From: Candidatus Omnitrophota bacterium
GTDB lineage: Bacteria; Omnitrophota; Gorgyraeia; Gygaellales; Profunditerraquicolaceae
Assembly (NCBI GenBank): GCA_025453395.1
Contig: JALOQK010000004.1
Location: 51,563 to 115,562, forward strand
Direction of reading: 5' to 3'
Length of the DNA stretch: 64,000 nucleotides
This document shows positions 1 through 64,000 of the stretch, piece after piece. The notes beneath the pieces are model-generated. The model was not told where the DNA came from, searched no databases, and saw only the letters and a list, made by a program, of their open reading frames with translations. A program made the position numbers and the translations under genes. Numbering within the stretch: position 1 is the stretch's first letter; each line of letters starts with the position of its first letter.

Positions 1-322
1 GGCGCGGCGAAAAAGCAGCTAATACCCCCAGTTTTGTGTCTTTGGTAATAGCAGAATTAAGATCTCCCTTGTATTCTCCGTCCCAACGGAAGGTCTTGCC
101 TTTTTGCTTAAGCAGAGAATCTAAAATAAGGCCTTTTTGTTTTAAGAAACCGATGTGCTTTTGGGGAAAATCCTCTCCCACAACCGCGACAAGGTTGACT
201 TTGGTAAAAAGGCGCGCGGACATGGAAAAGTGCGTTGCCGAGCCGCCTAACATCTCTAATCTTTTGCCAAAAGGAGTTTCCACTGTATCTAAAGCTACTG
301 TGCCTAAAACCACTATGCTCAT
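1..322 (-). CDS. PfkB-family carbohydrate/ribokinase-like kinase, N-terminal part (gene runs off window start)
   Basis: Reverse-strand translation from ATG at 322 gives MSIVVLGTVALDTVETPFGKRLEMLGGSATHFSMSARLF..., a PfkB sugar-kinase N-terminus. It was not in the ORF track, which lacks minus-strand ORFs running off the window edge. Confidence 0.5.
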   Translation of the reverse strand, partial: MSIVVLGTVALDTVETPFGKRLEMLGGSATHFSMSARLFTKVNLVAVVGEDFPQKHIGFLKQKGLILDSLLKQKGKTFRWDGEYKGDLNSAITKDTKLGVLAAFSPR

Positions 323-326
323 GTTT

Positions 327-1070
327 TTACCTCACAAATAGTAACGCAAACATCCCCATTATTATACAATAATACCCGAAATAATAAAACCGGCAAACAC
401 GTAAAAGCTTCTTCACAATGTAAAGAGCGCTTAAGCCAAAGATAAAACTGAAAATAAAACCAATGAATAACGGCAGCGCCTGATCTTGAAATCTGGCATT
501 TATATCTTTAAATTCCAGAAGCCCTGCCCCGAAAATAGCCGGCAGGGATGCCAGAAATGAAACTTTAAAGGCGTCAACCGGAGAAAAACCCCGGAATAAA
601 AGCGTGGAAATTGTTATGCCGGAACGCGAGATCCCCGGGATAACCGCGATACCCTGGGTTAAACCCAAAATAATCCCATCTTTAAAATTAATCCCCTTGC
701 TAAAAGAATGTTTTATTGCCTTAGTAGATAATAAGATTAATCCTGTAACTAATAAAGATAAGCTGGAAGCCCAGACGCAGGAGAAAAGTTTCTCTATAAA
801 ATCTTTCAGCCCTATCCCAATAACTCCAGTAACTAAAGTAACGATAAATATAAAAATGATTAATTTCTTATCCTTGAATACCCCTAAAATATCTTTAAAT
901 AAAAACACAAGAAGCGAAAGCAAAGTTCCCATATGCAAAACAACCGACAGCAGAAGCCCGGAATCTTTTAACCCCAGGATTTTTCCGAAAATAACAAGGT
1001 GCGCGGAACTACTCACCGGCAAGAATTCGGTCAACCCCTGAATAATGCCTAAAATAATGTAGTTTAACAT
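327..1070 (-). CDS. uppP: undecaprenyl-diphosphate phosphatase
   Basis: 247 aa multi-TM protein with the BacA/UppP hallmarks (GLTEFLPVSSSAHL, PGISRSG). Confidence 0.9.
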   Translation of the reverse strand: MLNYIILGIIQGLTEFLPVSSSAHLVIFGKILGLKDSGLLLSVVLHMGTLLSLLVFLFKDILGVFKDKKLIIFIFIVTLVTGVIGIGLKDFIEKLFSCVWASSLSLLVTGLILLSTKAIKHSFSKGINFKDGIILGLTQGIAVIPGISRSGITISTLLFRGFSPVDAFKVSFLASLPAIFGAGLLEFKDINARFQDQALPLFIGFIFSFIFGLSALYIVKKLLRVCRFYYFGYYCIIMGMFALLFVR

Positions 1071-1684
1071 AACTTATCCAGCATCTTTTGCATTGGATCC
1101 GGCAAATCGCAAGTTAAAGATATTTTTTCATTATTAAACGGATGAATAAACTCTATGCTATAAGCGTGCAGGCATAAACGTTTGGCTTTTATTTTGAAAT
1201 CACGGCGAAAATAAAATTTAGTATCCCCTAATATCGGGCATCCGATTGCCTTAAAATGAATACGGATTTGGTTAGTCCTGCCGGTAGCTGGATAAACTTG
1301 CACCAGGTTAAAAATTCCGCTTTTCTCCAGGACTTTATATTCAGTAATGCTTCTTAAGCCTTCTATCGGCCTATCTATAACGCCTTGGGCAGTCTTGAAA
1401 TCTCCCTGGGCAAAGGCAATATAAGTTTTCTTTAACTTACGCGCGCGGAATAATTCTTCCATTTTCTCTCTAGCCAGTTTCCCGTGGGCGTAAATAATAA
1501 GCCCTGATGTATCACGGTCAAGGCGATGACATGGATAAAGATGGGAATTAGGATCGGGGAATTCCTGATTCAGGATGCCACTTAGGGTACGGGATTCTTT
1601 CTTGGCAGTAGGTACGGTCAAAAGCCCGCTTGGCTTATCTACCACAAGAAACCATTTATCATGGTAAATAACCGGAATATTCAT
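1064..1684 (-). CDS. RluA-family pseudouridine synthase
   Basis: HRLDRDTSG catalytic motif. The 206 aa length fits RluA/TruC. Confidence 0.85.
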   Translation of the reverse strand: MNIPVIYHDKWFLVVDKPSGLLTVPTAKKESRTLSGILNQEFPDPNSHLYPCHRLDRDTSGLIIYAHGKLAREKMEELFRARKLKKTYIAFAQGDFKTAQGVIDRPIEGLRSITEYKVLEKSGIFNLVQVYPATGRTNQIRIHFKAIGCPILGDTKFYFRRDFKIKAKRLCLHAYSIEFIHPFNNEKISLTCDLPDPMQKMLDKLC

Positions 1685-2610
1685 CAGACGATTTGAAGCA
1701 TTAAATTAATCGCCTTTAATGAACGCGCGCGGATGTCTTCAGGAACACGCACTTCTTCTCTCATTTCTTTAAGCGCCCAAATAACTTTTTCCTGGGTAGT
1801 GCGTTTCATATTCGGGCAAACTGCTGCTTCGGTTGCCGGATAAAATTCTTTATCGGGGTTATCTTTTTTAAGCCGGTAAACCATCCCCACTTCCGTGGCC
1901 ACGATGATTTCTTTGGCCTCTGTTTCCTTGGCAAAAGAGCACATTTTGCTGGTAGATAAAACCGCATCTGACAAAGCCAATACTTCCGGCAGGCATTCAG
2001 GATGAGCGATCACCTTGGCAAAGGGATGAAATTTCTTTTCCCTTTTAATATCCTCCGGACGGATTCGCACATGGGTGGGGCAAAAACCATTCCAGGAAAT
2101 AAGCTTCTTCCCGGAAACCTTAGATGTGTGCTCTGCCAAATATTTATCCGGGACAAAGATTATTTTCTTATCCTTAAAGTGATTTACCACTGCCGCGGCG
2201 TTGGTAGAAGTACAACAAATATCCAATTCTGCTTTTACTTGAGCCGGGGTATTCACATATCCTACAACAACCGCCTCCGGGTATTTAGCGCGCAAGCCTC
2301 TTATGTCTTGGGCGGTAATCATATTGGCCATAGGGCAGGCAGCCTGTGTATCCGGCATAAGGATAGTTTTCTTCGGGCATAGTATTGAGGCAGTTTCTGC
2401 CATAAAATACACGCCGCAAAAAACAATCACATCGGCCTGGGTTTTACTGGCCTTGCGCGCCAGCTCCAGCGAATCTCCATGAAAATCTGCTATATCCTGC
2501 ACCTCAGGCAACTGATAATTGTGTGCCAGGATAACCGCGTTTCTTTTCTTCTTTAATTGTTTTATTTCCTGAGCGAAACTATCAAATTTATTCTTCATTT
2601 TCGTGGACAC
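1684..2610 (-). CDS. nadA: quinolinate synthase
   Basis: AHNYQ motif and conserved Cys ligands. 308 aa. Confidence 0.9.
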   Translation of the reverse strand: MSTKMKNKFDSFAQEIKQLKKKRNAVILAHNYQLPEVQDIADFHGDSLELARKASKTQADVIVFCGVYFMAETASILCPKKTILMPDTQAACPMANMITAQDIRGLRAKYPEAVVVGYVNTPAQVKAELDICCTSTNAAAVVNHFKDKKIIFVPDKYLAEHTSKVSGKKLISWNGFCPTHVRIRPEDIKREKKFHPFAKVIAHPECLPEVLALSDAVLSTSKMCSFAKETEAKEIIVATEVGMVYRLKKDNPDKEFYPATEAAVCPNMKRTTQEKVIWALKEMREEVRVPEDIRARSLKAINLMLQIV

Positions 2611-2674
2611 TTCATACCTTTCTATATTTTCCGGCGATTATAACGCAAATCACGCTTCAAAGCAAATCTTCTTT

Positions 2675-3367
2675 TTATTTCTCGCGGCTATCTTTATAGG
2701 ATAGCATAAGCATAGTGTACCCGAATACCCCGGAACCTACAATTTTAACCGGGATACGAAGCTTATCAGTAGTAATCCAAATCTTAATCTTGCGGGGAAC
2801 ACTTTCAAAGCGGTATGCCTGGAAAGTCCCAGCAGGGACTCTTATCTTTTCAATCCCGGTAAGCTTCAAGGTAAAATCCATCAAAGGCAAGCAGGCGGTG
2901 AACTGCCAAGCAGGGCTTAATTCTTTTATGCTCCTTAAATAAAACGGCAGCGCTATAGGGTTATGCACAGGAGCGGTTCTTTTTAAAACAGAAGTAGTAA
3001 CCTGATCCTTGGTTTTCTTGGAAATAGTTACCGTAAAATCTTTTTGATTGTAGTCTTCGGTTATCTGTTCATCGCTAAAACCGCTGATCTTTCTTGTCAC
3101 CCGTACCGGAAGAGAGCTTTCTTGGTCCAGATAAATGCGCTCTGTGTCATGGAAATTCACTAAATCCGTCTGGAACAAAAGGACATTTGCCTTTATGCCG
3201 TTTACTTCTTCTGCTCTAAGATGCTTTAATACACAACGGCCTAAAGACATTATCCCCATTTCCACTTTATAGGTTATTTCCTCTCCCGAATAGGCGTCAT
3301 TAATAAAAGCAAACAAACCACAGCACAACATCATCAGAATAATTAAATAAAATATTTTCTTACGCAT
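2675..3367 (-). CDS. secreted hypothetical protein (DUF3108-like)
   Basis: N-terminal signal peptide. No catalytic motifs recognised. Confidence 0.45.
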   Translation of the reverse strand: MRKKIFYLIILMMLCCGLFAFINDAYSGEEITYKVEMGIMSLGRCVLKHLRAEEVNGIKANVLLFQTDLVNFHDTERIYLDQESSLPVRVTRKISGFSDEQITEDYNQKDFTVTISKKTKDQVTTSVLKRTAPVHNPIALPFYLRSIKELSPAWQFTACLPLMDFTLKLTGIEKIRVPAGTFQAYRFESVPRKIKIWITTDKLRIPVKIVGSGVFGYTMLMLSYKDSREK

Positions 3368-3391
3368 AGAAGTTATTATACCATATTTTTA

Positions 3392-5149
3392 CTACCACTT
3401 AAGCTTTATCCCGGCCCAAATCCACCTGCCGGGCTGTTTGACATCGGATATTTGCGTATACTGGGTATCGCTGAAATTATCCACTTTCAAGAAGGGAACG
3501 ACTTCTTTTTGCTCTAAACGAAAAGTCTTAGATAACGTGAAATTGCCTAAGAAATAGCCTTCAGAATAATACCTTCTATTGTAACTTAACTCAAAAGCCC
3601 AATCGCAGGAAAAAATATTCTGGGTGAATTTTAATATCGCCTGATGCCGTAAAACATCCAAGGCATACTTGGACAGGTAGCCGTTTTGTTTCTTGTCCGG
3701 CAATATATAATTATAAGATAACTCAAAAGGCCCCTTTAAAAATAAAAAATTCGCCCCCCGGAAATCCACTCTTCCTAAATTATCCGCCTGCCAGGGTAGC
3801 GAAGAGTTTTGTCTAACCCAATCTATGAGGCTGTGCACCTTTCTTAAGAAAATACCGAAGCGGGAAGAAAAATTCTGCCCCGAATAATCAAGGTTAAAAG
3901 AAAAGTTATCTGCCTTTTCCTCTTTTAAAGAAGAATTCCCCTTGTTAGCAGAATCATTATAATAAAGTTCAGTGAAACTGGGCATGCGCACAGAACGGTC
4001 AAAAACATAATTAATTTTAAGCCTCTCCTCAATCAAAGGGTACCAGATACTAAGATTATAAGAATTCTTAAAAGCGCTTGTTTGATAATAATCCGCTCTT
4101 GCCGCCAGACTTAAAAAAAATGTCCCAAGGCTTAAATTGGCTTTTTGAGAAAAAGCCTGGCTGTTGCGGTTGTGTATGCCTAAATTGGTGGAGTCGATCT
4201 GTTCACGGGAAAAATAAACCGCTGAAGTTGAATCTATAAACCCAAGCTTATAGCGGCATGAAGAATCCAGGCCATATAAATAAGTTGTATGCCAATTGGT
4301 GTTGCCGCTTTCATGGCGCGAAAGAATAAACTTATCATCGTGCCTGCGCCAATAGAAATTGAAAGCCCATTCTCCCGGTTGAGCCTTTTTATTTAAAGAA
4401 CTCTTTAAAAGCAAAGTCCGGGTATGTTCTTCCTCTTCCGGAAAAAGATTAGAATAAAATGTGCTTGCCCCAAAATTTTTCTCCTGAAACCCAAGAAATT
4501 GGTTAAAAGAAAAATCCCCTTCTTCTTTTGACAAATAAAAAGATGCGATATGGGATTCAAAATCCGTATTGGCAGGATCTGACTTGGAGATCTTCTGCTC
4601 AAAAGAACTTCTAACCCCAAGGCCGTCTTTATTCAAGAACGATGCGGATAAAGCGTTAATAAATAGGGCGTGTTCTCCAAAGGCATTTTCCGTCTCAAAA
4701 TTATTGCCAGTTGGTTTTTTAAGCCTAAAATCAACTGCACCCGCTAATGAGCCGGCCCCGTATAAAGAAGCGCCTCCCTGTTTATAAATTCCGGTTTTCT
4801 CCAGATCAAATATAGTAAGCGGAATATCCAAATTATAATGCGCGGTCTGCGGGTCATTGATCTTTACTCCATCTAACAAAACCGCTGTCTGTTGATAACT
4901 GGCCCCATCTAAACAAAGATCCTGTTGAATGCCAAATCCTGAACGGGTGCGTAAATCCACTGCCTCTTGGCTTCTTAATGAAGATTCCAAAGAAACAGGA
5001 AAATATAAACCGCTATTTCCTGGATTAACCTTATCTTCAAAGCTTACAGAGGGATAAGTTTTCTTAACTACTGTTATTTTATCCCAGGCCAAGGCTTCAA
5101 TGCTAGATAAAAATAAGCAGGATAATACAAAAAACACAAACTTGCGCAT
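3392..5149 (-). CDS. TonB-dependent outer-membrane receptor (BtuB-size)
   Basis: Signal peptide from MRKFVFFVLSCLFLS, TonB-box-like DKITVV, plug-domain motifs (GASLYGAGSLAGAV) and a C-terminal aromatic residue (..KLKW). The ORF-track start at 5200 is probably upstream read-through. Confidence 0.7.
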   Translation of the reverse strand: MRKFVFFVLSCLFLSSIEALAWDKITVVKKTYPSVSFEDKVNPGNSGLYFPVSLESSLRSQEAVDLRTRSGFGIQQDLCLDGASYQQTAVLLDGVKINDPQTAHYNLDIPLTIFDLEKTGIYKQGGASLYGAGSLAGAVDFRLKKPTGNNFETENAFGEHALFINALSASFLNKDGLGVRSSFEQKISKSDPANTDFESHIASFYLSKEEGDFSFNQFLGFQEKNFGASTFYSNLFPEEEEHTRTLLLKSSLNKKAQPGEWAFNFYWRRHDDKFILSRHESGNTNWHTTYLYGLDSSCRYKLGFIDSTSAVYFSREQIDSTNLGIHNRNSQAFSQKANLSLGTFFLSLAARADYYQTSAFKNSYNLSIWYPLIEERLKINYVFDRSVRMPSFTELYYNDSANKGNSSLKEEKADNFSFNLDYSGQNFSSRFGIFLRKVHSLIDWVRQNSSLPWQADNLGRVDFRGANFLFLKGPFELSYNYILPDKKQNGYLSKYALDVLRHQAILKFTQNIFSCDWAFELSYNRRYYSEGYFLGNFTLSKTFRLEQKEVVPFLKVDNFSDTQYTQISDVKQPGRWIWAGIKLKW

Positions 5150-5224
5150 AAAAAAATCCTCCGCAAAAGCATTATAAAACCTCTCGCGCAGGATTGTCAA
5201 CCAAATTATAGATTAGAGTTTACA

Positions 5225-6184
5225 TTATCGGCAATGGATAATATCCCCGGCCATGATCTTTTCTGTTATGCCGGAGTCTCTTCTGACCAATAGCCCCCCA
5301 TCATCGTCAATGTCCAAGGCCTGGCCCTGGATCTGTTTTCCTTTTAAACAGACCTTGACCCTCTTGCCTAAGGTAATATTAATATCGCGCCATTTGTCAA
5401 TAATACTCTTAAAATCGCCTTTTTGGAACAAAAGATAATTGCACTCGATCTTGCGCAGACATTCCTGTAAAAGAAGCACGCGCTCAACAGCAGTATTTGT
5501 GCAGCTTTTAAGGCAAATAGCATCCGCAACATTAGCCGGAGTATCATTAACATTAATGCCAAAACCTACAACCAAAAAATGCACCAGGTCTGCCTCCGCG
5601 CTTAACTCTGTTAATATCCCGGCCAACTTCTTATTTTTTATAAAGATATCGTTGGGCCATTTGATTTGAGCGCTAATCCCGGTTAATTCTTCTACAGCCT
5701 GACAAATACTTACTCCAATAAGAAGGGTCAAGATTGAAGTCTTGGAAGGCAAGATCTTCGGCCTTAAAATAACAGAGGCGCATATACCTTTATATTTTGG
5801 GGAAGCCCAAGATCTTCCTAAGCGGCCGCGGCCCTTGTTTTGCGCTTCCGCCAAAACAACCCCGCCCTCCGGATGGTTATCCATACCAAGCTTAATGGCC
5901 ACATCCATAGTAGAAGAAAGCGAATCATAATAATATATTTTCCTGCCGATGGTCTTGGTATTCAGGCCGTGCTTGACTTCTTGAGGGAAAAGCCGGTCCG
6001 GACAAGATATAAGCGTATAACCCAAATGCGGCACAGCTTGTATATCATATCCGGCGTCTTTAAGCTGTTGTATATGTTTCCAGAGGGCCTGGCGGCTTAT
6101 TCCCAAACGCACGCTTATTTCCTCTCCGGAAACATGTTCGCTTTTGCCTCTTAATAAATCAATTATTCTTTCTTCTGGCGTCAT
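5225..6184 (-). CDS. birA: bifunctional biotin--[acetyl-CoA-carboxylase] ligase / biotin operon repressor
   Basis: N-terminal HTH, GRGRLGRSW biotin-binding motif and C-terminal SH3-like domain. Confidence 0.9.
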   Translation of the reverse strand: MTPEERIIDLLRGKSEHVSGEEISVRLGISRQALWKHIQQLKDAGYDIQAVPHLGYTLISCPDRLFPQEVKHGLNTKTIGRKIYYYDSLSSTMDVAIKLGMDNHPEGGVVLAEAQNKGRGRLGRSWASPKYKGICASVILRPKILPSKTSILTLLIGVSICQAVEELTGISAQIKWPNDIFIKNKKLAGILTELSAEADLVHFLVVGFGINVNDTPANVADAICLKSCTNTAVERVLLLQECLRKIECNYLLFQKGDFKSIIDKWRDINITLGKRVKVCLKGKQIQGQALDIDDDGGLLVRRDSGITEKIMAGDIIHCR

Positions 6185-6984
6185 TTCCTCAAAACCTCAT
6201 TCATGCTACCGCTGCGAAAACCTAAAATATCTAAGGTAATATATTGGTAGCCTAAAGACTTAAATCTCCCGGCTATTTGTTTATTGCGCGATAAGATCAA
6301 ATCCGCTTTTCTTAAATCACACTCTATCCGGCAAAGCCTGCCATAATCTCTTACCCGCACGCAAGAAATACCTAAACTTTTTAAATAATTTTCTGCCTTA
6401 TTAATCCTGTCCAGAAGATTGCGGGTTATTTTGATCCCATAGGCAACCCGCGAAGCTAAACAAGCTAAGGTTGGCTTGTCCCAAGTAGCCAACTTTAATT
6501 TCTTGCTTAAAATCCTGACATCGCTTTTGGTTAATCCTGCCTCTTGAAGCGGAGAGCGTATTCTAAATTCCCGCTTGGCTTTATTGCCGGGACGGAAATC
6601 TTTTTTATCAGACAAATTGCTTGCGTCTAAAACAAAATTCATTTTATTTTTCCGCGCAATGCCTTTCAGCTGGGAAAAAAGCTCTTTTTTGCAGAAATAA
6701 CACCTGTTTACGGGATTAGACAAAAAATTCTTATCTTTAAACTCTCTTGTTCTAATTATTTTATGCTTTGCCTTGAATAGCCGGGCGGTTTTCTCAGCAA
6801 AAATAAGCTCTTCTTTCGGATAAGATGCTGAAACAGCTGTAACCGCTAATACATTCGCTCCAAGAGTATCAAGCGCGATTTTTAATAAAAACGTGCTATC
6901 TGTACCGCCTGAGAAAGCTACTAGCGCGCTTTTCATGCGGCAAAGGATCTGTTTAAGCTTAAGTAATTTAAGGGCCAGACTCAT
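6181..6984 (-). CDS. larE: LarE-type PP-loop ATP-dependent sulfur transferase (TIGR00268 family)
   Basis: SGGTDS PP-loop and the ~270 aa architecture of LarE-like proteins. The start is chosen at MSLALK, which removes the overlap with the upstream gene; the alternative start is 7032. Confidence 0.7.
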   Translation of the reverse strand: MSLALKLLKLKQILCRMKSALVAFSGGTDSTFLLKIALDTLGANVLAVTAVSASYPKEELIFAEKTARLFKAKHKIIRTREFKDKNFLSNPVNRCYFCKKELFSQLKGIARKNKMNFVLDASNLSDKKDFRPGNKAKREFRIRSPLQEAGLTKSDVRILSKKLKLATWDKPTLACLASRVAYGIKITRNLLDRINKAENYLKSLGISCVRVRDYGRLCRIECDLRKADLILSRNKQIAGRFKSLGYQYITLDILGFRSGSMNEVLRK

Positions 6985-6986
6985 AT

Positions 6987-7394
6987 CTAAAAACTTACTT
7001 CCATGGCCCGCGGCGGGCAGATCTTCACGCAAAGCTCACAAGCAATGCATTTTTTATTATCAAAGTTTACCCTGTTGTCTTTGGGGTCTTTAACCAAGGC
7101 CCCCACCGGGCAAACTGACACACACACCCCGCAATGAGTGCACTTATTCTCATCGCGCACTACATCTTGGCTTAAAGGCTGGGTCTTAACCCCGCAGGCC
7201 TTCAAATATGAGATAGCTTTATCAAAATCTTCTTTGCTTCCAACAAGCTCTAAAACCATAAGCCCCTCTTGATTGGGCATAACCGATGCCTTTAGAATAT
7301 TAAACTGCAGGTTGAATTCTTTAACAAGCTTATAAACAATCGGCTGTTCCACAAGGGTCTTAGGAAAATGCAAAACTATTTTTCGTGAAACCAT
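6987..7394 (-). CDS. NIL-domain / 2x[4Fe-4S] ferredoxin (MA1822-like partner of COG1900)
   Basis: N-terminal NIL-like domain, then CTHCGVCVSVCP and CIACELCVKICP cluster motifs. It lies immediately downstream of the COG1900 gene, as in the methanogen homocysteine pathway. Confidence 0.7.
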   Translation of the reverse strand: MVSRKIVLHFPKTLVEQPIVYKLVKEFNLQFNILKASVMPNQEGLMVLELVGSKEDFDKAISYLKACGVKTQPLSQDVVRDENKCTHCGVCVSVCPVGALVKDPKDNRVNFDNKKCIACELCVKICPPRAMEVSF

Positions 7395-7407
7395 TGATAT
7401 TCTCCTT

Positions 7408-8610
7408 TTATTTAAACGGCTTTTCCTTTAAAGCGCGGCAGGTATACCCGGAATCTTTATCCGGAAGAGGAGCCACGCTTTCACTTAAAGCAAAATCTCC
7501 TTTTTTGATCCAGCTCTTTAATTCCTCGGCTATTTGCAAAGCGCGAAGCCGGCTGGAAAGATTTCCTGTAAGTACATCCTTACCCCTGATATTGATCTTG
7601 CCCGACTCAAGGTCAGCGTAACTTATCTGGCCTAAACTTTCCGCGATCATATTGGGATAATTCTTGCTATAATCCACAATGGAAGCGAAGATTTCATCAT
7701 CGGGCACTCCGGCAGAAGCCATCACCTGTTCATCCAATACCGGTATGGGAACGCCTATCCCCACAGCTAAACTGACTCCATACCCAAGCATGCTAACCCC
7801 CACAAGCCACTTAGGCCTCATCTTTTTTAAATCTCCGATCACCGCCAAGGTCCCAGCCGGCACACAAGTTATTCCGTTGGGCAGACGCTTGGCAATTGGA
7901 TTATGCTGTGTCCCCTGCCAGCTTACATAACCAACCCCTCCGCCTAAGAATATTTTTGTGCCGATACCAATAGTGCGGTAATTGGGGTCTTTAAGAAGCG
8001 GCGACAATTCTCCGGCAGAGCAATAATTAGCGTTCCCGATCTTTGGTTTTAACATCCCCATATAGGTATAAATCGTCTTATCTGAAAGATTAACCGCAAC
8101 ATTATAATTTTGGTAACAATTACGGATATTAAAAAGAACTGCCTCATTAATATCTTTTAAATTAATAAAAGTCTTGATTTCCTTGCGCGGATAACAATCT
8201 GTGCCATAGGCATAGGCTTCCAGCTTCACATCTTTTCCTGCAACAAGCTCATGAATGACATGCGCTCCGCCGTATTTAAATTCCCCGGGGAATACTTTAT
8301 TGCGCGGGTCATCCTCGGGCAAGGCAGTTGCCCCTAATAGAATATCTACCGCGGCAAAACCCGTATAACAAGGCACTTCATTTAAATCGCAACTTCCCCC
8401 TCCTATTTTGATCCGCGGCTTGCAGTGGCCGATATTAAAGTAGGCTGCGGAAGAACACATCGGTCCAAAGGTGCCGGTAGTGACCACATCCACTTCTTGA
8501 GAAGCTTTTTTCGCGCCTTTTTTACGCACCAATTGCACCGCTTCTTTGGCGGTAATAACTACCACCTGGCCTTTTTTTATTTTCTCATTTATTTCTTTTA
8601 TCGTCTTCAT
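7408..8610 (-). CDS. COG1900/DUF39 homocysteine biosynthesis protein (sulfide-dependent, MA1821-like)
   Basis: 400 aa. It has the family's conserved Gly-rich and Cys-containing blocks (TTGTFGPMCSSAAYFN, GGGSCDLNEVPCYTG) and is paired with the NIL-ferredoxin. Confidence 0.75.
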   Translation of the reverse strand: MKTIKEINEKIKKGQVVVITAKEAVQLVRKKGAKKASQEVDVVTTGTFGPMCSSAAYFNIGHCKPRIKIGGGSCDLNEVPCYTGFAAVDILLGATALPEDDPRNKVFPGEFKYGGAHVIHELVAGKDVKLEAYAYGTDCYPRKEIKTFINLKDINEAVLFNIRNCYQNYNVAVNLSDKTIYTYMGMLKPKIGNANYCSAGELSPLLKDPNYRTIGIGTKIFLGGGVGYVSWQGTQHNPIAKRLPNGITCVPAGTLAVIGDLKKMRPKWLVGVSMLGYGVSLAVGIGVPIPVLDEQVMASAGVPDDEIFASIVDYSKNYPNMIAESLGQISYADLESGKINIRGKDVLTGNLSSRLRALQIAEELKSWIKKGDFALSESVAPLPDKDSGYTCRALKEKPFK

Positions 8611-8636
8611 TTTTAAATACTTCCTTTTTTAGAAAG

Positions 8637-8864
8637 TTAAACCGATTGAACCTCTTTTATCCCGGGGACTTGCTCTTTAAGCATTTTTTCAATTCCCATT
8701 TTTAGAGTAATCTGGCTCATCGGGCAACAACCGCAAGCTCCGGTAAGCCTTAGTTTAACTATGCCATCTGCGGTTACATCTACCAATGACACATCCCCGC
8801 CATCCGCTTGAAGCATGGGACGCACATTTTTTAAAGCCTGTTCAATTTTTTCCTTCATTTGCAA
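8637..8864 (-). CDS. NifU-like (Nfu-type) Fe-S cluster carrier domain protein
   Basis: 75 aa with LTGACGCCPMS, the NifU C-terminal domain signature. Confidence 0.75.
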   Translation of the reverse strand: MQMKEKIEQALKNVRPMLQADGGDVSLVDVTADGIVKLRLTGACGCCPMSQITLKMGIEKMLKEQVPGIKEVQSV

Positions 8865-8888
8865 CCTCCTTTAAGCGCAGGGTGTTAG

Positions 8889-9812
8889 TTATACCTGTAA
8901 AAGTTCGGTACTCAAATACCTCTCTGCGGTATCCGGGAAAATAACTACAATAAGTTTTCCTTTATTTTCTTTGCGCCTTGCCAGATTCAGGCCGGCAACA
9001 AGGCTGGCTCCGGAAGAAATCCCGGACAAAATCCCCTCTTTTAACGCCAAATCCCTGGAAGCATGAAAAGCTTCTTCATTGGTAACCTTGATAATCTCAT
9101 CCACAAGTTTCAAATCCAAAACCTCTGGGACAAAACCCGCTCCAATACCCTGTATCTTATGCGCGCCCGCGGGCTCTCCGGATAAAACCGCAGAAGAAGC
9201 CGGTTCTACCGCCACAATCTTAATACTTTTCTTTTTCTCCTTTAAAGCCCTGGCGCAACCTGTAATTGTGCCTCCGGTACCTACTCCAGCAACCAATATA
9301 TCTATTTTACCTTCTGTATCGCGCCAGATCTCTTGGGCGGTGGTATCAAAGTGCGCCTTTGGGTTAGACGGATTATTAAACTGCCCCAGCATAATATAAT
9401 TTTTGTGCGCTGCAACTAAATCTTCCGCTTTTTTCACCGCCCCAGACATACCCTTATCGCCAGCAGTTAAAATGATCTGAGCGCCTAAGAAACTTAAAAG
9501 CTTGCGCCTTTCTATGCTCATCGTCTCAGGCATAACTAAAATAAGTTTCAGGGCCTTGACTGCACAAACAAAAGCTAAAGCAATTCCGGTATTCCCGGAA
9601 GTAGGCTCAACAATCACCGTGTCCTTCTTGATCCTGCCAGCCTTGAGAGCGTCCTCGATCATTGCCTTACCGATACGATCTTTTACCGAGGAGCAAGGAT
9701 TAAAAAATTCAAGCTTTGCCGCTACTTGCGCACCTGTACCAGCTGTTACCCTGTTCAGCCTTACAAGCGCAGTATTACCAACAAGCTCTATAATATCCTT
9801 GGCTATTTTCAT
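8889..9812 (-). CDS. cysK: cysteine synthase A (O-acetylserine sulfhydrylase)
   Basis: PLP-dependent fold with SVKDR lysine motif and GTGGT loop. 307 aa. Confidence 0.9.
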
Positions 9813-9816
9813 CTTT

Positions 9817-10263
9817 TTAGATTTGATAGGTTAGATTAATATTGCCTTTTTTCTTATAATAATCTTTTGCTAATTGCTCAAAATTAACATTGTCTACTAC
9901 CTGGGCTATCTTGCGGCTTATCGCCTGCCATACCGGGCGAAAAACACATTTCCTGATGTCATTGCACCCACTATAAGAGGAACTTACACAGGCAATCGGC
10001 TCAACCGGCCCGTCAATAAAACGCACCACATCCCCTAAGGTTATTTTGGAGGGGTGCTTTGCAAGGCTGTACCCTCCGATCTTGCCCCTTTGACTTTGCA
10101 CAAATCCCCCGCGCTTTAAATCCAAAAGTATTTGCTCAAGGAATTTTACCGGGATATCCGCCTGGCAAGCAAGTTCCGAGATAGTCACCGGTTTTTTCCC
10201 GTAAGAAGCAACCAGTATAAGAATTGTTTTTAAGGCGTAATCGCCTTTATAGGTTATGCGCAT
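9817..10263 (-). CDS. Rrf2-family transcriptional regulator (Fe-S type, IscR/CymR-like)
   Basis: wHTH N-terminus and three clustered Cys ([15 protein letters not shown]). Confidence 0.85.
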
Positions 10264-10317
10264 TTTCTCTATAATCTCTATTAGCTTAGTAGAGTATAGT
10301 CTAAAAAATAATATTTG

Positions 10318-11964
10318 TCAAGATATTTCTTCCTGCCAAGGCTCTTGCGCTGTGGCAGCAGGGAAAAATCTCTGCTTATTCTGGTATATATACTCCAAAA
10401 TCTGCAGTTGGTCTTTCTCAAACCAAAGGTTACCGCAATAAATACATTTATCCACTTCTATCGGATATGAGAAAAGGAAAAACTCCCGGTGCATCTGACG
10501 CTGGCAATTGGGACATTTATACACCCAAACCGAAGAAAGATCTCTTCCCATAGGAAGCTTAAATTTATTTTTTGTCTTAATCAAAACCTCTGCCCTGTCT
10601 ATGATATTTTGCCCAAAATCCTCTACTTCCCGAATAAGAATACGGCTTATTTTTCTGCTTGGCAGTAAATACCCAAGGCAGCTGGGGCATTTAAATACGC
10701 CTAAGCCTTCATAATTTACTTTACCCAAAGCAATCTTACAACGCGGGCAGGATAGCTTGCTTTGTTCGCCTTCAGATTCTCTAAGAAAGATGCCTGCCAG
10801 GACAGGATCATAATAAGCAGGGAACACCTCTTCTTTATCCTCCCGCATAACCCAGGAATCAAAACTAAAATCTTTCTTTTCCTTAATCTGGGCTAAGGAA
10901 AACGGACCTTCCCACACACCTTCTTCCATAACCTTCCAGCGTGGATTTTGTGTATTGGTTTGATGCTCAAGCGCTATTTCTTGTGCTACTGTCGGACGAT
11001 AATTACGGCCTTGCGCCCTTAATCTTTCTTCTAAGGTATTCCCGTCCAGATGCCCCATATCCAAAAGAATAGAAATTCTTTTTTGGATCGGCGGATGAGT
11101 AGAAAATAGCCTTGCCATAAAACCATCTTTCTCGTCAATAAGGCGCAGGCGCGGGTTAACAATAAAAATTGATTCCAATGCTTCTCCCTCTATGCCAGTG
11201 CCATGCCAACTTCCGGATATAATCATAAGTGCTTCAGCTAAACTTAAAGGATTGCGCGTTAAACGCACAGACAAGGCATCAGCCCGGTATTCCCTCTGCC
11301 GCGAAACGCACATGCGCAACAAAAGGCTTAAGAAATTCATTACCATCATCACTAAATACAAAAGAAACAAAGCCGGCCAGACGCGCTGGCGGGATTTTCT
11401 TAATAAATTGTTTAGCCCTTTCAGGCTTTCGTTATAGATTTCCGCCAAAGAGCAACTAATAGTAGTAGTAAGAGAATCGTGAGAAGCAATGTGTCCTGCC
11501 TCATGCGCTACCACTGCTTCTATTTGGCTGCGGGAGAGCCGTGACAAAAGCCCTTCGGTGACCCCAATCACAGCATTACCGTTAAAATCTTCCAAGGCAA
11601 AGGCATTTAATGAGGCATCGGGAATGACCAAAGCCTGGATTTTTCTTCCGCCAATAGCAACTGATACTTCATCCACTACATTCTGCAGGACTTTATGATA
11701 ATTATCTTCGGGATCTGCGGTATCAGTGCCTAAACGCTGGGTTATCTGCCCCAAAAGGTTACTTGTAGAAAATATCCAATGCCCGGCGGCAAAAACAAAT
11801 GCTGCCAATAAAGCTATTATTGCCTGATTAAACGCAAGAAACCTATTAAGAATAATTGAAAGACCCAGATAGACGGTGAGAAAATAGATAGCGATAAGCA
11901 AAATAAAAAGATAAATTATTTCTTTGCTCTTTTTATTCTCTATATCAATAAAGGAAAAGGCCAT
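10318..11964 (-). CDS. M48-family zinc metallopeptidase (HtpX-like) fused to two C-terminal zf-TFIIB-type zinc ribbons
   Basis: N-terminal TM helices, HEAGH zinc motif, then two CPxC...CxxCxGxW(F/L) modules. Confidence 0.8.
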   Translation of the reverse strand: MAFSFIDIENKKSKEIIYLFILLIAIYFLTVYLGLSIILNRFLAFNQAIIALLAAFVFAAGHWIFSTSNLLGQITQRLGTDTADPEDNYHKVLQNVVDEVSVAIGGRKIQALVIPDASLNAFALEDFNGNAVIGVTEGLLSRLSRSQIEAVVAHEAGHIASHDSLTTTISCSLAEIYNESLKGLNNLLRKSRQRVWPALFLLYLVMMVMNFLSLLLRMCVSRQREYRADALSVRLTRNPLSLAEALMIISGSWHGTGIEGEALESIFIVNPRLRLIDEKDGFMARLFSTHPPIQKRISILLDMGHLDGNTLEERLRAQGRNYRPTVAQEIALEHQTNTQNPRWKVMEEGVWEGPFSLAQIKEKKDFSFDSWVMREDKEEVFPAYYDPVLAGIFLRESEGEQSKLSCPRCKIALGKVNYEGLGVFKCPSCLGYLLPSRKISRILIREVEDFGQNIIDRAEVLIKTKNKFKLPMGRDLSSVWVYKCPNCQRQMHREFFLFSYPIEVDKCIYCGNLWFEKDQLQILEYIYQNKQRFFPAATAQEPWQEEIS

Positions 11965-11980
11965 ATATAGGTAAAATGGT

Positions 11981-12541
11981 TTAAAACTTTACCTGCGGCG
12001 CCTGGCGTTCTTGGGGATCGCCAACCTCAAAGAAATCTTTTTTGATAAAACCCCCTAATTGAGCTACTATATTCACGGGGACAGTTTGAATAAGAGTATT
12101 AAATCTTCCCGCCTCATCATTGTAATACTGCCGGGCAAAGGTAATCCGATTCTCCGTGGAAATTAATTCCTCCTGAAGCTGTAAAACATTTTGATTAGCT
12201 TTTAGATCCGGGTATCTTTCAAATACCGCAAAGAGCGAACGAAGGGTTTGGCTTAAGAAATTCTCTGAAGCTGCTTTATCCTGCAAGCCCTTAGCATCAA
12301 TTGCCTGCATGCGCGCTTTTATTACCCGCTCTAAGGTGTCTTTTTCATGCGCCATGTAGCCTTTAACCGCCTCAACTAAATTAGGGATAAGGTCATGCCT
12401 TCTTTTAAGCTGCACGTCAATTTGGCTAACCGCATTCTCAACCCTGACCCTTAAAGCGATTAAATTATTATATATACCAAAAAACCATGCCAGCGCCACA
12501 ACAACCATGCCGCCTAAAATAATAAGCACTACTAACCCCAT
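11981..12541 (-). CDS. lemA: LemA family protein
   Basis: The single N-terminal TM helix begins at MGLVVLIIL, with a GGAGG RBS 7 nt upstream. It has the LemA conserved core. The ORF-track start at 12598 lies inside an intergenic hairpin element. Confidence 0.85.
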   Translation of the reverse strand: MGLVVLIILGGMVVVALAWFFGIYNNLIALRVRVENAVSQIDVQLKRRHDLIPNLVEAVKGYMAHEKDTLERVIKARMQAIDAKGLQDKAASENFLSQTLRSLFAVFERYPDLKANQNVLQLQEELISTENRITFARQYYNDEAGRFNTLIQTVPVNIVAQLGGFIKKDFFEVGDPQERQAPQVKF

Positions 12542-12554
12542 AGCTACCTCCTTC

Positions 12555-12597
12555 GCCCAGCAAGGGCGTACTTGGCACTCATTTATGCCAAGGCACA
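12555..12597 (-). repeat. intercistronic dual-hairpin element, divergent copy (GCCCAGCAAGGGC + GTACTTGGCA..TGCCAAGGCAC)
   Basis: Same architecture as the copies at 28759-28838 and 38041-38131. It sits between the polyferredoxin stop and the lemA RBS. Confidence 0.45.
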
Positions 12598-12619
12598 AAA
12601 CTTAAAAACATTAAAATAA

Positions 12620-13276
12620 CTAAACTTTATCTATCGCCTTTTTCGGACAGACCGACTTACAGCAAAGGCAGTTTAAACAATCCCTGTCTTTTATTTGCCC
12701 GGCAGACTTAAAAAGATAAGGTTTAATCCCGACCGGACAGGCTTTAGCGCAAAGCTTACATTCCACGCAAAGCTGAGGGTCAATCTTTAAATAATTTCTA
12801 GCGTAACTGGTAAGATGAATCATTGTTCCTACCGGGCACAAATAACAAAAGCTGCGCTGGTGGATAAACAAAGCCAAAACAACCCCTAATAAAGTGGTAG
12901 CGCTTAGCATAAAAACAAAAACGCGCGCTATCTTAGTAAGATCCGGATAAACACGATAGATATTAAAAACCAATGCGGACATTAGCAATGCCATAACCAA
13001 AACCCTAAAAACAATTTTCTTGAAAACCTGCGGAATGGGTTTCTGGGGGCTTATCTTCAAAATAAAAGCGTCCCAGAAGCTTCCTCTGGGGCAATACCAA
13101 TCGCACCATTTACGGCCATTCTTAAAACCGATAAATATCCCTAAAAGCATGCACACCGGTATAAATAAGCCTAAGACGGGATACGGCCAGCTTAAAGCAA
13201 GAATGGCCACAAATATAGCGGCTAGAAAAGTTTGTTTAAGCCTGCGGTGAGTGAGAAAAATATTATTCCCTGACAT
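12620..13276 (-). CDS. membrane-bound 4Fe-4S polyferredoxin (NapH/MauN-like)
   Basis: Several TM helices plus CVECKLCAKACP and CLNCLCCKSVCP motifs. Confidence 0.7.
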   Translation of the reverse strand: MSGNNIFLTHRRLKQTFLAAIFVAILALSWPYPVLGLFIPVCMLLGIFIGFKNGRKWCDWYCPRGSFWDAFILKISPQKPIPQVFKKIVFRVLVMALLMSALVFNIYRVYPDLTKIARVFVFMLSATTLLGVVLALFIHQRSFCYLCPVGTMIHLTSYARNYLKIDPQLCVECKLCAKACPVGIKPYLFKSAGQIKDRDCLNCLCCKSVCPKKAIDKV

Positions 13277-13283
13277 ATAAAAC

Positions 13284-14189
13284 TTAAGATCCTGCGCCGG
13301 TTAAATACCTGAAAGCGGATAATACCGCTTTCGCGCCTTCTCCGGCGGCGATGATTATCTGTTTTTCCGCAACATCGGTAACATCCCCTGCGGCAAAAAT
13401 ACCCGGGACGCTTGTCTTATTAAATCTATCCACTTTTATTTCGCCAAGGCTGTTTTTATCCACGCAATTGATAAAATCAGAATTGGGCAATAAACCTATT
13501 TCAACAAATACCCCTTCTGCCGGGATATCTCGAACAATTCCGCTATTATTGATTCTTACAGAATTCACAAATTTATCCCCCATAATTTCAATGACCTTTG
13601 AATTATTAAGCACTTCTGCGTTCTTTTCTTTCTGCAAAGCCTCTAACATTATAGCATCGCCGGTTATTTTTTCACCTGAATTTACGATATAAACCTTGCT
13701 GGCAATCCTAACTAGCTGCAAGGCGGCATCAAGCGCTGAATTTCCTGCGCCTATAACAGCAACAGGCTTGCCTTTAAAGATCGGGCCGTCGCATGTAGCG
13801 CAATAAGTTAAGCCTTTGTTCTTGAATTGTTCTTCACCGGGCACGTTAAGAGAACGAGACTTTTTACCCGACGCGATGATCAAACACCGCGCCTTATAAA
13901 CACCTTTAACCGTAGAAACGCGGATCATATTATCTACGGCTTCTACTGAAATTACATACTCTCTTTCATGAACAGGTATTTTATAAGCTCGCATATGCTC
14001 TTCAAACTTAAGAGCTAATTCGGGGCCGCTTATAAATTGATAGCCGGTATAATTCTGAATATCGCCGCTTGTGGAAGCCTGCCCTCCGATATCCAAGGTT
14101 AAGACAAGCATGTTCATTGCCTTTCTTGCGGCATAAACTGCGGCGGTAATCCCGGCGGGCCCGGCGCCAATAATAATCAAATCATACAT
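13284..14189 (-). CDS. trxB: thioredoxin-disulfide reductase
   Basis: GAGPAG FAD motif, CATC redox-active disulfide and GAGNSA NADPH motif. 301 aa. Confidence 0.9.
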   Translation of the reverse strand: MYDLIIIGAGPAGITAAVYAARKAMNMLVLTLDIGGQASTSGDIQNYTGYQFISGPELALKFEEHMRAYKIPVHEREYVISVEAVDNMIRVSTVKGVYKARCLIIASGKKSRSLNVPGEEQFKNKGLTYCATCDGPIFKGKPVAVIGAGNSALDAALQLVRIASKVYIVNSGEKITGDAIMLEALQKEKNAEVLNNSKVIEIMGDKFVNSVRINNSGIVRDIPAEGVFVEIGLLPNSDFINCVDKNSLGEIKVDRFNKTSVPGIFAAGDVTDVAEKQIIIAAGEGAKAVLSAFRYLTGAGS

Positions 14190-14192
14190 TGT

Positions 14193-14432
14193 TTATTTCA
14201 TTCCCAGGGCTTGTTTTATTTTATCTTTGTCAAAGCCAACGATAATTTCTCCTTCAATATCCACAACCGGCACTCCCATTTGAGAAGACTTGCTCATCAT
14301 TTCCTCTGCGGCTACTTGGTCCAAGGCGACATCTTTATTCTCAAAGATAAGGTTATTCTCTTTCAAGAATTCTTTAAGGCGGATGCAAAAAGAACAAGTG
14401 GAAGTGCTGTAAACTGTAATTTTCTTAGGCAT
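14193..14432 (-). CDS. glutaredoxin-like small redox protein
   Basis: Thioredoxin fold (ITVYSTSTCSFC...) with a CxxC active site. The start is taken at MPKK. Confidence 0.65.
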   Translation of the reverse strand: MPKKITVYSTSTCSFCIRLKEFLKENNLIFENKDVALDQVAAEEMMSKSSQMGVPVVDIEGEIIVGFDKDKIKQALGMK

Positions 14433-14452
14433 TTTTCTCTCCTGTGCGCGCC

Positions 14453-14917
14453 TCAAGCCTTAAGCTTAAGAGGGGCTAAATCCACAACCTGGTCAATTTT
14501 GACTAAAATAAAATAGGCTGGCGCGGGAAGGCTGGCTTCAGGATGATGCTTTAAAGGTTTATCCGCGCCAATATTTTTGATAAGCCTTGCGGCGATACGG
14601 CTGGTAATCCTAGTCTCCCAAATCTCTAAAAGATCTTTGCTGGCTTCCGCTATATGGACGATCTGGGCATAGCCTTTTAAACAAAAACCCTTGAAATTGT
14701 GCTCATCCACCATTGTTAGGCTGACGCAGGGGTTTGCCTTAAGATTAGAAAAGCTTTCGCGCTTGTATAAATCCAAAAGGTATATATCATCGTTACTGCC
14801 GATTCGAACAATTCCCTTACAGGCGCTATGCGGCCTTCCTTTTTTGTCAATGGTAGACAAAATAACAAACCCCTGCTGACTTAAGAAATCACGTACAGAT
14901 TCAGAAATTATGGGCAT
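14453..14917 (-). CDS. pyridoxamine 5'-phosphate oxidase family FMN-binding protein
   Basis: 154 aa split-barrel pattern (GFVILSTIDKKGRPHS...). Confidence 0.65.
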   Translation of the reverse strand: MPIISESVRDFLSQQGFVILSTIDKKGRPHSACKGIVRIGSNDDIYLLDLYKRESFSNLKANPCVSLTMVDEHNFKGFCLKGYAQIVHIAEASKDLLEIWETRITSRIAARLIKNIGADKPLKHHPEASLPAPAYFILVKIDQVVDLAPLKLKA

Positions 14918-15076
14918 TTATATCTTCTCAAACATGTCTTTACCCACGCCGCATTCCGGACAGACCCAATCACCGGGCAGGGACTCAAAAGAAGTTCCCG
15001 GGGCTACTCCATTATCCAGATCCCCAACAGCAGGGTCATAGATGTACCCGCAAACAGTGCACTTGTATTTGCTCAT
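14918..15076 (-). CDS. rub: rubredoxin (52 aa; absent from ORF track, below its size cut-off)
   Basis: Minus-strand translation gives [52 protein letters not shown]. It has two CxxCG knuckles and the canonical rubredoxin length. Confidence 0.85.
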
Positions 15077-15130
15077 ATTCACGATCCTCTCTGATACTAC
15101 TTCTTATTTTTCTTTGCTTTCTTTTTCCCC

Positions 15131-16354
15131 TTACATTTTCCGCAAGACATTTTTCACCTCCTTTGCGAATTGTATTGCAGCTTCATAACATGATTTTATT
15201 TCTTCTTGGCTGGGAGTAAACTTAACCGAAAAACTCTCTACGGGAAGATTAACCCCAAAAGATTTTAATTTATTTTCTATGCTTTCTACCGCGCCCCCTG
15301 CCCAGCCATAAGAACCAAAACAAAAACCAAGCCTTTCCCTGGGGGCAAAACCTTTTAATAATTCTAAAAATCCTGCCATGTTGGCCAACATATCGTTATC
15401 ATGCGTGGAAGAGCCTATGACAAAACCCTTGGCATCGAGCATCTCTTTGATGATCTGGGTGCGGCTAGAAGCATTTAAATCAAAAAGTTTTACCTCTATG
15501 CCAGAATCCATAAGCGCTCCGGCAATCACAGAAGCCAATTTCGCGGTATTTCCCCACATGGTCTCATAAACAATGACTACTTTTTCTTTACTGCTATTCT
15601 TGCCCCAATAAAGATAGGAATTAATGATCTTGGCTGGGTCTTTACGCCAGATAACTCCGTGGCTGGGGGCAATCATTTCAATAGGGATGCCTGATTTTAA
15701 TACCTGCTCTATCTTTCTTACTACTAAAGAACTCAAAGGCCAAAGTATATTCCCATAATACTTGGCTGCCTCATCCATCAGCGCGCAATTGTCTACAGTA
15801 TCGTCAAACCTGCCTGATGTTGCCAAATGCTGGCCAAAGGCATCATTGGGAAAAAGGATTTTTTCTTCGGGACAATAGCTAAACATGCTGTCTGGCCAAT
15901 GCAGCATGGGCGCTTCGATAAAAGACAAACTTCTCTTCCCTAATTTTAAGACCTCGCCTGTGCGCACTACCTGGAAATCTGGTTTGATAAAATAATATTT
16001 TTCTAATCCCTCTTTACATTTAAAGCTTCCATATAGTTTTGCTTTTGGGGCAAGCTTTAAAAGCTCCGGAAGCGATCCTGTATGGTCAGGCTCCAGATGA
16101 TTAACCACAATATAATCTATTTTCTCCAAGGGCACAATACCTCTTATATTATCAAATAATCCCTGGGAGAAATCTTTATGCACTGCATCAATAAGCGTTA
16201 CCTTATCATCGATAATCAGATAGGCGTTATAGGTTGTACCGCGTTCTGTGGCATAGGTATGCCCATGAAAATTACGCACATTCCAATCAATAGCCCCCAC
16301 CCAAAAGATATTTTCTTTTAATCTTATGTTTTCCATAAAAGTATCCTTATACAT
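15131..16354 (-). CDS. fprA: flavodiiron protein (FprA / rubredoxin:oxygen oxidoreductase family)
   Basis: Metallo-beta-lactamase-like diiron domain (HLEPDHTGS) followed by a flavodoxin domain. Alternative start MENIRL at 16336. Confidence 0.85.
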   Translation of the reverse strand: MYKDTFMENIRLKENIFWVGAIDWNVRNFHGHTYATERGTTYNAYLIIDDKVTLIDAVHKDFSQGLFDNIRGIVPLEKIDYIVVNHLEPDHTGSLPELLKLAPKAKLYGSFKCKEGLEKYYFIKPDFQVVRTGEVLKLGKRSLSFIEAPMLHWPDSMFSYCPEEKILFPNDAFGQHLATSGRFDDTVDNCALMDEAAKYYGNILWPLSSLVVRKIEQVLKSGIPIEMIAPSHGVIWRKDPAKIINSYLYWGKNSSKEKVVIVYETMWGNTAKLASVIAGALMDSGIEVKLFDLNASSRTQIIKEMLDAKGFVIGSSTHDNDMLANMAGFLELLKGFAPRERLGFCFGSYGWAGGAVESIENKLKSFGVNLPVESFSVKFTPSQEEIKSCYEAAIQFAKEVKNVLRKM

Positions 16355-16739
16355 TCACGTCCAAAGAACTTTCCCAAACCCCATGTATATTACAATAACT
16401 TTCCGCGATAATAGTGCCGGACTTCTCGGTTTTAAAAGAGAAATTCACTACCGGAGAGGTAAATATCGTGCTTGTATTGGGGCCTTGCGCTGATGAACCA
16501 TGAGACGCGAAGTCTATTTTTATTATTTGATAAGCAAATTTTTCATCTTTGGGTAAGAAGTAAACGTTAATCCAGGCAATGTGATGCTCGGTGGTATTGG
16601 GGTGGGCAATTTCTTTACCGACGCTTACTATAACATCAATAGAAGCGCCCTTAGCAACATTGGATTTCAATTCAATTACCGGGACATGCTTTTCTTTTTT
16701 CCAATCAGCAGACTGAATAATATCTTTCATCGTATTCAT
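16347..16739 (-). CDS. sor: superoxide reductase, 1Fe neelaredoxin type
   Basis: EKHVPVIE motif plus His/Cys iron ligands. There is no N-terminal desulforedoxin Cys cluster. Confidence 0.85.
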   Translation of the reverse strand: MNTMKDIIQSADWKKEKHVPVIELKSNVAKGASIDVIVSVGKEIAHPNTTEHHIAWINVYFLPKDEKFAYQIIKIDFASHGSSAQGPNTSTIFTSPVVNFSFKTEKSGTIIAESYCNIHGVWESSLDVNV

Positions 16740-16750
16740 ATTCCCTCCTT

Positions 16751-17461
16751 TTAATAACCAATGAATTTCTCGGTCTTAATGTTAGTTTGCGGGCAGTTTA
16801 TCCCTTGGGCTAAAACCTGCATTGCCTCTACCATCTTTGGCGGCCCAAAGATAAAAATTACCCTTTCTTGGGCATCACAGATATTAGCAGAAAGAAGCTC
16901 TTTGTTAATGCCTCCATAAAAACAGTTTTTATCTTTAGGCGCACATTCGGTTACAGTATAATAAACTTTCAAGGATTTATTGATTTCCATCCAATCATCC
17001 AGCTGTTTCTTAAAAGCTATTTCTTCTTCATTGCGGTTAGAATAAAAAACGGATATATCGCTTTGGATCTTGTTGCTTAAGACATACTCCAACATGGAAA
17101 TAACAGGTGTAATCCCTATGCCGCCGACCAAGAAACTGACCTTTTTAAATTGCTTCTCAAAAACACATGACCCCAAAGGGCCCTGAACAGACACGGAATC
17201 ATCTTTATTAAGGCCTAAAAGCTTATTTGAGAAACTGGACGCGCTTATCCTCTTGGTAACTTCGATATACCCTTTATCTGTACCGCAGGACAAAGAAAGA
17301 TATTTATTCAATTCTTTGTTACCAGGATTATGCTCATCAAAGATAAGGCGCATAAATTGACCAGGAAGAAAATCAACTCTTTCTTGCGGGAAGAAACGGA
17401 AACTGATCACAGTCGGGGTCCTTGGAATTTTTTCTATAAATTTCATCCGGAAATCTTTCAT
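16751..17461 (-). CDS. FAD/NAD(P)-binding ferredoxin-reductase-like oxidoreductase
   Basis: FNR-like two-domain pattern (RxYS-like FAD site, GGIGITP NAD motif). Candidate reductase for the rubredoxin/SOR/FprA chain. Confidence 0.65.
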   Translation of the reverse strand: MKDFRMKFIEKIPRTPTVISFRFFPQERVDFLPGQFMRLIFDEHNPGNKELNKYLSLSCGTDKGYIEVTKRISASSFSNKLLGLNKDDSVSVQGPLGSCVFEKQFKKVSFLVGGIGITPVISMLEYVLSNKIQSDISVFYSNRNEEEIAFKKQLDDWMEINKSLKVYYTVTECAPKDKNCFYGGINKELLSANICDAQERVIFIFGPPKMVEAMQVLAQGINCPQTNIKTEKFIGY

Positions 17462-17462
17462 G

Positions 17463-18605
17463 CTAAAAATTCCCCTTAAGCGTTGCGTCTTCAAGGCGAT
17501 TAATTTCTTCTTTTAATAAATCCGGCAGCGCCAAGACATCTACATCCATAAAGCCCCGCACAATAATTGACTGCGCCTGGTCTTCTGTAAACCCGCGGGC
17601 GCACAAATACTCAATCTCCTCTTTATTAATCTTGCCGATTGCCGCCTCGTGCGACATATCCACATCGCGGTAATCCGATTCCATTTCCGGGATGGCATGG
17701 ATTGTGCCTTTCTCGGATAAAATCAATCCCCGGCATTCCAAATGCGCCTTAACCTGCTGGCTTTCTGCCTTGATATGCCCGCGAGCTATTACCTTGCCGC
17801 CTGTGGATACCGCGCGAGAAACAATTTCCGCTTGGGTATTCTTAGCCTTCAAAATAACCCGGGAGCCGATATCTTGGAATGAGCCCGGGGAAGACAATAT
17901 AAGCGAATTAAAACTTGCCCGGGAGTCCCCGCCGGATAAGACTGCGGTTGGATACATAGTAATTTCCTTCACCGGCCTTAAACAGACATAATTAGAAACG
18001 AAGGTGGCACCCTCTTCTACCACAGCAATGCTCATAGGTTTTACTGAAACATCCTCTTTCCATGAGTGGATCATGGTAAAATTAAGATACGCGCCTTTCT
18101 TGACAAAGAATTCCGAGATCCCTAAATGAAAACCTTCATTGGCAGATTTTGAAGCGGAGCATCCGGTAATAAGATATACCCGAGCGCCCTCCTCTACAAT
18201 AATCAAATTGTGCACTTTTTGTTTAAAGCCCTGGGCTTTTAAAAAAAGGCACGCCTGCACCGGAAGTTGTACTTGAGCGCCTTTTCTGATCCTGATAAAA
18301 TAACCACCCTGAGTATCAAGGGGGAATTCCCGGCCCATCATCCGGAAATTCGCTCCGTAATAATCTTTTACTTCCGGATATTGGGCAAGCGCCTCTTCAA
18401 TGCTTAATACCTCGACCCCCTCTTGCAGGCTGTGAGAAAAATGCACCTGGGTATCTTCTTGGATAAAAGTCCCGGAACGGGTCTCTTGAGAGAAATCAAT
18501 CCCGGAAGAAGACATCGCCTTCTGGTCGTCAGCATTAAACTTATTCAACTCTTTGGATTTCATGGCAAATTTTGCATTTTTCATAACCTTTGGAACGTAT
18601 ATCAC
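17463..18605 (-). CDS. sufB: SufB/SufD-family Fe-S cluster assembly scaffold
   Basis: beta-helix SufBD fold motifs. It lies directly downstream of sufC, with overlapping ends. Confidence 0.8.
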   Translation of the reverse strand: MIYVPKVMKNAKFAMKSKELNKFNADDQKAMSSSGIDFSQETRSGTFIQEDTQVHFSHSLQEGVEVLSIEEALAQYPEVKDYYGANFRMMGREFPLDTQGGYFIRIRKGAQVQLPVQACLFLKAQGFKQKVHNLIIVEEGARVYLITGCSASKSANEGFHLGISEFFVKKGAYLNFTMIHSWKEDVSVKPMSIAVVEEGATFVSNYVCLRPVKEITMYPTAVLSGGDSRASFNSLILSSPGSFQDIGSRVILKAKNTQAEIVSRAVSTGGKVIARGHIKAESQQVKAHLECRGLILSEKGTIHAIPEMESDYRDVDMSHEAAIGKINKEEIEYLCARGFTEDQAQSIIVRGFMDVDVLALPDLLKEEINRLEDATLKGNF

Positions 18606-19266
18606 TAAACATCTTTTTAGGATCCCCCACGCACCAAAGTTTTCCGTTAATCATCATACAGCCTTTTTTCGCATTAATGTAGTCAAGAATATACCCGGTA
18701 TGGGTGATAATAAGCGCGGATTTACCTTCGCGCGACAAGAATTCTTTTAAAGCATCCCCCATAACCGAAATATTTTCTAAATCAACTCCGGATTCCGGCT
18801 CGTCCAATAAAATCATCTGCGGGTCCTGCAAAAGAAGCTGGAATAATTCCGAACGCTTCATTTCTCCTCCGGAGAAATCCAGATTAATATCGCGTTTGAG
18901 GTGGCTAGTAAGCGATAATCTTTCTGCGCATGAAGAGATCTGCTCTTTATCCCGGCTTAAGAAACCCGCCATCTGCTCGAGTTTTACCCCCCTTATCTTA
19001 GGAGGGTTTTGATACATAATCCCCAGCCCAAGCTTGACCCTTTGCTCAATAGTAAGCGAATTGATATCCTTGCCATTGATTAATATCTGTCCGCGGGTTA
19101 CGCGATAACCGCTAAAACCCATGATTGCTTTTACTAAAGTGGATTTTCCGCTGCCGTTGGGGCCGAATAAAATAGCCACTTCACCGGGCTTGATTTCTAA
19201 TTCTATCCCCTTTAATATCTGCTTATCCTGAGTTTCTACCGAAAGGTCTTTAATATCTAGAAACAT
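18541..19266 (-). CDS. sufC: Fe-S cluster assembly ATPase SufC
   Basis: Walker A GPNGSGKST, ABC signature LSGGE and Walker B ILLDEP. Confidence 0.85.
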   Translation of the reverse strand: MFLDIKDLSVETQDKQILKGIELEIKPGEVAILFGPNGSGKSTLVKAIMGFSGYRVTRGQILINGKDINSLTIEQRVKLGLGIMYQNPPKIRGVKLEQMAGFLSRDKEQISSCAERLSLTSHLKRDINLDFSGGEMKRSELFQLLLQDPQMILLDEPESGVDLENISVMGDALKEFLSREGKSALIITHTGYILDYINAKKGCMMINGKLWCVGDPKKMFSDIRSKGYEKCKICHEIQRVE

Positions 19267-19332
19267 CTTCTTTTTTCCCTGCTTGCGATAATGATATTAT
19301 TATATACCAAAATCCTTAACCCCATGCAAACT

Positions 19333-20625
19333 TTATTTAACGCCTAAAATATCCGCCAAATCTTTTTCCGCAGTAGTAACCAGCTTCAAATTATACTTAT
19401 CTTGAAGCAATTTCAGAACATTCGCGTTTAAGAATGCCGGAGCGCTGGGGCCAATGCGGATATTTTGGATACCTAAATAAAGCAGGCTTAAAAGTATCGC
19501 TACTGCCTTTTGTTCATACCAGGAAAGCACCATTGACAATGGCAATTGGTTCACCGAACAATTAAAAGCCTTAGATAAAGCAAGCGCTACCTGCACCGCA
19601 GAATAGGCATTATTACATTGCCCGATGTCAATTAAGCGCGGAACCCCCTCAATATCACCAAAATCAAGTTTATTGAAACGATATTTCCCGCAGGCCAAAG
19701 TTAAAATTATACAATCCTTGGGAACTTTCTGCGCGAATTCTGTGTAATAGTTTCTCCCCGGCTTGGCTCCGTCGCAACCACCGACTAAGAAGAAATGTTT
19801 TATTTTCCCGGATTTAACTAATCCCACGATTTTATCTGCAAGGCCTAATATCGCGGTATGGTGAAACCCCGTTTGTATGTTTTTCCCGGCAACTTCAGGA
19901 ATACTGCCTAATTCTAATGCCTTTTTAATCACAACAGAAAAATCTTTACGTTCTACATGCTTGGCACCCGCCATACCCACGATGCCGGAAGTAAAAAGCC
20001 TATCCAGGTATGTGCCAGAAGGCGGAATCTGGATACAGTTAGTTGTAACCAAAATTGCTCCGCCAAATTCATTAAATTCTTTTTTCTGTTCTTGCCAGGC
20101 GCCTCCAAAATTCCCCACAAGATGCTTAAACTGTTTTAATTTGGGATAACCATGCGCCGGCAACATCTCGCCATGGGTATAAATATTGACCCCTTTGCCT
20201 TCGGTTTGTTTTAAAAGTTCATAAAGATCCGGCAGGTCGTGCCCCGTTATCAAAATACCCGGGCCTTTTTTAGTCCCGGTATAGACATTCGTTGGCACGG
20301 GATTACCGAAATTATCGGTATTTGCCTTATCTAATAATTCCATGGCCTTGAAATTAATTTTCCCGCATTCTAAAACTAGAGCCAGATAATCATTCAGATC
20401 GAAATTAACATTGGTTAAGGTGGTAAAAAGCGCGCGGTGCATAAAACCATCAACTTCATCGTCTTTAAAACCCATTTCTCTGGCATGATACGCGTAAGCT
20501 GCCACGCCTTTTAAGCCAAATATTAAGGTATCCTGCAAACTTTGAATATCTTCATTCTTGCCGCATACACCTTGCTTTGTGCAACCTGTTCCAAGAGCAG
20601 TTTGTTCACATTGATAACAAAACAT
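19333..20625 (-). CDS. hcp: hybrid-cluster protein / hydroxylamine reductase (short class)
   Basis: MFCYQCEQT N-terminal cubane-cluster motif and conserved hybrid-cluster ligands. Confidence 0.9.
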   Translation of the reverse strand: MFCYQCEQTALGTGCTKQGVCGKNEDIQSLQDTLIFGLKGVAAYAYHAREMGFKDDEVDGFMHRALFTTLTNVNFDLNDYLALVLECGKINFKAMELLDKANTDNFGNPVPTNVYTGTKKGPGILITGHDLPDLYELLKQTEGKGVNIYTHGEMLPAHGYPKLKQFKHLVGNFGGAWQEQKKEFNEFGGAILVTTNCIQIPPSGTYLDRLFTSGIVGMAGAKHVERKDFSVVIKKALELGSIPEVAGKNIQTGFHHTAILGLADKIVGLVKSGKIKHFFLVGGCDGAKPGRNYYTEFAQKVPKDCIILTLACGKYRFNKLDFGDIEGVPRLIDIGQCNNAYSAVQVALALSKAFNCSVNQLPLSMVLSWYEQKAVAILLSLLYLGIQNIRIGPSAPAFLNANVLKLLQDKYNLKLVTTAEKDLADILGVK

Positions 20626-20671
20626 AACCCTATCCTCCTTTTAACTGTTTATACTTTTTTTATCCTACCCA

Positions 20672-21076
20672 TTAATTTCCCCTTATTAATTGGGACAATC
20701 TAATGCCTTTGAGCTGCCGCCTGACATAAGATTCTATTTCCTGGATTTTCTTGCGCACAAAACAAGTCTTAGTGTTTGGGCAAGGCATTTTCTTGAAGCT
20801 GCATTCATTTAACCTAAAGGGCCCTTGAAAAACACACATCAACTTTTCTAAGGTAATATTTCTCGCGCCTGGCGTTAATTTAAACCCCCCACCTGGGCCT
20901 TTTATAGAACCAAGAAGGCCATTTCTGCATAAAACCTGGGTGATCTTTCTTAAAAATGGCCGCGGGATCCCTAGATTCTTTACCAATTCTGATACAGGAA
21001 TAATCTTTTTAGAATGACGCTGTATATATATAAGAGACCTTAATGCATAATCTGTATCGCGAGTAATTAGTTTCAT
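20672..21076 (-). CDS. Rrf2-family regulator (NsrR-like, Fe-S type) upstream of hcp
   Basis: wHTH N-terminus and a Cys triad (CVFQGPFRLNEC...CP). Only 46 nt separate it from hcp. Confidence 0.8.
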   Translation of the reverse strand: MKLITRDTDYALRSLIYIQRHSKKIIPVSELVKNLGIPRPFLRKITQVLCRNGLLGSIKGPGGGFKLTPGARNITLEKLMCVFQGPFRLNECSFKKMPCPNTKTCFVRKKIQEIESYVRRQLKGIRLSQLIRGN

Positions 21077-21223
21077 CTATAATCTTTCGGTTATATAGCT
21101 TTAAAAGAAGCGGGCAGTTTTACGTCGTGCCCAGGACATGTTACTACAGCCCTCTTTGCAGTGCGCTACCGGTCTAAGCATATACTTAATAGTCACATTC
21201 ATCTGGCACCTCCCTCTGGATAA

Positions 21224-21244
21224 ATGATACCACAATAGTATCAT
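21224..21244. promoter_or_regulatory. perfect inverted repeat ATGATAC-N7-GTATCAT in the rrf2-hcp upstream region
   Basis: Seen directly in the sequence. It sits about 150 nt upstream of the rrf2 start codon, in a 186-nt intergenic region. Confidence 0.4.
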
Positions 21245-21262
21245 TTGTCAAGAAAAAAACTT

Positions 21263-23293
21263 TTATCTTAACTTCTTCTCGAATTCCTGCGGGACTTTAT
21301 AGCCGTAGATCTTGGCCTTTTCGCAAGCCAGCCTTGCGCGGGGCAAATCTTTTTCTTGCAGATATGCGATCGCCAGATTAAAATGAAGCACTGGATAAAA
21401 CGGTTTAATGCGTAATGCCCCCTGCAAAACACTTATCGCCTCTTTCCCCTTATGCATGCTATTGTAAACATTAGCCAGATTATTATAACCCTGGATATAC
21501 TCTGGATTAGTTTCTATGGCTTTCTTAAAACAGTTAACAGCCTCTTCTTTGTTATTTAAATCAAAATAGATAGCGCCCAATTGATTGTACCCTTCAGCAA
21601 ATTTAGGATTTTGTTTTAAGGCTTGACGCAACACTGCAATAGCCTGATCAGGCTTTTTATTGGTAGAATAAAAATTTGCCAAGTCCAAATAAACACTATC
21701 CTGTAAAGGGTTGATATCTATAGATCTCTTATACGCGGCTTGCGCGTTTATGAAATCACCCGATGCTTCATAGGCTTTACCTAAAACTGCCCAGGCATTA
21801 AACAGGCCGGGGTCCAGCTTAATTGCCTGCTTTAAAGAGGCCACGGCTTTCTGCGCCTGACCAACCTTAAGCTGTATTTGGCCCAAACTCAAATAAACCT
21901 GCGGCTGATTGCTTACGGCAAGTTTAGCTGAAGCCTCCAATAAAGATACAGCCTGACTATGGAACCCCTGCCGGCTATAAACTAAAGCCAAGTTATTGCG
22001 CGCATCGGCGTAGCTAGAATTAATACGCAGAGATTTCTGAAATTCCTCTATCGCGCGTTTTACATTGCCTTGGCGCAAACAGATTACCCCGTAATTATTA
22101 AGCGCGCGGGGGCTTAGCGGAGAAGTTTCCAAGGTGCGCGTCCAGAATATTTCTTCGCTTTTCCAGTCAGTATTCCTGATTGCGGTGCGCATTAATAAAA
22201 CAACCAAAACCAGGATAAAAAAGCCTAAAATATACGGACGCTTTGATTCTTTACCCTCCAATAAGCGCGCGTAAAGGCAGGCAAAGAAAATAGAAAATGC
22301 CAACAACGGGAAATAAACATAACGTTCCGCGACAACCGAAGAAACCGGTATATGGCTATAAGTAAAGGAAAGAAAAATTATGAATATGCTCAAGGCAAAG
22401 AATAACCGCCTGGATCTTTTCCATAGCACCCAGAGAACAAATAAAAAACCAAAGGCAAATAAATACTTAAAATGCAAAATGAATTTAGGGATAAATACCG
22501 GCTCATGATAAAGAGTAAGGACTCTTGGCCAAACTAATAGCCATAAATGAGCGAAAAACGAATAAACGAAATAGACAAGCGGATTATGCACCACAAGAAC
22601 GCTTCCTGTGGTTTCCTTTGCCACAAAAGTAATCCTGTCAGCAATGAATTCTCTGGCCAAAAATATCCTTAAAGCCACGATCAAAACAAACACTATCCAC
22701 CATCTCCATCTTTCCCTATAATCCCTAAAACATATATCCCAAATCGCGATAAAGAACGGGAAAAGCGCATAAAAAGAAAAGCTGTCCAGCAAGAAATAAG
22801 TATAAAACAGAACACATAAAATATAAGTTTTTATTGCGCTGGCTTTCTTGCCTTGCCCAAGAAAAGACATAGACCTCTCGTACAAGAAGAAACTACCCAG
22901 CAAAAATATGGTCATGATTATGTATGGCCTTCCGGATATCCAAGCCACAGCTTCGCAATGCGCTGGGTGCACAGCAAAAAGGCTTGCGGCAAAAAGGCTT
23001 GGGTATAGGCCAAATAAATAGCGCAAAAATAAGAAAACCATAACTGTGGCGATAATATGAAAAACAATGCTGGTCAAGTGATAGGGAAGCGGGTTTTGTT
23101 TGAAGAAGAAATAGGTCAAGGTATGCATGGCCTGCTGGGGATTATGCCAAGCCTGCCCAAGCTCATTTATATTAGGAGAATGGTCAATGAGGACTGTCAC
23201 ATCATCAGAGATAAAGCCATTAAACAGCGTATTGGCATAAGCCAACACGCACAAAATCCCTAAAAGAGTAACCGCTCTTTTTAAATTAAACAT
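21263..23293 (-). CDS. multi-TM glycosyltransferase-like domain (PMT_2/DUF1736-like) fused to C-terminal TPR repeats (TMTC-like)
   Basis: About 370 aa of hydrophobic helices, then about 8 TPR units (YNQLGAIYFDLNNKEEA...). Confidence 0.6.
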   Translation of the reverse strand: MFNLKRAVTLLGILCVLAYANTLFNGFISDDVTVLIDHSPNINELGQAWHNPQQAMHTLTYFFFKQNPLPYHLTSIVFHIIATVMVFLFLRYLFGLYPSLFAASLFAVHPAHCEAVAWISGRPYIIMTIFLLGSFFLYERSMSFLGQGKKASAIKTYILCVLFYTYFLLDSFSFYALFPFFIAIWDICFRDYRERWRWWIVFVLIVALRIFLAREFIADRITFVAKETTGSVLVVHNPLVYFVYSFFAHLWLLVWPRVLTLYHEPVFIPKFILHFKYLFAFGFLFVLWVLWKRSRRLFFALSIFIIFLSFTYSHIPVSSVVAERYVYFPLLAFSIFFACLYARLLEGKESKRPYILGFFILVLVVLLMRTAIRNTDWKSEEIFWTRTLETSPLSPRALNNYGVICLRQGNVKRAIEEFQKSLRINSSYADARNNLALVYSRQGFHSQAVSLLEASAKLAVSNQPQVYLSLGQIQLKVGQAQKAVASLKQAIKLDPGLFNAWAVLGKAYEASGDFINAQAAYKRSIDINPLQDSVYLDLANFYSTNKKPDQAIAVLRQALKQNPKFAEGYNQLGAIYFDLNNKEEAVNCFKKAIETNPEYIQGYNNLANVYNSMHKGKEAISVLQGALRIKPFYPVLHFNLAIAYLQEKDLPRARLACEKAKIYGYKVPQEFEKKLR

Positions 23294-23306
23294 TTTTCAA
23301 GAAAGC

Positions 23307-24326
23307 TTATTCGTTGAATATCCCCTTTATTATACCATTACAATAAGAACAGCGTCCGGAACTTATTTTGTTTTCTTCTACGCTAAAGCCATGCCTGAGG
23401 ATAAGTTTCTTGCCGCATGAAGGGCAAAAAGTATCTTCTCTTATCCCGCGCAGATTGCCAACATACACATACCGCAATAAAGCATCTTTCCCGATTTTAT
23501 AGGCTTTTTCCAAAGAATCTAAATCTGTTGGAGGAAGATGCGATAATTTATAGTCAGGATGAAAAGCGGATATATGCCATGGCATATCCTTGTCTACACC
23601 GGATAAAAAATCAGCAATGCCTTTTAATTGCTCCGGCGAATCGTTTTGTTTTGGAATAAGCAAAGTTGTAACCTCAACCCAAATGCCTATTTCGTGCATA
23701 AAGCGGATAGAATCCAAAACTGGCTTCAGGCGCGCGCCACAAATCTTCTGGTAAAAAGAATCATCAAAAAATTTCAAATCAACATTAGCTGCATCTAGAA
23801 ACCCCCGCGCCAGCTCTAAACAATCCCTGCTCATAAACCCGTTGGTGACAAAAAGATTATACAGCCCCTTTTTCTTAGCCAGCTTCATTATCTCTAAAGC
23901 GTACTCAAAGAAAATCGTAGGTTCAGTATAGGTATAAGAGATACTCCGGCATTCATGCTGAAGAGCCAGATCCACTATTTCACCGGGGGAAAGTTTCTTA
24001 GCTGTGGCAGGATCATTTGAATCGCGAAAATTAATCTGCGAAATCTGCCAGTTCTGGCAGAATGAACACTTAAAATTACACCCCATGGTAGCCACAGAAA
24101 AGGTCTGGGATCCGGGTAAAAAATGGAATAGGGGCTTTTTTTCCACCGGATCCACATTGGCAGCAACCACTTGATCATAGGCAAAGGTATAAAGCACGCC
24201 GGAATTATTCTGACGCATGCCGCAGATACCAAAATCTGCATCCGCGATACGGCAGTTATGGGCGCAAAGAAAACAATGCACATTATTGGAGTCTAATCTC
24301 TCATAAAGAATTGCTTCTTTTTTCAT
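23307..24326 (-). CDS. radical SAM enzyme, pyruvate-formate-lyase-activase-like (AmmeMemoRadiSam-system type)
   Basis: N-terminal CxxCxxxC..C cluster (CFLCAHNCRIADADFGICGMR), CNFKCSFCQNW radical-SAM motif and C-terminal CPSCG..CSYCNG ribbon. Confidence 0.7.
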   Translation of the reverse strand: MKKEAILYERLDSNNVHCFLCAHNCRIADADFGICGMRQNNSGVLYTFAYDQVVAANVDPVEKKPLFHFLPGSQTFSVATMGCNFKCSFCQNWQISQINFRDSNDPATAKKLSPGEIVDLALQHECRSISYTYTEPTIFFEYALEIMKLAKKKGLYNLFVTNGFMSRDCLELARGFLDAANVDLKFFDDSFYQKICGARLKPVLDSIRFMHEIGIWVEVTTLLIPKQNDSPEQLKGIADFLSGVDKDMPWHISAFHPDYKLSHLPPTDLDSLEKAYKIGKDALLRYVYVGNLRGIREDTFCPSCGKKLILRHGFSVEENKISSGRCSYCNGIIKGIFNE

Positions 24327-25327
24327 ATTTTTATCCGCGATAACGACTCTTGATCAATAGGATACACCAAGGCTTTTTCTTCTTTGCCATTAGCAACCTT
24401 TTGAAACATAATTTCTGTTTTCTTGCTCTTATCAATATCCGAATAGCGCGCCACAACAGAACAGGAAAGAGAAATCAGATTATCATCCATACCGCCGCTG
24501 CCAACGGCAGTTGGCCCGGCGGTATCCTCATCCACATAAAAAAGAAAATCTCCCGGGCGGGCCATCTTTTCTAAAGCCAGGTTCTCCTGCTGGTTTCTGC
24601 CTACGACTAACTTTGTATGGTTATTCAAGCGAAAATGCCTGCCTAATTTTAAAAGCTGAACATTTTTAGATTTAAGCTGTTTATGCGCTATTAAATCTTT
24701 GAGGCGCCGGGAAAAATCAGGATCAGTTAATAAACATCCCCCTGCTGGCTGGGCATAATCTTTGATCTTAAAATACTCTGCCAATTCCATTTGCGCCTTG
24801 CGGCTTCTGCCGTTTATGGAAAAAAGTTTTTCGCGCATGACCCATCCTTTTTCCTCAGGCAGTGTGACTGGCAATAATTTAGCGCAAAGCGGGCGCAAAA
24901 TCAAACGCTCTAACCCGGCCTTGCCCGGAATAAAATTTATCGCCTGCTTATTTTGAGACATCGGACGCTGCGATAAGACTTCCCCGGTGACCAGAAAATC
25001 AGCCTGCCCGGCCTTAAGAAGCTGTCCTGCTTTCTTAAGCATTAATATCTTACAATCAATACAAGGATTCATATTAGAACCAAACCCATGCTGCGGGTAA
25101 CGCATCATTTCTAAGAATTCTTCCTGTATATCAATCTCTTCCAAAATCCTGCCTAATTTTTGCTTAACAACCAAGGCAGTCTTGTCAAAAGTATCTTTTG
25201 ATTTCTTGGCGCTTAAGAAAGGAATAATAAATTTGACTGGAAAGACATCTATCCCCTGCTCTTTTACTACGCAAGAAGCAAGGATACTGTCTAGACCGCC
25301 AGAGATAAGCGCGATCGCCCTTTTCAT
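24323..25327 (-). CDS. MnmA/TRMU-like PP-loop ATPase (tRNA 2-thiouridylase family, divergent)
   Basis: SGGLDS PP-loop. NPCIDCK aligns with MnmA NPDILCN (catalytic Cys) and GGCLLTDP aligns with the second Cys. The start is taken at MKRAIALISGG, which forms a TAATG overlap with the feoB stop. Confidence 0.6.
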   Translation of the reverse strand: MKRAIALISGGLDSILASCVVKEQGIDVFPVKFIIPFLSAKKSKDTFDKTALVVKQKLGRILEEIDIQEEFLEMMRYPQHGFGSNMNPCIDCKILMLKKAGQLLKAGQADFLVTGEVLSQRPMSQNKQAINFIPGKAGLERLILRPLCAKLLPVTLPEEKGWVMREKLFSINGRSRKAQMELAEYFKIKDYAQPAGGCLLTDPDFSRRLKDLIAHKQLKSKNVQLLKLGRHFRLNNHTKLVVGRNQQENLALEKMARPGDFLFYVDEDTAGPTAVGSGGMDDNLISLSCSVVARYSDIDKSKKTEIMFQKVANGKEEKALVYPIDQESLSRIKI

Positions 25328-27054
25328 TATCGGATAATAATATTTAAAGTTATGCCTACGATGAAACTTGCGGAGAGCATTATAAAAGTAGCTTTGATTA
25401 AAGCCTTTATCCCCAATTCCTTCCACAAAACCATGAAAGTGGCCATACAAGGAAAAGACATCGCAAGTATAGTTGAAGAAATCAAAAGTTGCTTTGCGGA
25501 AAGCCCAAGCGGCATCAATAACCCGGCGGCGACATCTTTTCTAAAGAAACCGAATAAAAGCGCCACCACCGCTTTTTGGGGAAGGCCGAATAATCCTTCA
25601 ATAACCCAAGCAAAAATATGCTCCAAAAAATCGAACAGGTGATAGTAAATAGCCAAGTTTAAAATCAATACCCCGGCAAAAACAAGCGGCAGCGCTTCTA
25701 TAATAAAAACTTTAACCCTAAAGAAAAGTTTCTTTAAAAGAAGCAGAAGCGGAGGAAAACGGTACGGCGGGATTTCTAATAGAAATTCCGGGCTGTAACC
25801 TTTAAGAATACGGTTTAAGAACGCGCCGATTATTAGAATAACCACAAATAATATAAGGTAAACTCCTACCACATACTTTAACCCATAAGAACCCAATAAA
25901 GCAAAGATCATCGCCTGAAGCGGGACACACGGAATCCCGATAGAAATAAGAGTGGCGGCAATGAACCTTTCGCGTTTTGATTCCAGAACTCTTGTTGCCA
26001 GGATCCCTGGGACATTGCAACCAAAGCCTAAAAGCACCGGAATAATCGCAAAACCATGCAGGCCCAAACGATGCAATAGATTATCCAATAATATCGCCAA
26101 ACGCGGCAGGTATCCCGTGTCTTCAAGAATACTTAAAACAAAATAGAAAGAAACAATGTAGGGCAAAACCATGGCAAATTCAATATAGGGCGCGGTAGTC
26201 AAAAGTCCGAATGACTGCTTAAAATCAATAACACCGCCGATCATATCCCCGATAAGCAGATGATCCATTAAGCTGCCAGGCAAGATGAAAGTATGGATTT
26301 TTTCCACAACCGGCATATATAAATTATGGAAAACCGGATCCGCGACATAATTAATCAAACCCTCGCCTAAGAAACGCACTGCTTTAAAAGAAAGAAAAAT
26401 AACTCCAAGCGATATCAATGCTCCGCTAAAGGGGCGCACAGAGGCATCTTCCAAAAGCTCTCTTAGGGTATGATGACGATGGGTAAGCTTCTGCACAGCC
26501 TCAATGATACGGCCGATTTCCTGCCAACGCTGTTGGCTCTCAAGTTTAACCCGGCTGTTTGACCTTGCCTGCTCTATCCGGCTTATAAGAAATTTAATCC
26601 CCGCCCCTGTTACCGCGCAAGTAGAAATAACTGGAACCTTCAGCATTTCTTCAAGCTTCTTAACATCAATCTCTATGCCGCGATGCGCTGTATCATCGCA
26701 CATATTCAGGCAGACAATCACCTGATATCCTGCTTCAATGAGTTGCAAGGTTAAAAATAAATTCCTCTCCAGATTAGTAGCATCAACAATATTAATCACC
26801 ACGCTTTTATCAGCAGGATACTCCATAAGCATATTAACTGCTGCTTCTTCCGCTTCTGAAGAAGGCTCTAAAGAGTACGTTCCGGGTAAATCAATTACCT
26901 CAAACTTTTCCTGCCTTAATAAAAGATAACCCTTGCTAAAACCTACTGTAGTCCCCGGGTAATTAGCGGAAATAACCTGCACCCCGGTCAAACGCGAGAA
27001 AACAACGCTTTTGCCGACATTGGGGTTGCCGATTAAAAATATTTTTTCTATCAT
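25327..27054 (-). CDS. feoB: ferrous iron transporter B
   Basis: N-terminal G-domain (GNPNVGKS) plus a polytopic membrane domain. ATGA overlap with feoA. Confidence 0.9.
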   Translation of the reverse strand: MIEKIFLIGNPNVGKSVVFSRLTGVQVISANYPGTTVGFSKGYLLLRQEKFEVIDLPGTYSLEPSSEAEEAAVNMLMEYPADKSVVINIVDATNLERNLFLTLQLIEAGYQVIVCLNMCDDTAHRGIEIDVKKLEEMLKVPVISTCAVTGAGIKFLISRIEQARSNSRVKLESQQRWQEIGRIIEAVQKLTHRHHTLRELLEDASVRPFSGALISLGVIFLSFKAVRFLGEGLINYVADPVFHNLYMPVVEKIHTFILPGSLMDHLLIGDMIGGVIDFKQSFGLLTTAPYIEFAMVLPYIVSFYFVLSILEDTGYLPRLAILLDNLLHRLGLHGFAIIPVLLGFGCNVPGILATRVLESKRERFIAATLISIGIPCVPLQAMIFALLGSYGLKYVVGVYLILFVVILIIGAFLNRILKGYSPEFLLEIPPYRFPPLLLLLKKLFFRVKVFIIEALPLVFAGVLILNLAIYYHLFDFLEHIFAWVIEGLFGLPQKAVVALLFGFFRKDVAAGLLMPLGLSAKQLLISSTILAMSFPCMATFMVLWKELGIKALIKATFIMLSASFIVGITLNIIIR

Positions 27055-27284
27055 GCAAGCTCCACAATGATTTTTGCTGCCACCCCATAGCCTATGGCTA
27101 AAGTTGACCTGCCGCATTTAATCGTAACCGGGCCGCGCATAGCAAAATGGTTAAGCTTGGTTACGGTGGTGCCGGGATAAATACCCATACTCATCAAACG
27201 GCTGGCTAAATTACTCCCACCTGATATTTCCAAGATACGCGCTTTCTGATTTTCCTTAAGATGGGCCAAAGAGATCTTTTTCAT
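27051..27284 (-). CDS. feoA: ferrous iron transport protein A
   Basis: 77 aa SH3-like FeoA domain. Confidence 0.8.
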   Translation of the reverse strand: MKKISLAHLKENQKARILEISGGSNLASRLMSMGIYPGTTVTKLNHFAMRGPVTIKCGRSTLAIGYGVAAKIIVELA

Positions 27285-28024
27285 TAATGCGCGTGGGTTT
27301 TAGAAATGAGGATAAAGGCTATTCCGAGAATAAAGAATACCATGGACAAGGCACTCTTCTTAATATCCGGCTGTTTGTGCAGCTCCGGAATTAGGTCGCA
27401 TGCGGCGATATAAATAAAACCTCCGGCAGTAAAAGCCAAAAGGCCCGGAGAGAAATTTTGCGCTTGTGTGGCGATAAAATATCCGCAAACTGTCCCAATA
27501 ACACAAGTCAAAGCACTTAAGAAATTAAACATAAGCGCTTTTATCTTAGTCATCCCGCCATAAATCAAAACTCCAAAATCTCCTATTTCCTGGGGGATCT
27601 CATGCAGAATAATAACCAATGTGGTAACTATCCCGAATTTAATACTCACCAAAAAGCTTGCCCCAATAACCAAACCATCAACAAAATTATGGATGCCGTC
27701 TCCGATTAAGTTAAGATAAGTGAAAGCGTGGATGCTACAGACTCCGTCATGGCAGTGCCGCCAATGGAAATACCTTTCTAAGATAAAAAATACCACAAAC
27801 CCAAAAAGTAAATAATAGTAAGGCATATTGGTCGTGAATTCTTCCAGGGCTTCGGGCAAAAGATGCAACAGGGCTGCCCCCATTAAGCTGCCTGCTGAAA
27901 AAGCAATCAAGAGAAAAAGAATCTTATTCAGCCACTTCTCTTTAAGAAGAAGCGCAAATATCCCGATAAGAGAAATAAGGCTTACCACCGCACTTGCGCC
28001 AAGCGCCCAGAATAAATTCATCAT
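27284..28024 (-). CDS. zupT: ZIP-family divalent metal (Zn/Fe) transporter
   Basis: HEIPQEIGDF signature and 8 TM helices. Confidence 0.85.
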   Translation of the reverse strand: MMNLFWALGASAVVSLISLIGIFALLLKEKWLNKILFLLIAFSAGSLMGAALLHLLPEALEEFTTNMPYYYLLFGFVVFFILERYFHWRHCHDGVCSIHAFTYLNLIGDGIHNFVDGLVIGASFLVSIKFGIVTTLVIILHEIPQEIGDFGVLIYGGMTKIKALMFNFLSALTCVIGTVCGYFIATQAQNFSPGLLAFTAGGFIYIAACDLIPELHKQPDIKKSALSMVFFILGIAFILISKTHAH

Positions 28025-28028
28025 TTTA

Positions 28029-28373
28029 TTAACAAGCAGTAGTTATATAAATATACTTAAGCGGTTTATTAGCGATATTCTTAATATCATGGACCACGTC
28101 TTTTGGGACATAGATAAACGCCGGGGCTTTTATTTGCAAGAAGCTTTTTTGCCCATAGTAAAAACGCGCCCGGCCCTCTAAGAAAACAATTGCTTCTTCT
28201 TTGGCCGTTGTGCAATGCCTGCCCACAGACACCCCCGGAGCAAGAACTACCAAACCCGAACGAAGATTAATGCCTTTGCCCGAGTCACCCAGAAGACGCC
28301 GGTATTTCCTTAAACAAGCTACGTTTACTTTGAAAGGCTTCACCCTTTTTGTCCCATCCTTAAAATTTATCAC
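28029..28373 (-). CDS. cupin-domain protein
   Basis: 114 aa beta-barrel cupin pattern. Confidence 0.55.
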   Translation of the reverse strand: MINFKDGTKRVKPFKVNVACLRKYRRLLGDSGKGINLRSGLVVLAPGVSVGRHCTTAKEEAIVFLEGRARFYYGQKSFLQIKAPAFIYVPKDVVHDIKNIANKPLKYIYITTAC

Positions 28374-28758
28374 CCAAAGAAATCTTCCCGGGGCCTAAAA
28401 GTATAAGTGCCACACAAATGGCGATAATAATAAAATTATATTCAAACCCGCCCTGCATCATAAAAAATCCGTTTTTAAGATGCACGGTAATTGCCGCCAC
28501 CAAGATGACAATCAATAATATGCCTGCTGACAATCTGGTAAAAAGTCCCAAGATCAAAAGCGCACCACAAATAAGTTCGCTATAACCTGCTAAATACGCC
28601 CAGAAAATTCCCGGAGTAAATCCAAGGCCGGTTAACATCTTGGCAAATTTATCCATACCCGAACCACCAAACATGCCAAAAACCTTCTGGCTGCCGTGCA
28701 AAACAAACATTATCCCCAAAGAACACCTTAATACTAAGATCGCCCAATCTTGCATGGC
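28360..28758 (-). CDS. DoxX-family membrane protein
   Basis: The start is taken at MQDWAILVL, with a GGAGG RBS upstream. The 4-TM DoxX pattern is present. The ORF-track N-terminal extension runs into a conserved non-coding element. Confidence 0.75.
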   Translation of the reverse strand, partial: AMQDWAILVLRCSLGIMFVLHGSQKVFGMFGGSGMDKFAKMLTGLGFTPGIFWAYLAGYSELICGALLILGLFTRLSAGILLIVILVAAITVHLKNGFFMMQGGFEYNFIIIAICVALILLGPGKISLGDKF

Positions 28759-28838
28759 ATACCTCCTTCGCAGTAGCGAACACCGGCGCAATTTGCCGCA
28801 ATTGCGGCATACTTTGCCTTCCGATAGGCAAAGGTACA
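28759..28838 (-). repeat. conserved intercistronic dual-hairpin element, copy 1 (GTACCTTTGCC-TATCGGAA-GGCAAAGTA + GCCGCAATTGCGGC + GGTGTTCGCTACTGCGAAGGAGG)
   Basis: Its sequence and architecture (two hairpins, GGTGTTC tract, RBS) are shared with the copy at 38041-38131. It lies between the NDH-2-like stop and the doxX start. Confidence 0.55.
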
Positions 28839-29969
28839 TTATTGCCGGCTATTTAATATTAAACTTCTAAAAACCGAAAGCTTATTCCCCCACCCTACTG
28901 TGCGCCATAAGCATAAAAGGTAATGCAGGAAAATCGCTTTCCTGCCTTTTACCTTTCGCCCTAATACTATACCACAAGCAAAATTATTTGCCATGGGAAT
29001 AATATAGCCCCAATCGCGCGGCTTAAAGACAGCCTTGGGTTTATTTTCTAAGGACCGCGCAATATTAAGCGCTACGGTATGGCCTTGGGCAATGGCAAAT
29101 TGCACGGCCATGCGCAAGAAACTCTTGCCTTGGCTAAAACAAGCGCTGTCTCCAGCGGCAAAACACCCCTCTCTAAATTCTAAATAATTATCCACCATGA
29201 TTCTTCCTTGAGGATTTTTAGGAATATTCAAGGTTTGGAGATACTGTGGAGTTTTTACTCCAGCTGCCCAAATAAGCAATGACTCTTTTAAAATAGTTTT
29301 ATCAGATAAAACTAAATCCTCCCCCTCTATATTCTCAATAAAAACCCCGCAGCGTATTTCAATACTCATAATTTTTAAATTACTCGCCACATAGTCTTTC
29401 ATCCACTCTGGCAAAGGGCCTAAAATAGAACTGGCGCGCTCTAAAATAATGACGGGCTTGGATATTTTTCGCTTTTGAAGATGCAGTTTTAAATTAGTTG
29501 CTACCTCTATTCCTGTGTAACCGGCCCCAGAAATAACAAAATTCTGGAAATCCTGGGCCCAAAGGCCATCAAGGATTTTTTGCGCGTCTGCAGGAGAATC
29601 TAACTTATAGGCATAATCCCTAATCTTGTTATTGCCATAAAAGTTTGTTTCTGTGCCAGTTGCAATTACCAAATAATCATAGTTCAAATTTATATGCGCG
29701 CAATGCGCAATTTTATTTTCCAGATCTAAACTTATTACTTCCTCTTGAATAAACTGACAACCGTATTTCTTAGCCAACGACCCTATAGGAAAATAAAGTT
29801 TGCTAGTTAAGATGCCCCTTCCGATACAATCCGGCATTAAGGGCAAACAATTAAAGCTGCCCCCCTTATCGATAATTGTTACGCTTATTTTATCCCGAAA
29901 AGAAGAAAGCCGCCATGCGGTAACTGCGCCGGCATACCCACAACCGATAATAACTACTTTTTTCTTCAT
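28839..29969 (-). CDS. FAD-dependent pyridine-nucleotide-disulfide oxidoreductase (NDH-2 / sulfide:quinone oxidoreductase-like)
   Basis: GCGYAG Rossmann motif and a second nucleotide-binding GAGYTG motif. Confidence 0.65.
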   Translation of the reverse strand: MKKKVVIIGCGYAGAVTAWRLSSFRDKISVTIIDKGGSFNCLPLMPDCIGRGILTSKLYFPIGSLAKKYGCQFIQEEVISLDLENKIAHCAHINLNYDYLVIATGTETNFYGNNKIRDYAYKLDSPADAQKILDGLWAQDFQNFVISGAGYTGIEVATNLKLHLQKRKISKPVIILERASSILGPLPEWMKDYVASNLKIMSIEIRCGVFIENIEGEDLVLSDKTILKESLLIWAAGVKTPQYLQTLNIPKNPQGRIMVDNYLEFREGCFAAGDSACFSQGKSFLRMAVQFAIAQGHTVALNIARSLENKPKAVFKPRDWGYIIPMANNFACGIVLGRKVKGRKAIFLHYLLCLWRTVGWGNKLSVFRSLILNSRQ

Positions 29970-30028
29970 ACAAGCTCAATCTATTTTCTCTATATTAACG
30001 GAATCCCGAACCTTCAGGATATTTTGCC

Positions 30029-30955
30029 CTAAGGATTCGGGGAAAATAGCGCCGCAATTAAAATTAAGCTTACTACCGCATTGAATTTAATGGTCAAGGC
30101 TGAAGACCGCAAAAGCAGCTGCTTGCTTGCGTAGTCAACCTTTAAAATCTTTGTTGCCTTAAAAACCATGGGCAAAAATAATAAAACCGCTAAAGCGCTT
30201 ATTTTCAAATATCCTATCGCTACCGCGCAAACTATAAAGATGACAGAAAGCCCCGCAAGCGCAGCGTATAGAATAAAGGCGCGCCTTGGTTGCAGAAAAT
30301 TTACCCAAGTGTATTTTCTTGCTTCTTTGTCCTGCGGATAATCCGGCACTTCATTGGCCAAAAGAATAGCGCTTGTCAACAATCCAAAAGGAACCGACAA
30401 AAAGAATGCTTTTAATGAGGGGAAAATCCCGGTTTGCAAAAAATAACCGCCCATAACAAGCGCGGGGCCGAATAAAAAAAAGATCACGACCTCTCCTGTC
30501 TGCCTGCAGGAGAATTTTAAAGGAGGCAAAGAATACCCCGCGCCCAAAAGTGCGATGAGAATAAAAACTAAAAAAGGGAGAAAACTTTTAATGATAAAAC
30601 ACAAGCTGACAACCGAAAATAAGGCCAAGAATAAAAACACAATGGATGAAAACAGATAGAAGCTTTCGGAAAGAATTCCTTCCTGAATAAGTTTTGATCC
30701 TCCAAACAACCCATAGAATTTCTTATCTTTCCAGTCGGCTGTATTCTGGGAATCCGCGTAATCATTGATAAGATTAGCTCCCAAATGCGTAAAAATAACT
30801 GCGCATAAACCTAAAACAAAGATAACCGGATGCAAAGCCTGCCTGCTTAATAAAGAGCCGAAAACAAAAGGAAGAATGCTTGCGCCCAAAAAAGGAATTC
30901 TAAAAGCGCGCGCTAAAACTGCCAGGCCTAAAGGACTTTTTGTTTGCATTACCAT
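30029..30955 (-). CDS. UbiA-family aromatic prenyltransferase (MenA-like)
   Basis: NDYAD Asp-rich motif and 8-9 TM helices. Confidence 0.75.
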   Translation of the reverse strand: MVMQTKSPLGLAVLARAFRIPFLGASILPFVFGSLLSRQALHPVIFVLGLCAVIFTHLGANLINDYADSQNTADWKDKKFYGLFGGSKLIQEGILSESFYLFSSIVFLFLALFSVVSLCFIIKSFLPFLVFILIALLGAGYSLPPLKFSCRQTGEVVIFFLFGPALVMGGYFLQTGIFPSLKAFFLSVPFGLLTSAILLANEVPDYPQDKEARKYTWVNFLQPRRAFILYAALAGLSVIFIVCAVAIGYLKISALAVLLFLPMVFKATKILKVDYASKQLLLRSSALTIKFNAVVSLILIAALFSPNP

Positions 30956-30977
30956 ATACTTATGTTAACATAATCTG

Positions 30978-32030
30978 ATGAACTTGAAAATCAAAAATAC
31001 TATTGATAAAAGAATAAAAGAATTCCTGAATAAGGCTGACAGCTGTTATAAGATCAAGCGGCTCTCCCCTATTTTGTCAAATACCATCCGGGAATTTGTT
31101 ACGCGCGATGGAAAAAGAGTCCGCCCCATACTTTTTATTCTGGGGTACCTGGGATTCAATAAAAAAGAGGCGAAAGGACTATATGAAAGCGCTATTTCAA
31201 TAGAATTACTGCATGATTTTATGTTAGTGCATGACGACATAATTGATAAATCAGGGCTCCGCCGCGGCAAACCTTCTATGCATAAGATCTTTGACAGGCA
31301 CATAGCCGAAAATAAAAATATAAAATTTAGCGGGCAAGATTTAGCGATTGTCGCAGGAGATGTAATGTACGCAATGGGCTTGGCCTCTTTTTTGTCTATT
31401 GATGTAGCCAAAGACAAAAAGGAAAAAGCCATGCGTAAGCTCATTGAAGCCGCAATTAATACTGGAAGCGGAGAATTCTTAGAGCTTATGTTAGCGGCCA
31501 AGGATATAAGCAAGATTAAAAAAGAGCAGATCTACCAGGTCTATGATTACAAAACTGCCTGTTACACCTTTGCCTCTCCTCTTGCCATAGGCGCGATCCT
31601 TGCGGGAGCGAATAACCAAGAAGCGCAAAAACTTTATGACTACGGCATATACCTGGGCAGGGCCTTCCAGATCAAAGACGACATTTTAGGGATGTTCTCC
31701 AGCGAAGAGGAAACCGGCAAGCCCCTGATATCAGACTTACAAGAATCCAAAAGAACGCTTCTTATGTGGCATGCCTATCAAATGGGGACTTTTGTACAAA
31801 AAAAATATATAAAGAAAGTCTTATCTGGAGAAAAAATCGGGATGCGCGAATTAAAACTTACCCAGGATATACTTATTTCTTCAGGCTCACTTGCCAAAAC
31901 AAAAGAAGATATTGTTTATTACGCTTCTTGCGCTAAGAAATCACTCTCAAACTCAAAAATCTCACCTGAAATTAAAGATTACCTCGACCAATACTCAAGC
32001 CTTATCCTTAATATCCAACCGGACAAATAA
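30978..32030 (+). CDS. polyprenyl diphosphate synthase (GGPP synthase-like)
   Basis: FARM motif LVHDDIID and SARM motif KDDILG. Confidence 0.85.
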   Translation: MNLKIKNTIDKRIKEFLNKADSCYKIKRLSPILSNTIREFVTRDGKRVRPILFILGYLGFNKKEAKGLYESAISIELLHDFMLVHDDIIDKSGLRRGKPSMHKIFDRHIAENKNIKFSGQDLAIVAGDVMYAMGLASFLSIDVAKDKKEKAMRKLIEAAINTGSGEFLELMLAAKDISKIKKEQIYQVYDYKTACYTFASPLAIGAILAGANNQEAQKLYDYGIYLGRAFQIKDDILGMFSSEEETGKPLISDLQESKRTLLMWHAYQMGTFVQKKYIKKVLSGEKIGMRELKLTQDILISSGSLAKTKEDIVYYASCAKKSLSNSKISPEIKDYLDQYSSLILNIQPDK

Positions 32031-32898
32031 ACCTGCATTTCCCGGATTTAAAATCATTGGCTAACTCATTGCCAGGGTCAAGCATAAAAGCCCAATCAAG
32101 GTATTTCTTAAAACCCTCTTCATCTTTATTCATCCGGCAGGCTTGCGCTAACCGCACATAGATATCCGCGAAACGCGGGTCTTTATCTTTAGCCTTCTCT
32201 AAATATTCCAAGGCTAACTTTTTGTTGCCTCCAACTAAAGTAGGCGAAAGAAGATAATAAGAGCCTAAGCCAAAATAAACTTGCGCATCGTAAGGCGCTA
32301 AACTTTGCGCTTTTCTTAAAAGCGGCAATATCTTTCTTCCGTGTGATAACTTCACGATTATCCCGCCATAATGCGCAACCATACCCTTATTAGCGGTCAA
32401 CATTAAGATTGCCCTAAGATAATTTTCTTTATCCATCTGTTCGCTCCCCAGATCAACAATCTCTTGGGTCAAATCCATAGCCTTGTGGAATTCCCCTTCC
32501 AGATAATAAATATAGACGCGCGATAGCCGCGCGGGAATAAATTCCGGATGATCCGCTATAATTTCATCAAGGATCAACTTACTCTCTTCAAGATCATGCT
32601 TCCGGCGTAAGATTTCAGCTACGCCCCACTGCGCCGGGAAAAAAGAAGGAGCTATTTTTCTTACTTTTATAAATACCTCTTTAGCTTTATCTTCCTGGCG
32701 CGCGGAAAGATAAACCAATCCTAAGACATAAAGATCGTCTTGCGAAACAGATTTGGATAACGCATCCGCGCTTACGCTATTTAAGTTTATACCACTTGCC
32801 TTATCGTGCAGGGTTTTCCAGTTGGCAGCAAACACAGGATGGATAAAAAAAACCACAATTATGAAAAATAACACCTTACTTCTTAACATATCCTGCAT
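32008..32898 (-). CDS. secreted TPR-like repeat protein
   Basis: Signal peptide and helical repeat pattern. Confidence 0.45.
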   Translation of the reverse strand: MQDMLRSKVLFFIIVVFFIHPVFAANWKTLHDKASGINLNSVSADALSKSVSQDDLYVLGLVYLSARQEDKAKEVFIKVRKIAPSFFPAQWGVAEILRRKHDLEESKLILDEIIADHPEFIPARLSRVYIYYLEGEFHKAMDLTQEIVDLGSEQMDKENYLRAILMLTANKGMVAHYGGIIVKLSHGRKILPLLRKAQSLAPYDAQVYFGLGSYYLLSPTLVGGNKKLALEYLEKAKDKDPRFADIYVRLAQACRMNKDEEGFKKYLDWAFMLDPGNELANDFKSGKCRFICPVGY

Positions 32899-33187
32899 CC
32901 TTTCTCTTAAAGAATTCCCAGAAAATAATGGTCAAACTTACCATACTAAAACCAAACAGGAAATCCTCAAGCGGAATACTGCCCAGCCTGATACCTAAAA
33001 ATGCTTCCTGGGAATACAAGACAATGTGCCGGGCGGTAAGATAGCCATTAACCACAAGCTTAAAAATGAAAATAATCAATAAAAACAGATAGAAAATTTT
33101 CTTTTTCAGGATATTTATCTTTAGGTAATTATCCAAAAATAGCACCAAAAGAATAGATATTGAGCATAAGAATGTGTATTCGCGCAT
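32876..33187 (-). CDS. lycopene cyclase domain protein (heterodimeric CrtYc/d-type subunit)
   Basis: About 100 aa, 3 TM helices and a PLED motif. Confidence 0.6.
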   Translation of the reverse strand: MREYTFLCSISILLVLFLDNYLKINILKKKIFYLFLLIIFIFKLVVNGYLTARHIVLYSQEAFLGIRLGSIPLEDFLFGFSMVSLTIIFWEFFKRKDAGYVKK

Positions 33188-33190
33188 AGC

Positions 33191-33499
33191 TTATTTATTT
33201 TTCCTTAAAAACTCCAAGGCCTCCCAAGTGAAAATACAGCAAAACGGGATAACCACAAAAAATAACACCTCCTCCAGCGGCAGATTTATAATTTTTATTC
33301 CCCAGACTGCCCGAGGGTTAAAATACCAATGATTACGCCAGACTGCGAAAACATCCCATGAGCCGAAAATAATAACGATCAGAGATATAGAAAAGACAAG
33401 CGCGCGATAGTTTCTATAGAACCCAAGCCTGGGGTAAAAACTAAGCGCCAAAGGAAGTATCCCCGCTAATAACAAAACTTTCATATATAAAGAAACCAT
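33191..33499 (-). CDS. lycopene cyclase domain protein (second subunit)
   Basis: About 100 aa, PLEE motif. It pairs with the preceding gene. Confidence 0.6.
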   Translation of the reverse strand: MVSLYMKVLLLAGILPLALSFYPRLGFYRNYRALVFSISLIVIIFGSWDVFAVWRNHWYFNPRAVWGIKIINLPLEEVLFFVVIPFCCIFTWEALEFLRKNK

Positions 33500-33564
33500 A
33501 GTTACATTGTAAGTTTAAAACAAAGCATTGGCAAGCGCTTAATTTTTAGGTTAAAATATACCCT

Positions 33565-34347
33565 ATGCCAACAAACGCAGAACAAGGATTCTTAATTGCC
33601 AGGGGAATGACTAAGAAATGCGCCAGAAACTTTTATTCTGCTTCATTGTTTCTGCCTAAGGAAGAAAGAATGGCAAGCTTTGCAGTATACGCGGTCTGCA
33701 GAATAAGCGATCAAGCGGTAGACAGCCCCGCCAATGGATCCCTGGAAAACATCCAGCGCGTACAAAGAATAATAGATTCCTGCTATCAAAATACAAAGCT
33801 TGATTCAGCGCTTCTTTTTGCTTTCCGGGATACAATACTAAAATACAACATCCCCAAAGAATATTTTGATAAACTCTTAGAAGGCATGCGCATGGATCTT
33901 ACTAAGAAACGCTACGCGAATTTCACGCAATTGGATGATTATTGCTATAAGGCTGCCGGGGTCATCGGGCTTATTATGTTAAAAATATTCCACTGCGATA
34001 TTCCCGAGGCAAAAGAACACGCAATTAACTTAGGCAAGGCGATGCAGCTGACCAATATCCTGCGGGATATCAAAGAGGATTTCGCTCTGGGCAGGATATA
34101 TTTGCCTGGCGACGAATTATCCTGCTATAAAATAACAGAAGAGCAAATCCGCGATTACATAATAGACGATAACTTCAGGTCGTTCTTAAAGTTTCAGATA
34201 GCTCGCGCGCGAGAATATTATCAAGAGGCTGAAAAAGGAATCTATTTGATAAAAAACTTTCGTTTCCGCCTGGTAATTGGATTGATGTCAGGCCGTTACC
34301 GCCATATACTCAAACGCATAGAAAGAAATATTTTACCATGCGCATAA
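33565..34347 (+). CDS. crtB: phytoene/squalene synthase family
   Basis: Two Asp-rich motifs (DxxxD-type, e.g. RISDQAVD and DIKED) in the trans-isoprenyl diphosphate synthase head-to-head fold. Confidence 0.75.
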   Translation: MPTNAEQGFLIARGMTKKCARNFYSASLFLPKEERMASFAVYAVCRISDQAVDSPANGSLENIQRVQRIIDSCYQNTKLDSALLFAFRDTILKYNIPKEYFDKLLEGMRMDLTKKRYANFTQLDDYCYKAAGVIGLIMLKIFHCDIPEAKEHAINLGKAMQLTNILRDIKEDFALGRIYLPGDELSCYKITEEQIRDYIIDDNFRSFLKFQIARAREYYQEAEKGIYLIKNFRFRLVIGLMSGRYRHILKRIERNILPCA

Positions 34348-35183
34348 ACCTTGCCAAATCCGCTGGATTTTGTTTTGGGGTAAAAAGAGCGATTAAAATC
34401 GCTTTAGAACTTGCCTCTTCCGGGAATAACGTAGAGATGCTCGGAGATATCGTCCATAATGAAACAGTTGTGGAAGGCATAAAAAAAGCAGGCGTAGATA
34501 AGGTTTCCCGACTAAAATGCGGCAGGAATAAGATTTTGCTTATCCGCGCGCATGGGGCCTGCGAGAAAACAATCCAAAAAGCAAAAACACTGGGCTACAG
34601 AATAGTTGATGCCACCTGCCCAATGGTCAAAGAGATCCATAAAATCGTCAAGGCCTATGATAAAAATGGCTACCGCATAGTTATTATCGGAGACCAAAAG
34701 CATGATGAGGTGCATGGCATCGCAGGGCAAGTAGACAATAAGGCAATTATAATTTCTGATGAAAACAAAATTCCGCTTAATAAATTAAGGCTTAATGACA
34801 AGCTGTGCCTTGTTTCCCAGTCCACCCAGACAGAGAAAAAGGTAAATAAAATCTACTCCCTGATAAAACCTTGCGTTAAGGAGTTAAAGTTTTTTAATAC
34901 TATCTGTGCCCCTACCCGCGCCAAACAAAAAGAGATCAAGGATATGCCGCTAAAGAACGATGTGATGATTGTTATTGGCTCGCGGACTTCCGCCAATACC
35001 AAAAGGCTTTATGAAATATCATGGAGGCTGAATAAACGCACTTACTGGGTAGAAGATCCGGCAGAACTTCAAAAGCAATGGTTCAGGCATGCCAAAAACA
35101 TCGGGGTTACTTCCGGGGCGTCCACTCCCTGCCAAACAACAGACCAAATCATTAAAAAAATAAAGAATTTTAACGTAAAATAA
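34338..35183 (+). CDS. ispH: 4-hydroxy-3-methylbut-2-enyl diphosphate reductase
   Basis: LytB fold with three conserved Cys (C13, C94, C192) and the HNE and TSGASTP motifs. Confidence 0.9.
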   Translation: MRINLAKSAGFCFGVKRAIKIALELASSGNNVEMLGDIVHNETVVEGIKKAGVDKVSRLKCGRNKILLIRAHGACEKTIQKAKTLGYRIVDATCPMVKEIHKIVKAYDKNGYRIVIIGDQKHDEVHGIAGQVDNKAIIISDENKIPLNKLRLNDKLCLVSQSTQTEKKVNKIYSLIKPCVKELKFFNTICAPTRAKQKEIKDMPLKNDVMIVIGSRTSANTKRLYEISWRLNKRTYWVEDPAELQKQWFRHAKNIGVTSGASTPCQTTDQIIKKIKNFNVK

Positions 35184-36609
35184 GCCCTGCGGCGATACGG
35201 GAACTAGCAATCACCGGAGGAAGCCCCCCTCCTGGCTGGGTACTTGCACCAACATAAAATAAATTCTTTATTCTGGAATCATAATTGACTGGCCTAAAGA
35301 ATGCGCTCTGCATTAAATTATGCGCTAAGCCGAAAGTCGCGCCGTATTCTATGTTATAACGCCCAATAAAATCAGCGGGATAAAAATGATGCTCGATTTC
35401 AATCAAATCCTCAACGTTCTGGCCGCAGACATGGCTTATTTTATCCAGCGTAATCTTTCTTAAGCGCTCTCTATGCCCCCGGAGAGAATCTTCTGTATGC
35501 TCCAGGTTAGCTGTGGGAATAAGGATATAAAGGATCTCTTTATCCATGGGCGCAAGTGACTGGTCTGTTACTGTTGGCACATGCACATAAAAAGAGGGGT
35601 CAAAAGGGGCCTGAACTGTTTGAAAGATCTCGTGGAGGTTGCGCTTGATATCGCTTGAGAAGAATAAGTTATGATGCGCAAGATGGCTTATTTTCTTCTT
35701 AAGCCCCAGATAAATCAGAAAAACAGAACAGGAATATTTATACTGAGGCAGCTTTCTTCCTAGAAGATGCCTCTGCGTATAAGAATAATCTGCGCTTGAG
35801 ACAACCGCATCATAAGAAACCTCTTTTTCTTTAAAACGAATGGTTAACCCCGAATGACCATGGCTAATCTTTTCCGCTGGGTGGTCATAATAAAATTTAA
35901 CCCCAAATTTACGGCAGATACTTTCAAGCGCTTGCGGTATTTTATACATGCCTCCCATGGGATGAAAAACCTTCTGCATATGATCAGCGTAACTTATAAT
36001 ACTATAAAACGCGGGCGCATCAAAACAAGACACCCCCATGAACATTGCCTCAAAGGTAAAGGCATAGCGCAGTTTTTCACTTTTGAAATATTTAGAGGCG
36101 ATATCCCAGTATGATTTGAATATATGCAGCTTAAAAGGCAGCCACATATAGCGGATAGATAGGATATCTTTTGCGGAAAAACACCTGTAAAGAAGAGGCT
36201 TTACCGCTTTATAAATATCGCCTGTGGCATTTATAAAATCATTAAAACGGCGCGAGCTACCCGGCTCTATGCGCTCCAGCTGTTCACAGGTGAGTTTTGT
36301 GTCATGATATACAGTTAATGTTTTTCTATCGGAAAAGAATATTTTATAGTGGACATCGAGGGCTCTTAAATCAAGATAATCTTTTATATCCAAGCCACAG
36401 TAAGAAAAAAGCTCATTGAAGAAATCCGGCATCAGTACGAAAGAAGGCCCGGTATCGAACTTAAAGCCTTTGTCCTCTATGATATTGTTTCGCCCTCCGG
36501 GACGGGAAAGTTTTTCGTGGACTTCTACATCTAGATTATGGTAGGCAAGCCGCATTGCTGTGGCCAATCCTGAAACACCGGCGCCAACAATACCAACTGT
36601 CTTTGCCAT
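35170..36609 (-). CDS. crtI: phytoene desaturase (CrtI family)
   Basis: GAGVSGL FAD motif and CrtI C-terminal signature (..GASTQPGGGLP). Confidence 0.85.
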   Translation of the reverse strand: MAKTVGIVGAGVSGLATAMRLAYHNLDVEVHEKLSRPGGRNNIIEDKGFKFDTGPSFVLMPDFFNELFSYCGLDIKDYLDLRALDVHYKIFFSDRKTLTVYHDTKLTCEQLERIEPGSSRRFNDFINATGDIYKAVKPLLYRCFSAKDILSIRYMWLPFKLHIFKSYWDIASKYFKSEKLRYAFTFEAMFMGVSCFDAPAFYSIISYADHMQKVFHPMGGMYKIPQALESICRKFGVKFYYDHPAEKISHGHSGLTIRFKEKEVSYDAVVSSADYSYTQRHLLGRKLPQYKYSCSVFLIYLGLKKKISHLAHHNLFFSSDIKRNLHEIFQTVQAPFDPSFYVHVPTVTDQSLAPMDKEILYILIPTANLEHTEDSLRGHRERLRKITLDKISHVCGQNVEDLIEIEHHFYPADFIGRYNIEYGATFGLAHNLMQSAFFRPVNYDSRIKNLFYVGASTQPGGGLPPVIASSRIAAGLILR

Positions 36610-36629
36610 AAAGGCACCCCTCTTTCTTA

Positions 36630-37973
36630 TTAAGCTAAATCCGGAAGGTCTTTAAGAGATTTTCTTATTTCCGCTTTAGGGTAGGCGTAGTTTTTAAGTT
36701 CTCCGGCTAAGAATTTATCATAAGAGGATAAATCCAAGAAACCATGCCCGCTGAAATTAAAAACAATACACCCCTTCTTTTTTCTTTTGGCAATATCTAT
36801 TACCGCCTTTACGGCATGGGCGGTTTCCGGAGCAGGGACAATACCTTCAGCGCGCGCGAAATCACAAGCTGCCTCAAACACCTCTAATTGATTATAGGAA
36901 ACCGAATCAATGATCCCTTTTTCCTGCAAGGCGCTTACAATCGGAGAACAACCGTGATAACGCAAACCTCCCGCGTGAATCCCGGGAGGAATAAAGTTGT
37001 GGCCTAAGGTGAACATCTTGATAAGAGGCGTTAACCGCACTGTATCGCCATAATCATATTTATACACGCCTTTTGTCAGACTAGGACAAGCCGCCGGCTC
37101 AACCGCAACTATCTTTAAGCAGCCATCTTTCATGCATTGCTTAACAAAGGGGAAAGCAAAACCCGCAAAATTACTTCCGCCGCCCACACAAGCCACAAGA
37201 TAATCCGGCTTCTCGCCAAAAACTTTAAGTTGTTTTTTAAGCTCCAGACCTATGACAGTCTGATGCAGCATCACATGGTTTAGGACGCTTCCTAAACAAT
37301 ATTTCGTATCCTTGTCCCCGACGGCATCCTCTACCGCTTCGGATATAGCAATGCCTAAACTACCCTGGCAATGCGGATCTTTTGCCAAAACTTCCCTGCC
37401 GCTGTTAGTTGTATCCGAAGGAGAAGCCAAAACCTGCGCGCCCCAGATATGCATAAGAGACTTGCGAAAAGGTTTTTGATGAAAACTTACCTTCACCATA
37501 TATATGCGGCATTCTAAACCAAAGATATTACAGGCAAAACTCAAAGCCGCCCCCCACTGTCCGGCGCCGGTTTCCGTAGTTAAACGTTTGACCCCTTCTT
37601 TTTTATTGTAATAAACTTGGGCTACTGAAGTATTGGTCTTGTGGCTGCCGGTGGGAGACACGCTTTCATCTTTATAATAGATACGACACTTAGTCTTTAA
37701 GTGTTTTTCTAAGTTTCTGGCTCTTTTTAAAGGAGTCGGCCTCCACAAACGATAAATCTGCCGGACATCTTCCGGCACGCCAATCCATTTTTCGCAAGAC
37801 ATCTCCTGTTGTATCAAGGCATCAGGGAATATCGGGCTTAAATCATCCCTGTTTAAAGGCTTGCGTGTTTGCGGATTTATAGGAGGCGGCAGCTTAAAAG
37901 GCAAATCACTTAAAAGATTATACCAGCTGCTGGGGATATCTTTTTCGCTCAGGCTAACCCTTAGTCTGTCCAT
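36630..37973 (-). CDS. trpB: TrpB-like PLP-dependent enzyme (tryptophan synthase beta, TrpB2 type)
   Basis: 447 aa, with the long N-terminal extension and HKTN lysine motif typical of TrpB2. Confidence 0.85.
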
Positions 37974-37977
37974 ACGC

Positions 37978-38058
37978 TTATCCCAAACAAGGTTTTCTGC
38001 CTTTATTGGCTTTCTTAGAACGCCAGTTTAATTTACCTCTACGTTTACGTTTTCCCAT
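37978..38058 (-). CDS. candidate 26-aa highly basic peptide ([26 protein letters not shown]). Its stop lies 4 nt before the trpB2 ATG
   Basis: ATG preceded by GAAAGGGG, which aligns with the RBS of the doxX leader copy. A 32-aa alternative starts at 38073. It was not in the ORF track (below 60 aa). Confidence 0.25.
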
Positions 38059-38131
38059 ATCTGCCCCTTTCATAGTAATGAACACCGCCCCAGAAAGGGG
38101 CGTACTTTGCCTTCCAATAGGCAAAGGTACG
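38041..38131 (-). repeat. conserved intercistronic dual-hairpin element, copy 2 (GTACCTTTGCC-TATTGGAA-GGCAAAGTAC + GCCCCTTTCTGGGGC + GGTGTTCATTACTATGAAAGGGG)
   Basis: Near-identical hairpin, including the loop, and the GGTGTTCRYTACTRYGAARGGRG tract are shared with 28759-28838. Confidence 0.55.
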
Positions 38132-38135
38132 ACTT

Positions 38136-38786
38136 TTATTTATAATATTCTACTGGAACTGCCTGACGCATAATAGACAAAGTTTCGTTTATCAGGATAT
38201 TTATCGCTTTTTCCATAGGAGCATTTTGGTAAGATTTTAGCGCTGCGATATTCCCGCAACTAAATACCCCCCCTGCCTGCTGTTTCAAGCAATCTGTGGC
38301 CTGGCCCTTAATCCTTGTCTTTTGCAAAATAACTTTATTATTGTTAGCATCGTTTATCTGCAAATCAAAAGCTACATACGCCTTGTTCAGGGAGTCTCCT
38401 AAAAATCCGCCTAAAACACCGCTTCCTGCCCCGCCGCCTCCTCCTGAACCAGAGCGGCCGCCGGACATCTGTGGCTCAAATTCAACAACATCCACTTGCG
38501 CGATCAGATCATAAGCCGGGCTTCCGGGGTCATCGGGTTTTTTCAGGTCTATTATATTAAAATTGCTATTTTTATTAAGTTCAGCGATTAAAACGCGGCG
38601 CAGGCTGTCGCTTATCGCGGCTTGCGCGTTTGGAGAAGTTGCCGTAAATTCTGCTACCGCTAATTTAACCTTTTTACCAGACAAAAGACTATTCCTTAAC
38701 CCCGATTTCTTTGAAGCAAGGCACCCGCCTAAAGCTAAACAGATAACAACTAAATAGATATAAAATACAGCTAATATTTTTTTCAT
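38136..38786 (-). CDS. CsgG/HfaB-family-like lipoprotein
   Basis: Lipobox LALGGC, a KVKLAVAEF..S motif resembling the CsgG family, and an internal Gly-rich linker. Confidence 0.5.
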   Translation of the reverse strand: MKKILAVFYIYLVVICLALGGCLASKKSGLRNSLLSGKKVKLAVAEFTATSPNAQAAISDSLRRVLIAELNKNSNFNIIDLKKPDDPGSPAYDLIAQVDVVEFEPQMSGGRSGSGGGGGAGSGVLGGFLGDSLNKAYVAFDLQINDANNNKVILQKTRIKGQATDCLKQQAGGVFSCGNIAALKSYQNAPMEKAINILINETLSIMRQAVPVEYYK

Positions 38787-38809
38787 CTGCGATATTAAGA
38801 TAAACCAAT

Positions 38810-38842
38810 AAGGGCAGGAATATTATCCCGCCCTTATTTTTT
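38810..38842 (-). terminator. hairpin AAGGGCAGG-N8-CCCGCCCTT flanked by A/T runs (bidirectional terminator-like)
   Basis: Seen in the sequence between the 38864-39313 gene and the CsgG-like gene. The T-run is on the + strand and a weaker U-rich tract is on the - strand. Confidence 0.35.
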
Positions 38843-38863
38843 AGCTTTTTATGAAAAGCCCTT

Positions 38864-39313
38864 TTACGGCTGTTTTTCTACAGGAACTGGCGCAGCAGCA
38901 GGATTATCCATTTCATAAGCAGGAGCAGCCATATTATCTGCCGCGGGAGCCTCTTCAATAGATTCCCTGCTTATAGTTTGGGCTAAAGAAACCCCGCCTG
39001 GCCCCAAGGCCCAATCAATACTGACCATATCCTGAAGCTTAATTTCCTCAAGAGAGCCCACGCCTTCAAAGGTTGTAGCTTCGTTTACTTTTAAATCCAT
39101 TTCTTTCTCGGTGTCTGTTTCGTAGTCTAAGTATTTAACCTTGATTACCTTAGCAGCCGGATCCACTGATACAACTTCACCCCAAACCCATTGCGGGCCT
39201 TCCGCGTTAACAACAGGGGCAGCTGGCTGATTAGGCGCCTCTTGAGCAGACAGGGTTACCTGCCCTAAGAGCATAACGCTTAATATGCTGGTTATAATTA
39301 TTACTATTCTCAT
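38864..39313 (-). CDS. secreted hypothetical protein (Ala/Pro-rich termini)
   Basis: Signal peptide. No recognisable domain. Confidence 0.45.
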   Translation of the reverse strand: MRIVIIITSILSVMLLGQVTLSAQEAPNQPAAPVVNAEGPQWVWGEVVSVDPAAKVIKVKYLDYETDTEKEMDLKVNEATTFEGVGSLEEIKLQDMVSIDWALGPGGVSLAQTISRESIEEAPAADNMAAPAYEMDNPAAAPVPVEKQP

Positions 39314-39407
39314 ATAATCCTCCTTTATGAATAAAGCACCGTTAATTCATAACGTTTCTGCACTATAACATAAAAAAATATCCCTGTCAAGAATGCCCTG
39401 GGCGTAA

Positions 39408-40790
39408 TTAATGATAATACGGGACAAAGATAAGAACAGCCCAGGCGATACAAACAGTTACGCAGCCAACAACTAAACCAATGCCCAGCCACTGAAGAAA
39501 CTTAAGACGCAGATTCTTTTCTTTCTCTAATATGCCTAAAGCTACAATATTAGCGGTTGAGCCTACTATAGTGATATTGCCGCCGAAACAGCCTCCAATA
39601 AGAAGCGCCCACCATAAAGAATCTAAATGTATATTAAGGCTGCTAAAGCTCTGTAGTACCGGGATAAATGCTGCCACTAAAACCACATTATCTAGTATGC
39701 TTGATCCAATCGTGGAGACCCACAGCACTATACCAGTAAGCGCTGAAGCATTATTGCCTATAGCCTGCCCCAGCCTTGAAGCGATAACGTCAGTTGTGCC
39801 GCTGTACTTAAGTGTCCCGGCCTGCGCAAAAAGCAACAAAAAGAACAAGAGCGTCCACCATTCCACATCTTTCTCTATATAATCGCGCGCCTTGTGCGAT
39901 TTCCAAAGCATCACCAGGCCGCTTGACACAAGAGGCAGCGCCAATAAAACAGTATTCTCTGGCAATCCCAAAAGTATCTCAATACGGTGATGTAATGAAA
40001 TAGAAAAAAGTGTTGTCAAGAGAATGCCTAAGCTTATTTTCAATTCCTTGCAAGGGGAAATTGATATAAGACGGATAAGAATTTCATTAGCGCCTAATTC
40101 TTTGATGTGCCGATCAAACTGGCTTAATGCTTTACGATACCAATACTTAAAAATTATTGTGCAGACAATAATCGCTAAGACCATTATTGGAAAAGCCTTA
40201 ATAATAAAGTCCTCAAAGGTAAGCCCGGATTTTATAGCGATTAATACTCCAATCGGGTTGCCTAAGATTGTGCCGACAGAACCTATGTTAACCGCCATTA
40301 CCGCAATAATCACAAACGGCACAGGATTAACTTCAAAATAATCGCAAATTTCTAAAATAACCGCCAAAATAAAAATAATCGCCGCTACTTCTCCCACTAA
40401 ACATGATAAAATTGCCGAGACAAAAGAAATAATAAGCAGAAACTTGTTCGCGGTAAGCCTGCGCATGCGTAAAACTAAGCTGACAAGCCAGGCAAAAAAT
40501 CCCGTATCCTTCAACAGCCCGACGATTACCATCATTCCGATCAAGAAAAGGATAACCTCAAGCGAAGAAAATAAAATCAAATGCTCCAGATCAATAGTTT
40601 TGGTCATGAGAAGAACCGCTGTTCCTAAGAAAGCGAAGGTCAGGCGGAAACTCCAAAAAAGAAGCGTGCCTAAAATAGAAACGGCAAAAATAGAAAGCGA
40701 AGTGGCTTGATGCAGGTTAAGGCCGAATTGCTGGCTTAAGAAAAAAAGGCAGAGCGGAATTAATAGTATTAATAAGAATTTTACTTTCAA
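39408..40790 (-). CDS. ArsB/NhaD (CitMHS/SLC13-like) superfamily anion permease
   Basis: 460 aa with 12+ TM helices and an internally duplicated pattern. Confidence 0.65.
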   Translation of the reverse strand: MKVKFLLILLIPLCLFFLSQQFGLNLHQATSLSIFAVSILGTLLFWSFRLTFAFLGTAVLLMTKTIDLEHLILFSSLEVILFLIGMMVIVGLLKDTGFFAWLVSLVLRMRRLTANKFLLIISFVSAILSCLVGEVAAIIFILAVILEICDYFEVNPVPFVIIAVMAVNIGSVGTILGNPIGVLIAIKSGLTFEDFIIKAFPIMVLAIIVCTIIFKYWYRKALSQFDRHIKELGANEILIRLISISPCKELKISLGILLTTLFSISLHHRIEILLGLPENTVLLALPLVSSGLVMLWKSHKARDYIEKDVEWWTLLFFLLLFAQAGTLKYSGTTDVIASRLGQAIGNNASALTGIVLWVSTIGSSILDNVVLVAAFIPVLQSFSSLNIHLDSLWWALLIGGCFGGNITIVGSTANIVALGILEKEKNLRLKFLQWLGIGLVVGCVTVCIAWAVLIFVPYYH

Positions 40791-40812
40791 AAGTCTTAGG
40801 CTGCCCCTCTTT

Positions 40813-41373
40813 TTACTTACTGTTTTTCCTGCCGAAACAACTGTAAATTGCGGCGGCAGACAAGATCTTCAAGAAATCCCCCGGGATAAAAGGAATTATT
40901 CCCAATAAAACGCCTTGGGTAAAGGATACTTTTAAAGAATTAACTAACCAGAGCGCTCCTGAGATAAGCAGGATCGCCTCTGAGATAAGGAAAAGTAAAA
41001 CAACTCTATGGAACTTGTTGTGGGTAAATTTTATGCAGAAGCCGCAAAATAAAGCTGCCAGGAAAAATCCATATAGATAACCAGCAGTTGGCCCGGCTAA
41101 ATAAAGAAAACCGCTTCCTGCTCCAGAAAAAACCGGAAGGCCCAAAGACCCTATTACTACATACAAAATCTGGGCCAGGCCTGCTTTGCGCGCGCCTAAG
41201 AAACTAGCGCCCAAAAGCACAAAAAATACCTGCAAAGTAAAAGGCACTGGCGTAAATGGCAAAGGGATGCGCACCAGCGCTCCGACGATATTTAGAATAA
41301 CAAGCAGGCTTACGCCAGCCACAGCCAAAAACGCCCTTCTGGAAGAAGCCGCGTTCTTATAAATTAATTCCAT
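40813..41373 (-). CDS. bioY: biotin transporter BioY (ECF S-component)
   Basis: 186 aa with 6 TM helices and BioY conserved blocks. Confidence 0.8.
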   Translation of the reverse strand: MELIYKNAASSRRAFLAVAGVSLLVILNIVGALVRIPLPFTPVPFTLQVFFVLLGASFLGARKAGLAQILYVVIGSLGLPVFSGAGSGFLYLAGPTAGYLYGFFLAALFCGFCIKFTHNKFHRVVLLFLISEAILLISGALWLVNSLKVSFTQGVLLGIIPFIPGDFLKILSAAAIYSCFGRKNSK

Positions 41374-41425
41374 AAATAATCTCCTTCTTATTATTATAAA
41401 TCCTGCGCGCGAAAAGTAAATAAAA

Positions 41426-41617
41426 TTATTCCCTGGCTAAACCCAAAATTACTAAACCGCAAAGCAATAAAACCACGCCGATACAGCCTTTAGCGATTAC
41501 CTTGATAGCGTAAAACCAGTGCATCATCGCCCAAACCCCCGCTGTCACCAAAACTAGGCCCAAAATAAGCTTTAAAAATACGGACAATTTCACTTTGCAC
41601 CTCTCTTTTCTAGCCAT
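41426..41617 (-). CDS. small 2-TM membrane protein (about 54-63 aa)
   Basis: The start is MARKERCK, or the GTG after an AGAGAGG RBS. The upstream part of the ORF-track call is a heptamer repeat that only appears to encode WQIANSKWQ. Confidence 0.35.
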   Translation of the reverse strand: MARKERCKVKLSVFLKLILGLVLVTAGVWAMMHWFYAIKVIAKGCIGVVLLLCGLVILGLARE

Positions 41618-41643
41618 TTGCCATTTGCTATTTGCTATTTGCC
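41613..41643. repeat. tandem heptamer repeat (CATTTGC/TATTTGC)x4
   Basis: Seen directly. It overlaps the lpxL-like stop codon region. Confidence 0.7.
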
Positions 41644-42552
41644 AACTGGGGGTTGGCTCTTCCATCTGCGATGGATCCATCCCCATTCCTGCGGGTACAT
41701 ACGGATATAGCGCTCAATTATATCAGTTAAACGCTGCACATTTAATATAATTGTGTCCTGAGAATTTTTGCCTTCTATCAAAGGGACTTCTTCATCAAAG
41801 ATAATTTTATGCGTATCATCAGCTTGCCTCAGAATAAAGCAAGGCAAAAGAACTGCCCTGGTGCGTTGGGCAAAGATAACCGGGCCTGTGGCAGTAGCTG
41901 CCTTGCGGCCAAAAAAATCCACAAATACCCCGGATGTGCCGAAATTCTGGTCAATAGGCAAGAATATTATCTCGTTATTGCGCAAGGCTTTTATGGTATT
42001 GTCCACGCAGACATTCTTGGGATAACTGTAAATAGTTTTTACCTTATATTTCTCGCGCTTCTCTAAGAATATTTTCTCTACCCGCGCGTCGTGCATCGGG
42101 CGCATGATCCCGCCTATGGCATATCCTTCCAAGCTTAATTTCCCCAGCATAATCGGGAAGTTGCCAAAGTGGCCGCTAACCAAAATCACGCCTCTTTTTT
42201 TTGCTAAAGCCTGATCCAATTTTTCCTTGTTGGCAATGGTTATTCTTTCTTTTAAAAGCCAAGGTTTATCCATCATGAACATAAGCTCTAACGATGCTTT
42301 AGACATAAAGGTAAAACTATCCCGGGCAATTTTCTCTATTTCTGCTTGTGTTTTATCTGGAAAGGCCATGCGCAAACTTTCCAGGGCGATCTTTCTTTGT
42401 CTGGCAATAACCGCATAGCCAAAAGCGGCAATGCCCTTAGCAAAAGGATACAAAAATCTCCAGGGCGTTATGTTTATAATCTTAGCGCAACTAACAAGCC
42501 CAATAAAGGCCAGGAATCGCGAAAATTCTTTTTTCTTCTTTTTAAAATCCAT
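41635..42552 (-). CDS. lpxL: LpxL/HtrB-family lipid A (Kdo2-lipid IVA) acyltransferase
   Basis: 305 aa, N-terminal anchor and LPLAT-like acyltransferase motifs (H..D-type region around SGHFGNF). This assignment is inferred from family resemblance. Confidence 0.7.
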   Translation of the reverse strand: MDFKKKKKEFSRFLAFIGLVSCAKIINITPWRFLYPFAKGIAAFGYAVIARQRKIALESLRMAFPDKTQAEIEKIARDSFTFMSKASLELMFMMDKPWLLKERITIANKEKLDQALAKKRGVILVSGHFGNFPIMLGKLSLEGYAIGGIMRPMHDARVEKIFLEKREKYKVKTIYSYPKNVCVDNTIKALRNNEIIFLPIDQNFGTSGVFVDFFGRKAATATGPVIFAQRTRAVLLPCFILRQADDTHKIIFDEEVPLIEGKNSQDTIILNVQRLTDIIERYIRMYPQEWGWIHRRWKSQPPVGK

Positions 42553-42556
42553 TTGT

Positions 42557-42598
42557 CAGCTATCAGCTTTCAGCTATCAGCTATCAGCTTTCAGCGCA
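42557..42598. repeat. tandem heptamer repeat (TCAGCTW)x6, ending 4 nt before the lpxL start
   Basis: Seen directly: TCAGCTA TCAGCTT TCAGCTA TCAGCTA TCAGCTT TCAGCGC. Confidence 0.8.
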
Positions 42599-42624
42599 TG
42601 GCGCCGTAAACTGTTAACTGTAAA

Positions 42625-43107
42625 CTATAACTTATATCCTATTTTTCTTAAGAGGTCTTTTCGTGATTGTTTTTCCTCTTTTGTTTCCACGCCTTTAGGC
42701 GGCAATCCGTCAATAACTCCTAAAATACCTCTGCCGGAATCTGTTTGGGCGAGAATAACCTCTATCGGGTTAGCGCTGGCGCAATAGATATTACAGACTT
42801 CCGGAACCATTTTAATCGCGTTTAAGACATTAACCGGATACGCGGCTTTTAAGAAAACAATAAAAACATGCCCGCAGGAAACAGCTAAAAGATTATCTTC
42901 TGCAAGCTTCAGAAGCTCTCTGTCATTGCCCTCAAGGCGGATCTTACAAACTCCCGAGGCTTCAGAAAAACCTACAGCAAACTTTACTAACGGGACACTA
43001 TTAACAATTGCCTCATAGATGTCTTCGGCTGTCTTAATGAAATGGCTCTGGCCGATAATTACATTCAAATCATCGGATTTCTTTATCTTTACGGTAACAA
43101 TTTCCAT
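42625..43107 (-). CDS. conserved hypothetical protein (possibly adenosine-specific kinase family, PF04008-like)
   Basis: 160 aa. The assignment rests on remembered family resemblance (..NIYCASANPIEV..GRGILGVIDG..) and is uncertain. Confidence 0.4.
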   Translation of the reverse strand: MEIVTVKIKKSDDLNVIIGQSHFIKTAEDIYEAIVNSVPLVKFAVGFSEASGVCKIRLEGNDRELLKLAEDNLLAVSCGHVFIVFLKAAYPVNVLNAIKMVPEVCNIYCASANPIEVILAQTDSGRGILGVIDGLPPKGVETKEEKQSRKDLLRKIGYKL

Positions 43108-43157
43108 CTTATTCGCCCCCCTATTTTAGGCTACATATTAACATAAGAATGACAGCA

Positions 43158-43316
43158 AATCAATCACCAAACACCAAATTACCTGCCTACCGGCAGGCAG
43201 GCAAACACCAAATAATACCCAATAATCAATAACCAATTAACCAAACAGATTCGGGTATTGGTAATTGGTATTTGGTTATTATTTGGTTATTGTAAACTTG
43301 ATTATTGGTTATTAAA
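43158..43316. promoter_or_regulatory. long imperfect inverted repeat built from ACCAAA(T) / (A)TTTGGTTATT direct repeats, plus a CCTGCC-TACC-GGCAGG hairpin, in the divergent region upstream of the CDF gene
   Basis: Seen directly. TTGGTTATT occurs three times on the right arm, and its complement motifs occur on the left arm. Confidence 0.5.
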
Positions 43317-43319
43317 AAG

Positions 43320-43356
43320 TTGTTACTACCCATAAAATATTGTATAATAATTTTAT
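43320..43356 (+). promoter_or_regulatory. sigma70-like promoter (TTGTTA-17 bp-TGTATAAT) overlapped by the perfect palindrome CCATAAAAT-ATTGTATAATA-ATTTTATGG. The predicted TSS is at or near the ATG at 43355, so the mRNA may be leaderless
   Basis: Seen directly. The palindrome spans 43328-43356 and covers the -10 box and the start codon. Confidence 0.45.
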
Positions 43357-44224
43357 GGAAACAAACGATAATAAGTATAAAACAATCCGCAAGGTTTTAA
43401 TTATTGTGCTTATCTTAAACTGGCTGGTAGCGGGCTTTAAAATTGCCTTTGGCCTATTTACCCGCTGCGCCAGTATGACTGCCGACGGATTCCATTCCCT
43501 TGCTGACGGGGCATCCAATATTATAGGGCTTGCCGGCATCCATTTTGCCAGCCAGCCTAAAGACAGCGACCATCCTTATGGGCACAAGAAATTTGAAACC
43601 TTCTTTACTTTAGGCATCGCGGTATTACTGTTCTTGGTAGCCATAGAATTATTCAAAGAAGGCATCGCCCGCTTAGGCAAACCAGTAACCCCAGAAATAA
43701 ACTTCGCGAGTTTCATTGTCATGATTTCAACCATGATAATCAATATTCTGGTAATGTTATACGAGCGCAACCGCGGCAAAAAACTCTCAAGCGATATCCT
43801 GACTTCTGACGCCCTGCACACAAAAGCGGACATCTTTGTTTCCTTCTCGGTTATTATCACTTTAATACTTATCCAGCGGGGATTCTTCCTGGCTGACGCG
43901 ATTGTCACTTTGGCTATCGCGTTTCTTATCGCTTACAGCGGAATTGGCATCTTAAAAGAAAGTTCGCGTGTTTTATGCGACTCAACAGTATTAGATGATA
44001 AATACATTGAGAAAATTGTTCTTTCTGTGCCGGGAGTGCGCACCTGCCATAAAATACGCACCCGCGGAAGGACTGACGATGTGCATGTAGATTTACATGT
44101 GCAGGTTACCCCCAGCATGCATGTGGATAAAGCGCACACGGTCAGTGACACTATTGAAGAAACGCTAAAAAAAACCCTGCCCGGAGTAACGGATGTAATT
44201 GTGCACATTGAGCCGACTTCTTAA
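43355..44224 (+). CDS. cation diffusion facilitator (CDF) family metal efflux transporter
   Basis: 6 TM helices, the HSLADG motif and a C-terminal cytoplasmic domain with His/Asp. The start is taken at METNDNK; the ORF-track start at 43340 lies inside the -10 box. Confidence 0.8.
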   Translation: METNDNKYKTIRKVLIIVLILNWLVAGFKIAFGLFTRCASMTADGFHSLADGASNIIGLAGIHFASQPKDSDHPYGHKKFETFFTLGIAVLLFLVAIELFKEGIARLGKPVTPEINFASFIVMISTMIINILVMLYERNRGKKLSSDILTSDALHTKADIFVSFSVIITLILIQRGFFLADAIVTLAIAFLIAYSGIGILKESSRVLCDSTVLDDKYIEKIVLSVPGVRTCHKIRTRGRTDDVHVDLHVQVTPSMHVDKAHTVSDTIEETLKKTLPGVTDVIVHIEPTS

Positions 44225-45696
44225 AGAACAAATAAAATTACCCCCGCCAAAGTCACAAACACATCCCCATAGCGGGTGTAAAAAGTATTTCTCAAGGCGC
44301 AATCCTGAAATTGACAGCTACTAAAACCACCTATAAAAGTATTTTCCCCGCCTTTTTCTACCAAAGACAATATCTTTCCTGAAGGCGCGATAAAACCTGA
44401 AATCCCGGTATTGGCAGAACGCGCCAGGAATACCCTGTTCTCCAGCGCCCTGAAAACTGAAGCCTGCAAATGCTGCCGGGGCGCAGAAGTTTTCTTATAC
44501 CAGGCGTCATTGGTGATATTCACCAAAAGCCCCGCGCCTTGCTTTACAAAAGAACGCGCCAGCTCCGGGAATAGATCCTCAAAACAGATCAACACTGCGC
44601 ATTTAACAGAAAAACTTGCCTTCTTGGCGGCAACAGGAAACAATGTGTAATCTTTCCCCGGGCTAATATCGCCTATCGGAGCAATGGATTCTAAGAAAGG
44701 AAATACGCCGCGAAAGGGAATATATTCTCCAAAGGGCACAAGGTGCAGCTTGTTGTATACAGCTAAAATATCGCTTTTAGCGGATAAAAGAAGCGCGCTA
44801 TTATAATATTTTTGATTTTCTGTCCTGACTGCGCCTAAAAGAAGCTGCGATCTTAGCCCACGGTTAAAATCCTGAACAAGCTTAAAATATCGCGGCTGTT
44901 CTTCCAATACTACCGGCAAGGCCGCCTCCGGCCAGATAATCAAATCCGGATTATCCGTTCCTGATAAACGCGCGGTTGTTTCCATGAATCTGGCCATAAT
45001 AAAATCGCGATTATCCTCGGACCACTTTAATTCTTGGTCTATATTGGACTGGACAACCCCTAAGTTTAAATCAAGTTTCTGGCTTAAACTATTTACCTTG
45101 TTTAATCTTATAAACCCATAAAAGAGTACTGCCAATAAAACTACAACTGCTACTAACGCCTGCTTCAGGCGCAAATTTAAAGATATTTCTTTTTGCAATA
45201 GAATAAACACCCCGGCATTGACCAGAACAATAACAAAAGAAACCCCGTAAACGCCTGCCAAATCAGCTACCTGAATAAAGGGAAGATTTAAATATTGAGA
45301 ATAGCCTAAACTTGCCCAGCCAAACCCGGTAAAAAGATGCGCCCTTGTGTATTCTAAAACAGACCAGGCCCCCGGGAGAATCCATAAAATACGCATCGGG
45401 CTTTTTTTGTTCAGGAAAACCGCGGTTAAAACCCCGAAAACCCCGAAATAACAACAAAGATAGGCAATTAAAACCACTGTCCCTAAGAAAGTTACATGCA
45501 CCAGCCAATAGATCGCCCCCCACCAAAATATCATTCCCGATAGATAGGCGATAAAAAATGATTTTATAAGCGGCTGTTTTCTTAAAGCAAAGAAAAGCGG
45601 CACAAAGGCAACGAATGCTAAATAGGAAAGATTAAAATCCGGAAAGGAAAGAAAAAGTAAAATCCCTGAAAAGGAAGCTAAAATAAAAGGGAACAA
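44221..45696 (-). CDS. lnt: apolipoprotein N-acyltransferase
   Basis: N-terminal multi-TM domain plus a nitrilase/CN-hydrolase domain (E..K..C triad region). It has a TTG start with a GAGGT RBS. Confidence 0.8.
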   Translation of the reverse strand: MFPFILASFSGILLFLSFPDFNLSYLAFVAFVPLFFALRKQPLIKSFFIAYLSGMIFWWGAIYWLVHVTFLGTVVLIAYLCCYFGVFGVLTAVFLNKKSPMRILWILPGAWSVLEYTRAHLFTGFGWASLGYSQYLNLPFIQVADLAGVYGVSFVIVLVNAGVFILLQKEISLNLRLKQALVAVVVLLAVLFYGFIRLNKVNSLSQKLDLNLGVVQSNIDQELKWSEDNRDFIMARFMETTARLSGTDNPDLIIWPEAALPVVLEEQPRYFKLVQDFNRGLRSQLLLGAVRTENQKYYNSALLLSAKSDILAVYNKLHLVPFGEYIPFRGVFPFLESIAPIGDISPGKDYTLFPVAAKKASFSVKCAVLICFEDLFPELARSFVKQGAGLLVNITNDAWYKKTSAPRQHLQASVFRALENRVFLARSANTGISGFIAPSGKILSLVEKGGENTFIGGFSSCQFQDCALRNTFYTRYGDVFVTLAGVILFVL

Positions 45697-45711
45697 ATCA
45701 TTACCTCGTTT

Positions 45712-45746
45712 TCAGCTATCAGCTGTCAGCCTTCAGCTATCAGCTA
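45712..45746. repeat. tandem heptamer repeat TCAGCTA TCAGCTG TCAGCCT TCAGCTA TCAGCTA between the secA stop and the lnt RBS
   Basis: Seen directly. It is almost identical to the copy at 59416-59450. Confidence 0.8.
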
Positions 45747-48662
45747 TTTTCCACAGCACTTCTTATATTTCTTCCCCGAGCCGCAAGGACAAGGTTGGTT
45801 TCTGCCGACTTTTTCCGAAGTTGCCTGTTGCTGCGCAACCGGGGCATTTATATTACTACCTGTATCTCCGGGCGCCTGGCCTTGCTCTGGAAACCCTTCG
45901 GCATCAGGATGCAACATGCGCTGTGAACGCGCTGAGAAAACCTGTTTGAATTTTTCCTGCTGGCTCTGGGGCTGGAGTTTAAAAATAATCTCTGCCGCCT
46001 CTTCTTCAATGGTGGCAATCATTTCCGCAAACATCTCAAAGGCCTCGCGCTTATATTCAATCAAGGGGTCGCGCTGGCCATAGGCGCGAAGCCCAATCCC
46101 CTCTCTTAAACTATCCATGGCGTAAAGGTGCTCTTTCCATTTGGTATCAATAATCTGCAAGAAGACCATGCGCTCTAAATGCCTAAGCATCTTTTCGCCG
46201 ATAGCCTGCTCTTTATTATTGTAATACTCTTGGGCCTTCTCCAGTAAATAGACAGCGGCGTCTTTGGCAGATTTCTCAAAGTCTTTCTTTTCAATTTCTA
46301 TGCCCAATTTAAGCCGCATCTCATCAAATACCACCTGAAAATCACGCGCTTCCGGGTCATTCTCCGAGGCTACATAGGCATTTACCTTTTCTTCAATTAT
46401 TTTACCGGCGACATCAAGAATGCTATCTTTAAGCGAAAGCCCCTCTAAAACATCTCTTCTTTGGGCATAAATAACCTCACGCTGCTTATTCATCACATTG
46501 TCATAATCCAATAATTGCTTGCGAATTTCAAAATTATGCTGCTCCACGCGCTTTTGCGCCACCTCAATGGATCTAGTTACCCAAGGATGCTCAATAACCT
46601 GGCCCTCTTCCAAACCTAAAGCAGCCATCATGCCGCTAATCTTATCTGAACCGAACAAGCGCATCAGATTATCTTCAAGGGAAATATAAAAACGCGATGA
46701 CCCCGGGTCACCCTGCCTGGCGCAGCGGCCGCGCAGCTGATTATCAATACGCCTTGCCTCATGGCGTTCAGTAGCTAAAACATGTAAACCGTCTAAAGCA
46801 ACCACCTGCTCATGCTCTTTAAGGCAGGACTGCTTGAAATCCTGCAGGGCCTTCTTAACCTGGTCATTATAATCCGGGGCCTCTTGATCTAACTTATGCT
46901 GAATAAAACTTTTAGCTAGGAAATCCGGATTGCCCCCTAAAAGTATATCTGTGCCGCGGCCAGCCATATTTGTGGCAATGGTCACGGCTTTATAATGGCC
47001 TGCCTGCGCCACAATTTGCGCTTCTCTTTCATGATGTTTAGCATTTAAAACTTCATGTTCTATCCCGCGCATCTTTAACATCTCTGAAAGCTTTTCGGAT
47101 TTATCAATGGATACTGTCCCCACTAATACGGGCCTGCCTTTTTCATGCAATTCACAGATTTCATCTACCACTGCTTTAAATTTCTCTTTTTCCGTGCGGT
47201 AAATACAATCCGGATAATTATGACGGATCAAGGGCCGGTTGGTAGGAACATTGACCACGTCCAGCCGGTATATATCCTTGAATTCATTGGCCTCGGTAGA
47301 AGCTGTGCCGGTCATGCCGGAAAGCTTCTCATACATACGGAAGTAATTCTGAAAAGTCACTGTAGCTAAAGTTTGGTTTTCCCGCTCAATCTTAATGCCT
47401 TCTTTTGCCTCTACCGCCTGGTGCAGGCCATCGGACCAGCGCCTTCCGGGCATCATTCTTCCGGTAAACTCATCCACAATGATAACTTCGCCGTCCTTAA
47501 CCACATAATCCACGTCGCGCTGGAAGAATTCTTTAGCGCGCAAGGCCTGAATAGTATGGTGCCTGAATTCCATAGTATCAATATTATGCAGGCTTTCTAC
47601 CCCCCAAAGTTTTGCCGCGCGGGATTCTCCGTCTTCAGTCAAAGATATCGTCCTTGCTTTCTCGTCGGCGAGATATTCATACCCTTTGGTTAAATCAATC
47701 CCTTTGTGCTTGGCATTAATCTCATCTTTCTCAAGCACTCTTCTGCCCTTTAAAGAATCAGCGATATGCCGGGCAGTATAATATTTATCGGTTGCCTCTT
47801 CAGCCGGGCCGGAAATAATTAGCGGGGTGCGCGCTTCATCAATCAAGATTGAATCCACTTCATCCACAATCGCAAAATAAAAACCTCTCTGCACAAGATC
47901 TTCAAGGTTGTATTTCATATTATCGCGCAGATAATCAAAACCAAACTCGTTGTTGGTGCCATAGGTAATATCGCAATTATAAGCGGCCTGTCTTTCCTGG
48001 TCATCCATTTCATGCTGAATAACCCCCACGGTTAAACCTAAGAATTCAAACACCGGCCCCATCCATTCCCGGTCGCGTCTGGCTAAATAATCATTGACCG
48101 TAACAATATGCACGCCCTTGCCTAAAAGCGCGTTTAAATAAGCTGCCAATGTTGCTACAAGGGTCTTCCCTTCTCCGGTGGACATTTCAGAGATTTTCCC
48201 CTCGTGCAAAATAACCCCGCCGGCTATCTGCACATCAAAATGCCTCAAACCGATGGCGCGCTTAGAGGCTTCTCTTACTACGGCAAAACTTTCTGCCAAG
48301 ATATCTTCAAAGATTTTATTGCGGGTGGATTTTATTTTCTCTTTGATGCGGTCCTTCTCCTCGGGTATAGCTACTTCAAAAAGCTCTGCCTCTAACTGTT
48401 CTATCTGAGAGGCGCATTCCCTGGCCTTATCGGAAATGTGTTGCCTGAAATAATCTGTTTTCTCTTTTAACTGCGCATCGCTTAAACCAGAAATTGTTTC
48501 TTCAAAGGAATTTACTTTATAGACTATCCCCGCCAAATCCGCCATTTTGCTCATTGATGGAGATGGCATATCCGGATGCAAAACAATATTGACTCCGGGA
48601 AAATTCTTTACAATGCCGCCCTGCTTGCTTTTTAACACCTGCTGTTTAATCCATCCGAACAT
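45744..48662 (-). CDS. secA: preprotein translocase ATPase SecA
   Basis: DEAD-motor motifs, the preprotein cross-linking domain and the C-terminal zinc-binding tail CPCGSGKKYKKCCG. 972 aa. Confidence 0.95.
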   Translation of the reverse strand: MFGWIKQQVLKSKQGGIVKNFPGVNIVLHPDMPSPSMSKMADLAGIVYKVNSFEETISGLSDAQLKEKTDYFRQHISDKARECASQIEQLEAELFEVAIPEEKDRIKEKIKSTRNKIFEDILAESFAVVREASKRAIGLRHFDVQIAGGVILHEGKISEMSTGEGKTLVATLAAYLNALLGKGVHIVTVNDYLARRDREWMGPVFEFLGLTVGVIQHEMDDQERQAAYNCDITYGTNNEFGFDYLRDNMKYNLEDLVQRGFYFAIVDEVDSILIDEARTPLIISGPAEEATDKYYTARHIADSLKGRRVLEKDEINAKHKGIDLTKGYEYLADEKARTISLTEDGESRAAKLWGVESLHNIDTMEFRHHTIQALRAKEFFQRDVDYVVKDGEVIIVDEFTGRMMPGRRWSDGLHQAVEAKEGIKIERENQTLATVTFQNYFRMYEKLSGMTGTASTEANEFKDIYRLDVVNVPTNRPLIRHNYPDCIYRTEKEKFKAVVDEICELHEKGRPVLVGTVSIDKSEKLSEMLKMRGIEHEVLNAKHHEREAQIVAQAGHYKAVTIATNMAGRGTDILLGGNPDFLAKSFIQHKLDQEAPDYNDQVKKALQDFKQSCLKEHEQVVALDGLHVLATERHEARRIDNQLRGRCARQGDPGSSRFYISLEDNLMRLFGSDKISGMMAALGLEEGQVIEHPWVTRSIEVAQKRVEQHNFEIRKQLLDYDNVMNKQREVIYAQRRDVLEGLSLKDSILDVAGKIIEEKVNAYVASENDPEARDFQVVFDEMRLKLGIEIEKKDFEKSAKDAAVYLLEKAQEYYNNKEQAIGEKMLRHLERMVFLQIIDTKWKEHLYAMDSLREGIGLRAYGQRDPLIEYKREAFEMFAEMIATIEEEAAEIIFKLQPQSQQEKFKQVFSARSQRMLHPDAEGFPEQGQAPGDTGSNINAPVAQQQATSEKVGRNQPCPCGSGKKYKKCCGK

Positions 48663-48663
48663 T

Positions 48664-49768
48664 TTAATTTGCTCCTTGCGCCTGTAATTTTAAGAAGGCT
48701 TCAATAAAACCCCAGATTTTACCATCTAAAACTGCCGCGGTATCCGCTGTCTCATAATCACTTCTGTGGTCCTTAACCATGTTATAAGGATGCAGCACAT
48801 AAGAGCGGATTTGGCTGCCCCATTCAATCTTTTTCTTAGGCGTTCCACAGGTTTTTGTTAAAGCAGCCTCCTGCTCCTGCTGCTTTTGCTGATAAATGCG
48901 CGCTTTTAATATGTTTAAAGCCACCTGCTTATTTTGATGCTGCGAACGCTCATTCTGGCATTGCGCGGCTAAGCCGGTAGGGATATGGGTAATCCTGACC
49001 GCGGAATCCGTAGTATTGACGCTTTGCCCTCCGGCGCCTGATGAACGAAAAACATCAATGCGTAAATCTTTTTCTTCAATTTTGAAATCCACTTCTTCCA
49101 CTTCAGGGATAGCATCCACTGAAGCAAAAGAAGTATGCCTTCTTTTATTAGCGTCAAAAGGCGAAATACGCACCAGCCTATGCACCCCGCGTTCTGCCTT
49201 TAAATATCCGTAGGCATAAGGGCCTTCGACAAGAACAGTAACATTCTTTATCCCTGCCTCTTCTCCAAGCAAAATATCCAAAACCTTGAAAGTAAATTCT
49301 TTGCTTTGCGCGAAACGGCTGTACATCCTGAAAAGCATCTCTACCCAATCGCAGGATTCTGTGCCGCCGGCTCCGGAATTAATACTTAAGATGCAGTTAT
49401 TTTTATCAAATTCACCAGATAAAAGAGTGTGAAACTCCAAGCGGTTGGTTTCTTCAATAATAGAATCAAGGGTCGCCTCTATCTGGCGGATAAAACTTTG
49501 CTCCTCGCCTTCGGACAGCTCAAGAAGCTCTTTTGTCTCTGTTGCCCGGAAATACAACTCGTCCCAAGGCTGGACAATGTTCTTTAAAACTTTGATTTGC
49601 TTAACAACCTTTGTGGAATTATCCTGATTATCCCAAAATCCTTCCTGGGACATCTGCGCGTTAAGCTGTCTGATCTTCTCTTTATTCTTATCTACATCAA
49701 AGATAACCTCGTAGTTGCTGGAGGCGGGCTTGAATGGCTGAAAGCTGATCTTTTATTTCTTCAAACAT
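48664..49768 (-). CDS. prfB: peptide chain release factor 2 with programmed +1 frameshift (the ORF track shows only the post-shift part)
   Basis: The frame-0 segment MFEEIKDQLSAIQARLQQLRGYL ends at an in-frame TGA within the CTT TGA T context (around 49697-49705). The +1 frame continues as DVDKNKEKIRQLNAQMSQEGFW... The SPF and GGQ motifs lie downstream, and a GAGGAG RBS lies upstream of 49768. Confidence 0.9.
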
Positions 49769-49784
49769 AACTTTTCTCCTCTTA

Positions 49785-50858
49785 CTATCTTTTCTTGATC
49801 CCTCTTAAAGAAAGCGAAAATTCCTCTTTATTGTCGGAAAACCGCATAGCTTCCTCTTCGCTTACCTTGCCTTGAGTAACTAATTTCACCAGGCATTGGT
49901 TAAAAGAACACATATTATAAATCTGCCCCTCTTCAATAAAACGGGTTATCTCATCATCCTTGGCTTCGCGGATAAGCCGGCTTATCGTGGGGGTAAGAAG
50001 CATAGTCTCATACGCCGGGATGCGGCCTGCCTGGTCTTTAAACGGCATAAGGCGCAAAGAAATAATCCCTTTCAGAAGGCTTGAAAGCTGGATACGGATC
50101 TGTTGATGCTGATGCGGCGGAAAGAAATTCACTATTCTTTCCACGCTTTGCGGGGCATTAACCGTATGAAGCGTGCTTAAGACTAACACCCCTGTTTCAG
50201 CCGCGGTCAAAGCAGCGGACATAGTTTCGCGGTCGCGGATGTTAGCGATATAGATCACATCCGGGCTCTGCAATGTAAAGGCCCTTAAAGCAGTTTCATA
50301 TGAAGATACATCCAGCCCCAGCTCCCTCTGATTAACTATGGATTTCTTATCAGAAAAGGTAAATTCTATGGGCTCTTCAATGGTTAGAATATGCCGGCTT
50401 GAGTTCTGGTTGATATACTCTATCATACTGGCGATAGTAGTGGACTTGCCGCTTCCCATAGTTCCGGTTAGAAGCACCAGGCCCCTTTTCTCCATGGCGA
50501 GGTTTTCCAGCACCTTCGAAGGCAGATTTAACTCTTCGAAACTATTTATGTGGTTGCGCACATTCCTGACTACTATTGAAGGAGAATTGCGCTGACAAAA
50601 TATGCTGACCCTGAAACGCCTGTCCATTTCCGCCAGATAAAACGCGAAGTCCACATCCATATTATTGCGAAAGGTATCCCTTTGGCCGGCGGTGGTAATC
50701 TCCTCTATGGCCTTGTGCATCTGCTCAATAGTCACAATAGAGTTGTCTACGCTGATAACTACGCCATCTATGCGGATATGCGGCAGGCCGCCGACCCTGA
50801 AGAACAAATCCGAAGCATCGCGGTTGACCATTTCTTTAAGTAAATCTCTTATCATCAT
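49785..50858 (-). CDS. pilT: type IV pilus retraction ATPase PilT
   Basis: Walker A GTMGSGKST and the Asp/His boxes of secretion ATPases. 357 aa. Confidence 0.85.
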   Translation of the reverse strand: MMIRDLLKEMVNRDASDLFFRVGGLPHIRIDGVVISVDNSIVTIEQMHKAIEEITTAGQRDTFRNNMDVDFAFYLAEMDRRFRVSIFCQRNSPSIVVRNVRNHINSFEELNLPSKVLENLAMEKRGLVLLTGTMGSGKSTTIASMIEYINQNSSRHILTIEEPIEFTFSDKKSIVNQRELGLDVSSYETALRAFTLQSPDVIYIANIRDRETMSAALTAAETGVLVLSTLHTVNAPQSVERIVNFFPPHQHQQIRIQLSSLLKGIISLRLMPFKDQAGRIPAYETMLLTPTISRLIREAKDDEITRFIEEGQIYNMCSFNQCLVKLVTQGKVSEEEAMRFSDNKEEFSLSLRGIKKR

Positions 50859-50880
50859 TTTCTTAACCTCCGAAAAGTTA

Positions 50881-51150
50881 TTATACCATCTGCTTAAGGA
50901 TTTGTCTTTCTAAATCTATCAAAAGCCTTTTCTTATTTGCGCCCTGCGAATATCCCCCCAGTTTTCCAGAAGAAGCTATAACCCTGTGGCAGGGGATAAT
51001 AATAAGATAAGGATTTCTCTTTAATGCCTGCCCCACTGCGCGGCTTGATAAGGGCAAACCGATCTTACGCGCTACCCATTTATAAGTGCGCACCTGCCCA
51101 AATGGAATGCCTAAGACCGCCTTATAAACTTTAATCTGAAAATCCGTCAT
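50881..51150 (-). CDS. MGMT-family protein (6-O-methylguanine DNA methyltransferase DNA-binding domain, active-site Cys retained)
   Basis: PCHRV motif. An 89 aa standalone domain. Confidence 0.75.
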   Translation of the reverse strand: MTDFQIKVYKAVLGIPFGQVRTYKWVARKIGLPLSSRAVGQALKRNPYLIIIPCHRVIASSGKLGGYSQGANKKRLLIDLERQILKQMV

Positions 51151-52388
51151 TTATTATGCAAATTTTTCTTTCTTAAAAGCCTATGATAAGTAATAGCGAA
51201 TCGATGCGCCTGATCACGGATATGCCGGATAAGATTTAACGCTTTTGAGCCTTCTTTAAAGCGCACTGGAAAAGCGCGATTGACAATATATAAATTTTCT
51301 CTTTTTTTAGCGATACTGCATAAAGCAATAGAAAGCCCTAACTTTCTTATTTCCCTCAAGGCTGTCTCTAAATGCCCTTTGCCTCCATCAATAAGCACTA
51401 AATCCGGCAAGGCAAGATTGTTTGAAACAAGATAAGAATACCTCCTTCGCACTACTTCCGCCATCATCCCGTAATCATTAACCCCGGAAACAGTCTTGAT
51501 GCGAAACCTGCGGTAATTATTTTTGTCTGGATGGCCGTTATAAAAACTGACCATTGAAGCGCAGGCCTGCTGCCCGGCAATATTAGAGATATCAAAGGCT
51601 TCAATTCTTAAAGGCACTTTTTCTAAATTAAGCGCCTTGCGCAATTGCTCCAAGGCGTCATCATTGCTAAAAGGACTTGCCTGGCGCATCACCGAAAGGG
51701 CCTGGATTTGATCCCTTAATCCAGCTGCCTCTTCAAATTCCCGCTTCACGGACTTTTTGTGCATCTTCAAGGAAAGCTCTTGGATTAATTCTTCAAACTT
51801 TCCCTCTAAGAAAAGGATGATTTCTTTGATAATCTTTTTATACTCATCCCGGTCCATTGCTCCAACGCAAACAGCCGGGCACATCTTTAAGCGCGCATAC
51901 AAACAAGGGGCCTTGGGCATCTTGCGGCAGGAGCGGAAACCAAAAAGCCTGCGCACTAATTTCAGTGTCACACGCAAACTTTGCGCATCAGTAAAAGGGC
52001 CAAAATACAGGGAATTATCGTTTTTCTTAATCTGGCGCCTGCGGCAAATGGACACTATCGGGAAATCTTCAGAGGTTATTTTTATAAAAGGAAAGGATTT
52101 ATCGTCTTTTAGATCAGTATTGTAGCGCGGCTGTTTATCGCGGATAAGCTTTGCCTCCAGGATATTAGCCTTAGATTCGGTAGGGGCACTTATATAATCC
52201 AAATCCTCTACCCTGGAAACAAGCGCCTGTATCTTTGAAGAAAGCTGCTTGCTAAAATAAGAATAGACCCTTTTCTTTAAAGACTTGGCCTTGCCGATGT
52301 AAATAATCTTTTTATCTTTATCCTTAAATATATATACCCCGGGGGCATCAGGCAGGGAAATAACTTTCTTTTTAAGCGCTTCATCCAT
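51147..52388 (-). CDS. uvrC: excinuclease ABC subunit C, short form (no C-terminal HhH2 domain)
   Basis: GIY-YIG (GVYIF..YIGKA), a UvrBC interaction region and an RNaseH-like endonuclease domain. It is only 413 aa long. Confidence 0.75.
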   Translation of the reverse strand: MDEALKKKVISLPDAPGVYIFKDKDKKIIYIGKAKSLKKRVYSYFSKQLSSKIQALVSRVEDLDYISAPTESKANILEAKLIRDKQPRYNTDLKDDKSFPFIKITSEDFPIVSICRRRQIKKNDNSLYFGPFTDAQSLRVTLKLVRRLFGFRSCRKMPKAPCLYARLKMCPAVCVGAMDRDEYKKIIKEIILFLEGKFEELIQELSLKMHKKSVKREFEEAAGLRDQIQALSVMRQASPFSNDDALEQLRKALNLEKVPLRIEAFDISNIAGQQACASMVSFYNGHPDKNNYRRFRIKTVSGVNDYGMMAEVVRRRYSYLVSNNLALPDLVLIDGGKGHLETALREIRKLGLSIALCSIAKKRENLYIVNRAFPVRFKEGSKALNLIRHIRDQAHRFAITYHRLLRKKNLHNK

Positions 52389-52391
52389 GTT

Positions 52392-53945
52392 TTATTTTTT
52401 TAAAGTTAACAAACAGAAAAACTGCTTCATTTCACGCAAGCCCAAGATAAAACAGAATAAAACGTAAGAACAAAAGGAAAGAAGCGTCACTAACAATAAA
52501 TAAGATGCCTTCTGCCAGAAAAATGCCGTTTCCGGAGAGAATTTCTTTAGCCAAAAACAAACCGTGCCCATGCAAACGCTGGCGATGGACACGCGCCATA
52601 AACTGCTTAAAGTTTCTTTTAAGGCATGGATGCCGATATGCTTCTCTAAGGCGAAAGACAACACTATCGCGCAGATAAATCCCGCTATGGAGCTTGACAA
52701 GGCAATCCCGGAGGCCTTAAGATGAGGAGTCAGAATAAGATTAAAAATAACGCTTAACCCCAGAGACAATGCCGATACCTTCATGGGGATAACCGTATTT
52801 TTCAAAGCAAAGAAACACGACTGAAGTATTTTAACCACAGCGTAGAAAGTTATGCCTAAGCTATAGCAGGCAAATACCCGCGAGGTGATAGAAGCCGAAT
52901 AGGAGTCAAATTTGCCTCCTAAGAAAATACTGGTGATGATCGTATCCGAGAAAATAATGAAAAATACTGACACCGGAAGCATCACCATGAATACCGCGCG
53001 CAAAGAAAAAAGAAGGGTTTGCTTAAGGCAAGTTTTATCTTCGCTGCAAGCCTGAACCGACAGATTCGGCAAAACCGCCTGTGATAGAGAATTGCTGAAA
53101 ACTCCTATTGGGAATTGTATAAGCCGATAGGCAAAATACAAAGCCGCTACCGCGCCTTCCCCGGCTAAAAATGCCAGAGACCCAAAAATAGAATCCACAA
53201 AATTACTCAACTGATAAATAGAAGAACTTAAGATCCGCGGCATCATAAGCTTACCGATCGCAATGGCCGCGGGATGCTTAAAGTTTTTAAAAAGACGCAA
53301 GCGAAAACCTTTGCGCAAAAGTACCGGTATCTGTATAGCAAGCTGTAAGAACCCTCCTGCCAAAACGCCTCCTGCCAGGCCTAAAGACCCCTCCCCAAAG
53401 ACTAAAGCAAAAACAATAATCGAGATATTTAGAAGGCAGGGCGCGAATGCCGGAACGCTAAAATGCCCCAGGCAATTTAAAATCGCCATAGAATATGCCG
53501 CTAAGCTTACTAAAATTATATAAGGGAAAATAATCTGGTTAAGTTTTATGGTGAGGGCTAATTTCTCTGGAGAAGCGGCAAATCCGGGAGCGATAAGCCG
53601 GACAATTACCGGAGACAAAACTATGCCGGCTATCGCAATAGCGGCAAGTATCACCAATAGAAGATTTAAAACTATGTTGGCTAATTCCCAGAATTCTTCT
53701 TTGGTATGGTCAAGTTTATACTGGCTAAATACCGGGACAATCGCGGAATTAGCTGCGCCCTCGCCTACCAAGTCCCGGAAAAGATTAGGAATACGAAATG
53801 CCACCACAAACGCCTGGGCAAAGGAATAGACCCCGAAAAGCCTGGCCAAAACCACATCCCGTAAAAAACCCAACAGCCGGGATAAAAAAGTAGCCACCCC
53901 CATGACCAAGGTTGACTTAATAATCGCGTTATGCTGGCTTCTCAT
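52392..53945 (-). CDS. murJ: lipid II flippase MurJ
   Basis: 517 aa, 14 TM helices and the MurJ/MviN N-terminal conserved region (FLSRLLGFLRD). Confidence 0.85.
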   Translation of the reverse strand: MRSQHNAIIKSTLVMGVATFLSRLLGFLRDVVLARLFGVYSFAQAFVVAFRIPNLFRDLVGEGAANSAIVPVFSQYKLDHTKEEFWELANIVLNLLLVILAAIAIAGIVLSPVIVRLIAPGFAASPEKLALTIKLNQIIFPYIILVSLAAYSMAILNCLGHFSVPAFAPCLLNISIIVFALVFGEGSLGLAGGVLAGGFLQLAIQIPVLLRKGFRLRLFKNFKHPAAIAIGKLMMPRILSSSIYQLSNFVDSIFGSLAFLAGEGAVAALYFAYRLIQFPIGVFSNSLSQAVLPNLSVQACSEDKTCLKQTLLFSLRAVFMVMLPVSVFFIIFSDTIITSIFLGGKFDSYSASITSRVFACYSLGITFYAVVKILQSCFFALKNTVIPMKVSALSLGLSVIFNLILTPHLKASGIALSSSIAGFICAIVLSFALEKHIGIHALKETLSSLWRVSIASVCMGTVCFWLKKFSPETAFFWQKASYLLLVTLLSFCSYVLFCFILGLREMKQFFCLLTLKK

Positions 53946-53950
53946 TTATT

Positions 53951-53998
53951 TTGACATTTAAGGCAAATTATGCTATATTTAGCTTCCGATAAGAAGCT
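53951..53998 (+). promoter_or_regulatory. rpsT promoter (TTGACA-17 bp-TATATT) followed by leader hairpin AGCTTC-CGATAA-GAAGCT
   Basis: Seen directly. AAGGAG RBS at 54007-54012, ATG at 54022. Confidence 0.55.
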
Positions 53999-54021
53999 TT
54001 AAACATAAGGAGAATTGAAAG

Positions 54022-54276
54022 ATGCCAAGACGTAAAAGTTCAGTCAAAAGGACCCGCGCAGACAAGAAAAAATACCTGCGTAACCTGCGCATTACCCGTA
54101 AACTAAAAACCGTGTTGAAGGATTTCCAGAAACTGGTGGCTGCTAAGAAAAATGACGAAGCCAAGAAGTTTCTTATGGATGTTTTTTCCCAGCTTGATAA
54201 AGCTGCCAAAAAGAATATTATCCATCCCAACCGGGTCAACCGCACTAAATCCCGCTTAAGCAGAAAATTAAGCTAA
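54022..54276 (+). CDS. rpsT: 30S ribosomal protein S20
   Basis: 84 aa basic helical protein with the S20 N-terminal signature (SVKRTRADKKK...). Confidence 0.95.
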   Translation: MPRRKSSVKRTRADKKKYLRNLRITRKLKTVLKDFQKLVAAKKNDEAKKFLMDVFSQLDKAAKKNIIHPNRVNRTKSRLSRKLS

Positions 54277-54894
54277 TTTTGCCAACATCTTCTCAAGGGC
54301 GAAATGGGGTTTTAACTTTCCGGTTTTAATTTCAATATCACATTCCAGAAGAAGCTTAATTCTGTGTTTGTCAGCCTCCCAGGCATGCCTTAAGCCTCCC
54401 ATGATGCGTTCGGGTTTCTCGCCTTCCTGAAGAAGGCTTTTCAGTATGGCCAGGGCCTCTTTCTTGCGCCCCGTTTCAATCTGGCGGGCCAGGTCAAAGG
54501 CGGTCTTCGGATAAACAACAGAAAAATTAACTACCTTAGAATATGATTTCAATTTATTTATGAACTCATCGCGCTTGTCTTGATAGGATGATTCCAAAAT
54601 AAGCACCAGATAGCCGGCAGGTTTTTTGGCGTAATCAAGCAGAAAATCTTTTAGTTTAGGCTTAAACGCGTCTATGCCTTTAATAATAATCAGCCTCTTG
54701 CCGCTTCCAAAAGGAAGCTGCAGGAATTTTTCCTGCAGTTGGCTTAAATTAAGGTCGCGCGCGTAACAAAGCTCAAGATTAAACTGCGCGGCATTTTTTG
54801 GAATGGTCTTTTCTTTGATTTGATCAATAGAGGCGTCTTTTTCTTGGGAGCTTTCCCCCAAAAAAAGATAGATGGATGCAGCATTGCTTACCAT
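54268..54894 (-). CDS. holA: DNA polymerase III delta subunit (short)
   Basis: IYLFLGES N-terminal motif of HolA. The gene order lptE-holA is conserved. Only 208 aa. Confidence 0.6.
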   Translation of the reverse strand: MVSNAASIYLFLGESSQEKDASIDQIKEKTIPKNAAQFNLELCYARDLNLSQLQEKFLQLPFGSGKRLIIIKGIDAFKPKLKDFLLDYAKKPAGYLVLILESSYQDKRDEFINKLKSYSKVVNFSVVYPKTAFDLARQIETGRKKEALAILKSLLQEGEKPERIMGGLRHAWEADKHRIKLLLECDIEIKTGKLKPHFALEKMLAKLA

Positions 54895-55424
54895 TGCTCA
54901 ACGGTTCTCTCAACTATGCGGCGGGCCAGGTCATTTACCGCTTCATTTATGGCAACAGATTCTGATTTAGCTGCCGGGCCAGAGGTAAAATAGGTGTAGT
55001 CTCCGGTAAAGCCTTTTTCTTCCCACAATACCTCATCCTTATGCCGGTCATAAAGCTTCAAATCAACCACAACATTTAACCTGTACTCATAGACATCGTC
55101 ACTATCAGTATACCTTAAAGGGTCGCGGCGGAAATCCACTAAAGAGCCCCTCAAAACCAGATCCGAAGACTGCTCTTGGGTTGGCTTGAGATTTCCGTCT
55201 AACATATACCTGCTGCTGGTGGCCTTGGCAACATCTGTTTCAAGCCCGGGTTTATATAATTTATATTTGTTCCCGGATAAAGCGGCATCCGTAAAATCCA
55301 TTTTATTCTCAAACTGGGCTATATATATGGTTTTGTACTGCCCGGAAAGCAAAGAACGCGTAGTATAACCGCACCCGGCGGATAAAAGAACGGCAAGAAA
55401 TAAAGAAAATATTCTTATTTTCAT
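54888..55424 (-). CDS. lptE: LPS-assembly lipoprotein LptE
   Basis: Lipobox LLSAGC, about 178 aa, in the conserved position upstream of holA. Confidence 0.65.
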   Translation of the reverse strand: MKIRIFSLFLAVLLSAGCGYTTRSLLSGQYKTIYIAQFENKMDFTDAALSGNKYKLYKPGLETDVAKATSSRYMLDGNLKPTQEQSSDLVLRGSLVDFRRDPLRYTDSDDVYEYRLNVVVDLKLYDRHKDEVLWEEKGFTGDYTYFTSGPAAKSESVAINEAVNDLARRIVERTVEQW

Positions 55425-56380
55425 TTTTTGGCCTCTAATTGTTTAAGCCTCTCTTCTGCCTTCTTCGCCCATTCTGTTTGGGAATAAGTATCCAAGATAT
55501 TCTGATAGTAAATCCTGGCAGACTGATAGGCTTTTTGCTTTTCGTAAAAAGAGGCGATCTGATAATTACTTTCTGCCTCCTTAAGCTTTATCTTTGCAAT
55601 ATTAGCTTCTGCTTCTTTGGATAAAACCGCGTCCGGGTGATCCCTGACAAATTCCTCAAATTTCTCTTTGGCCTCTCCGGCAGCGCCCTGATCATACTGC
55701 GGCCCCCTGGATACAGCGGCTCGGCACTGGGCGATCTGATACTGCGCCAATGGCGCCCATTCGCTATTGGGATAGCTGGAGATCACCTTATTAAAAGCCT
55801 CTTCGGCCTCAAAATAACGCAACAACTCTTTTAACACCAAACCTAATTTATACTCTGCCTTGGCAGCAAGCGGGCCGTAATTGGAATTCTCCACCACCTT
55901 AGCAAAGATTTCTATCGCCGGATTCTCAACCGGGATCGGCAGGCCGGCCAATTTACGTTTTTCACCAGATAGAAAGATCTCTCCTATATTATACTGGCGC
56001 TGAATAATTTCCTGGATCCGCTGGGAAAAAGGATATTTATCAATCACCTTTTGGTAGGCCAGAAATGCCTCATAGAGATTATTCTTGGCTTCCTGGATTA
56101 AGCCCAAATAATACTGGCTTTCGGCGGCTTCCGCGGCCTTGGGGTAATTCTTGATCAACTTCTTGAATTCCCGGTCCGCCTCATCATAATTCTTGATTTC
56201 ATATAATGCCAAAGCCGCGGCAAACTGATCTTTAGGGGTGTCCTTTACTGAACTTTTAGGATTAACCCATTTCTTAGTCTGGGGTGTCCAAATCCAGTAA
56301 GGATAAGCGCTATGCGCAAAAGTTAACAAAACAATTGTGAACAAAAGGGTTTTTGCTTGCATATTAGGTAAATCTAACAC
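55421..56380 (-). CDS. bamD: outer membrane protein assembly factor BamD (TPR lipoprotein)
   Basis: Signal peptide and about 5 TPR-like repeats with BamD-type spacing. Confidence 0.75.
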   Translation of the reverse strand: MLDLPNMQAKTLLFTIVLLTFAHSAYPYWIWTPQTKKWVNPKSSVKDTPKDQFAAALALYEIKNYDEADREFKKLIKNYPKAAEAAESQYYLGLIQEAKNNLYEAFLAYQKVIDKYPFSQRIQEIIQRQYNIGEIFLSGEKRKLAGLPIPVENPAIEIFAKVVENSNYGPLAAKAEYKLGLVLKELLRYFEAEEAFNKVISSYPNSEWAPLAQYQIAQCRAAVSRGPQYDQGAAGEAKEKFEEFVRDHPDAVLSKEAEANIAKIKLKEAESNYQIASFYEKQKAYQSARIYYQNILDTYSQTEWAKKAEERLKQLEAKK

Positions 56381-56412
56381 ACTGGGGGGCTTTTGTCAAA
56401 CACAAATAGCCG

Positions 56413-57198
56413 TTAAGAACCTAGAAGATTTTCAGCGTTTTTATATAATATGCGCTCATGAAGAATCTGGGGCAGGCCCAATCTCGCCAAATACTCCAGG
56501 TCTTGCGCCTGGTCCACCAAAGGAAAATCCGTGCCAAATAATAACCTGTCCGGACGATGGCTGAAAAGAAGATCCCTTACTTTTTGATCCGGCAGAAATC
56601 CAAAGAAAAAAGAGGTGTCCAGGTATATATCTTCGCCCACAAGATATTTTTCAGCTTCTTCCCAAAGCTTAAACCCTCCAAAGTGCGCGGCAATTATTTT
56701 AAGCTTAGGGAATGCTTTCTTGATATTAATTATTCTTTTCCCGGAGGAACGCACCAGCATTGTCCCGGAAAGCTCTTCCCCGCAATGAAAAAGAACCGGT
56801 ATCTCCAATTCTTCCATGACTTGGTACATCGGAAAAGCCTTTTGATCATCGGCATAAAAGCCCTGAAATTCCGGCTGAAGCTTTACCCCATCCCCATTAA
56901 CTCTTATACGATTAAGCTCATTCTCCCATTGCGGATAATCCGGATGCATAGAACAGAACACCCGGTAACGCCTGCTTTTAATCCCGAAAAGCCAGTCGTT
57001 AATAGAGGGTACCTGTTGCGGCTTGGTGGCTACCGCGCAGATTACACTTGTATCAATATGATTCTTAAGCATGAATTTATCAAGAGTGTTTAAGGTGGGC
57101 ATGCCCACCATCTTATGCTGAAAAAGAGACTCTAGGTGTTCTCGGGCACGCTCTGCCACCTTATCCGGCCAGGCATGGGTATGCATATCAATGATCAT
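56413..57198 (-). CDS. amidohydrolase-2 family TIM-barrel metal-dependent hydrolase
   Basis: HTHAW N-terminal metal-binding motif and FGTDFP C-terminal motif. Confidence 0.7.
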   Translation of the reverse strand: MIIDMHTHAWPDKVAERAREHLESLFQHKMVGMPTLNTLDKFMLKNHIDTSVICAVATKPQQVPSINDWLFGIKSRRYRVFCSMHPDYPQWENELNRIRVNGDGVKLQPEFQGFYADDQKAFPMYQVMEELEIPVLFHCGEELSGTMLVRSSGKRIINIKKAFPKLKIIAAHFGGFKLWEEAEKYLVGEDIYLDTSFFFGFLPDQKVRDLLFSHRPDRLLFGTDFPLVDQAQDLEYLARLGLPQILHERILYKNAENLLGS

Positions 57199-57632
57199 AC
57201 TAATTCCTGGACTTCAACGTCGGTTAAAACGCTAAAACCTGCTTTGCGCACGATTTTTTCAGCGTCTTTAATATTTTTCTCCGGAATCTCTAAGATACAA
57301 ATTCCTTTTTCTTTCGGCTGCATAACAAAACCATGGGCATCCACAATATTTATCTTGTGCCCAGACAGAACATCGGTTAATTTATACAGATTCCCGGCTT
57401 TATCTTTTATAGAAACTGCCAGGACATCCTTCATTGCCGAGGCAAAGCCGCTTTCAGTAAGCGCCAATTGCGCCTGTTTAGGATAATCAACAAATAATTT
57501 CATCATCCCGAAATCGCCCCTGTCCTGAATGGTAAAACCGATAATATTGATTTTCTTCTCGGAAAGGACTTTAGAAACAGATTTTAACCTTCCCGGACGG
57601 TTCTCAATGAAAATATTAAGTTGTTTAGCCAT
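57195..57632 (-). CDS. tandem ACT-domain protein
   Basis: Two approximately 70 aa ACT-like repeats. It is paired with the PaaK-like ligase. Confidence 0.7.
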   Translation of the reverse strand: MAKQLNIFIENRPGRLKSVSKVLSEKKINIIGFTIQDRGDFGMMKLFVDYPKQAQLALTESGFASAMKDVLAVSIKDKAGNLYKLTDVLSGHKINIVDAHGFVMQPKEKGICILEIPEKNIKDAEKIVRKAGFSVLTDVEVQELV

Positions 57633-57644
57633 TATTGCCCCCTT

Positions 57645-58961
57645 TTATAATTTATCGCGGTTATCCACTACGCGTTTGGCTTTTCCTTCAAATTCCGGCA
57701 ATACCCCGGGCTCATGAAGCTCTATCACTGGGCTTATAATAATAGAAGCCCGCAATTCATTCTTGATCTTCTCTTTGATCGTGTCCAATTGAGCAACATC
57801 TCCGGTAAAAAGCTTAGAGTATATTTCTACCTTAACAATAAGTTTATCCAGGGTGCCTTCTTTTTCCAGATGGATCTGGTAATTATTCCCCACTTCCGGG
57901 ATGCGCATGATTATTTCTTCAATCTGCGAAGGATACATATTCACGCCGTTAACGATAAGCATATCATCGGTTCTTCCGGTAATCCGCGAGATCCTGCGGT
58001 GCGTGCGCTTACATTTACAGGCACCCTTATAGACAAAAGCCAAATCTCTTGTGCGATAGCGCAATAACGGAGTTGCGCGGCGGGTAAGATGGGTTAAAAC
58101 AATTTCTCCTTCTTTTTCTTCAGGCAGGATATTGCCTGTCTTAGGGTCAATTACCTCCAGGATATAGCTATCTTCCCACAAATGCATTCCGTTTTTATAG
58201 ACACACTCAAAACTTACCCCCGGGCCGTTTAGCTCGCTTAGGCCGTAAGAATTATAGACATCAATATCATAAAGAGCCTCTATCTTTTTGCGCGTATTAT
58301 CTGAATACGGCTCTGCCCCGACATAGGCCTTCTTCAGGCAAAGGTCTTTCTTGCTGAATCCGCATTCTTCCAGCTTTGAATATATATGCAAAAGATAACT
58401 CGGAGTGGCATGCACGACGGTGGCCTTAAAATCTTTCATCAAAGAAAGTTGACGCTTGGTATTTCCTGCCGAAGATGGAATAACTGTTAACCCCGCGCGC
58501 TCTGCCCCATAATGAAGCCCCAGGCCTCCGGTAAAAAGCCCATAGGTCATCATATTCTGGAAAATATCATTCTTGTCGGCGCCGGTTGCGATAATACAGC
58601 GGGCCACCAATTCCGCCCAGTGCTTGATATCTTCTTGGGTATGGTAAATTACCGTGGGGGTGCCGGTAGTCCCGCTTGAAGTATGCACCCTGACCACATC
58701 CTGCATATTTACCGCCAGCAGGCCATTGGGGTAACACTGCCTTAAATCATCTTTACTGGTAAAGGGGATGCGTTTTAAGTCATCAAGCGATTTTATGTCG
58801 GATGCCGAACGGATGCCGGCTTTTTTCAGGCGGTGGTTGTAAAAAGCAGTATGCATCGCGTAATGCACAGACTGCTTAAGATGCGCCAGCTGCATCTTTT
58901 TTAATTCTTGCGCGCTTAAGGTTTCGGTATTCTTATCCCAATAAAATATTTCTTTAGGCAT
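57645..58961 (-). CDS. paaK: phenylacetate--CoA ligase family (PaaK-like aryl/acyl-CoA ligase)
   Basis: Adenylate-forming motifs SSGTTGTPT and YGLSE. 438 aa. Confidence 0.85.
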   Translation of the reverse strand: MPKEIFYWDKNTETLSAQELKKMQLAHLKQSVHYAMHTAFYNHRLKKAGIRSASDIKSLDDLKRIPFTSKDDLRQCYPNGLLAVNMQDVVRVHTSSGTTGTPTVIYHTQEDIKHWAELVARCIIATGADKNDIFQNMMTYGLFTGGLGLHYGAERAGLTVIPSSAGNTKRQLSLMKDFKATVVHATPSYLLHIYSKLEECGFSKKDLCLKKAYVGAEPYSDNTRKKIEALYDIDVYNSYGLSELNGPGVSFECVYKNGMHLWEDSYILEVIDPKTGNILPEEKEGEIVLTHLTRRATPLLRYRTRDLAFVYKGACKCKRTHRRISRITGRTDDMLIVNGVNMYPSQIEEIIMRIPEVGNNYQIHLEKEGTLDKLIVKVEIYSKLFTGDVAQLDTIKEKIKNELRASIIISPVIELHEPGVLPEFEGKAKRVVDNRDKL

Positions 58962-58964
58962 AGT

Positions 58965-59396
58965 TTAAAGATTGACAATTTCTTCTTTTCCGATAACCCG
59001 GATCTTATTTTTCTTTAATAAGGCGACTGCCTTGTCCGGCTGGTCAAAGCGTAAAACAAGAAGCGCGTTTTTGGAGAATTTTTCCACAAATCCGTACATA
59101 TATTCAAGGTTGATCCCGTCCTGGGATAAAACCTTTAATATCCCGGCCAATCCTCCGGGAGAGTCATCTACTTCAATAGCCACAATATCGCTTAGATGCA
59201 CTACAAACCCCTGTTTCTTAAGGGCTTTTAGCGCCTGCTGCGGCTTATCTACTACAATCCTTAAAATACCAAAATCCTGCGTCTCAGCAATAGTAAGCGC
59301 GCGGATATTGATTTTATTCTTTCCTAAAATATCGCAGACTTCATAGAGCCTGCCCTTGCGATTCTCTAAGAATATGGAAATTTGAGTTATCGTCAT
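58965..59396 (-). CDS. tandem ACT-domain protein
   Basis: Paralog of 57195-57632. Confidence 0.7.
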   Translation of the reverse strand: MTITQISIFLENRKGRLYEVCDILGKNKINIRALTIAETQDFGILRIVVDKPQQALKALKKQGFVVHLSDIVAIEVDDSPGGLAGILKVLSQDGINLEYMYGFVEKFSKNALLVLRFDQPDKAVALLKKNKIRVIGKEEIVNL

Positions 59397-59415
59397 CTCT
59401 TTCCCCTTTCATTTT

Positions 59416-59450
59416 ATCAGCTTTCAGCTGTCAGCCTTCAGCTATCAGCT
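59416..59450. repeat. tandem heptamer repeat TCAGCTT TCAGCTG TCAGCCT TCAGCTA TCAGCTA between the paaK stop and the ACT-protein RBS
   Basis: Seen directly. Confidence 0.8.
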
Positions 59451-60750
59451 AAAGAATTCTTTTATCTATAACTCTTTTGGCTTTTCCTTCGCTTCGCTCA
59501 AGGACCTTAGGCTCAACAAGCTTAACTTTCACAAAAACACCAAGCACGGATTCAATTTCTTTCTTAATCTTGTCGGAAAGCGCGCTCAAACTCTTCATTT
59601 CATCAGAAAAGAATTTATCTTCCACTTCCACCAAAACTTCCAGCTCATCCATGTCGCCGACTTTTCGATCTACCACAAGCTGATAATGCGGTTTAGTCCC
59701 TTCAATGCCCAGAAGAACGTGCTCAATCTGCGACGGGAAGACATTGATCCCGCGCACAATGATCATATCATCTGTGCGGCCTTTGATCTTGCTTATGCGC
59801 GGGGATGTCCTCCCGCAACGGCATTTTTCATACTTTATAGAAACAATATCCCGCGTGCGATAACGCAATAAAGGAAGCCCTTCTTTGATAAGCGTAGTAA
59901 TAACTAATTCCCCGAATTCACCTTCTTTTACCTCTTTGCCGGTTTTGGGGTTTATTATTTCGGGATAAAAAACATCCGAAAAAATATGTAAACCCTTTTT
60001 ATGCTGGCATTCCTGGGCCACTCCCGGCCCGATGACTTCAGATAAGCCGTAAACATCCGTAGCAAGAATATTCCATGTTTTTTCTATTTCGCCTCTCATG
60101 GTCTCGCTCCACGGCTCTGCCCCAAAGACCCCCACTTCCCAACTGCTTTCTTTAGGGTTTAATCCCATTTCCCGGGCTTCTTCTGACATATACAAACAAT
60201 AACTGGGCGTGCAGGCTAAAATCCTGGGCTTAAAATCATTCATGATCTTTAACTGCCTTTTGGTTTGCCCCGATGAAGCAGGGATTACCGTTAACCCCAT
60301 CTCAAGAGCCCCATAATGAAAACCTAATCCTCCGGTAAACAAACCATAGCCATAGGCAATCTGGATAATGTCCCCCGGAACAGCTCCAGCGCAGCCTAAG
60401 ACGCGCGCCATCACTTCTGACCAAAGCCCTAAATCTTCTTTGGTGTAACCAACTACCGTGGGATTGCCGGTCGTCCCGCTTGAGACATGGATCTCGGCTA
60501 TGTCTTTAAGAGGGCTTGAAAAAAGATTGAAAGGGTAACTATCGCGCATGTCTTCTTTGGTGGTAAAAGGAATCTTTTTCAAATCACGCAAATCCTGTAT
60601 ATCCGAAGGGCGCACTCCAGCTGCTTCTAATTTCTTGCGGTAGAGTTTGTTATTATCCCAGATATACTGCACTTTTTTGCGCAAGCGTTCAGACTGCAGA
60701 ATTTGCATTTCTCCAGCAGACATACATTCCATATTCTCATTCCAAATCAT
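59449..60750 (-). CDS. paaK: phenylacetate--CoA ligase family, second paralog
   Basis: SSGTTGNPT and YGLSE motifs. The start is taken at MIWNENMECMS, abutting the iorB stop. Confidence 0.85.
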   Translation of the reverse strand: MIWNENMECMSAGEMQILQSERLRKKVQYIWDNNKLYRKKLEAAGVRPSDIQDLRDLKKIPFTTKEDMRDSYPFNLFSSPLKDIAEIHVSSGTTGNPTVVGYTKEDLGLWSEVMARVLGCAGAVPGDIIQIAYGYGLFTGGLGFHYGALEMGLTVIPASSGQTKRQLKIMNDFKPRILACTPSYCLYMSEEAREMGLNPKESSWEVGVFGAEPWSETMRGEIEKTWNILATDVYGLSEVIGPGVAQECQHKKGLHIFSDVFYPEIINPKTGKEVKEGEFGELVITTLIKEGLPLLRYRTRDIVSIKYEKCRCGRTSPRISKIKGRTDDMIIVRGINVFPSQIEHVLLGIEGTKPHYQLVVDRKVGDMDELEVLVEVEDKFFSDEMKSLSALSDKIKKEIESVLGVFVKVKLVEPKVLERSEGKAKRVIDKRIL

Positions 60751-61213
60751 CTTGCCCTCTCTTCCTGCCTTCTTTAAATATTTTTTTGTTTTCTTCTGGA
60801 GCGCGACCTGCAAATTCCTGCTCTATTGATTTAATCCAATTTTCCTCTTTTATCTTAAGATGCGCGGATAAAACCCCCAGTAAAAATGTATTGGCGTATT
60901 TTCTATCCTTAAGCTTATTTACTTCTTCTAAATAGCGGCTAAGGTTTACTCCTTCTTTTTTAAGAAACCCTGCAAGCCGCGCTTCTTCATCCGCATGCAT
61001 AGAAACCAAGAAATCCGCCTGGCCGTAAGGGATAAGGGGAGAAAAAATCTCTTTGCCGAAGCGAAGATGCGATTCTACTGACCCTCCGCGCTGGGCCATG
61101 CCATGCACCTCGGATTTCTTAACATGAAACCCGTCAAACATGCAGGCTACCGCGCAAATTTCCGCCATCTTTAAAATCCCCTGCCCGCCTGTGCCGCAAA
61201 AAAGTATATTCAT
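60737..61213 (-). CDS. iorB: indolepyruvate ferredoxin oxidoreductase subunit beta
   Basis: GTGGQG motif of the 2-oxoacid:ferredoxin oxidoreductase gamma-like family. 158 aa. Confidence 0.85.
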   Translation of the reverse strand: MNILFCGTGGQGILKMAEICAVACMFDGFHVKKSEVHGMAQRGGSVESHLRFGKEIFSPLIPYGQADFLVSMHADEEARLAGFLKKEGVNLSRYLEEVNKLKDRKYANTFLLGVLSAHLKIKEENWIKSIEQEFAGRAPEENKKIFKEGRKRGQDDLE

Positions 61214-61220
61214 TTAGAAA

Positions 61221-62933
61221 TTATCCTCTGGCCTTAAGCGCGCCAAATTTACACGTCTTTACGCATAAGTTGCATCCCGCGCAAAAAGAAATCTCTATTT
61301 TAATCTTCCCGTCACTGTCCTTTTTTATCGCCGGGCAGTCCAGGGCTAAACACAGATAACAAGATTTGCAAAGGCCGGCGTCATATTCCGGATAAGGCGC
61401 CTTATCTTTTTTTATCAAACGACAAGGATAACGCGCGATAATAACTGAAAGCTTATCTTCAGAAGAGCGCTGTTTAACCAGATTCTCAAGGCTTTCAATA
61501 TCATAGGGGTTAACCACATCCACATTGTCCGCCCCGCAGGCACGGCAGATATCTTCTAAAATAAGCTTCTTGGTGGCTTCGCCTTTTATGGTGCATCCTG
61601 TAGCGGGATGCGGCTGGCTGCCAGTCATGGCAGTAGTGGAATTATCTAAAATAACCAGAACCGCGTTGGTTTTATTATAACTTAAGTTTATTAGGCCGGT
61701 AATCCCGGAATGCACAAATGTGGAGTCTCCAATTACTCCCACTACGTTTCTTCCAAGCGCCCGGGTAAAACCCTCTAAGAATGTAACCCCTGCGCCCATA
61801 CACAGACAGCTATGCAATGCCCCGAGAGGCGCAAGCGCGCCTAAGGTATAGCATCCAATATCTCCGGTAACAATCAATTTTAATTTCTTTAAAACCGAAA
61901 AAACATTGCGATGCGGGCATCCCGGGCACATGACTGGTTTTCTTGGGGCAGGTAACCCCGGAGGCCTTTCTTTGCCCTGGACAATATCCGGAATATATTC
62001 CGGACGTAATTCTCCAACCCTAAAAGATGGATGCGCAGTTTTAATCTTATTGATCCCGGCTATTTTTAGTTCTTCTTCCAGAAACGGGTCAAGCTCTTCA
62101 ATAACAAAAATATCTTTCACGCTATCCGAAAATTCTTTTGCTAATTGTCTTGGGAAAGGATACGAAAACCCCAGCTTTAAGAACGAGGCTTCGGGATACA
62201 TTTCTTTGGCATAAAGATAACCAACGCCAGTTGCAATAAACCCTAATTTTGTATCGTTTATTTCTGCGCGGTTAAGCTTGCTTTTTTCGCTTAGCTTACG
62301 CAATTTATTTATTTTCTCTTCTAAAAGGATATGTTTTTTATAGGCATTCCCGGGGACCATGACATACTTCGGGATATCAATTTTAAATTCTCTGGCAGGC
62401 GCTTCTTTTCTTTCCCCCAAAAACACATTTTCCTTGGTGTGGGCGACACGAGTAGTCATGCGCAGGATAACCGGGGTATCAAATTCTTCGCTTAGGGTAA
62501 ACGCGTATTTGACAAAGTCTTTGGCTTCCGAAGGGCTGGAAGGCTCCAATAATGGCAGCTTTGCCCATTTAGCAATCAAGCGGCTGTCTTGTTCGTTTTG
62601 CGAGGAATGCAGCCCCGGATCATCGCAAACAACTACCACAAACCCGGCATTTATCCCGGTGTAGGCAGAAGTCATCAGGGGATCCATAGCCACATTCAAG
62701 CCAACATGCTTAGAGGCATAAAGAGAGCGCCTGCCGGAAACTGCCGAGGCCAAGGCCACCTCATAGGCGACCTTTTCATTAACTGACCACTGGGAATCTA
62801 TTTGCTTAAAACAGGCTAGGCTCTCCAGTATCTCTGTGGCGGGGGTCCCGGGGTAACTGGCAGCAAATAAAAGTCCAGCCTCATAGGCGCCTTGAGACAA
62901 GGCCTGGTCGCCCGAGAGAAAACCTGACTGCAT
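61221..62933 (-). CDS. iorA: indolepyruvate ferredoxin oxidoreductase subunit alpha
   Basis: TPP-binding domains plus a C-terminal 2x[4Fe-4S] motif (CxxCxxCxxxCP twice). 570 aa. Confidence 0.9.
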   Translation of the reverse strand: MQSGFLSGDQALSQGAYEAGLLFAASYPGTPATEILESLACFKQIDSQWSVNEKVAYEVALASAVSGRRSLYASKHVGLNVAMDPLMTSAYTGINAGFVVVVCDDPGLHSSQNEQDSRLIAKWAKLPLLEPSSPSEAKDFVKYAFTLSEEFDTPVILRMTTRVAHTKENVFLGERKEAPAREFKIDIPKYVMVPGNAYKKHILLEEKINKLRKLSEKSKLNRAEINDTKLGFIATGVGYLYAKEMYPEASFLKLGFSYPFPRQLAKEFSDSVKDIFVIEELDPFLEEELKIAGINKIKTAHPSFRVGELRPEYIPDIVQGKERPPGLPAPRKPVMCPGCPHRNVFSVLKKLKLIVTGDIGCYTLGALAPLGALHSCLCMGAGVTFLEGFTRALGRNVVGVIGDSTFVHSGITGLINLSYNKTNAVLVILDNSTTAMTGSQPHPATGCTIKGEATKKLILEDICRACGADNVDVVNPYDIESLENLVKQRSSEDKLSVIIARYPCRLIKKDKAPYPEYDAGLCKSCYLCLALDCPAIKKDSDGKIKIEISFCAGCNLCVKTCKFGALKARG

Positions 62934-62948
62934 AAATATCTCCTAAAA

Positions 62949-64000
62949 CTAAATATGCTTAAAACAATGCTCTAGATGGTCTTTAGAATACTTCTTGCCA
63001 AAAATGCTAAAAACTACAGCCGCAATAAAAGATATGGGCAAAGCTATGATTATCGGATCTACTACCGTCCAGGGGTAACTGGCTAAAGTAGGCTTATTAA
63101 ATAAAAGGTTACATAAGCCCAAGGCCTCGGATTCTTTCTGGTGAATGAATAAAAGCCAGAAAAGAGTAGCAAAAAATCCCGTGAACATGCTTGCGATTAC
63201 CCCTATGCGGGTCATGCCTTTAAAGAAAAGCGCTCCTGCGTAAGCCGGCAAAAAAGTGCTGGCGCATAAGCCAAAAAATATCGCGGTGGCGATAGCAATA
63301 ATGCTCCCGGGCAGTTTATACCCTAAGATAACAGTCGCTAAAACTCCGAGAATGATCCCGATGCGGGTAAGAAAAACACTTATCTGCGGGCGTTTGCCCT
63401 TGAAAATCGCTCCGGCAATAAAATCCCGGCCAAAAGAAGCGCCCAATGTGTGCAGCTGTGAACTTGAGGTAGACATAGCCGCTGATAAAAGCGTCAGCAT
63501 AAAAACATACACAAACCAGGTTGGCATGGCGTTATTGATATAGGCGGGGATGATTTTATCCACGTTTCCTTCGGCTGCTGCCAAAGAGATCTTCTGGAAA
63601 AGCGGATGCTGGTAAAAATAAACATTAGAAAGCGCTCCCACCACAAAGGCCACTCCGGTCATAGCCAGAATAAAAATGCCTCCGACCACTACCGCGCGGT
63701 TTATTTCTTTGTTACTTTTAACAGTCATGAACCTGACCGCCAATTGCGGCTGGGCAAGGACTCCAATTCCCACTCCCATCACAATAGTAGAAACAAGCGA
63801 CCACCAGATATTAGAATTAAACACCGGCATGCGCGTCCAGCCCTGATGGCCTAAATTAGCCAGTTTCGCCGGGACAAGATTAGCCATATTGGTTAACGCC
63901 TGATGCGCCGGGACAATCCCGCCTAACTTAACATAGGTAAACACAAGCAGCACAACCATGCCCACGAACATAATAGCGCCCTGGAATGCGTCGGTATACA
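62949..64000 (-). CDS. sodium:solute symporter family transporter, C-terminal part (gene continues past window end)
   Basis: The reading frame stays open upstream of the ORF-track Met to position 64000 (..YTDAFQGAIMFVG..). Multiple TM helices. Confidence 0.7.
   Translation of the reverse strand, partial: YTDAFQGAIMFVGMVVLLVFTYVKLGGIVPAHQALTNMANLVPAKLANLGHQGWTRMPVFNSNIWWSLVSTIVMGVGIGVLAQPQLAVRFMTVKSNKEINRAVVVGGIFILAMTGVAFVVGALSNVYFYQHPLFQKISLAAAEGNVDKIIPAYINNAMPTWFVYVFMLTLLSAAMSTSSSQLHTLGASFGRDFIAGAIFKGKRPQISVFLTRIGIILGVLATVILGYKLPGSIIAIATAIFFGLCASTFLPAYAGALFFKGMTRIGVIASMFTGFFATLFWLLFIHQKESEALGLCNLLFNKPTLASYPWTVVDPIIIALPISFIAAVVFSIFGKKYSKDHLEHCFKHI

Follow-up and report, generated by a model that had tools for sequence, protein, structure and literature searches.

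Short hairpin-forming intergenic repeats present in multiple copies are well known, as in the case of BOX in Streptococcus pneumoniae, REP/BIME and ERIC in enterobacteria and Correia/NEMIS in Neisseria. The BOX, REP/BIME, ERIC and Correia elements consist of modules in variable number, are co-transcribed with their neighbours and can alter mRNA stability or gene expression. The ompA 5' stem-loops and the Bacillus STAB-SD are 5'-UTR hairpins that act as stabilisers or translation enhancers, and GGA-containing hairpin loops, several of which are possible per RNA, are present in the target leaders of CsrA/RsmA and in CsrB/RsmZ-type RNAs.

Among the small ribosomal proteins, bL37 occupies in the 50S subunit a pocket of the 23S rRNA formed by H39-H42, H72 and H89. 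It is still called actinobacterial or mycobacterial (PMC5876184, PMC13392368), and independent occupants of the same ribosomal cleft were described, namely Coxiella CLaSP, a small peptide that arose independently (PMC13392368), and an extension of uL30 in Borrelia (PMC10618245). Literature searches returned nothing relevant on bL37 in Planctomycetes, on Omnitrophota RNA motifs or on the peptide sequence described below, and no report linking CsrA to Omnitrophota leaders.

The stretch of Candidatus Omnitrophota DNA analysed here (64,000 nt in total, hereafter the window) contains a locus in which a CsgG-like lipoprotein gene is followed by a structured leader, a 26-codon small gene and trpB2, all on the minus strand (Table 1). 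The product of trpB2 matches NF009057 with 702 bits and the model is aligned from residue 3, and therefore the trpB2 start at 37973 is sound. An earlier note on this DNA had placed the stop of a 26-aa ORF 4 nt before the trpB2 ATG and a ribosome-binding site, GAAAGGGG, before the ORF, and both observations hold when the sequence is read on the minus strand. The same note had described a dual-hairpin leader; the leader was recovered, with three hairpins (A, C and B, from 5' to 3') instead of two, and the interval then assigned to it, 38041-38131, also takes in the first 18 nt of the small ORF. Hairpin A of this copy has an outer stem of 3 bp (GUA/UAC), a C bulged out at 38127 and, closed by the 7-bp stem CUUUGCC/GGCAAAG, a loop of 8 nt, UAUUGGAA.

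Table 1. Coordinates, in window numbering, of the genes and leader elements discussed in the text.
Feature	Position	Strand	Description
CsgG-like lipoprotein gene	38136..38786	-	Pfam CsgG 28.5 bits; stop TAA 38138-38136, 5 nt before hairpin A
Leader hairpin A	38102..38130	-	GTACCTTTGCC-TATTGGAA-GGCAAAGTAC; from sequence and fold
Leader hairpin C	38087..38101	-	GC-rich GCCCC/GGGGC stem, loop UUUCU
Leader hairpin B	38069..38082	-	UUCAU-UACU-AUGAA; conserved GGUGUU just 5'; 3' arm enters the Shine-Dalgarno (SD) sequence
SD-like GAAAGGGG	38064..38071	-	5 nt upstream of the small-ORF ATG
26-codon small gene	37978..38058	-	ATG 38058-38056, stop TAA 37980-37978
trpB2 (TrpB-like PLP enzyme)	36630..37973	-	ATG 37973, 4 nt (GCGT) past the small-ORF stop
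doxX leader copy	28756..28837	-	before doxX ATG 28755; covariance model 19.5 bits, E = 0.046
doxX copy, hairpin A	28837-28809	-	
doxX copy, middle hairpin	28808-28795	-	
doxX copy, hairpin B	28780-28767	-	
doxX copy, SD	28769-28762	-	
Third leader copy, shorter and diverged	12547..12596	-	before the LemA gene (ATG 12541)
LemA copy, hairpin A		-	CUUGGCA/UGCCAAG, loop UAAAUGAG
LemA copy, hairpin C		-	GCCC-UUGCU-GGGC
LemA copy, SD	12554-12547	-	GAAGGAGG

The 26-codon ORF is a genuine, phylum-wide gene of Omnitrophota, a conclusion strongly supported by its conservation. A homology search with the 48-aa TTG-extended frame of the ORF as query returned metagenomic 'hypothetical proteins' with unrelated N-terminal extensions, all ending in the same peptide, and a back-translated scan with one genome per species gave at least 496 confirmed matches, nearly all in Candidatus Omnitrophota MAGs. 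In 74 loci, which were retrieved by peptide similarity and thus favour conserved copies, 69 distinct DNA sequences encode 11 peptides, the pairwise differences per site are 0.084, 0.032 and 0.425 for codon positions 1, 2 and 3, respectively, and the ratio of synonymous to non-synonymous codon differences is 10.8 to 1, indicating purifying selection. This is the codon-level comparison in relatives that the earlier note had proposed, with loss of the frame in orthologous loci as the outcome that would speak against the ORF. The frame is conserved, and among the options considered in that note (a real small protein, a leader peptide or an artefact) it is the first that the synonymous excess strongly supports. 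What is missing from the same junction in most relatives is the leader, whose hairpins are not kept there, and not the ORF. The exact 26-residue peptide is absent from a collection of ~15 billion proteins, so the gene is unannotated; the JGI gene calls on the source contig also skip it.

The genes that flank the small gene differ in how constant they are. A homolog of the CsgG-like lipoprotein is encoded upstream in 71/78 loci, and the small-gene ATG usually lies 1-20 nt past the lipoprotein stop, without a hairpin leader (a distance of no more than 20 nt in ~45/74 loci). Downstream, in the same 78 loci, we found genes for a ZIP transporter (24), an EF-Tu-domain-2-like protein of 84-86 aa (20), a ThiI-like protein (11), a STAS-like protein (6) and trpB2 (6), the last in the window and in the loci L037, L069 and L074-L076. 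Since the upstream lipoprotein gene is kept and the downstream genes vary, the stable partner of the small gene is the lipoprotein gene, trpB2 being a lineage-specific neighbour on its downstream side. Conservation of the peptide before ZIP, EF-Tu-domain-2-like, ThiI-like and STAS-like genes, with trpB2 in only 6/78 loci, also speaks against a leader peptide or an artefact. The small-ORF stop is separated from the trpB2 ATG by 4 nt in the window and by 7 nt in the five relatives with trpB2, and the SD upstream of trpB2 is weak. These gaps and the weak SD fit a coupling of the small ORF to trpB2, whose start may be reached by re-initiating ribosomes.

As to its identity, the small protein is probably a divergent bL37-type ribosomal protein, and would then be expected to be located on the ribosome. 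With hhalign, the Omnitrophota alignment matched bL37 (reference: M. smegmatis, MAKRGRKKRDRKHSKANHGKRPNA, PDB 5O60 chain 3, sequence verified against the PDB) with a probability of 86% and E = 5e-6, colinear over 23/24 residues and with 43% identity, and 10 of 20,000 composition-preserving bL37 shuffles reached the score of bL37 itself against the family profile. The two NCBIfam bL37 models (NF047428 ribo_Myco_bL37, cutoff 30 bits, and NF047429 ribo_Plancto_bL37, cutoff 40 bits) were the only families matched by 8/10 family variants, with 7-22 bits, all below cutoff. The best variant, the P0031 core, reached 21.9 and 19.9 bits (E = 1.7e-4 and 6.4e-4), and the window peptide itself had no NCBIfam or Pfam match and no match to the bL37 models at E <= 10. 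By the curated cutoffs the peptides thus fall outside bL37; by size, basicity, the C-terminal SKANHG[KR][KR]P motif and full-length colinear similarity they fall within it, a similarity that rests largely on one motif, KANxG[KR][KR]P. An exhaustive profile search identified 55 representatives of a wider family, [KR]L.WRSKKANHG[RK]KP. Variants of the peptide have K or H at position 19 and C, N or T at position 24. Omnitrophota is a phylum of the PVC group, and a planctomycete bL37 model exists. In the PDB, phmmer with the peptide found nothing and a profile search gave chance-level matches only, for example to Tetrahymena mL102 (KKANHGARPC, E = 0.5).

The ribosomal protein bTHX was also considered, as it shares with the Omnitrophota peptide a length of 26-27 aa, basicity, a start with MGK and the pattern RRGK[IL]xWR. 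It was rejected: the Omnitrophota peptides did not match TIGR04560 or PF17070, to which the T. thermophilus THX control scored 54-67 bits, and the corresponding shuffle test was not significant (714/20,000; P about 0.04-0.08).

Two other roles for the small gene have to be weighed. The protein could be real but non-ribosomal, e.g., a basic partner of the CsgG-like lipoprotein, its likeness to bL37 then being a K/R-rich convergence. The pairing of the two genes in 71/78 loci, with gaps typically of 1-5 nt, fits such a partner, a tight coupling to a lipoprotein gene being unusual for a ribosomal protein, and so do the below-threshold scores of the bL37 matches and the independent filling of the same ribosomal cleft elsewhere (PMC13392368, PMC10618245). 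Nevertheless, we regard this role as rather unlikely, because the hhalign alignment is full-length and colinear, the bL37 models are the sole families matched by 8/10 variants and such an extreme phylum-wide conservation is typical of ribosome-bound peptides. A role in trp control, in which the small ORF would encode a regulatory leader peptide, or the leader would be a riboswitch or attenuator, through which trpB2 responds to tryptophan, is extremely improbable, even though the ORF has one Trp codon and its stop 4 nt before trpB2, and the predicted fold of this leader copy can sequester the SD. The Trp is single and not part of a run, the T tract of the sole terminator-like call (on hairpin C) is weak, the DoxX and LemA genes have the same leader, the number of modules varies and there is no Rfam match. 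It is the comparative data that exclude a trp attenuator or riboswitch, since in 72/78 loci a peptide conserved at 92-100% is followed by non-trp genes.

The leader is not confined to the small gene. Three copies are present in the window, each lying downstream of the stop of a co-directional gene and upstream of an ATG, and each ends in its own SD, in agreement with the earlier suggestion of a repeated, leader-like module that carries its own ribosome-binding site. The 28-nt first hairpin recurs before doxX (28837-28810) with one difference, as previously noticed, and the doxX ATG (28755) is at the equivalent position, 6 nt after GAAGGAGG; the 28-nt hairpin pattern has two matches in the window, against 0.00 expected from 100 shuffles. 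The stem of hairpin B is compensated between these copies (UUCGC-UACU-GCGAA before doxX versus UUCAU-UACU-AUGAA before the small ORF), and hairpin A of the copy before the LemA gene differs from that of the other copies in two base pairs, both with compensatory changes. The SD is GAAGGAGG in the doxX and LemA copies, which also have the stretch GCGAAGGAGGUA in common, versus GAAAGGGG before the small ORF; the shared stretch makes the SD look like a part of the leader unit.

The small-ORF copy folds with an energy below that of its shuffles (z = -2.6; 2/200 shuffles fold as well). The 5' arm of its hairpin C, CCCCUUUC, has the SD, GAAAGGGG, as an alternative pairing partner in the predicted fold; the minimum-energy structure of this copy leaves the SD paired (P(unpaired) 0.01), a pairing that the other copies do not have, and for most leader copies the prediction is of a largely unpaired SD. 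This pairing may be incidental, or may damp expression.

No further leader copies were found in the 10 kb beyond the window start, which gives three copies in ~74 kb of genome, and a comparison of two strains for presence or absence of the leader gave identical intergenic regions. In an independent assembly a contig starts inside hairpin A of the doxX copy, a break that is expected of a multi-copy repeat. A promoter scan gave no convincing minus-strand promoter just upstream of the small-ORF leader copy. An intrinsic terminator was rejected: hairpin C is followed by GUGUUCAUUA, a weak T tract, and is flagged only marginally by the terminator scan, and the other two copies have no U tract. A reading of the palindrome as a DNA operator was also rejected, given that the stem differences between copies of one genome are compensatory.

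A metagenome scan with hairpin A returned nine contigs, where it forms part of longer arrays of hairpins that run up to a start codon. These arrays are assembled from recurrent modules, namely hairpin A, which combines variable stems with a bulged C and the loop UAWNGGAW; GC-rich hairpins whose loop is UUNCU; and a palindrome, GUGUUYGC-UUACU-GCGAACAC, which in its last copy decays into GYRAAGGAGG, i.e., the SD. Labelled Omnitrophota MAGs (L013, L019, L044, L052 and L067) have a variant whose head reads ACAC-C rather than GUAC-C and which is separated by 4-7 nt from the start codon of unrelated genes, and an orthologous gene for a DUF5666-like secreted protein is preceded by the motif, with covarying stems, in four of these genomes (L013, L019, L044 and L067). 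The number of modules ranges from one to about seven, and nested units are present (L086, L087 and L091). The genes served are unrelated (HU/IHF, EF-Tu-D2-like, DUF5666-like secreted, zinc-ribbon, DoxX, LemA and the small gene), and the leader is placed both at apparent transcript starts and at junctions within operons. Before the HU/IHF gene (L092) it extends for ~240 nt after a near-consensus promoter, and sigma-70-like sequences precede the motif in L013, L019, L044 and L092, all of these promoters being read by eye, without a promoter tool. Some leader copies are found at orthologous positions across genomes, behaving like a conserved cis-regulatory RNA.

Covariation within this family points to a structured RNA. 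In an ungapped alignment of hairpin A (the small-ORF copy and 10 other instances, the three window copies included), 99% of the cells are paired, 7/10 pairs have compensatory changes and the covariation is 0.856, versus 0.272 in shuffled alignments (reached by 0/500); a MAFFT seed alignment of the leader gave 0.569 versus 0.183 (again 0/500). Among 19 covariance-model matches, 13/14 pairs are compensated and the pairs of helix 2 covary. All these figures are somewhat inflated, as the instances were partly chosen for pairing or fitted to the model. The slid controls gave 0.17 or lower, which, together with the diversity of the stems, argues that the covariation signal is real. The loop UAWNGGAW and one bulged C are conserved while the stems vary, and occurrences of the loop 8-mer are flanked by a perfect 7-bp stem in 12/422 cases, versus 0.18% of random positions. 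Rfam 15 had no match at gathering thresholds in the window or in eight motif-bearing loci, and at E <= 10 gave chance-level hits only. The leader is therefore put forward as a candidate new structured RNA family, modular and, by its sequence, without an Rfam counterpart.

The joint explanation that we favour, with a probability of roughly 55%, is that a structured, modular leader acts as a portable initiation module and that here it serves a genuine, phylum-wide small gene, likely a bL37 homolog. We infer that the leader functions as an RNA module that presents the ribosome-binding site. It would act in cis on the mRNA, where stable hairpins would isolate the start region from upstream sequence and upstream ribosomes and would probably protect the downstream mRNA. 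The 3' arm of the last hairpin abuts the SD, 5-7 nt before the start codon, and would place the SD right after a helix, and the invariant loop and bulge suggest that they are read by some factor. Copies would arise by duplication or insertion at gene junctions; in the case of the window, the module would have come to lie between the genes for the lipoprotein and the small protein, which are directly coupled in most relatives. The leader has probably spread by duplication or insertion, to which the near-identical unlinked copies, the absence of the leader from most orthologous junctions, the nested units, an antisense copy and the assembly break all point. No signature of transposition was seen (no transposase, terminal inverted repeats or target duplications), so the mobility suggested in the earlier note, which we also infer from these copies, stays conjectural.

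A portable initiation module is not the only way to account for these hairpins. They could be selfish REP-, BOX- or MITE-like repeats without a dedicated function, tolerated between a stop and the next ribosome-binding site, the SD then belonging to the gene. Such repeats would explain why hairpin A is near-identical, loop included, at two unlinked loci of the window, why the same hairpin is present in tandem and nested in nine unrelated metagenome contigs, why assemblies break at it and why most orthologous junctions are without it; the lipoprotein/small-gene junction has moreover gained unrelated hairpins and heptamer repeats in other lineages, and a reverse-orientation copy in L013 (1565-1616, 38 bits), antisense to both neighbouring genes, fits a repeat better than a leader. 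That copy is the single exception to co-orientation with the downstream gene, and 13 of 20 listed instances (mostly full-length model matches, with the three window copies) end no more than 7 nt from a co-oriented start codon. This placement, the presence of the motif, with covarying stems, before the same gene in four genomes, the sharing of GCGAAGGAGGUA by the doxX and LemA copies, the conservation of loop and bulge while the stems vary and the lack of transposase, terminal inverted repeats and target duplications make a purely selfish repeat unlikely, though still worth serious consideration. There are points against the portable initiation module itself: the predicted fold of the small-ORF copy sequesters the SD, the opposite of presenting it, neither the third window copy (UAAAUGAG) nor L086-L089 (UAUUUGAA/U) has the loop GGA, and there are only three copies in about 74 kb of genome. 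A bolder proposal, speculative and in our opinion unlikely, is that of a self-propagating RBS cassette, a hairpin-module repeat with its own SD that would insert at junctions and into the loops of its own copies, rewire operon translation across Omnitrophota and here serve a phylum-wide bL37 homolog missed by all annotation pipelines.

The hairpins could also be bound by a CsrA/Rsm-like global post-transcriptional regulator, a protein dimer that would use the loop GGA and a second site at the SD to block or tune the translation of many unrelated genes, a multi-hairpin leader then binding several copies of the regulator. The typical loops, UAUCGGAU(G), UAUAGGAU(G) and UAUUGGAA, resemble both the SELEX consensus of CsrA, RUACARGGAUGU, and the RsmE site, CACGGAUG; 1-4 such loops are present per leader and the SD sites GAAGGAGG contain GGA. 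We consider this quite doubtful, since the loop GGA is present in 2/3 window copies, being absent from the third and from L086-L089, and the SD of the small-ORF copy, GAAAGGGG, has no GGA. A tblastn search for CsrA and Hfq in the window and all loci found no match, in a sample (590 kb) too small to exclude one.

In the reading that we favour, a bL37-like gene behind an undescribed modular hairpin leader is of more interest than a leader peptide would have been. Public protein sets lack a 26-residue protein that is conserved at 92-100% identity across hundreds of Omnitrophota genomes. Should this protein be a bL37 homolog, an 'actinobacterial' ribosomal protein would extend into the PVC superphylum, which would bear on how small peptides filled the 23S/5S cleft near the peptidyl-transferase centre, and annotation pipelines would need a new model. 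The leader serves many unrelated genes in a phylum without a cultured model, and offers a handle on translation starts within operons. As for the annotation, the 162 nt upstream of trpB2 that pass for 'intergenic' are occupied, and no trp-type leader is present before trpB2.

Compared with the described systems, the Omnitrophota peptide is similar to bL37 in size (26 aa versus 24-32 aa), in its extreme basicity, in its start (M-[AG]-K-R-x-R) and in its C-terminal SK(K)AN[HK]G[KR][KR]P[NC]; unlike mycobacterial bL37, it has an internal GKLNWRS with an invariant Trp, and it comes from a different phylum. The leader shares with BOX, REP, ERIC and Correia elements the organization in short, multi-copy hairpin modules of variable number, but its orientation and its spacing from the start codon are nearly fixed, it terminates in an SD, it combines a conserved loop and bulge with covarying stems, and some of its copies are at orthologous positions. 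When compared with REP/BIME, defined as imperfect extragenic palindromes of 20-40 nt in many copies, with a conserved head, a cognate RAYT transposase and copies in both orientations or in inverted pairs, the leader has the palindrome, three copies in ~74 kb and an assembly break, but its head is GUAC-C or ACAC-C instead of the 5' GT[AG]G, and all but one instance are co-oriented. As in CsrA/RsmA targets, loops with GGA are observed upstream of the SD and GGA also at it, and several hairpins are possible, although GGA is not universal in the leader family. With the ompA and STAB-SD hairpins the leader has in common a stable hairpin, at or close to the 5' end, directly upstream of the SD and the service of unrelated genes; those, however, are single-gene features, whereas the Omnitrophota leader is a repeated family with a conserved loop and modular arrays.

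Structured spacers have been gained repeatedly at the junction between the lipoprotein gene and the small gene, the 26-codon bL37-like ORF. In loci L037, L069 and L074-L076, from relatives in which the small gene is likewise accompanied by trpB2, a hairpin of the form CACGGNCC...GGCCGUG, preceded by GUACC, lies 60-75 nt ahead of the small gene; this hairpin is unlike that of the window, although the junction is the same. In L015, this junction is also occupied by TCAGCTN heptamers, which form tandem arrays in the window (see the table), with a minus-strand start codon directly downstream of the array at 59415-59450. These arrays may represent a second type of repeated leader or spacer in the phylum. 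Given the terminator-like hairpin that precedes the lipoprotein gene, the run of lipoprotein gene, small gene and trpB2 may constitute a separate transcription unit.

Coordinates of the hairpin, leader copy and heptamer arrays
Feature	Location	Strand	Description
Terminator-like hairpin	window 38807-38838	minus	13 bp, then T-rich tail; between 149-aa ORF and lipoprotein gene
Leader motif copy	L013 1565-1616	minus	38 bits; antisense, between two plus-strand genes
Tandem heptamer array (TCAGCTN)	window 42556-42595		5-6 units
Tandem heptamer array (TCAGCTN)	window 45712-45747		5-6 units
Tandem heptamer array (TCAGCTN)	window 59415-59450		5-6 units

Copies of the hairpin leader were also observed in other settings. 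The antisense copy in L013 is immediately preceded, on its 5' side, by CCCUCCUUC, and no gene lies downstream of it. A full unit of hairpin A and the GC-rich hairpin C, of the type found before the small gene in the window, is enclosed by the loop of another hairpin A, one of the type found before LemA (L086 157-260, L087 on the minus strand, and L091/L092 6449-6525). This arrangement has two readings, a nested insertion and a conserved three-way junction. The doxX locus was also assembled independently, in the Logan contig L094 (SRR12684589; positions 1-80), which starts exactly within hairpin A (ACCTTTGCCTATCGG...), a pattern typical of contigs broken at a repeat. A further repeat in the window, 58504-58679 versus 60308-60483 (74-81% identical, spaced 1804 nt), probably corresponds to adjacent paralogous genes.

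Among the 78 small-gene genomes, the small gene is followed by a ZIP-family metal transporter, after a 10-nt gap, in 24, and by an EF-Tu-domain-2-like protein of 84-86 aa in 20 (both within L005-L083). The segment KKANHGARPC of Tetrahymena mitoribosomal mL102 (PDB 6z1p chain AQ) fits the motif of the small-peptide family, with a non-significant E of 0.5. The ZIP neighbour is reminiscent of zinc-related ribosomal protein loci, though a zinc-binding motif is absent from the small gene's peptide.

Follow-up and report, generated by a model that had tools for sequence, protein, structure and literature searches.

What are the short heptanucleotide tandem arrays that fill three gaps between genes in this stretch of Candidatus Omnitrophota DNA, and what role, if any, do they play in the expression of the genes on either side? 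Bacterial intergenic heptamers were described decades ago in cyanobacteria, and later proved to be the commonest long simple repeat in bacteria. An initial annotation of the window (the whole 64,000-nt stretch analyzed here) had drawn attention to three arrays with the unit TCAGCTN and to a fourth array with a different unit, and had put forward landing pads for RNA-binding proteins, modulators of translational coupling and slippage-prone contingency loci as possible roles. In this work we analyze the sequence, gene context and predicted folding of these arrays, follow their unit through related loci, metagenomes and viral contigs, and compare them with the repeat systems that they most resemble.

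Heptamer arrays and their gene junctions

Direct reading of the sequence and Tandem Repeats Finder agree that the three TCAGCTN arrays are real (Table 1). They are detected as period-7 repeats of 5.7, 5.1 and 4.9 copies with 81-90% matches, and a three-unit pattern, which occurs at three loci in the 64 kb, has 0 matches in 100 dinucleotide-preserving shuffles. The interval first given for array 2 (45712-45746) is exact and those given for arrays 1 and 3 were each one base off. The tandems had been described as perfect, and they are in fact interrupted: units differ at position N and once at another position, and the longest uninterrupted run is shorter than three units. Within the unit, which reads NAGCTGA on the strand of the genes, the AGCT core is palindromic and position N is free. 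When up to two mismatches are allowed, TCAGCTNTCAGCTNTCAGC has 10 overlapping matches in the whole window, all on the plus strand and all within arrays 1-3, and no NAGCTGA doublet occurs in the window outside these arrays. Repeats with at least 3.4 copies number seven in the window, comprise four unit types and have a period of 7 throughout (Tandem Repeats Finder). With at least three head-to-tail 7-nt units at several dispersed, non-coding loci, the arrays belong to the class of bacterial intergenic heptanucleotide tandem repeats.

Table 1. Repeat arrays, predicted folds and neighboring genes in the window. Coordinates are counted from its first nucleotide, genes were identified with Pfam, and z-scores rest on shuffling, which is a weak control for the folding energy of a repeat.
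Feature	Coordinates	Strand	Units, product or position	Predicted fold
Array 1	42556-42597	TCAGCTN on +, genes on -	+ strand: TCAGCTA TCAGCTT TCAGCTA TCAGCTA TCAGCTT TCAGCGC; mRNA sense (-): GCGCUGA AAGCUGA UAGCUGA UAGCUGA AAGCUGA UAGCUGA; 6 units, first degenerate; Tandem Repeats Finder 5.7 copies, 90% matches	
Array 2	45712-45746	TCAGCTN on +	+ strand: TCAGCTA TCAGCTG TCAGCCT TCAGCTA TCAGCTA; mRNA sense (-): UAGCUGA UAGCUGA AGGCUGA CAGCUGA UAGCUGA; 5 units	sense -13.8 kcal/mol, z -3.4; antisense -10.3, z -2.8
Array 3	59417-59451	TCAGCTN on +	+ strand: TCAGCTT TCAGCTG TCAGCCT TCAGCTA TCAGCTA; mRNA sense (-): UAGCUGA UAGCUGA AGGCUGA CAGCUGA AAGCUGA; 5 units	sense -12.8 kcal/mol, z -3.7; antisense -10.3, z -3.2
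Fourth array, other unit	41613-41644	-	(GCAAAUN)4.6, mRNA sense; 4.6 copies, 92%	little predicted structure
Second heptamer array	42606-42630	-	(AGUUNAC)3.6, mRNA sense; overlaps UAG stop (42625-42627) of adenosine-kinase-like gene	
Array 1 gap hairpin	42553-42637	-		sense -28.9 kcal/mol, z -3.2; antisense -14.0, z -0.2
lpxL-type gene	41635-42552	-	lipid A acyltransferase; downstream of array 1	
Adenosine-specific-kinase family gene	42625-43107	-	PF04008; upstream of array 1	
lnt	44221-45696	-	apolipoprotein N-acyltransferase; downstream of array 2	
secA	45744-48662	-	972 aa; upstream of array 2	
ACT-domain-pair protein gene	58965-59396	-	downstream of array 3	
AMP-binding gene	59449-60813	-	CoA-ligase-like; upstream of array 3	

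Arrays 2 and 3 are almost identical, as had been noted: in register they share 34 of 35 nucleotides on the mRNA strand, their variant units follow in the same order (U, U, A-GG, C, U/A), and their flanks are unrelated to each other. An identity that includes the variant units makes the two look like copies of one block, and the sequences point to block copying or to strong convergent selection; independent slippage does not predict a shared order of this kind.

Each array lies between co-directional genes and occupies most of its gap, the gaps measuring 72, 47 and 52 nt for arrays 1, 2 and 3. Since the genes around the arrays are all on the minus strand, the local mRNA would read (NAGCUGA)n, as the initial annotation had stated, and such a unit places UAG and UGA stops in all three frames. 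The further claim that the arrays sit between the stop of one gene and the ribosome-binding site of the next stands as far as their intercistronic position is concerned; at two of the three, the stop lies inside the array, and lpxL has no recognizable ribosome-binding site or Shine-Dalgarno (SD) sequence. The first UAG of array 2 (45744-45746) is the stop codon of secA, and the first UAG of array 3 (59449-59451) is that of the AMP-binding ligase gene. Of the 57 stops in the window only 10 are TAG, and most SecA orthologues that share this C-terminus terminate with TAA; the array therefore supplies the stop. The nearest other SecA is 72% identical to that of the source contig, a sequence of 122.5 kb (JGI 3300037461 Ga0392394_0000032, also in the NCBI MAG that encodes MCU0666531.1). 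The fourth array, with its different unit and equivalent position, is also real. It contains the UAG stop of lpxL (41635-41637), and past the array come GAGAGG and the in-frame GTG (41593) that opens a small ORF.

The distance from the end of the array to the next start is 3 nt for array 1, 15 nt for array 2 and 20 nt for array 3. In the LpxL-type protein the Pfam match already begins with the second residue, which fixes the ATG at 42552 as the start. Array 2 is followed by AAAAC-GAGG-N7-TTG, with the TTG start of lnt at 45696, and array 3 by a purine-rich ribosome-binding site and the ATG of the ACT gene at 59396. We considered the SD-less start of lpxL as a special feature and discounted it, because only about 35-55% of the genes in the window are preceded by an SD-like motif. 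In a paralogous ligase-ACT pair (57195-58961), at a distance of 1.3 kb, the two genes are separated by 12 nt and no array is present. The single orientation of the arrays is correct as an observation (3/3 in the window) and carries little weight: the two-sided p is 0.25 and, with 62 of 69 long ORFs on the minus strand and a uniformly negative GC skew, nearly all genes lie on one strand, so that array orientation is confounded with replication strand.

We regard it as extremely improbable that the arrays are an assembly artefact or a slippage-prone contingency (phase-variation) locus. The Logan assembly of SRR12684589 is 100% identical to the window in two stretches, one of 6.4 kb that spans array 3 and another totalling 17.9 kb outside it, which means that the arrays are not the product of one assembler; the run may be the same read set as the source, and the identity therefore says nothing on strain variation. 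Each array is, in addition, shorter than one sequencing read. A contingency locus would draw support from one example in the wider family, a homogeneous run that differs by one unit between samples (5 vs 4 identical units). The other orthologous arrays in different samples are almost all identical, many of the pairs being overlapping segments of one contig, and in one orthologous pair with flanks 88-93% identical the arrays agree at 51 of 52 positions, the sole change falling at N. Apart from the short perfect runs, the position of the window arrays between a stop and the next start also argues against this role, since a 7-nt change there alters neither reading frame nor promoter spacing, as do the housekeeping functions of the neighbors (secA, lnt, lpxL). 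Phase variation was likewise judged unlikely for the analogous repeats of Xanthomonas (PMC4692102).

Predicted RNA folds and other signals

The AGCU core is self-complementary and, where N is U, the flanks of the core contribute G.U pairs. Arrays 2 and 3 are predicted to fold on themselves, with the variant AGGCUGA placed in a loop of 8 nt whose stem is closed by a G-C pair from the C variant. At array 1, the predicted hairpin combines two repeats: its 5' arm is (AGUUNAC)3, within a second heptamer array, (AGUUNAC)3.6, that can pair through wobbles with the units at the beginning of array 1; a GC-rich apical stem-loop follows (GGCGCC-AUG-CGCUG region), and the 3' arm consists of NAGCUGA units. 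The stem uses G.U pairs, and for this reason the sense fold is stronger than the antisense fold. Another locus, L119, was considered as a carrier of the same long hairpin and rejected: its composite architecture is similar (79% mean column identity), but it has no fold.

Searches for established signals gave little. Rfam 15 produced no match at the gathering threshold in the window and none at E <=1 in 41300-46000, and a tRNA search returned no matches. No terminator-like site was detected at any array, the tails being AAAACGAGG, UAAAAUG and CAAAUGG, and arrays 2 and 3 showed no promoter-like consensus. The one promoter-like match near array 1 is weak (9/12; 42651-42624) and lies over the stop of the upstream gene; region-wide counts of such matches are below shuffle expectation. 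In the family as a whole, at least five T in the next 8 nt were found for 12% of paired arrays (among the matches listed), and U-rich tails are thus too rare for most family elements to be classical terminators. On this evidence, terminators and promoters were rejected as an explanation.

The dependence of the array 1 hairpin on the sense strand is also relevant to whether the element acts at the level of DNA, either as a palindrome of the REP/BIME kind mobilized by a dedicated enzyme or as a site for a DNA-binding protein (a nucleoid, replication or phage regulator). Enterobacterial REP/BIME elements are imperfect palindromes of ~35 nt that lie in intercistronic or 3' positions in operons, are transcribed and dispersed, and stabilize mRNA; REP elements have a GTAG foot, an associated RAYT (Y1) transposase and no heptamer periodicity. 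The NAGCTGA arrays resemble them as imperfect palindromes with predicted hairpins in intercistronic DNA, and differ in having heptamer periodicity. We consider a DNA-level element very unlikely. It would be in keeping with the block identity of arrays 2 and 3 and its sharp borders, with the palindromic AGCT / TCAGCTGA core, with the many copies per viral contig and with the strict polarity of inverted pairs in the family, which is a strand-symmetric property. It sits poorly with the long hairpin of array 1, which through its G.U pairs is predicted in sense RNA only, and with inverted-pair spacers that are not conserved between elements. Near the window copies, moreover, there is no target-site duplication, terminal signature or transposase, and none of the 10 proteins scanned with Pfam is a transposase.

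The NAGCTGA family and other heptamer repeats

A four-unit pattern was found in at least 120 metagenome stretches, with G+C from 0.37 to 0.73, and in 106 viral stretches, some viral contigs carrying more than 10 arrays. One Elusimicrobiota locus has an array, and in a Rariglobus (Opitutaceae, Verrucomicrobiota) an aldehyde-dehydrogenase-like ORF contains an array, oriented so that it brings no stops. Judged by their sequence, the three arrays in the window are copies of this widespread NAGCTGA heptamer family, a new sequence family of a known class. Our literature search found no description of NAGCTGA arrays, and the unit only in MacGregor's table of non-repeated variants.

Among the matches listed, most copies of the unit form inverted pairs with a single polarity, 5'-(TCAGCTN)n, a spacer of 0-110 nt, (NAGCTGA)n-3', with 79 unique pairs of this polarity against 3 of the opposite one. 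An ATG that opens at least 80 codons lies no more than 12 nt past the NAGCTGA-reading end in 24 of 132 single arrays, compared with 5 of 132 for the other end (p = 2.6e-4; among the matches listed), and, within the same scope, forward arrays abut start codons with no room for a Shine-Dalgarno sequence in 24/132 single and 28/142 paired arrays. Where a gene ends beside a family array, TCAGCTN lies 3-10 nt past the stop. Polarity and start proximity agree: the NAGCUGA side is turned toward the start that comes next, while UCAGCUN comes after the stop of the preceding gene. Array 1 fits that architecture, its 5' arm being degenerate, and in one viral contig an inverted-pair element with a predicted fold of -60 kcal/mol occupies the 94-nt gap between two co-directional ORFs. 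The N positions of inverted-pair arms are complementary at a frequency of 0.40 (0.44 by chance); in the lack of any excess, the hairpin has no covariation support. A universal forward orientation was rejected, given that single arrays between co-directional genes elsewhere comprise 57 in reverse and 30 in forward orientation (among the matches listed). Of the paired and single family arrays, only 68/292 are homogeneous at N, while the other six positions stay fixed throughout the family; the method by which arrays were detected contributes to this.

The initial annotation had regarded heptamers as mainly cyanobacterial and as unusual in a genome of this kind, and this did not hold. As Mrazek 2007 is cited in two later papers (PMC4679880, PMC4692102), no other long simple repeat is as abundant as heptamers in most bacterial genomes, and polymerase slippage was proposed as their cause. 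Repeats of at least 4 copies in 80 Omnitrophota/Elusimicrobia loci and the window comprise 26 arrays of period 7, followed by period 3 (11), period 8 (10), period 5 (7), period 4 (3), period 6 (2) and period 14 (1). The period-7 arrays of the 80 related loci have many unrelated units, most of them without self-fold (about 0 kcal/mol). The secA-lnt junction illustrates this variety. In locus L001 it carries the heptamer AGGTGTC, which begins inside the stop codon, in L005 the heptamers AGTCCAT/AGTTGAT and in L019 a weak array; in most relatives the junction is tight and without an array. No fold was obtained for the junction arrays of L001 and L005 (z +1.1 and -0.9). With these two arrays and most related heptamers unfolded, the hairpin is not what keeps heptamers at such junctions, and the idea that all gene-junction heptamer arrays self-fold was rejected. 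Heptamer arrays thus arise or persist at such junctions whatever their hairpin potential, which is in keeping with slippage biased towards period 7. NAGCTGA differs from the units of L005 and L001 by one to two changes, and the secA-lnt arrays may therefore descend from one old array with concerted unit change.

Such variety is what would be expected if the arrays were a neutral by-product, generated in non-coding DNA by replication slippage biased towards period 7 and devoid of function, with stop-rich arrays surviving only in post-stop gaps and in this orientation. We see this as a possible explanation, if on the unlikely side. The general abundance of heptamers and the proposal of slippage (Mrazek 2007 as cited in PMC4679880 and PMC4692102), the dominance of period 7 with many unrelated units in the 80 related loci, and the presence of other units, or mostly none, at the secA-lnt junction of relatives are all compatible with it. 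So are the frequent adjacency of unlike heptamer arrays, the one-unit length difference in a homogeneous run, and the coding constraints that force a stop-rich array into an intergenic position. It leaves unpredicted the shared order of variant units in arrays 2 and 3, and does not readily explain why the same unit recurs across the full range of G+C (among the matches listed), why the family is dense in compact viral contigs, or why so few arrays are homogeneous at N when six positions stay fixed, part of which reflects the array-finding method. The 79:3 polarity of inverted pairs and the start proximity of the forward end are also strongly non-random among the matches listed.

Four known systems offer points of comparison. 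The cyanobacterial STRR heptamers, reportedly described by Mazel et al. in 1990, form arrays that are often much longer than those of NAGCTGA. Judging in part from summaries in PMC4679880 and PMC4692102, the two have in common a period of 7, tandem and intergenic arrangement at many loci, and several, often adjacent, unit families per genome; they differ in their units and in the phyla that carry them. A Nostoc preprint reports that heptamer repeats affect expression, and gives no mechanism.

Closest in sequence are the TAACTGA repeats of marine Beggiatoaceae, described by MacGregor in 2015 (PMC4679880) as 169 sets of 2-6 copies and found also in some Cyanobacteria and Bacteroidetes. Almost all of these sets are intergenic and forward toward a start codon, often a few nucleotides away and without a ribosome-binding site; they sometimes overlap the end of the upstream ORF and are often 'split' by a related 7-mer, and their neighbor genes share no function (PMC4679880). 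Two stop codons per unit give TAACTGA stops in all three frames. Translational regulation was proposed for these repeats, which are predicted to be unstructured, and binding of S1, Csp or a CsrA-like protein was suggested; TAGCTGA is listed among the one-base variants, occurs in that genome without repetition and would form a stem-loop (PMC4679880). The NAGCTGA arrays, whose units are mostly TAGCTGA and thus one base off, resemble the TAACTGA repeats in copy number, interruption by a related 7-mer, all-frame stops, a forward direction toward the start, neighbor genes without a common function and, in some cases, overlap with the upstream ORF end. In contrast to TAACTGA, NAGCTGA self-pairs through AGCT, with predicted folds of -12.8 to -13.8 kcal/mol, is mostly arranged in inverted pairs of one polarity, where TAACTGA in BOGUAY has a single inverted case, and occurs in other phyla, namely Omnitrophota, Verrucomicrobiota and Elusimicrobiota, and in viral contigs.

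The GGGAATC / GGGGA(C/T)T heptamers of Xanthomonas and Nostoc were described by Rehm et al. in 2015 (PMC4692102). Those of Xanthomonas, about 186 per genome, mostly have four units, are 89-93% intergenic at a mean of 28 nt past the upstream ORF, include 70-75 inverted pairs per genome, are transcribed and have no link to gene classes (PMC4692102). Both families consist of dispersed heptamers with a fixed core and degenerate positions that lie in intergenic DNA near the upstream ORF end and form convergent pairs able to adopt stem-loops. The GGGAATC repeats differ in being G-rich and forming G-quadruplexes, whereas NAGCTGA is without a G-tract; neither stop-codon content nor start-codon proximity is reported for GGGAATC.

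The last comparison concerns a protein. HutP, which acts on the Bacillus hut leader, recognizes XAG triplets with 4 nt between them, and each face of the protein takes three (PMC2425495). NAGCTGA arrays likewise present at least three consecutive NAG triplets at 7-nt spacing, in which the first base is free. HutP sites differ in belonging to one regulatory leader with a non-conserved 4-nt spacer, while NAGCTGA is dispersed and its CUGA is conserved. By analogy, the NAG-N4 periodicity may serve as a clue to a reader protein, and is only a lead.

A further idea is that the arrays are recognized by the ribosome or by an RNA-binding protein with sequence specificity, constituting a post-transcriptional regulon read by S1, Csp, a CsrA-like protein or a HutP-like ring. 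We deem this unlikely as an account of the family. The unit is one base from TAACTGA and has the same position relative to start codons (PMC4679880), a free base precedes AG as in the triplets read by HutP (PMC2425495), forward arrays abut starts with no SD room among the matches listed, and the lpxL ATG follows array 1 at 3 nt with no SD. The CUGA 'spacer', on the other hand, is conserved as strongly as AG, SD-less starts are common in the window, and elsewhere the arrays occur in reverse and as paired stems, which would hide single-stranded sites. No candidate reader protein emerged from the 74 kb of genome covered. Binding sites of this kind also overlap with a structured RNA cis-element, from which they differ only in the active form.

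Possible function of the arrays

The evidence leads us to prefer, tentatively and with slightly less than even confidence, the reading that the arrays are a transcribed intercistronic RNA element, combining a hairpin with all-frame stops, that would act as an insulator or modulator; transcription, folding in vivo and an effect on expression are inferred. An RNA-level role, as a protein landing pad or a coupling modulator, had been among the initial proposals, and it is still the best class of explanation. Given such a role, the hairpin is probably, by a modest measure, the active form, and there is a substantial chance, somewhat short of even, that the array serves as a binding site for a protein or the ribosome.

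Under the preferred reading, the arrays would have arisen through 7-nt slippage, with at least arrays 2 and 3 probably copied as a block, and would be transcribed within polycistronic mRNAs. UAG and UGA would then be presented in three frames directly past the upstream gene, whose own stop is provided by the array in two of the three cases. A stem-loop would occupy the gap just before the next start, formed by self-folding of arrays 2 and 3 and, at array 1, by pairing with the second heptamer array. Such a module would end all upstream translation, and may set the stability of the upstream mRNA segment, the access of ribosomes to the downstream start, or both.

The reading of the arrays as an RNA element is favored in the window by the nearly filled gaps, the lack of terminator-like sites, the use of the first UAG as the upstream stop, the stronger sense folds and the 34/35 identity of arrays 2 and 3. 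In the family it is favored by the wide occurrence of the unit, the pair polarity and start proximity among the matches listed, the viral 94-nt element and the orthologous pair that changes only at N, and in the literature by the TAACTGA repeats, which are likewise forward and just before start codons (PMC4679880). It is disfavored by the weakness of shuffling as a folding control, a window orientation that is inseparable from the replication strand, the reverse single arrays found elsewhere, the lack of covariation, the unfolded heptamers at secA-lnt and the array-free junctions.

A bolder form of the RNA-element reading holds that NAGCTGA constitutes a strictly polar and hitherto undescribed family of RNA cis-elements. 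Its members would be either single arms or hairpins with heptamer arms, the NAGCUGA side toward the start, and would spread by block copying and have a dedicated reader in Omnitrophota, Verrucomicrobiota, Elusimicrobiota and their phages. We regard it as distinctly improbable. The candidate factors that come to mind are a ring-shaped reader of NAG triplets 7 nt apart and a double-strand RNase. If this bolder form were true, the family would represent a global post-transcriptional punctuation signal of operons with a reach comparable to that of REP/BIME.

The NAGCTGA family adds several elements to the study of bacterial intergenic heptamers. Its unit is one base from that of the only heptamer family with a start-codon association, and it combines a palindromic core with predicted hairpins on the sense strand. 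Across hundreds of environmental and viral loci, its arms show a polarity of 79:3 and starts lie directly past the NAGCTGA end (among the matches listed). Its polarity rule and its occurrence in phage-like contigs had not been observed before, and the family brings a known class into new phyla. For genome annotation, the practical point is that essential genes, secA among them, take their stop codon from the first unit of a repeat. Since some Opitutaceae are in culture and the family is present both in them as a group and in phage-like contigs, the function of heptamer repeats could be approached with reporter and RNA-binding experiments.

A local cluster of heptamer repeats

Of the seven heptamer arrays in the 64-kb window, six crowd into 4.2 kb, where they make up a local period-7 hot spot with four different units. 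(AATAACC)n and (GGTTATT)n form an inverted pair of arrays in the gap from which the adenosine-kinase-like gene and a CDF cation-efflux gene diverge. On each strand the pair has a predicted fold of about -44.6 kcal/mol, with z values of -5.2 and -4.4. A GC-rich palindrome adjoins this pair. On the source contig itself (L203), about 1-2 kb ahead of the window start, a PfkB kinase gene is separated from a YqeY gene by a gap that contains another inverted pair of arrays, the A/T-rich (AATTAAA)6 and (TTTTTAA)6.

Coordinates of the repeat arrays and genes described
Feature	Sequence	Position	Strand
Hot spot	window	41600-45800	
Hot-spot arrays	window	41613, 42556, 42606, 43214, 43257, 45712	
(AATAACC)n/(GGTTATT)n pair	window	43207-43300	
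Palindrome CCTGCCTACCGGCAGGCAGG	window	43182-43203	
(AATTAAA)6/(TTTTTAA)6 pair	L203	11647-11690, 11839-11883	
prfB (release factor 2)	window	48664-49768	-
prfB first ORF	window	49697-49768	
prfB main ORF	window	48664-49653	
Apparent gap with rubredoxin-like ORF	window	14918-15082	-
Long gaps	window	21077-21262, 27118-27283, 37974-38135	
Ligase-ACT pairs	window	57195-60813	-
(TCAGCTC)4	L103	4915-4940	
Array-1-like composite	L119	2335-2440	-

Coding features of the window

The window prfB carries the classic programmed +1 frameshift: its 23-codon first ORF ends in CTT TGA with an SD-like GAGG ahead of it, and the main ORF contains the SPF and GGQ motifs. One apparent gap accommodates an ORF of 54 aa that is rubredoxin-like and has CxxC...CPxC motifs, and three further long gaps look like small ORFs, not non-coding DNA. 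The AMP-binding ligase and ACT-pair protein genes form two paralogous pairs in tandem, with a heptamer array at the first ligase-ACT junction only, the second junction being 12 nt long.

NAGCTGA/TCAGCTN arrays in other contigs

An unrelated metagenome contig (L119) presents a composite that matches window array 1, located between the adenosine-kinase-like gene and lpxL, in the order of its elements: (ANTTTAC)3, a GC-rich segment, (NAGCTGA)4 and, after 5 nt, ATG. Mean column identity between the two composites is 79% over about 100 nt; RNA folding did not predict the long hairpin of array 1 in the L119 composite. On a Rariglobus (Verrucomicrobiota) contig, (TCAGCTC)4 falls within an aldehyde-dehydrogenase-like ORF in a stop-free orientation and would encode a SALSSQL-type repeat.

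Two viral contigs, IMGVR_UViG_3300005541_000016 (L213, L253, L272) and IMGVR_UViG_3300044798_000503 (L223, L233, L234, L262, L281, L283), carry at least 10 NAGCTGA/TCAGCTN arrays each, approximately one per intergenic gap, and many of these are hairpins with a small CGCG-N4-6-CGCG stem in their loops.

In eight loci (L139, L185, L110, L121, L177, L242, L292, L309) NAGCTGA arrays are immediately adjoined by arrays of other heptamers (GGAGGCT, GGGCTAA, CAGGCTT, GAGAAGA, GGGAGCT, CTCCGCT, GCGGATT, TTCCGCC), and this abutment suggests that new heptamer units are generated in place.

Follow-up and report, generated by a model that had tools for sequence, protein, structure and literature searches.

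Probable anatomy of the region upstream of a CDF metal exporter gene in Omnitrophota: two conserved back-to-back promoters and repeat filler

The region upstream of the CDF metal exporter gene analyzed here is, in our judgement, probably made up of two conserved back-to-back promoters and repeat filler, and not of a metal operator or a set of iterons. The comparison covered 81 Omnitrophota loci, namely 80 orthologues and the contig of the window itself (L001), the window being the whole 64-kb stretch of DNA under analysis. All the sequence features that an earlier note on this DNA had described were found where it had placed them, while most of its interpretation was not upheld; the unsupported account of a metal operator with iterons is replaced here by a simple and directly testable anatomy.

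The CDF gene (43355..44224, plus strand) encodes a protein of 289 aa with Cation_efflux and ZT_dimer domains and the transport site residues H47/D51/H155/D159. The start codon at ATG 43355 is backed by the JGI gene call and by the N-termini of 19 homologues, and in several loci the CDF start codon is fixed by in-frame stops. Up to this ATG, the intergenic region (43108-43354) measures 247 nt; the 232 nt given earlier holds only when the in-frame TTG at 43340 is counted as the start. The genes neighbouring the region are housekeeping genes. A contig from another assembly (Logan contig L002), which ends at 43210, is identical in sequence to the window. In a search with the CDF protein the nearest relatives were only about 66% identical, with none between 67% and 100%. 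The features of the region are as follows.

43136..43144, minus strand: extended -10 TGT-TAATAT of the divergent promoter (sequence; TGnTAnAAT architecture in 49 orthologous loci)
43159..43164, minus strand: TTGATT, the -35 of the divergent promoter, with a 17-nt spacer to its -10
43166..43181, plus strand: left heptamer array, outer part, ACCAAAC ACCAAAT TA (sequence, repeat search, autocorrelation)
43182..43201, no strand: GC palindrome CCTGCCTACCGGCAGGCAGG, inside the left heptamer array, with CAAACACCAAAT on both sides
43202..43246, plus strand: left array, inner part, CAAAC ACCAAAT AATACCC AATAATC AATAACC AATTAACC AAAC (TRF, autocorrelation, inverted-repeat arm)
43247..43252, no strand: central loop of the foldback, AGATTC (sequence, fold predictions)
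43253..43313, plus strand: right array, GGGTATT GGTAATT GGTATTT GGTTATT (ATTT) GGTTATT ... GGTTATT, inverted relative to the left array
43314..43319, plus strand: A-rich stretch abutting the -35 upstream (orthologues: AAATAAT here), possibly an UP-like element
43320..43325, plus strand: -35 hexamer TTGTTA of the CDF promoter (promoter scan; orthologue comparison)
43330..43338, no strand: left arm (CCATAAAAT) of a perfect 9-bp inverted repeat, within the promoter spacer
43343..43348, plus strand: CDF promoter -10 (TATAAT), separated from the ATG by 6 nt
43350..43358, no strand: right arm (ATTTTATGG) of the same 9-bp repeat, including the start codon

The CDF promoter, TTGTTA-17-TATAAT, scores 10/12, and a promoter of the same type with a score of at least 9/12 is found in 78 of the 81 loci; 59 of the 81 carry the exact TATAAT. 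The earlier description of an extended -10, TGTATAAT, does not match the canonical form, as the TG abuts the hexamer instead of forming TGnTATAAT, and the promoter scan gave no TG motif. With the -10 ending 6 nt upstream of the ATG, transcription should begin on the start codon and yield a leaderless message, so that the CDF mRNA is probably leaderless, with a TSS predicted at the A of ATG 43355. Moreover, in 74/81 loci 6-8 nt separate the end of the -10 from the ATG, and a Shine-Dalgarno-like tetramer precedes the CDF gene in only seven of the 81, which together support a leaderless CDF start conserved across the Omnitrophota phylum, as judged from promoter geometry and conservation. The leaderless start suggested previously is thus upheld by conservation across the 81 loci, and not by a mapped TSS. 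The conserved geometry, which concerns the CDF exporter and, in many relatives, the divergent PIG-L-like gene too, represents sequence-level evidence that leaderless initiation may be used systematically in a phylum without model organisms; in the library searched, no paper deals with leaderless mRNAs in Omnitrophota.

The divergent promoter is likewise conserved, being found in 49 loci, and TTGATT is the commonest -35 among the divergent promoters of the orthologues (20/49). It would serve the adenosine-kinase-like / lipid A acyltransferase operon from a TSS predicted near 43129; the leader would measure about 22-27 nt and carry a GGGGGG Shine-Dalgarno sequence at 43116-43121. What differs between loci is the distance between the two promoters. 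In the window 156 nt separate the divergent -35 boxes, the second largest gap observed; the orthologues have a median of about 29 nt, and most of them have 3-60 nt between these boxes and no hairpin. Where the adenosine-kinase-like and CDF genes are direct neighbours, as in 11 loci, the intergenic region spans 101-141 nt, compared to 247 nt here. Within one subclade both promoters can be aligned and the spacer measures anything between about 10 and about 125 nt; among close relatives the distance from one -35 box to the other is hypervariable. A decayed PIG-L gene was considered as a source of the extra DNA, and a tblastn search with the L003 protein gave no match in the window, so that no remnant of that gene can be detected in the filler.

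The filler itself consists of two heptamer arrays in mutually inverted orientation, in which AATAACC-type units (43202-43246) face GGTTATT-type units (43253-43313). Tandem repeat analysis by TRF returned (AATAACC)x4.3 at 43214-43244 and (ATTGGTA)x3.4 at 43257-43280, both with period 7, and the lag-7 autocorrelation is 0.61 in each arm, compared to 0.37-0.41 in shuffled sequences (p<=0.0005). The repeats reported earlier, ACCAAA on one side and TTGGTTATT on the other, are indeed present, but the repeating unit is a degenerate heptamer and not ACCAAAT or a 9-mer. ACCAA occurs five times (43166, 43173, 43207, 43232 and 43240), followed downstream by five occurrences of TTGGT (43258, 43265, 43272, 43283 and 43305), and this cluster is the densest in the 64 kb, with 10 per 200 nt against at most four elsewhere. 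The best ungapped inverted repeat pairs 43202-43237 with 43257-43292 (36 nt, 81%), so that the inverted repeat is real, while arms of about 60 nt, as first described, need more mismatches. Isolated matches to TTGGTTATT at 16753, 27611, 27665 and 31611 are single coding or Shine-Dalgarno-adjacent occurrences and form no arrays.

Heptamer arrays, inverted pairs included, are strongly over-represented in Omnitrophota loci. Across 551 kb of these loci, period 7 accounts for 81 of about 290 TRF arrays, and at a TRF score of at least 40 there are 28 period-7 arrays and no more than 14 of any other period. Among 25 neighbouring array pairs, five are related in direct and four, all in other loci, in inverted orientation (null expectation about 1%), and locus L060 has an inverted heptamer pair in the equivalent spacer. 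The arrays lie in intergenic and coding DNA and use many different unit sequences; some are found within lnt genes, including four loop positions. The filler is thus one instance of heptanucleotide repeats that abound in Omnitrophota and have already been described in Xanthomonas, cyanobacteria and Beggiatoaceae. Omnitrophota thereby join a short list of heptanucleotide-repeat-rich lineages; while the locus itself is of modest interest, the phylum-wide repeat phenomena are more intriguing. A literature search on heptamer or tandem repeats in Omnitrophota returned nothing relevant. The units, which the earlier note had taken for additional iteron-like binding sites, are degenerate heptanucleotide simple-sequence repeats of this over-represented class, and the iteron reading is not supported, since the spacer that contains the arrays is hypervariable among close relatives and, in most orthologues, short.

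The window also holds arrays of another unit, NAGCTGA. The first (42556-42595) stops 3 nt short of a start codon, and the two others (45712-45747 and 59417-59450) begin at the stop codon of the upstream gene, leaving 15-20 nt to the next start.

We then turned to the GC palindrome CCTGCCTACCGGCAGGCAGG, previously recognized as a GC hairpin, which is indeed present at 43182-43201. Deleting it in silico raises the lag-7 autocorrelation from 0.47 to 0.61 and the lag-14 value from 0.34 to 0.66; removal of these 20 nt restores the heptamer phase, indicating that the palindrome sits in phase in the left array. It belongs to a family with 131 sites in 120 metagenome stretches, of which 42% lie inside open frames of at least 100 codons, against a background of 87%, so that the 13% of DNA not covered by long open frames contains 58% of the sites. 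Only one copy is found in the 64-kb window, while L048 has three (two exact and one loop variant) and L177 has five; occasionally the 20-mer stands in frame within genes, e.g., in the lnt gene of L048. The GC content of the host contigs ranges from 0.29 to 0.71, which argues against a species-specific 20-mer. Direct or inverted flank repeats are about 10-fold enriched at the metagenome sites; a universal link between palindrome and heptamers was rejected, as a clean periodic junction was seen at only about 4 of 126 sites. A technical artefact was judged unlikely, given that the 20-mer is found in JGI, ENA and NCBI assemblies, is enriched in intergenic DNA and lies in phase with repeats. A tRNA-intron-like hairpin was also discarded, as ARAGORN finds no tRNA at the L193 and L140 sites, with or without the hairpin. 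By eye, partial tRNA-like fragments can be seen at these two sites. A literature search for the 20-mer gave nothing relevant.

Taken together with the arrays, the 20-mer allows for a more speculative proposal, namely that Omnitrophota, and possibly other uncultivated lineages, harbour an active lineage-specific process that generates or spreads repeats, of which this locus would be one footprint. We consider this idea rather unlikely. It draws on the recurrence of genome-specific heptamer arrays at the same tolerant positions, including the four loop positions in the essential lnt, on same-unit copies, direct or inverted, within one genome, on the precise entry of the 20-nt CCTGCCT(G/A)CCGGCAGGCAGG into arrays, in phase and without target duplication, and on the spread of the palindrome over many taxa. 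If true, it would mean that there is an insertion of a new kind, mobile or templated, very small and with an affinity for simple-sequence repeats. The in-frame lnt arrays and the widespread 20-nt palindrome represent natural experiments on the origin and tolerance of repeats.

In the explanation that we favour, the 247-bp region comprises two sigma-70-type promoters, conserved and back to back. On the minus strand, TTGATT-17-TGT-TAATAT would drive the adenosine-kinase-like / lipid A acyltransferase operon, whose short leader contains a Shine-Dalgarno sequence, while on the plus strand TTGTTA-17-TATAAT would drive the CDF gene as a leaderless message. Between the -35 boxes lies about 150 bp of lineage-specific filler, composed of two mutually inverted degenerate arrays (ACCAAAY/AATAACC against GGTTATT), with the 20-nt GC palindrome presumably inserted in phase into the left one. 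Replication slippage, template switching and insertion of a small palindrome are the most likely origin of the filler, which would have no regulatory role and may persist because there is little constraint on the distance between the divergent -35 boxes. The layout of the region, the conservation of its two promoters, the variation of the spacer and the frequency of this class of repeats are shown directly, while the TSS position, the way in which the filler arose and its lack of a regulatory role are inferred.

Among the alternatives, the one that fares best, although we regard it as unlikely, is that a dimeric repressor, which might sense metal, uses CCATAAAAT-N11-ATTTTATGG as its operator and occludes the -10/+1 of the leaderless CDF promoter. 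Metal regulation is common among CDF exporters, and the arms, perfect over 9 bp and separated by an 11-nt spacer, have their centres 20 bp apart (approximately two helical turns) and flank the -10. In shuffles of the 48-nt promoter stretch, the expectation for a perfect 9-bp palindrome is about 0.004 for this particular stretch and about 0.3 per 81 loci. However, the palindrome is conserved in neither sequence nor position among the 80 orthologous loci, and it is a single copy: a search for further copies found none in the 64-kb window beyond chance at up to three mismatches. Markov simulations predict about 5.6 perfect repeats with arms of at least 9 bp and spacers of at most 15, and the window has 10. 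In the 81 promoters the best repeats are distributed nearly as in shuffles, arms of 7-9 bp being present in 11 loci where 5.6 would be expected. A scan of ten small ORFs and a crude motif screen of the window ORFs of at least 70 aa revealed no Fur, ArsR or MerR gene; the regulators retrieved were two Rrf2 genes alone, each at a distance of more than 20 kb. In addition, the palindrome presumably differs from the Fur, Zur, PerR and CzrA boxes. The Fur/Zur/PerR-type operator proposed in the earlier note is thus not supported, and the 9-bp palindrome is private to this genome and statistically weak.

Somewhat less probable still is that the foldback acts as a functional DNA or RNA structure, either as a cruciform or insulator, or through a short minus-strand transcript that would start from the symmetric -10 and be ended by the GC hairpin before the adenosine-kinase promoter. 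Fold predictions deviate strongly from random, with z-scores of -5.7 for plus-strand RNA, -4.0 for minus-strand RNA and -4.8 for DNA, and divergent transcription makes negative supercoiling that favours extrusion, so that a structural role of the foldback, as cruciform or insulator of both promoters, could be envisaged. Unrelated long palindromes occupy the equivalent spacer in several orthologues (L027/L049, L043, L059/L069, L030 and L068), which could reflect selection for a hairpin rather than mere tolerance. Still, neither sequence nor structure is conserved, and the fact that most orthologues make do with short gaps lacking a hairpin indicates that the locus needs none. As for the transcript, the minus-strand hairpin (43207-43180) followed by ATTTGGTGTT scores as terminator-like in a simple scan; its U-run is interrupted and weak, no transcription unit is known upstream of it, and no acceptable -35 for a minus-strand promoter at the palindrome can be read from the sequence.

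We consider it improbable that the whole 150-bp foldback is a non-autonomous mobile element, MITE-like or foldback-transposon-like, inserted between the promoters, even though its inverted-repeat architecture with subrepeated arms, the extra DNA relative to the orthologues, and the embedded GC palindrome of a widely dispersed, intergenic-enriched family, multi-copy in some contigs, would all suit such an origin. Neither the 64 kb nor the 80 related loci contain a second foldback (155-nt element), and no target-site duplication is seen at 43165/43313, where the flanks AAATCAAT / TTAAAAAG share no direct repeat, the boundaries being uncertain. Furthermore, degenerate heptamer arrays such as those that form the arms arise in situ elsewhere, even within lnt.

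Last and by far the least probable, the repeats could be replication-origin iterons, or the region a metal riboswitch or 5'-UTR regulatory RNA of the CDF gene, as NiCo and Mn riboswitches precede CDF genes in other phyla, a view favoured only by the repeated units and the strong predicted RNA folding and opposed by a cumulative GC skew that is monotonic across the window, by the lack of a DnaA box in 42900-43500, which led us to reject a replication origin, by a unit of 7 nt instead of 17-22 nt, by an Rfam search of 42900-43600 that, at E<=10, returned only chance-level miRNA and sRNA matches and no riboswitch, and by the conserved promoter downstream of the repeats, which places them outside the mRNA.

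Having set two conserved promoters with repeat filler above these alternatives, we compared the elements of the region with known systems. Leaderless mRNAs are common in Actinobacteria, Deinococcus-Thermus and archaea, and the CDF promoter resembles leaderless-mRNA promoters in its -10 ending 6-7 nt before the ATG, in the absence of a Shine-Dalgarno sequence and in its ATG start; it differs from the known systems in that the leaderless start is deduced from conservation and not from a mapped TSS. As in Fur/Zur/PerR or ArsR/SmtB operators, the 9-bp palindrome overlaps the -10 of a metal transporter gene, but unlike Fur-family or ArsR operators it is unconserved and has neither regulon copies nor a cognate regulator gene in the window, and its 9-11-9 geometry is presumably unlike the 7-1-7 or 19-bp Fur-family boxes and the 12-2-12 ArsR sites. 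The GC 20-mer recalls REPs as a short, dispersed and mainly extragenic palindrome and, like REP/BIME elements and in-frame palindromic elements such as the Rickettsia RPEs, is small, dispersed, enriched in intergenic DNA and occasionally in frame. REPs are species-specific, whereas the palindrome described here is only 20 nt long and occurs across contigs of differing GC content.

The closest parallels concern the heptamers. Cyanobacterial STRR are tandem heptanucleotides with several units per genome and a mainly intergenic location, all of which is shared by the Omnitrophota arrays, in another phylum and with other units; they are not known to be associated with a GC palindrome. STRR heptamers of Calothrix and Anabaena are cited in PMC4692102. 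Heptameric simple-sequence repeats are over-represented in many prokaryotes, with slippage proposed as the cause (PMC4679880, PMC4692102), and prokaryotic heptanucleotide long simple-sequence repeats were addressed by Mrazek et al. 2007, as summarised in the same two papers. TAACTGA direct repeats have been reported in marine Beggiatoaceae, some cyanobacteria and Bacteroidetes (MacGregor 2015, PMC4679880). They are intergenic heptamer arrays too, of 2-6 copies, and the NAGCTGA arrays of the window share their stop-C-stop design (TAG-C-TGA versus TAA-C-TGA), the array at 42556-42595 standing at the typical position just before a start codon. The arrays upstream of the CDF gene, in contrast, lie upstream of the promoter and not in a 5'-UTR, have another unit and form an inverted pair.

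Xanthomonas genomes carry 70-75 inverted (convergent) heptamer array pairs each, and their GGGAATC arrays comprise 2 to 26 units, mostly four (PMC4692102). The arrays described here resemble them in being short, tandem and degenerate, with about 3-5 clear copies each in the window, in their mostly intergenic location, in the nearby inverted pairs able to form stem-loops or cruciforms, and in a length and sequence that differ between relatives, neither being known to have a regulatory role. They depart from the Xanthomonas pattern in that the unit of the window is A/T-rich (AATAACC) and not G4-forming, in that Omnitrophota use many units within one genome instead of one dominant unit, in that the pair separates divergent promoters, a location that is reportedly under-represented in Xanthomonas, and in that a GC palindrome breaks one of the two arrays.

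We focused our attention on the region between the adenosine-specific-kinase-family (AK) gene and the gene of a cation-diffusion-facilitator (CDF) metal exporter (window 43108-43354), where all the sequence features described in the earlier note were confirmed to be present. The genes and elements concerned are as follows:

41426-41686, minus strand: small membrane ORF, 79-86 aa, 3' of the acyltransferase gene
42625-43107, minus strand: AK gene (PF04008)
43144 to 43136, minus strand: divergent extended -10, TGT-TAATAT, window equivalent of an orthologue motif
43164 to 43159, minus strand: divergent -35, TTGATT, window equivalent of an orthologue motif
43182-43201: GC hairpin, read from the sequence
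43330-43358: perfect 9-11-9 palindrome, containing the ATG
43355-44224, plus strand: CDF gene, with Cation_efflux and ZT_dimer domains

AK heads a gene run in which a lipid A acyltransferase, the small membrane ORF, BioY and a CitMHS transporter follow; the small ORF has a weak precomputed Pfam match to MamI (PF26391), a magnetosome protein family. About 58 of the 63 predicted window genes lie on the minus strand, CDF being among the few on the plus strand, and GC skew is negative over the whole window, which suggests a single replichore with strong gene co-orientation. The nearest solved homologue of the CDF protein is FieF/YiiP from E. coli (E = 9e-31), and the transport site H47, D51, H155 and D159 faces D45, D49, H153 and D157 of YiiP in the same alignment. 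From what is known of CDF selectivity, such a His-Asp/His-Asp site suggests an exporter of the Zn/Co/Cd type.

Upstream of the CDF gene, the proposed promoter TTGTTA-17-TATAAT was found with a score of 10/12, but its -10 is not a canonical extended one, as the TG abuts the hexamer; the scan reports no TG motif. Start codons were then located in 80 orthologous CDF loci from Omnitrophota genomes (n = 81 for promoter counts, with the window's own contig, L001, included). Their upstream sequences are strikingly uniform, reading TTGAAA/TTGCAA/TTTGCA, 16-17 nt, TATAAT or TACAAT, 6-8 nt and ATG. The promoter score is at least 9/12 in 78/81 loci, TATAAT is exact in 59/81, the -10 is followed by the ATG after 6-8 nt in 74/81, and an SD-like tetramer occurs in only 7/81; moreover, the ATG is the first codon past an in-frame stop in several loci, which pins the start codon. 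The -10/ATG geometry would place the TSS on or beside the A of the ATG, and its conservation across the phylum is the best support available from sequence for the leaderless CDF start that had been suggested. RNA polymerase would accordingly initiate at the A of the CDF ATG, and the leaderless mRNA would be bound directly by ribosomes. Only about four such promoter-plus-start arrangements occur in the window as a whole. A GGGGGG Shine-Dalgarno site is present at the adjacent AK gene, so that the organism would employ both initiation modes. A second candidate leaderless divergent pair lies at 33499 (-) / 33565 (+), between a lycopene cyclase domain protein and a phytoene/squalene synthase; its -35 boxes overlap at a palindromic TTGGCAA, with 6-7 nt left between each -10 and the following ATG.

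The perfect palindrome over the -10 and ATG had been read as a metal-responsive operator, and only its presence stands. The chance expectation of such a repeat in the CDF promoter's own 48-nt stretch is low (~0.004), which favours an operator, but the palindrome is not compelling once the ~60 gene starts in the window are allowed for. Perfect repeats with arms of at least 9 bp and spacers of at most 15 number 10 in the window vs ~5.6 in Markov-1 simulations, and no second copy of this palindrome was found there. Across the 81 promoters, the best inverted repeats are distributed much as in shuffles (arms of 7-9 bp in 11 loci vs 5.6 expected), with no palindrome sequence or position in common. 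Neither the Pfam results for ten small ORFs nor a crude motif screen of window ORFs of at least 70 aa revealed a Fur, ArsR or MerR gene. The only small regulators among the ten belong to the Rrf2 family, both more than 20 kb from the CDF gene:

9817-10263, minus strand: Rrf2-family regulator gene
20672-21076, minus strand: Rrf2-family regulator gene

Overall, we consider an operator at this site unlikely.

In most orthologous loci (1500-2909 in L003, the closest relative, and ~40 others), a gene of 440-485 aa, which we judge from its sequence to be PIG-L/LmbE-like, lies between AK and CDF; neither this gene nor a detectable remnant was found in the window. Where present, it carries the divergent promoter and is often predicted to be leaderless itself: its extended -10 promoter ends 6-10 nt before the ATG in ~20 loci, which would therefore hold divergent pairs of leaderless genes. 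The divergent promoter appears in many orthologues, 60-100 nt 5' of the CDF start codon, as 'ttatcatata' and 'aaatcaa', which on the minus strand is TTGATT/TTGACT-17-TGnTAnAAT. In 36/49 loci whose divergent promoter is good, no more than 63 nt separate the two -35 hexamers (median over the 49 loci, ~29 nt); the 156 nt of the window is the second largest separation. With AK directly next to CDF, the intergenic region of 11 loci spans 101-141 nt and that of three others 212-235 nt, as compared to 247 nt in the window. Within one subclade, the two promoters match position by position around a spacer of between ~10 and ~125 nt. The long gap and the variability of the spacer indicate that the block at 43165-43313, hereafter the filler, is extra DNA in a freely varying position. 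It would be tolerated for want of any constraint on how far apart the -35 boxes lie and, as changes in its copy number leave both -35/-10 spacings intact, no phase-variation effect is expected.

Within the filler, five ACCAA are followed by five TTGGT, the densest such cluster in the window (10 per 200 nt vs at most 4 elsewhere). The best ungapped inverted repeat (43202-43237 / 43257-43292) covers 36 nt at 81%, and the region folds much more stably than shuffles do (RNA z = -5.7 and -4.0; DNA z = -4.8). The repeats had been described with an ACCAAAT-type unit, which needs correction, as the unit is a heptamer: the tandem-repeat finder (TRF) reports (AATAACC)x4.3 and (ATTGGTA)x3.4, and lag-7 autocorrelation is 0.61 in each arm vs 0.37-0.41 in shuffles (p<=0.0005). 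Split into 7-nt units, the left side is ACCAAAC ACCAAAT TA[hairpin]CAAAC ACCAAAT AATACCC AATAATC AATAACC AATTAACC, and the right side GGGTATT GGTAATT GGTATTT GGTTATT .. GGTTATT .. GGTTATT. Exact removal of the 20-nt hairpin leaves an unbroken, in-phase left array with higher autocorrelation (lag-7, 0.47 to 0.61; lag-14, 0.34 to 0.66). The filler thus consists of a pair of mutually inverted heptamer arrays, one of them carrying a small GC palindrome as an insertion. Two conserved promoters, a variable spacer, heptamer periodicity, an in-phase hairpin and an abundant repeat class are observed directly; we propose that the filler originated by slippage, template switching and insertion of the palindrome. 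The sole other assembly, L002 (Logan contig, SRR12684589), is identical over window 43210-44524 and ends at 43210, inside the left array just right of the GC hairpin; assembly may have broken off there because the site is polymorphic or repetitive.

That the AT-rich foldback extrudes as a cruciform, under the negative supercoiling generated between divergent promoters, or that the GC hairpin ends a minus-strand transcript, seems rather unlikely. In favour of a structural role, the corresponding spacer in L027/L049, L043, L059/L069, L030 and L068 holds long palindromes or GC hairpins of unrelated sequence. Spacer palindromes among other Omnitrophota include AGGGACGGTTCT...AGAACCGTCCCT and GTAGACCTACGCGGTCTACATATATGTAGACCGCGTAGGTCTAC.

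The hairpin of the filler is a 20-mer, CCTGCCT(G/A)CCGGCAGGCAGG, detected in a metagenome scan in at least 120 stretches and at least 131 sites, on contigs of GC 0.29-0.71. Among the listed sites, G is found at 83, the A/T form at 47 and others at 1, and 42% lie within open frames of at least 100 codons vs 87% of all bases. Direct or inverted repeats are ~10 times commoner in its flanks than at control positions, and, in the window, L028, L085 and L155, the repeat pattern becomes continuous again when the 20-mer is removed. It is often flanked left and right by matching short tandem repeats or forms part of a longer palindrome. Some contigs hold several copies (five in L177), and L048 has a 21-nt version in frame within lnt (apolipoprotein N-acyltransferase). 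The literature searched contained no mention of the sequence. Sites in related loci are:

L048: 3119, 3755 and 4212
L028: 5527
L071: 4883
L068: upstream of the CDF gene

Heptamer arrays also occur away from the CDF promoter. Over 551 kb of Omnitrophota DNA, TRF assigned period 7 to 81 of ~290 arrays and, at scores of at least 40, to 28 arrays vs at most 14 for any other period. Array pairs at most 400 nt apart are direct (5/25) or inverted (4/25) versions of one unit, null rates being near 1%, and an inverted pair sits in the same CDF-upstream spacer in L060. The repeats, proposed to be iteron-like, are thus heptamer arrays of a class common across Omnitrophota loci. TRF also found further heptamer arrays in the window:

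41613-41644, minus strand: (GCAAATA)x4.6, straddling the acyltransferase stop codon and the called N-terminus of the next small ORF
42556-42595, minus strand: NAGCTGA array, short spacer between co-directional genes
42606-42630, minus strand: (AGTTTAC)x3.6, after the adenosine-kinase stop codon
45712-45747, minus strand: NAGCTGA array, same setting
59417-59450, minus strand: NAGCTGA array, same setting

The NAGCTGA unit (e.g., TAGCTGATAGCTGAAGGCTGACAGCTGA) has stop codons in all three frames. Two of its three arrays begin at the TAG stop codon of the upstream gene; 3 nt separate the array at 42556-42595 from the following ATG, as against 15-20 nt between each of the other two and the start codon after it. 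A small GCGC-CAT-GCGC hairpin separates (AGTTTAC)x3.6 from the NAGCTGA array, and L003 has (GCTGAAA)x4.6 at 5839-5870.

Heptamer arrays were also found inside lnt ORFs (L012, L034, L036, L053, L077, L048 and others), a 7-nt repeat being unusual in coding DNA. In 57 loci with recognisable lnt anchors, the arrays recur at loop positions: 10 stop immediately ahead of the ISVIQGN motif, 12 are found ~70-170 nt upstream of that motif (mostly close to 110), 8 immediately precede LICFED and, by reading of the remaining rows, ~8 more ~300-390 nt upstream of ISVIQGN. The unit differs in each genome, arrays within one genome are often direct or inverted copies of one unit (L034, L053, L077), and the reading frames remain open. 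In examples such as L034 5883-6016 and L053 4163-4298, the arrays flank a TM-helix-coding segment. Together, the 20-mer and lnt patterns suggest that some process generates or spreads repeats, with selection acting as a filter; that palindrome and genome-specific arrays reflect a new small mobile or templated insertion system is a speculative and rather unlikely extension. The two patterns may matter more than the CDF-upstream region itself.

Altogether, the leaderless start is supported, the operator and iterons are not, and the repeats are of a known kind, here in Omnitrophota, for which the literature searched gave no description of heptamer repeats. As relayed in PMC4679880 and PMC4692102, Mrazek et al. 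(2007) found that heptamers outnumber every other class of long SSR in many prokaryotic genomes, and proposed polymerase slippage over a 7-nt contact as their cause; the match places the repeats of the filler in this class. Xanthomonas has ~185 GGGAATC arrays per genome, including 70-75 convergent two-array cases that might fold into stem-loops or cruciforms. The study identified no regulatory role for these arrays, which are under-represented between divergent genes (PMC4692102). In Beggiatoaceae, TAACTGA arrays lie just 5' of start codons (PMC4679880), and it is these that the NAGCTGA arrays of the window resemble.
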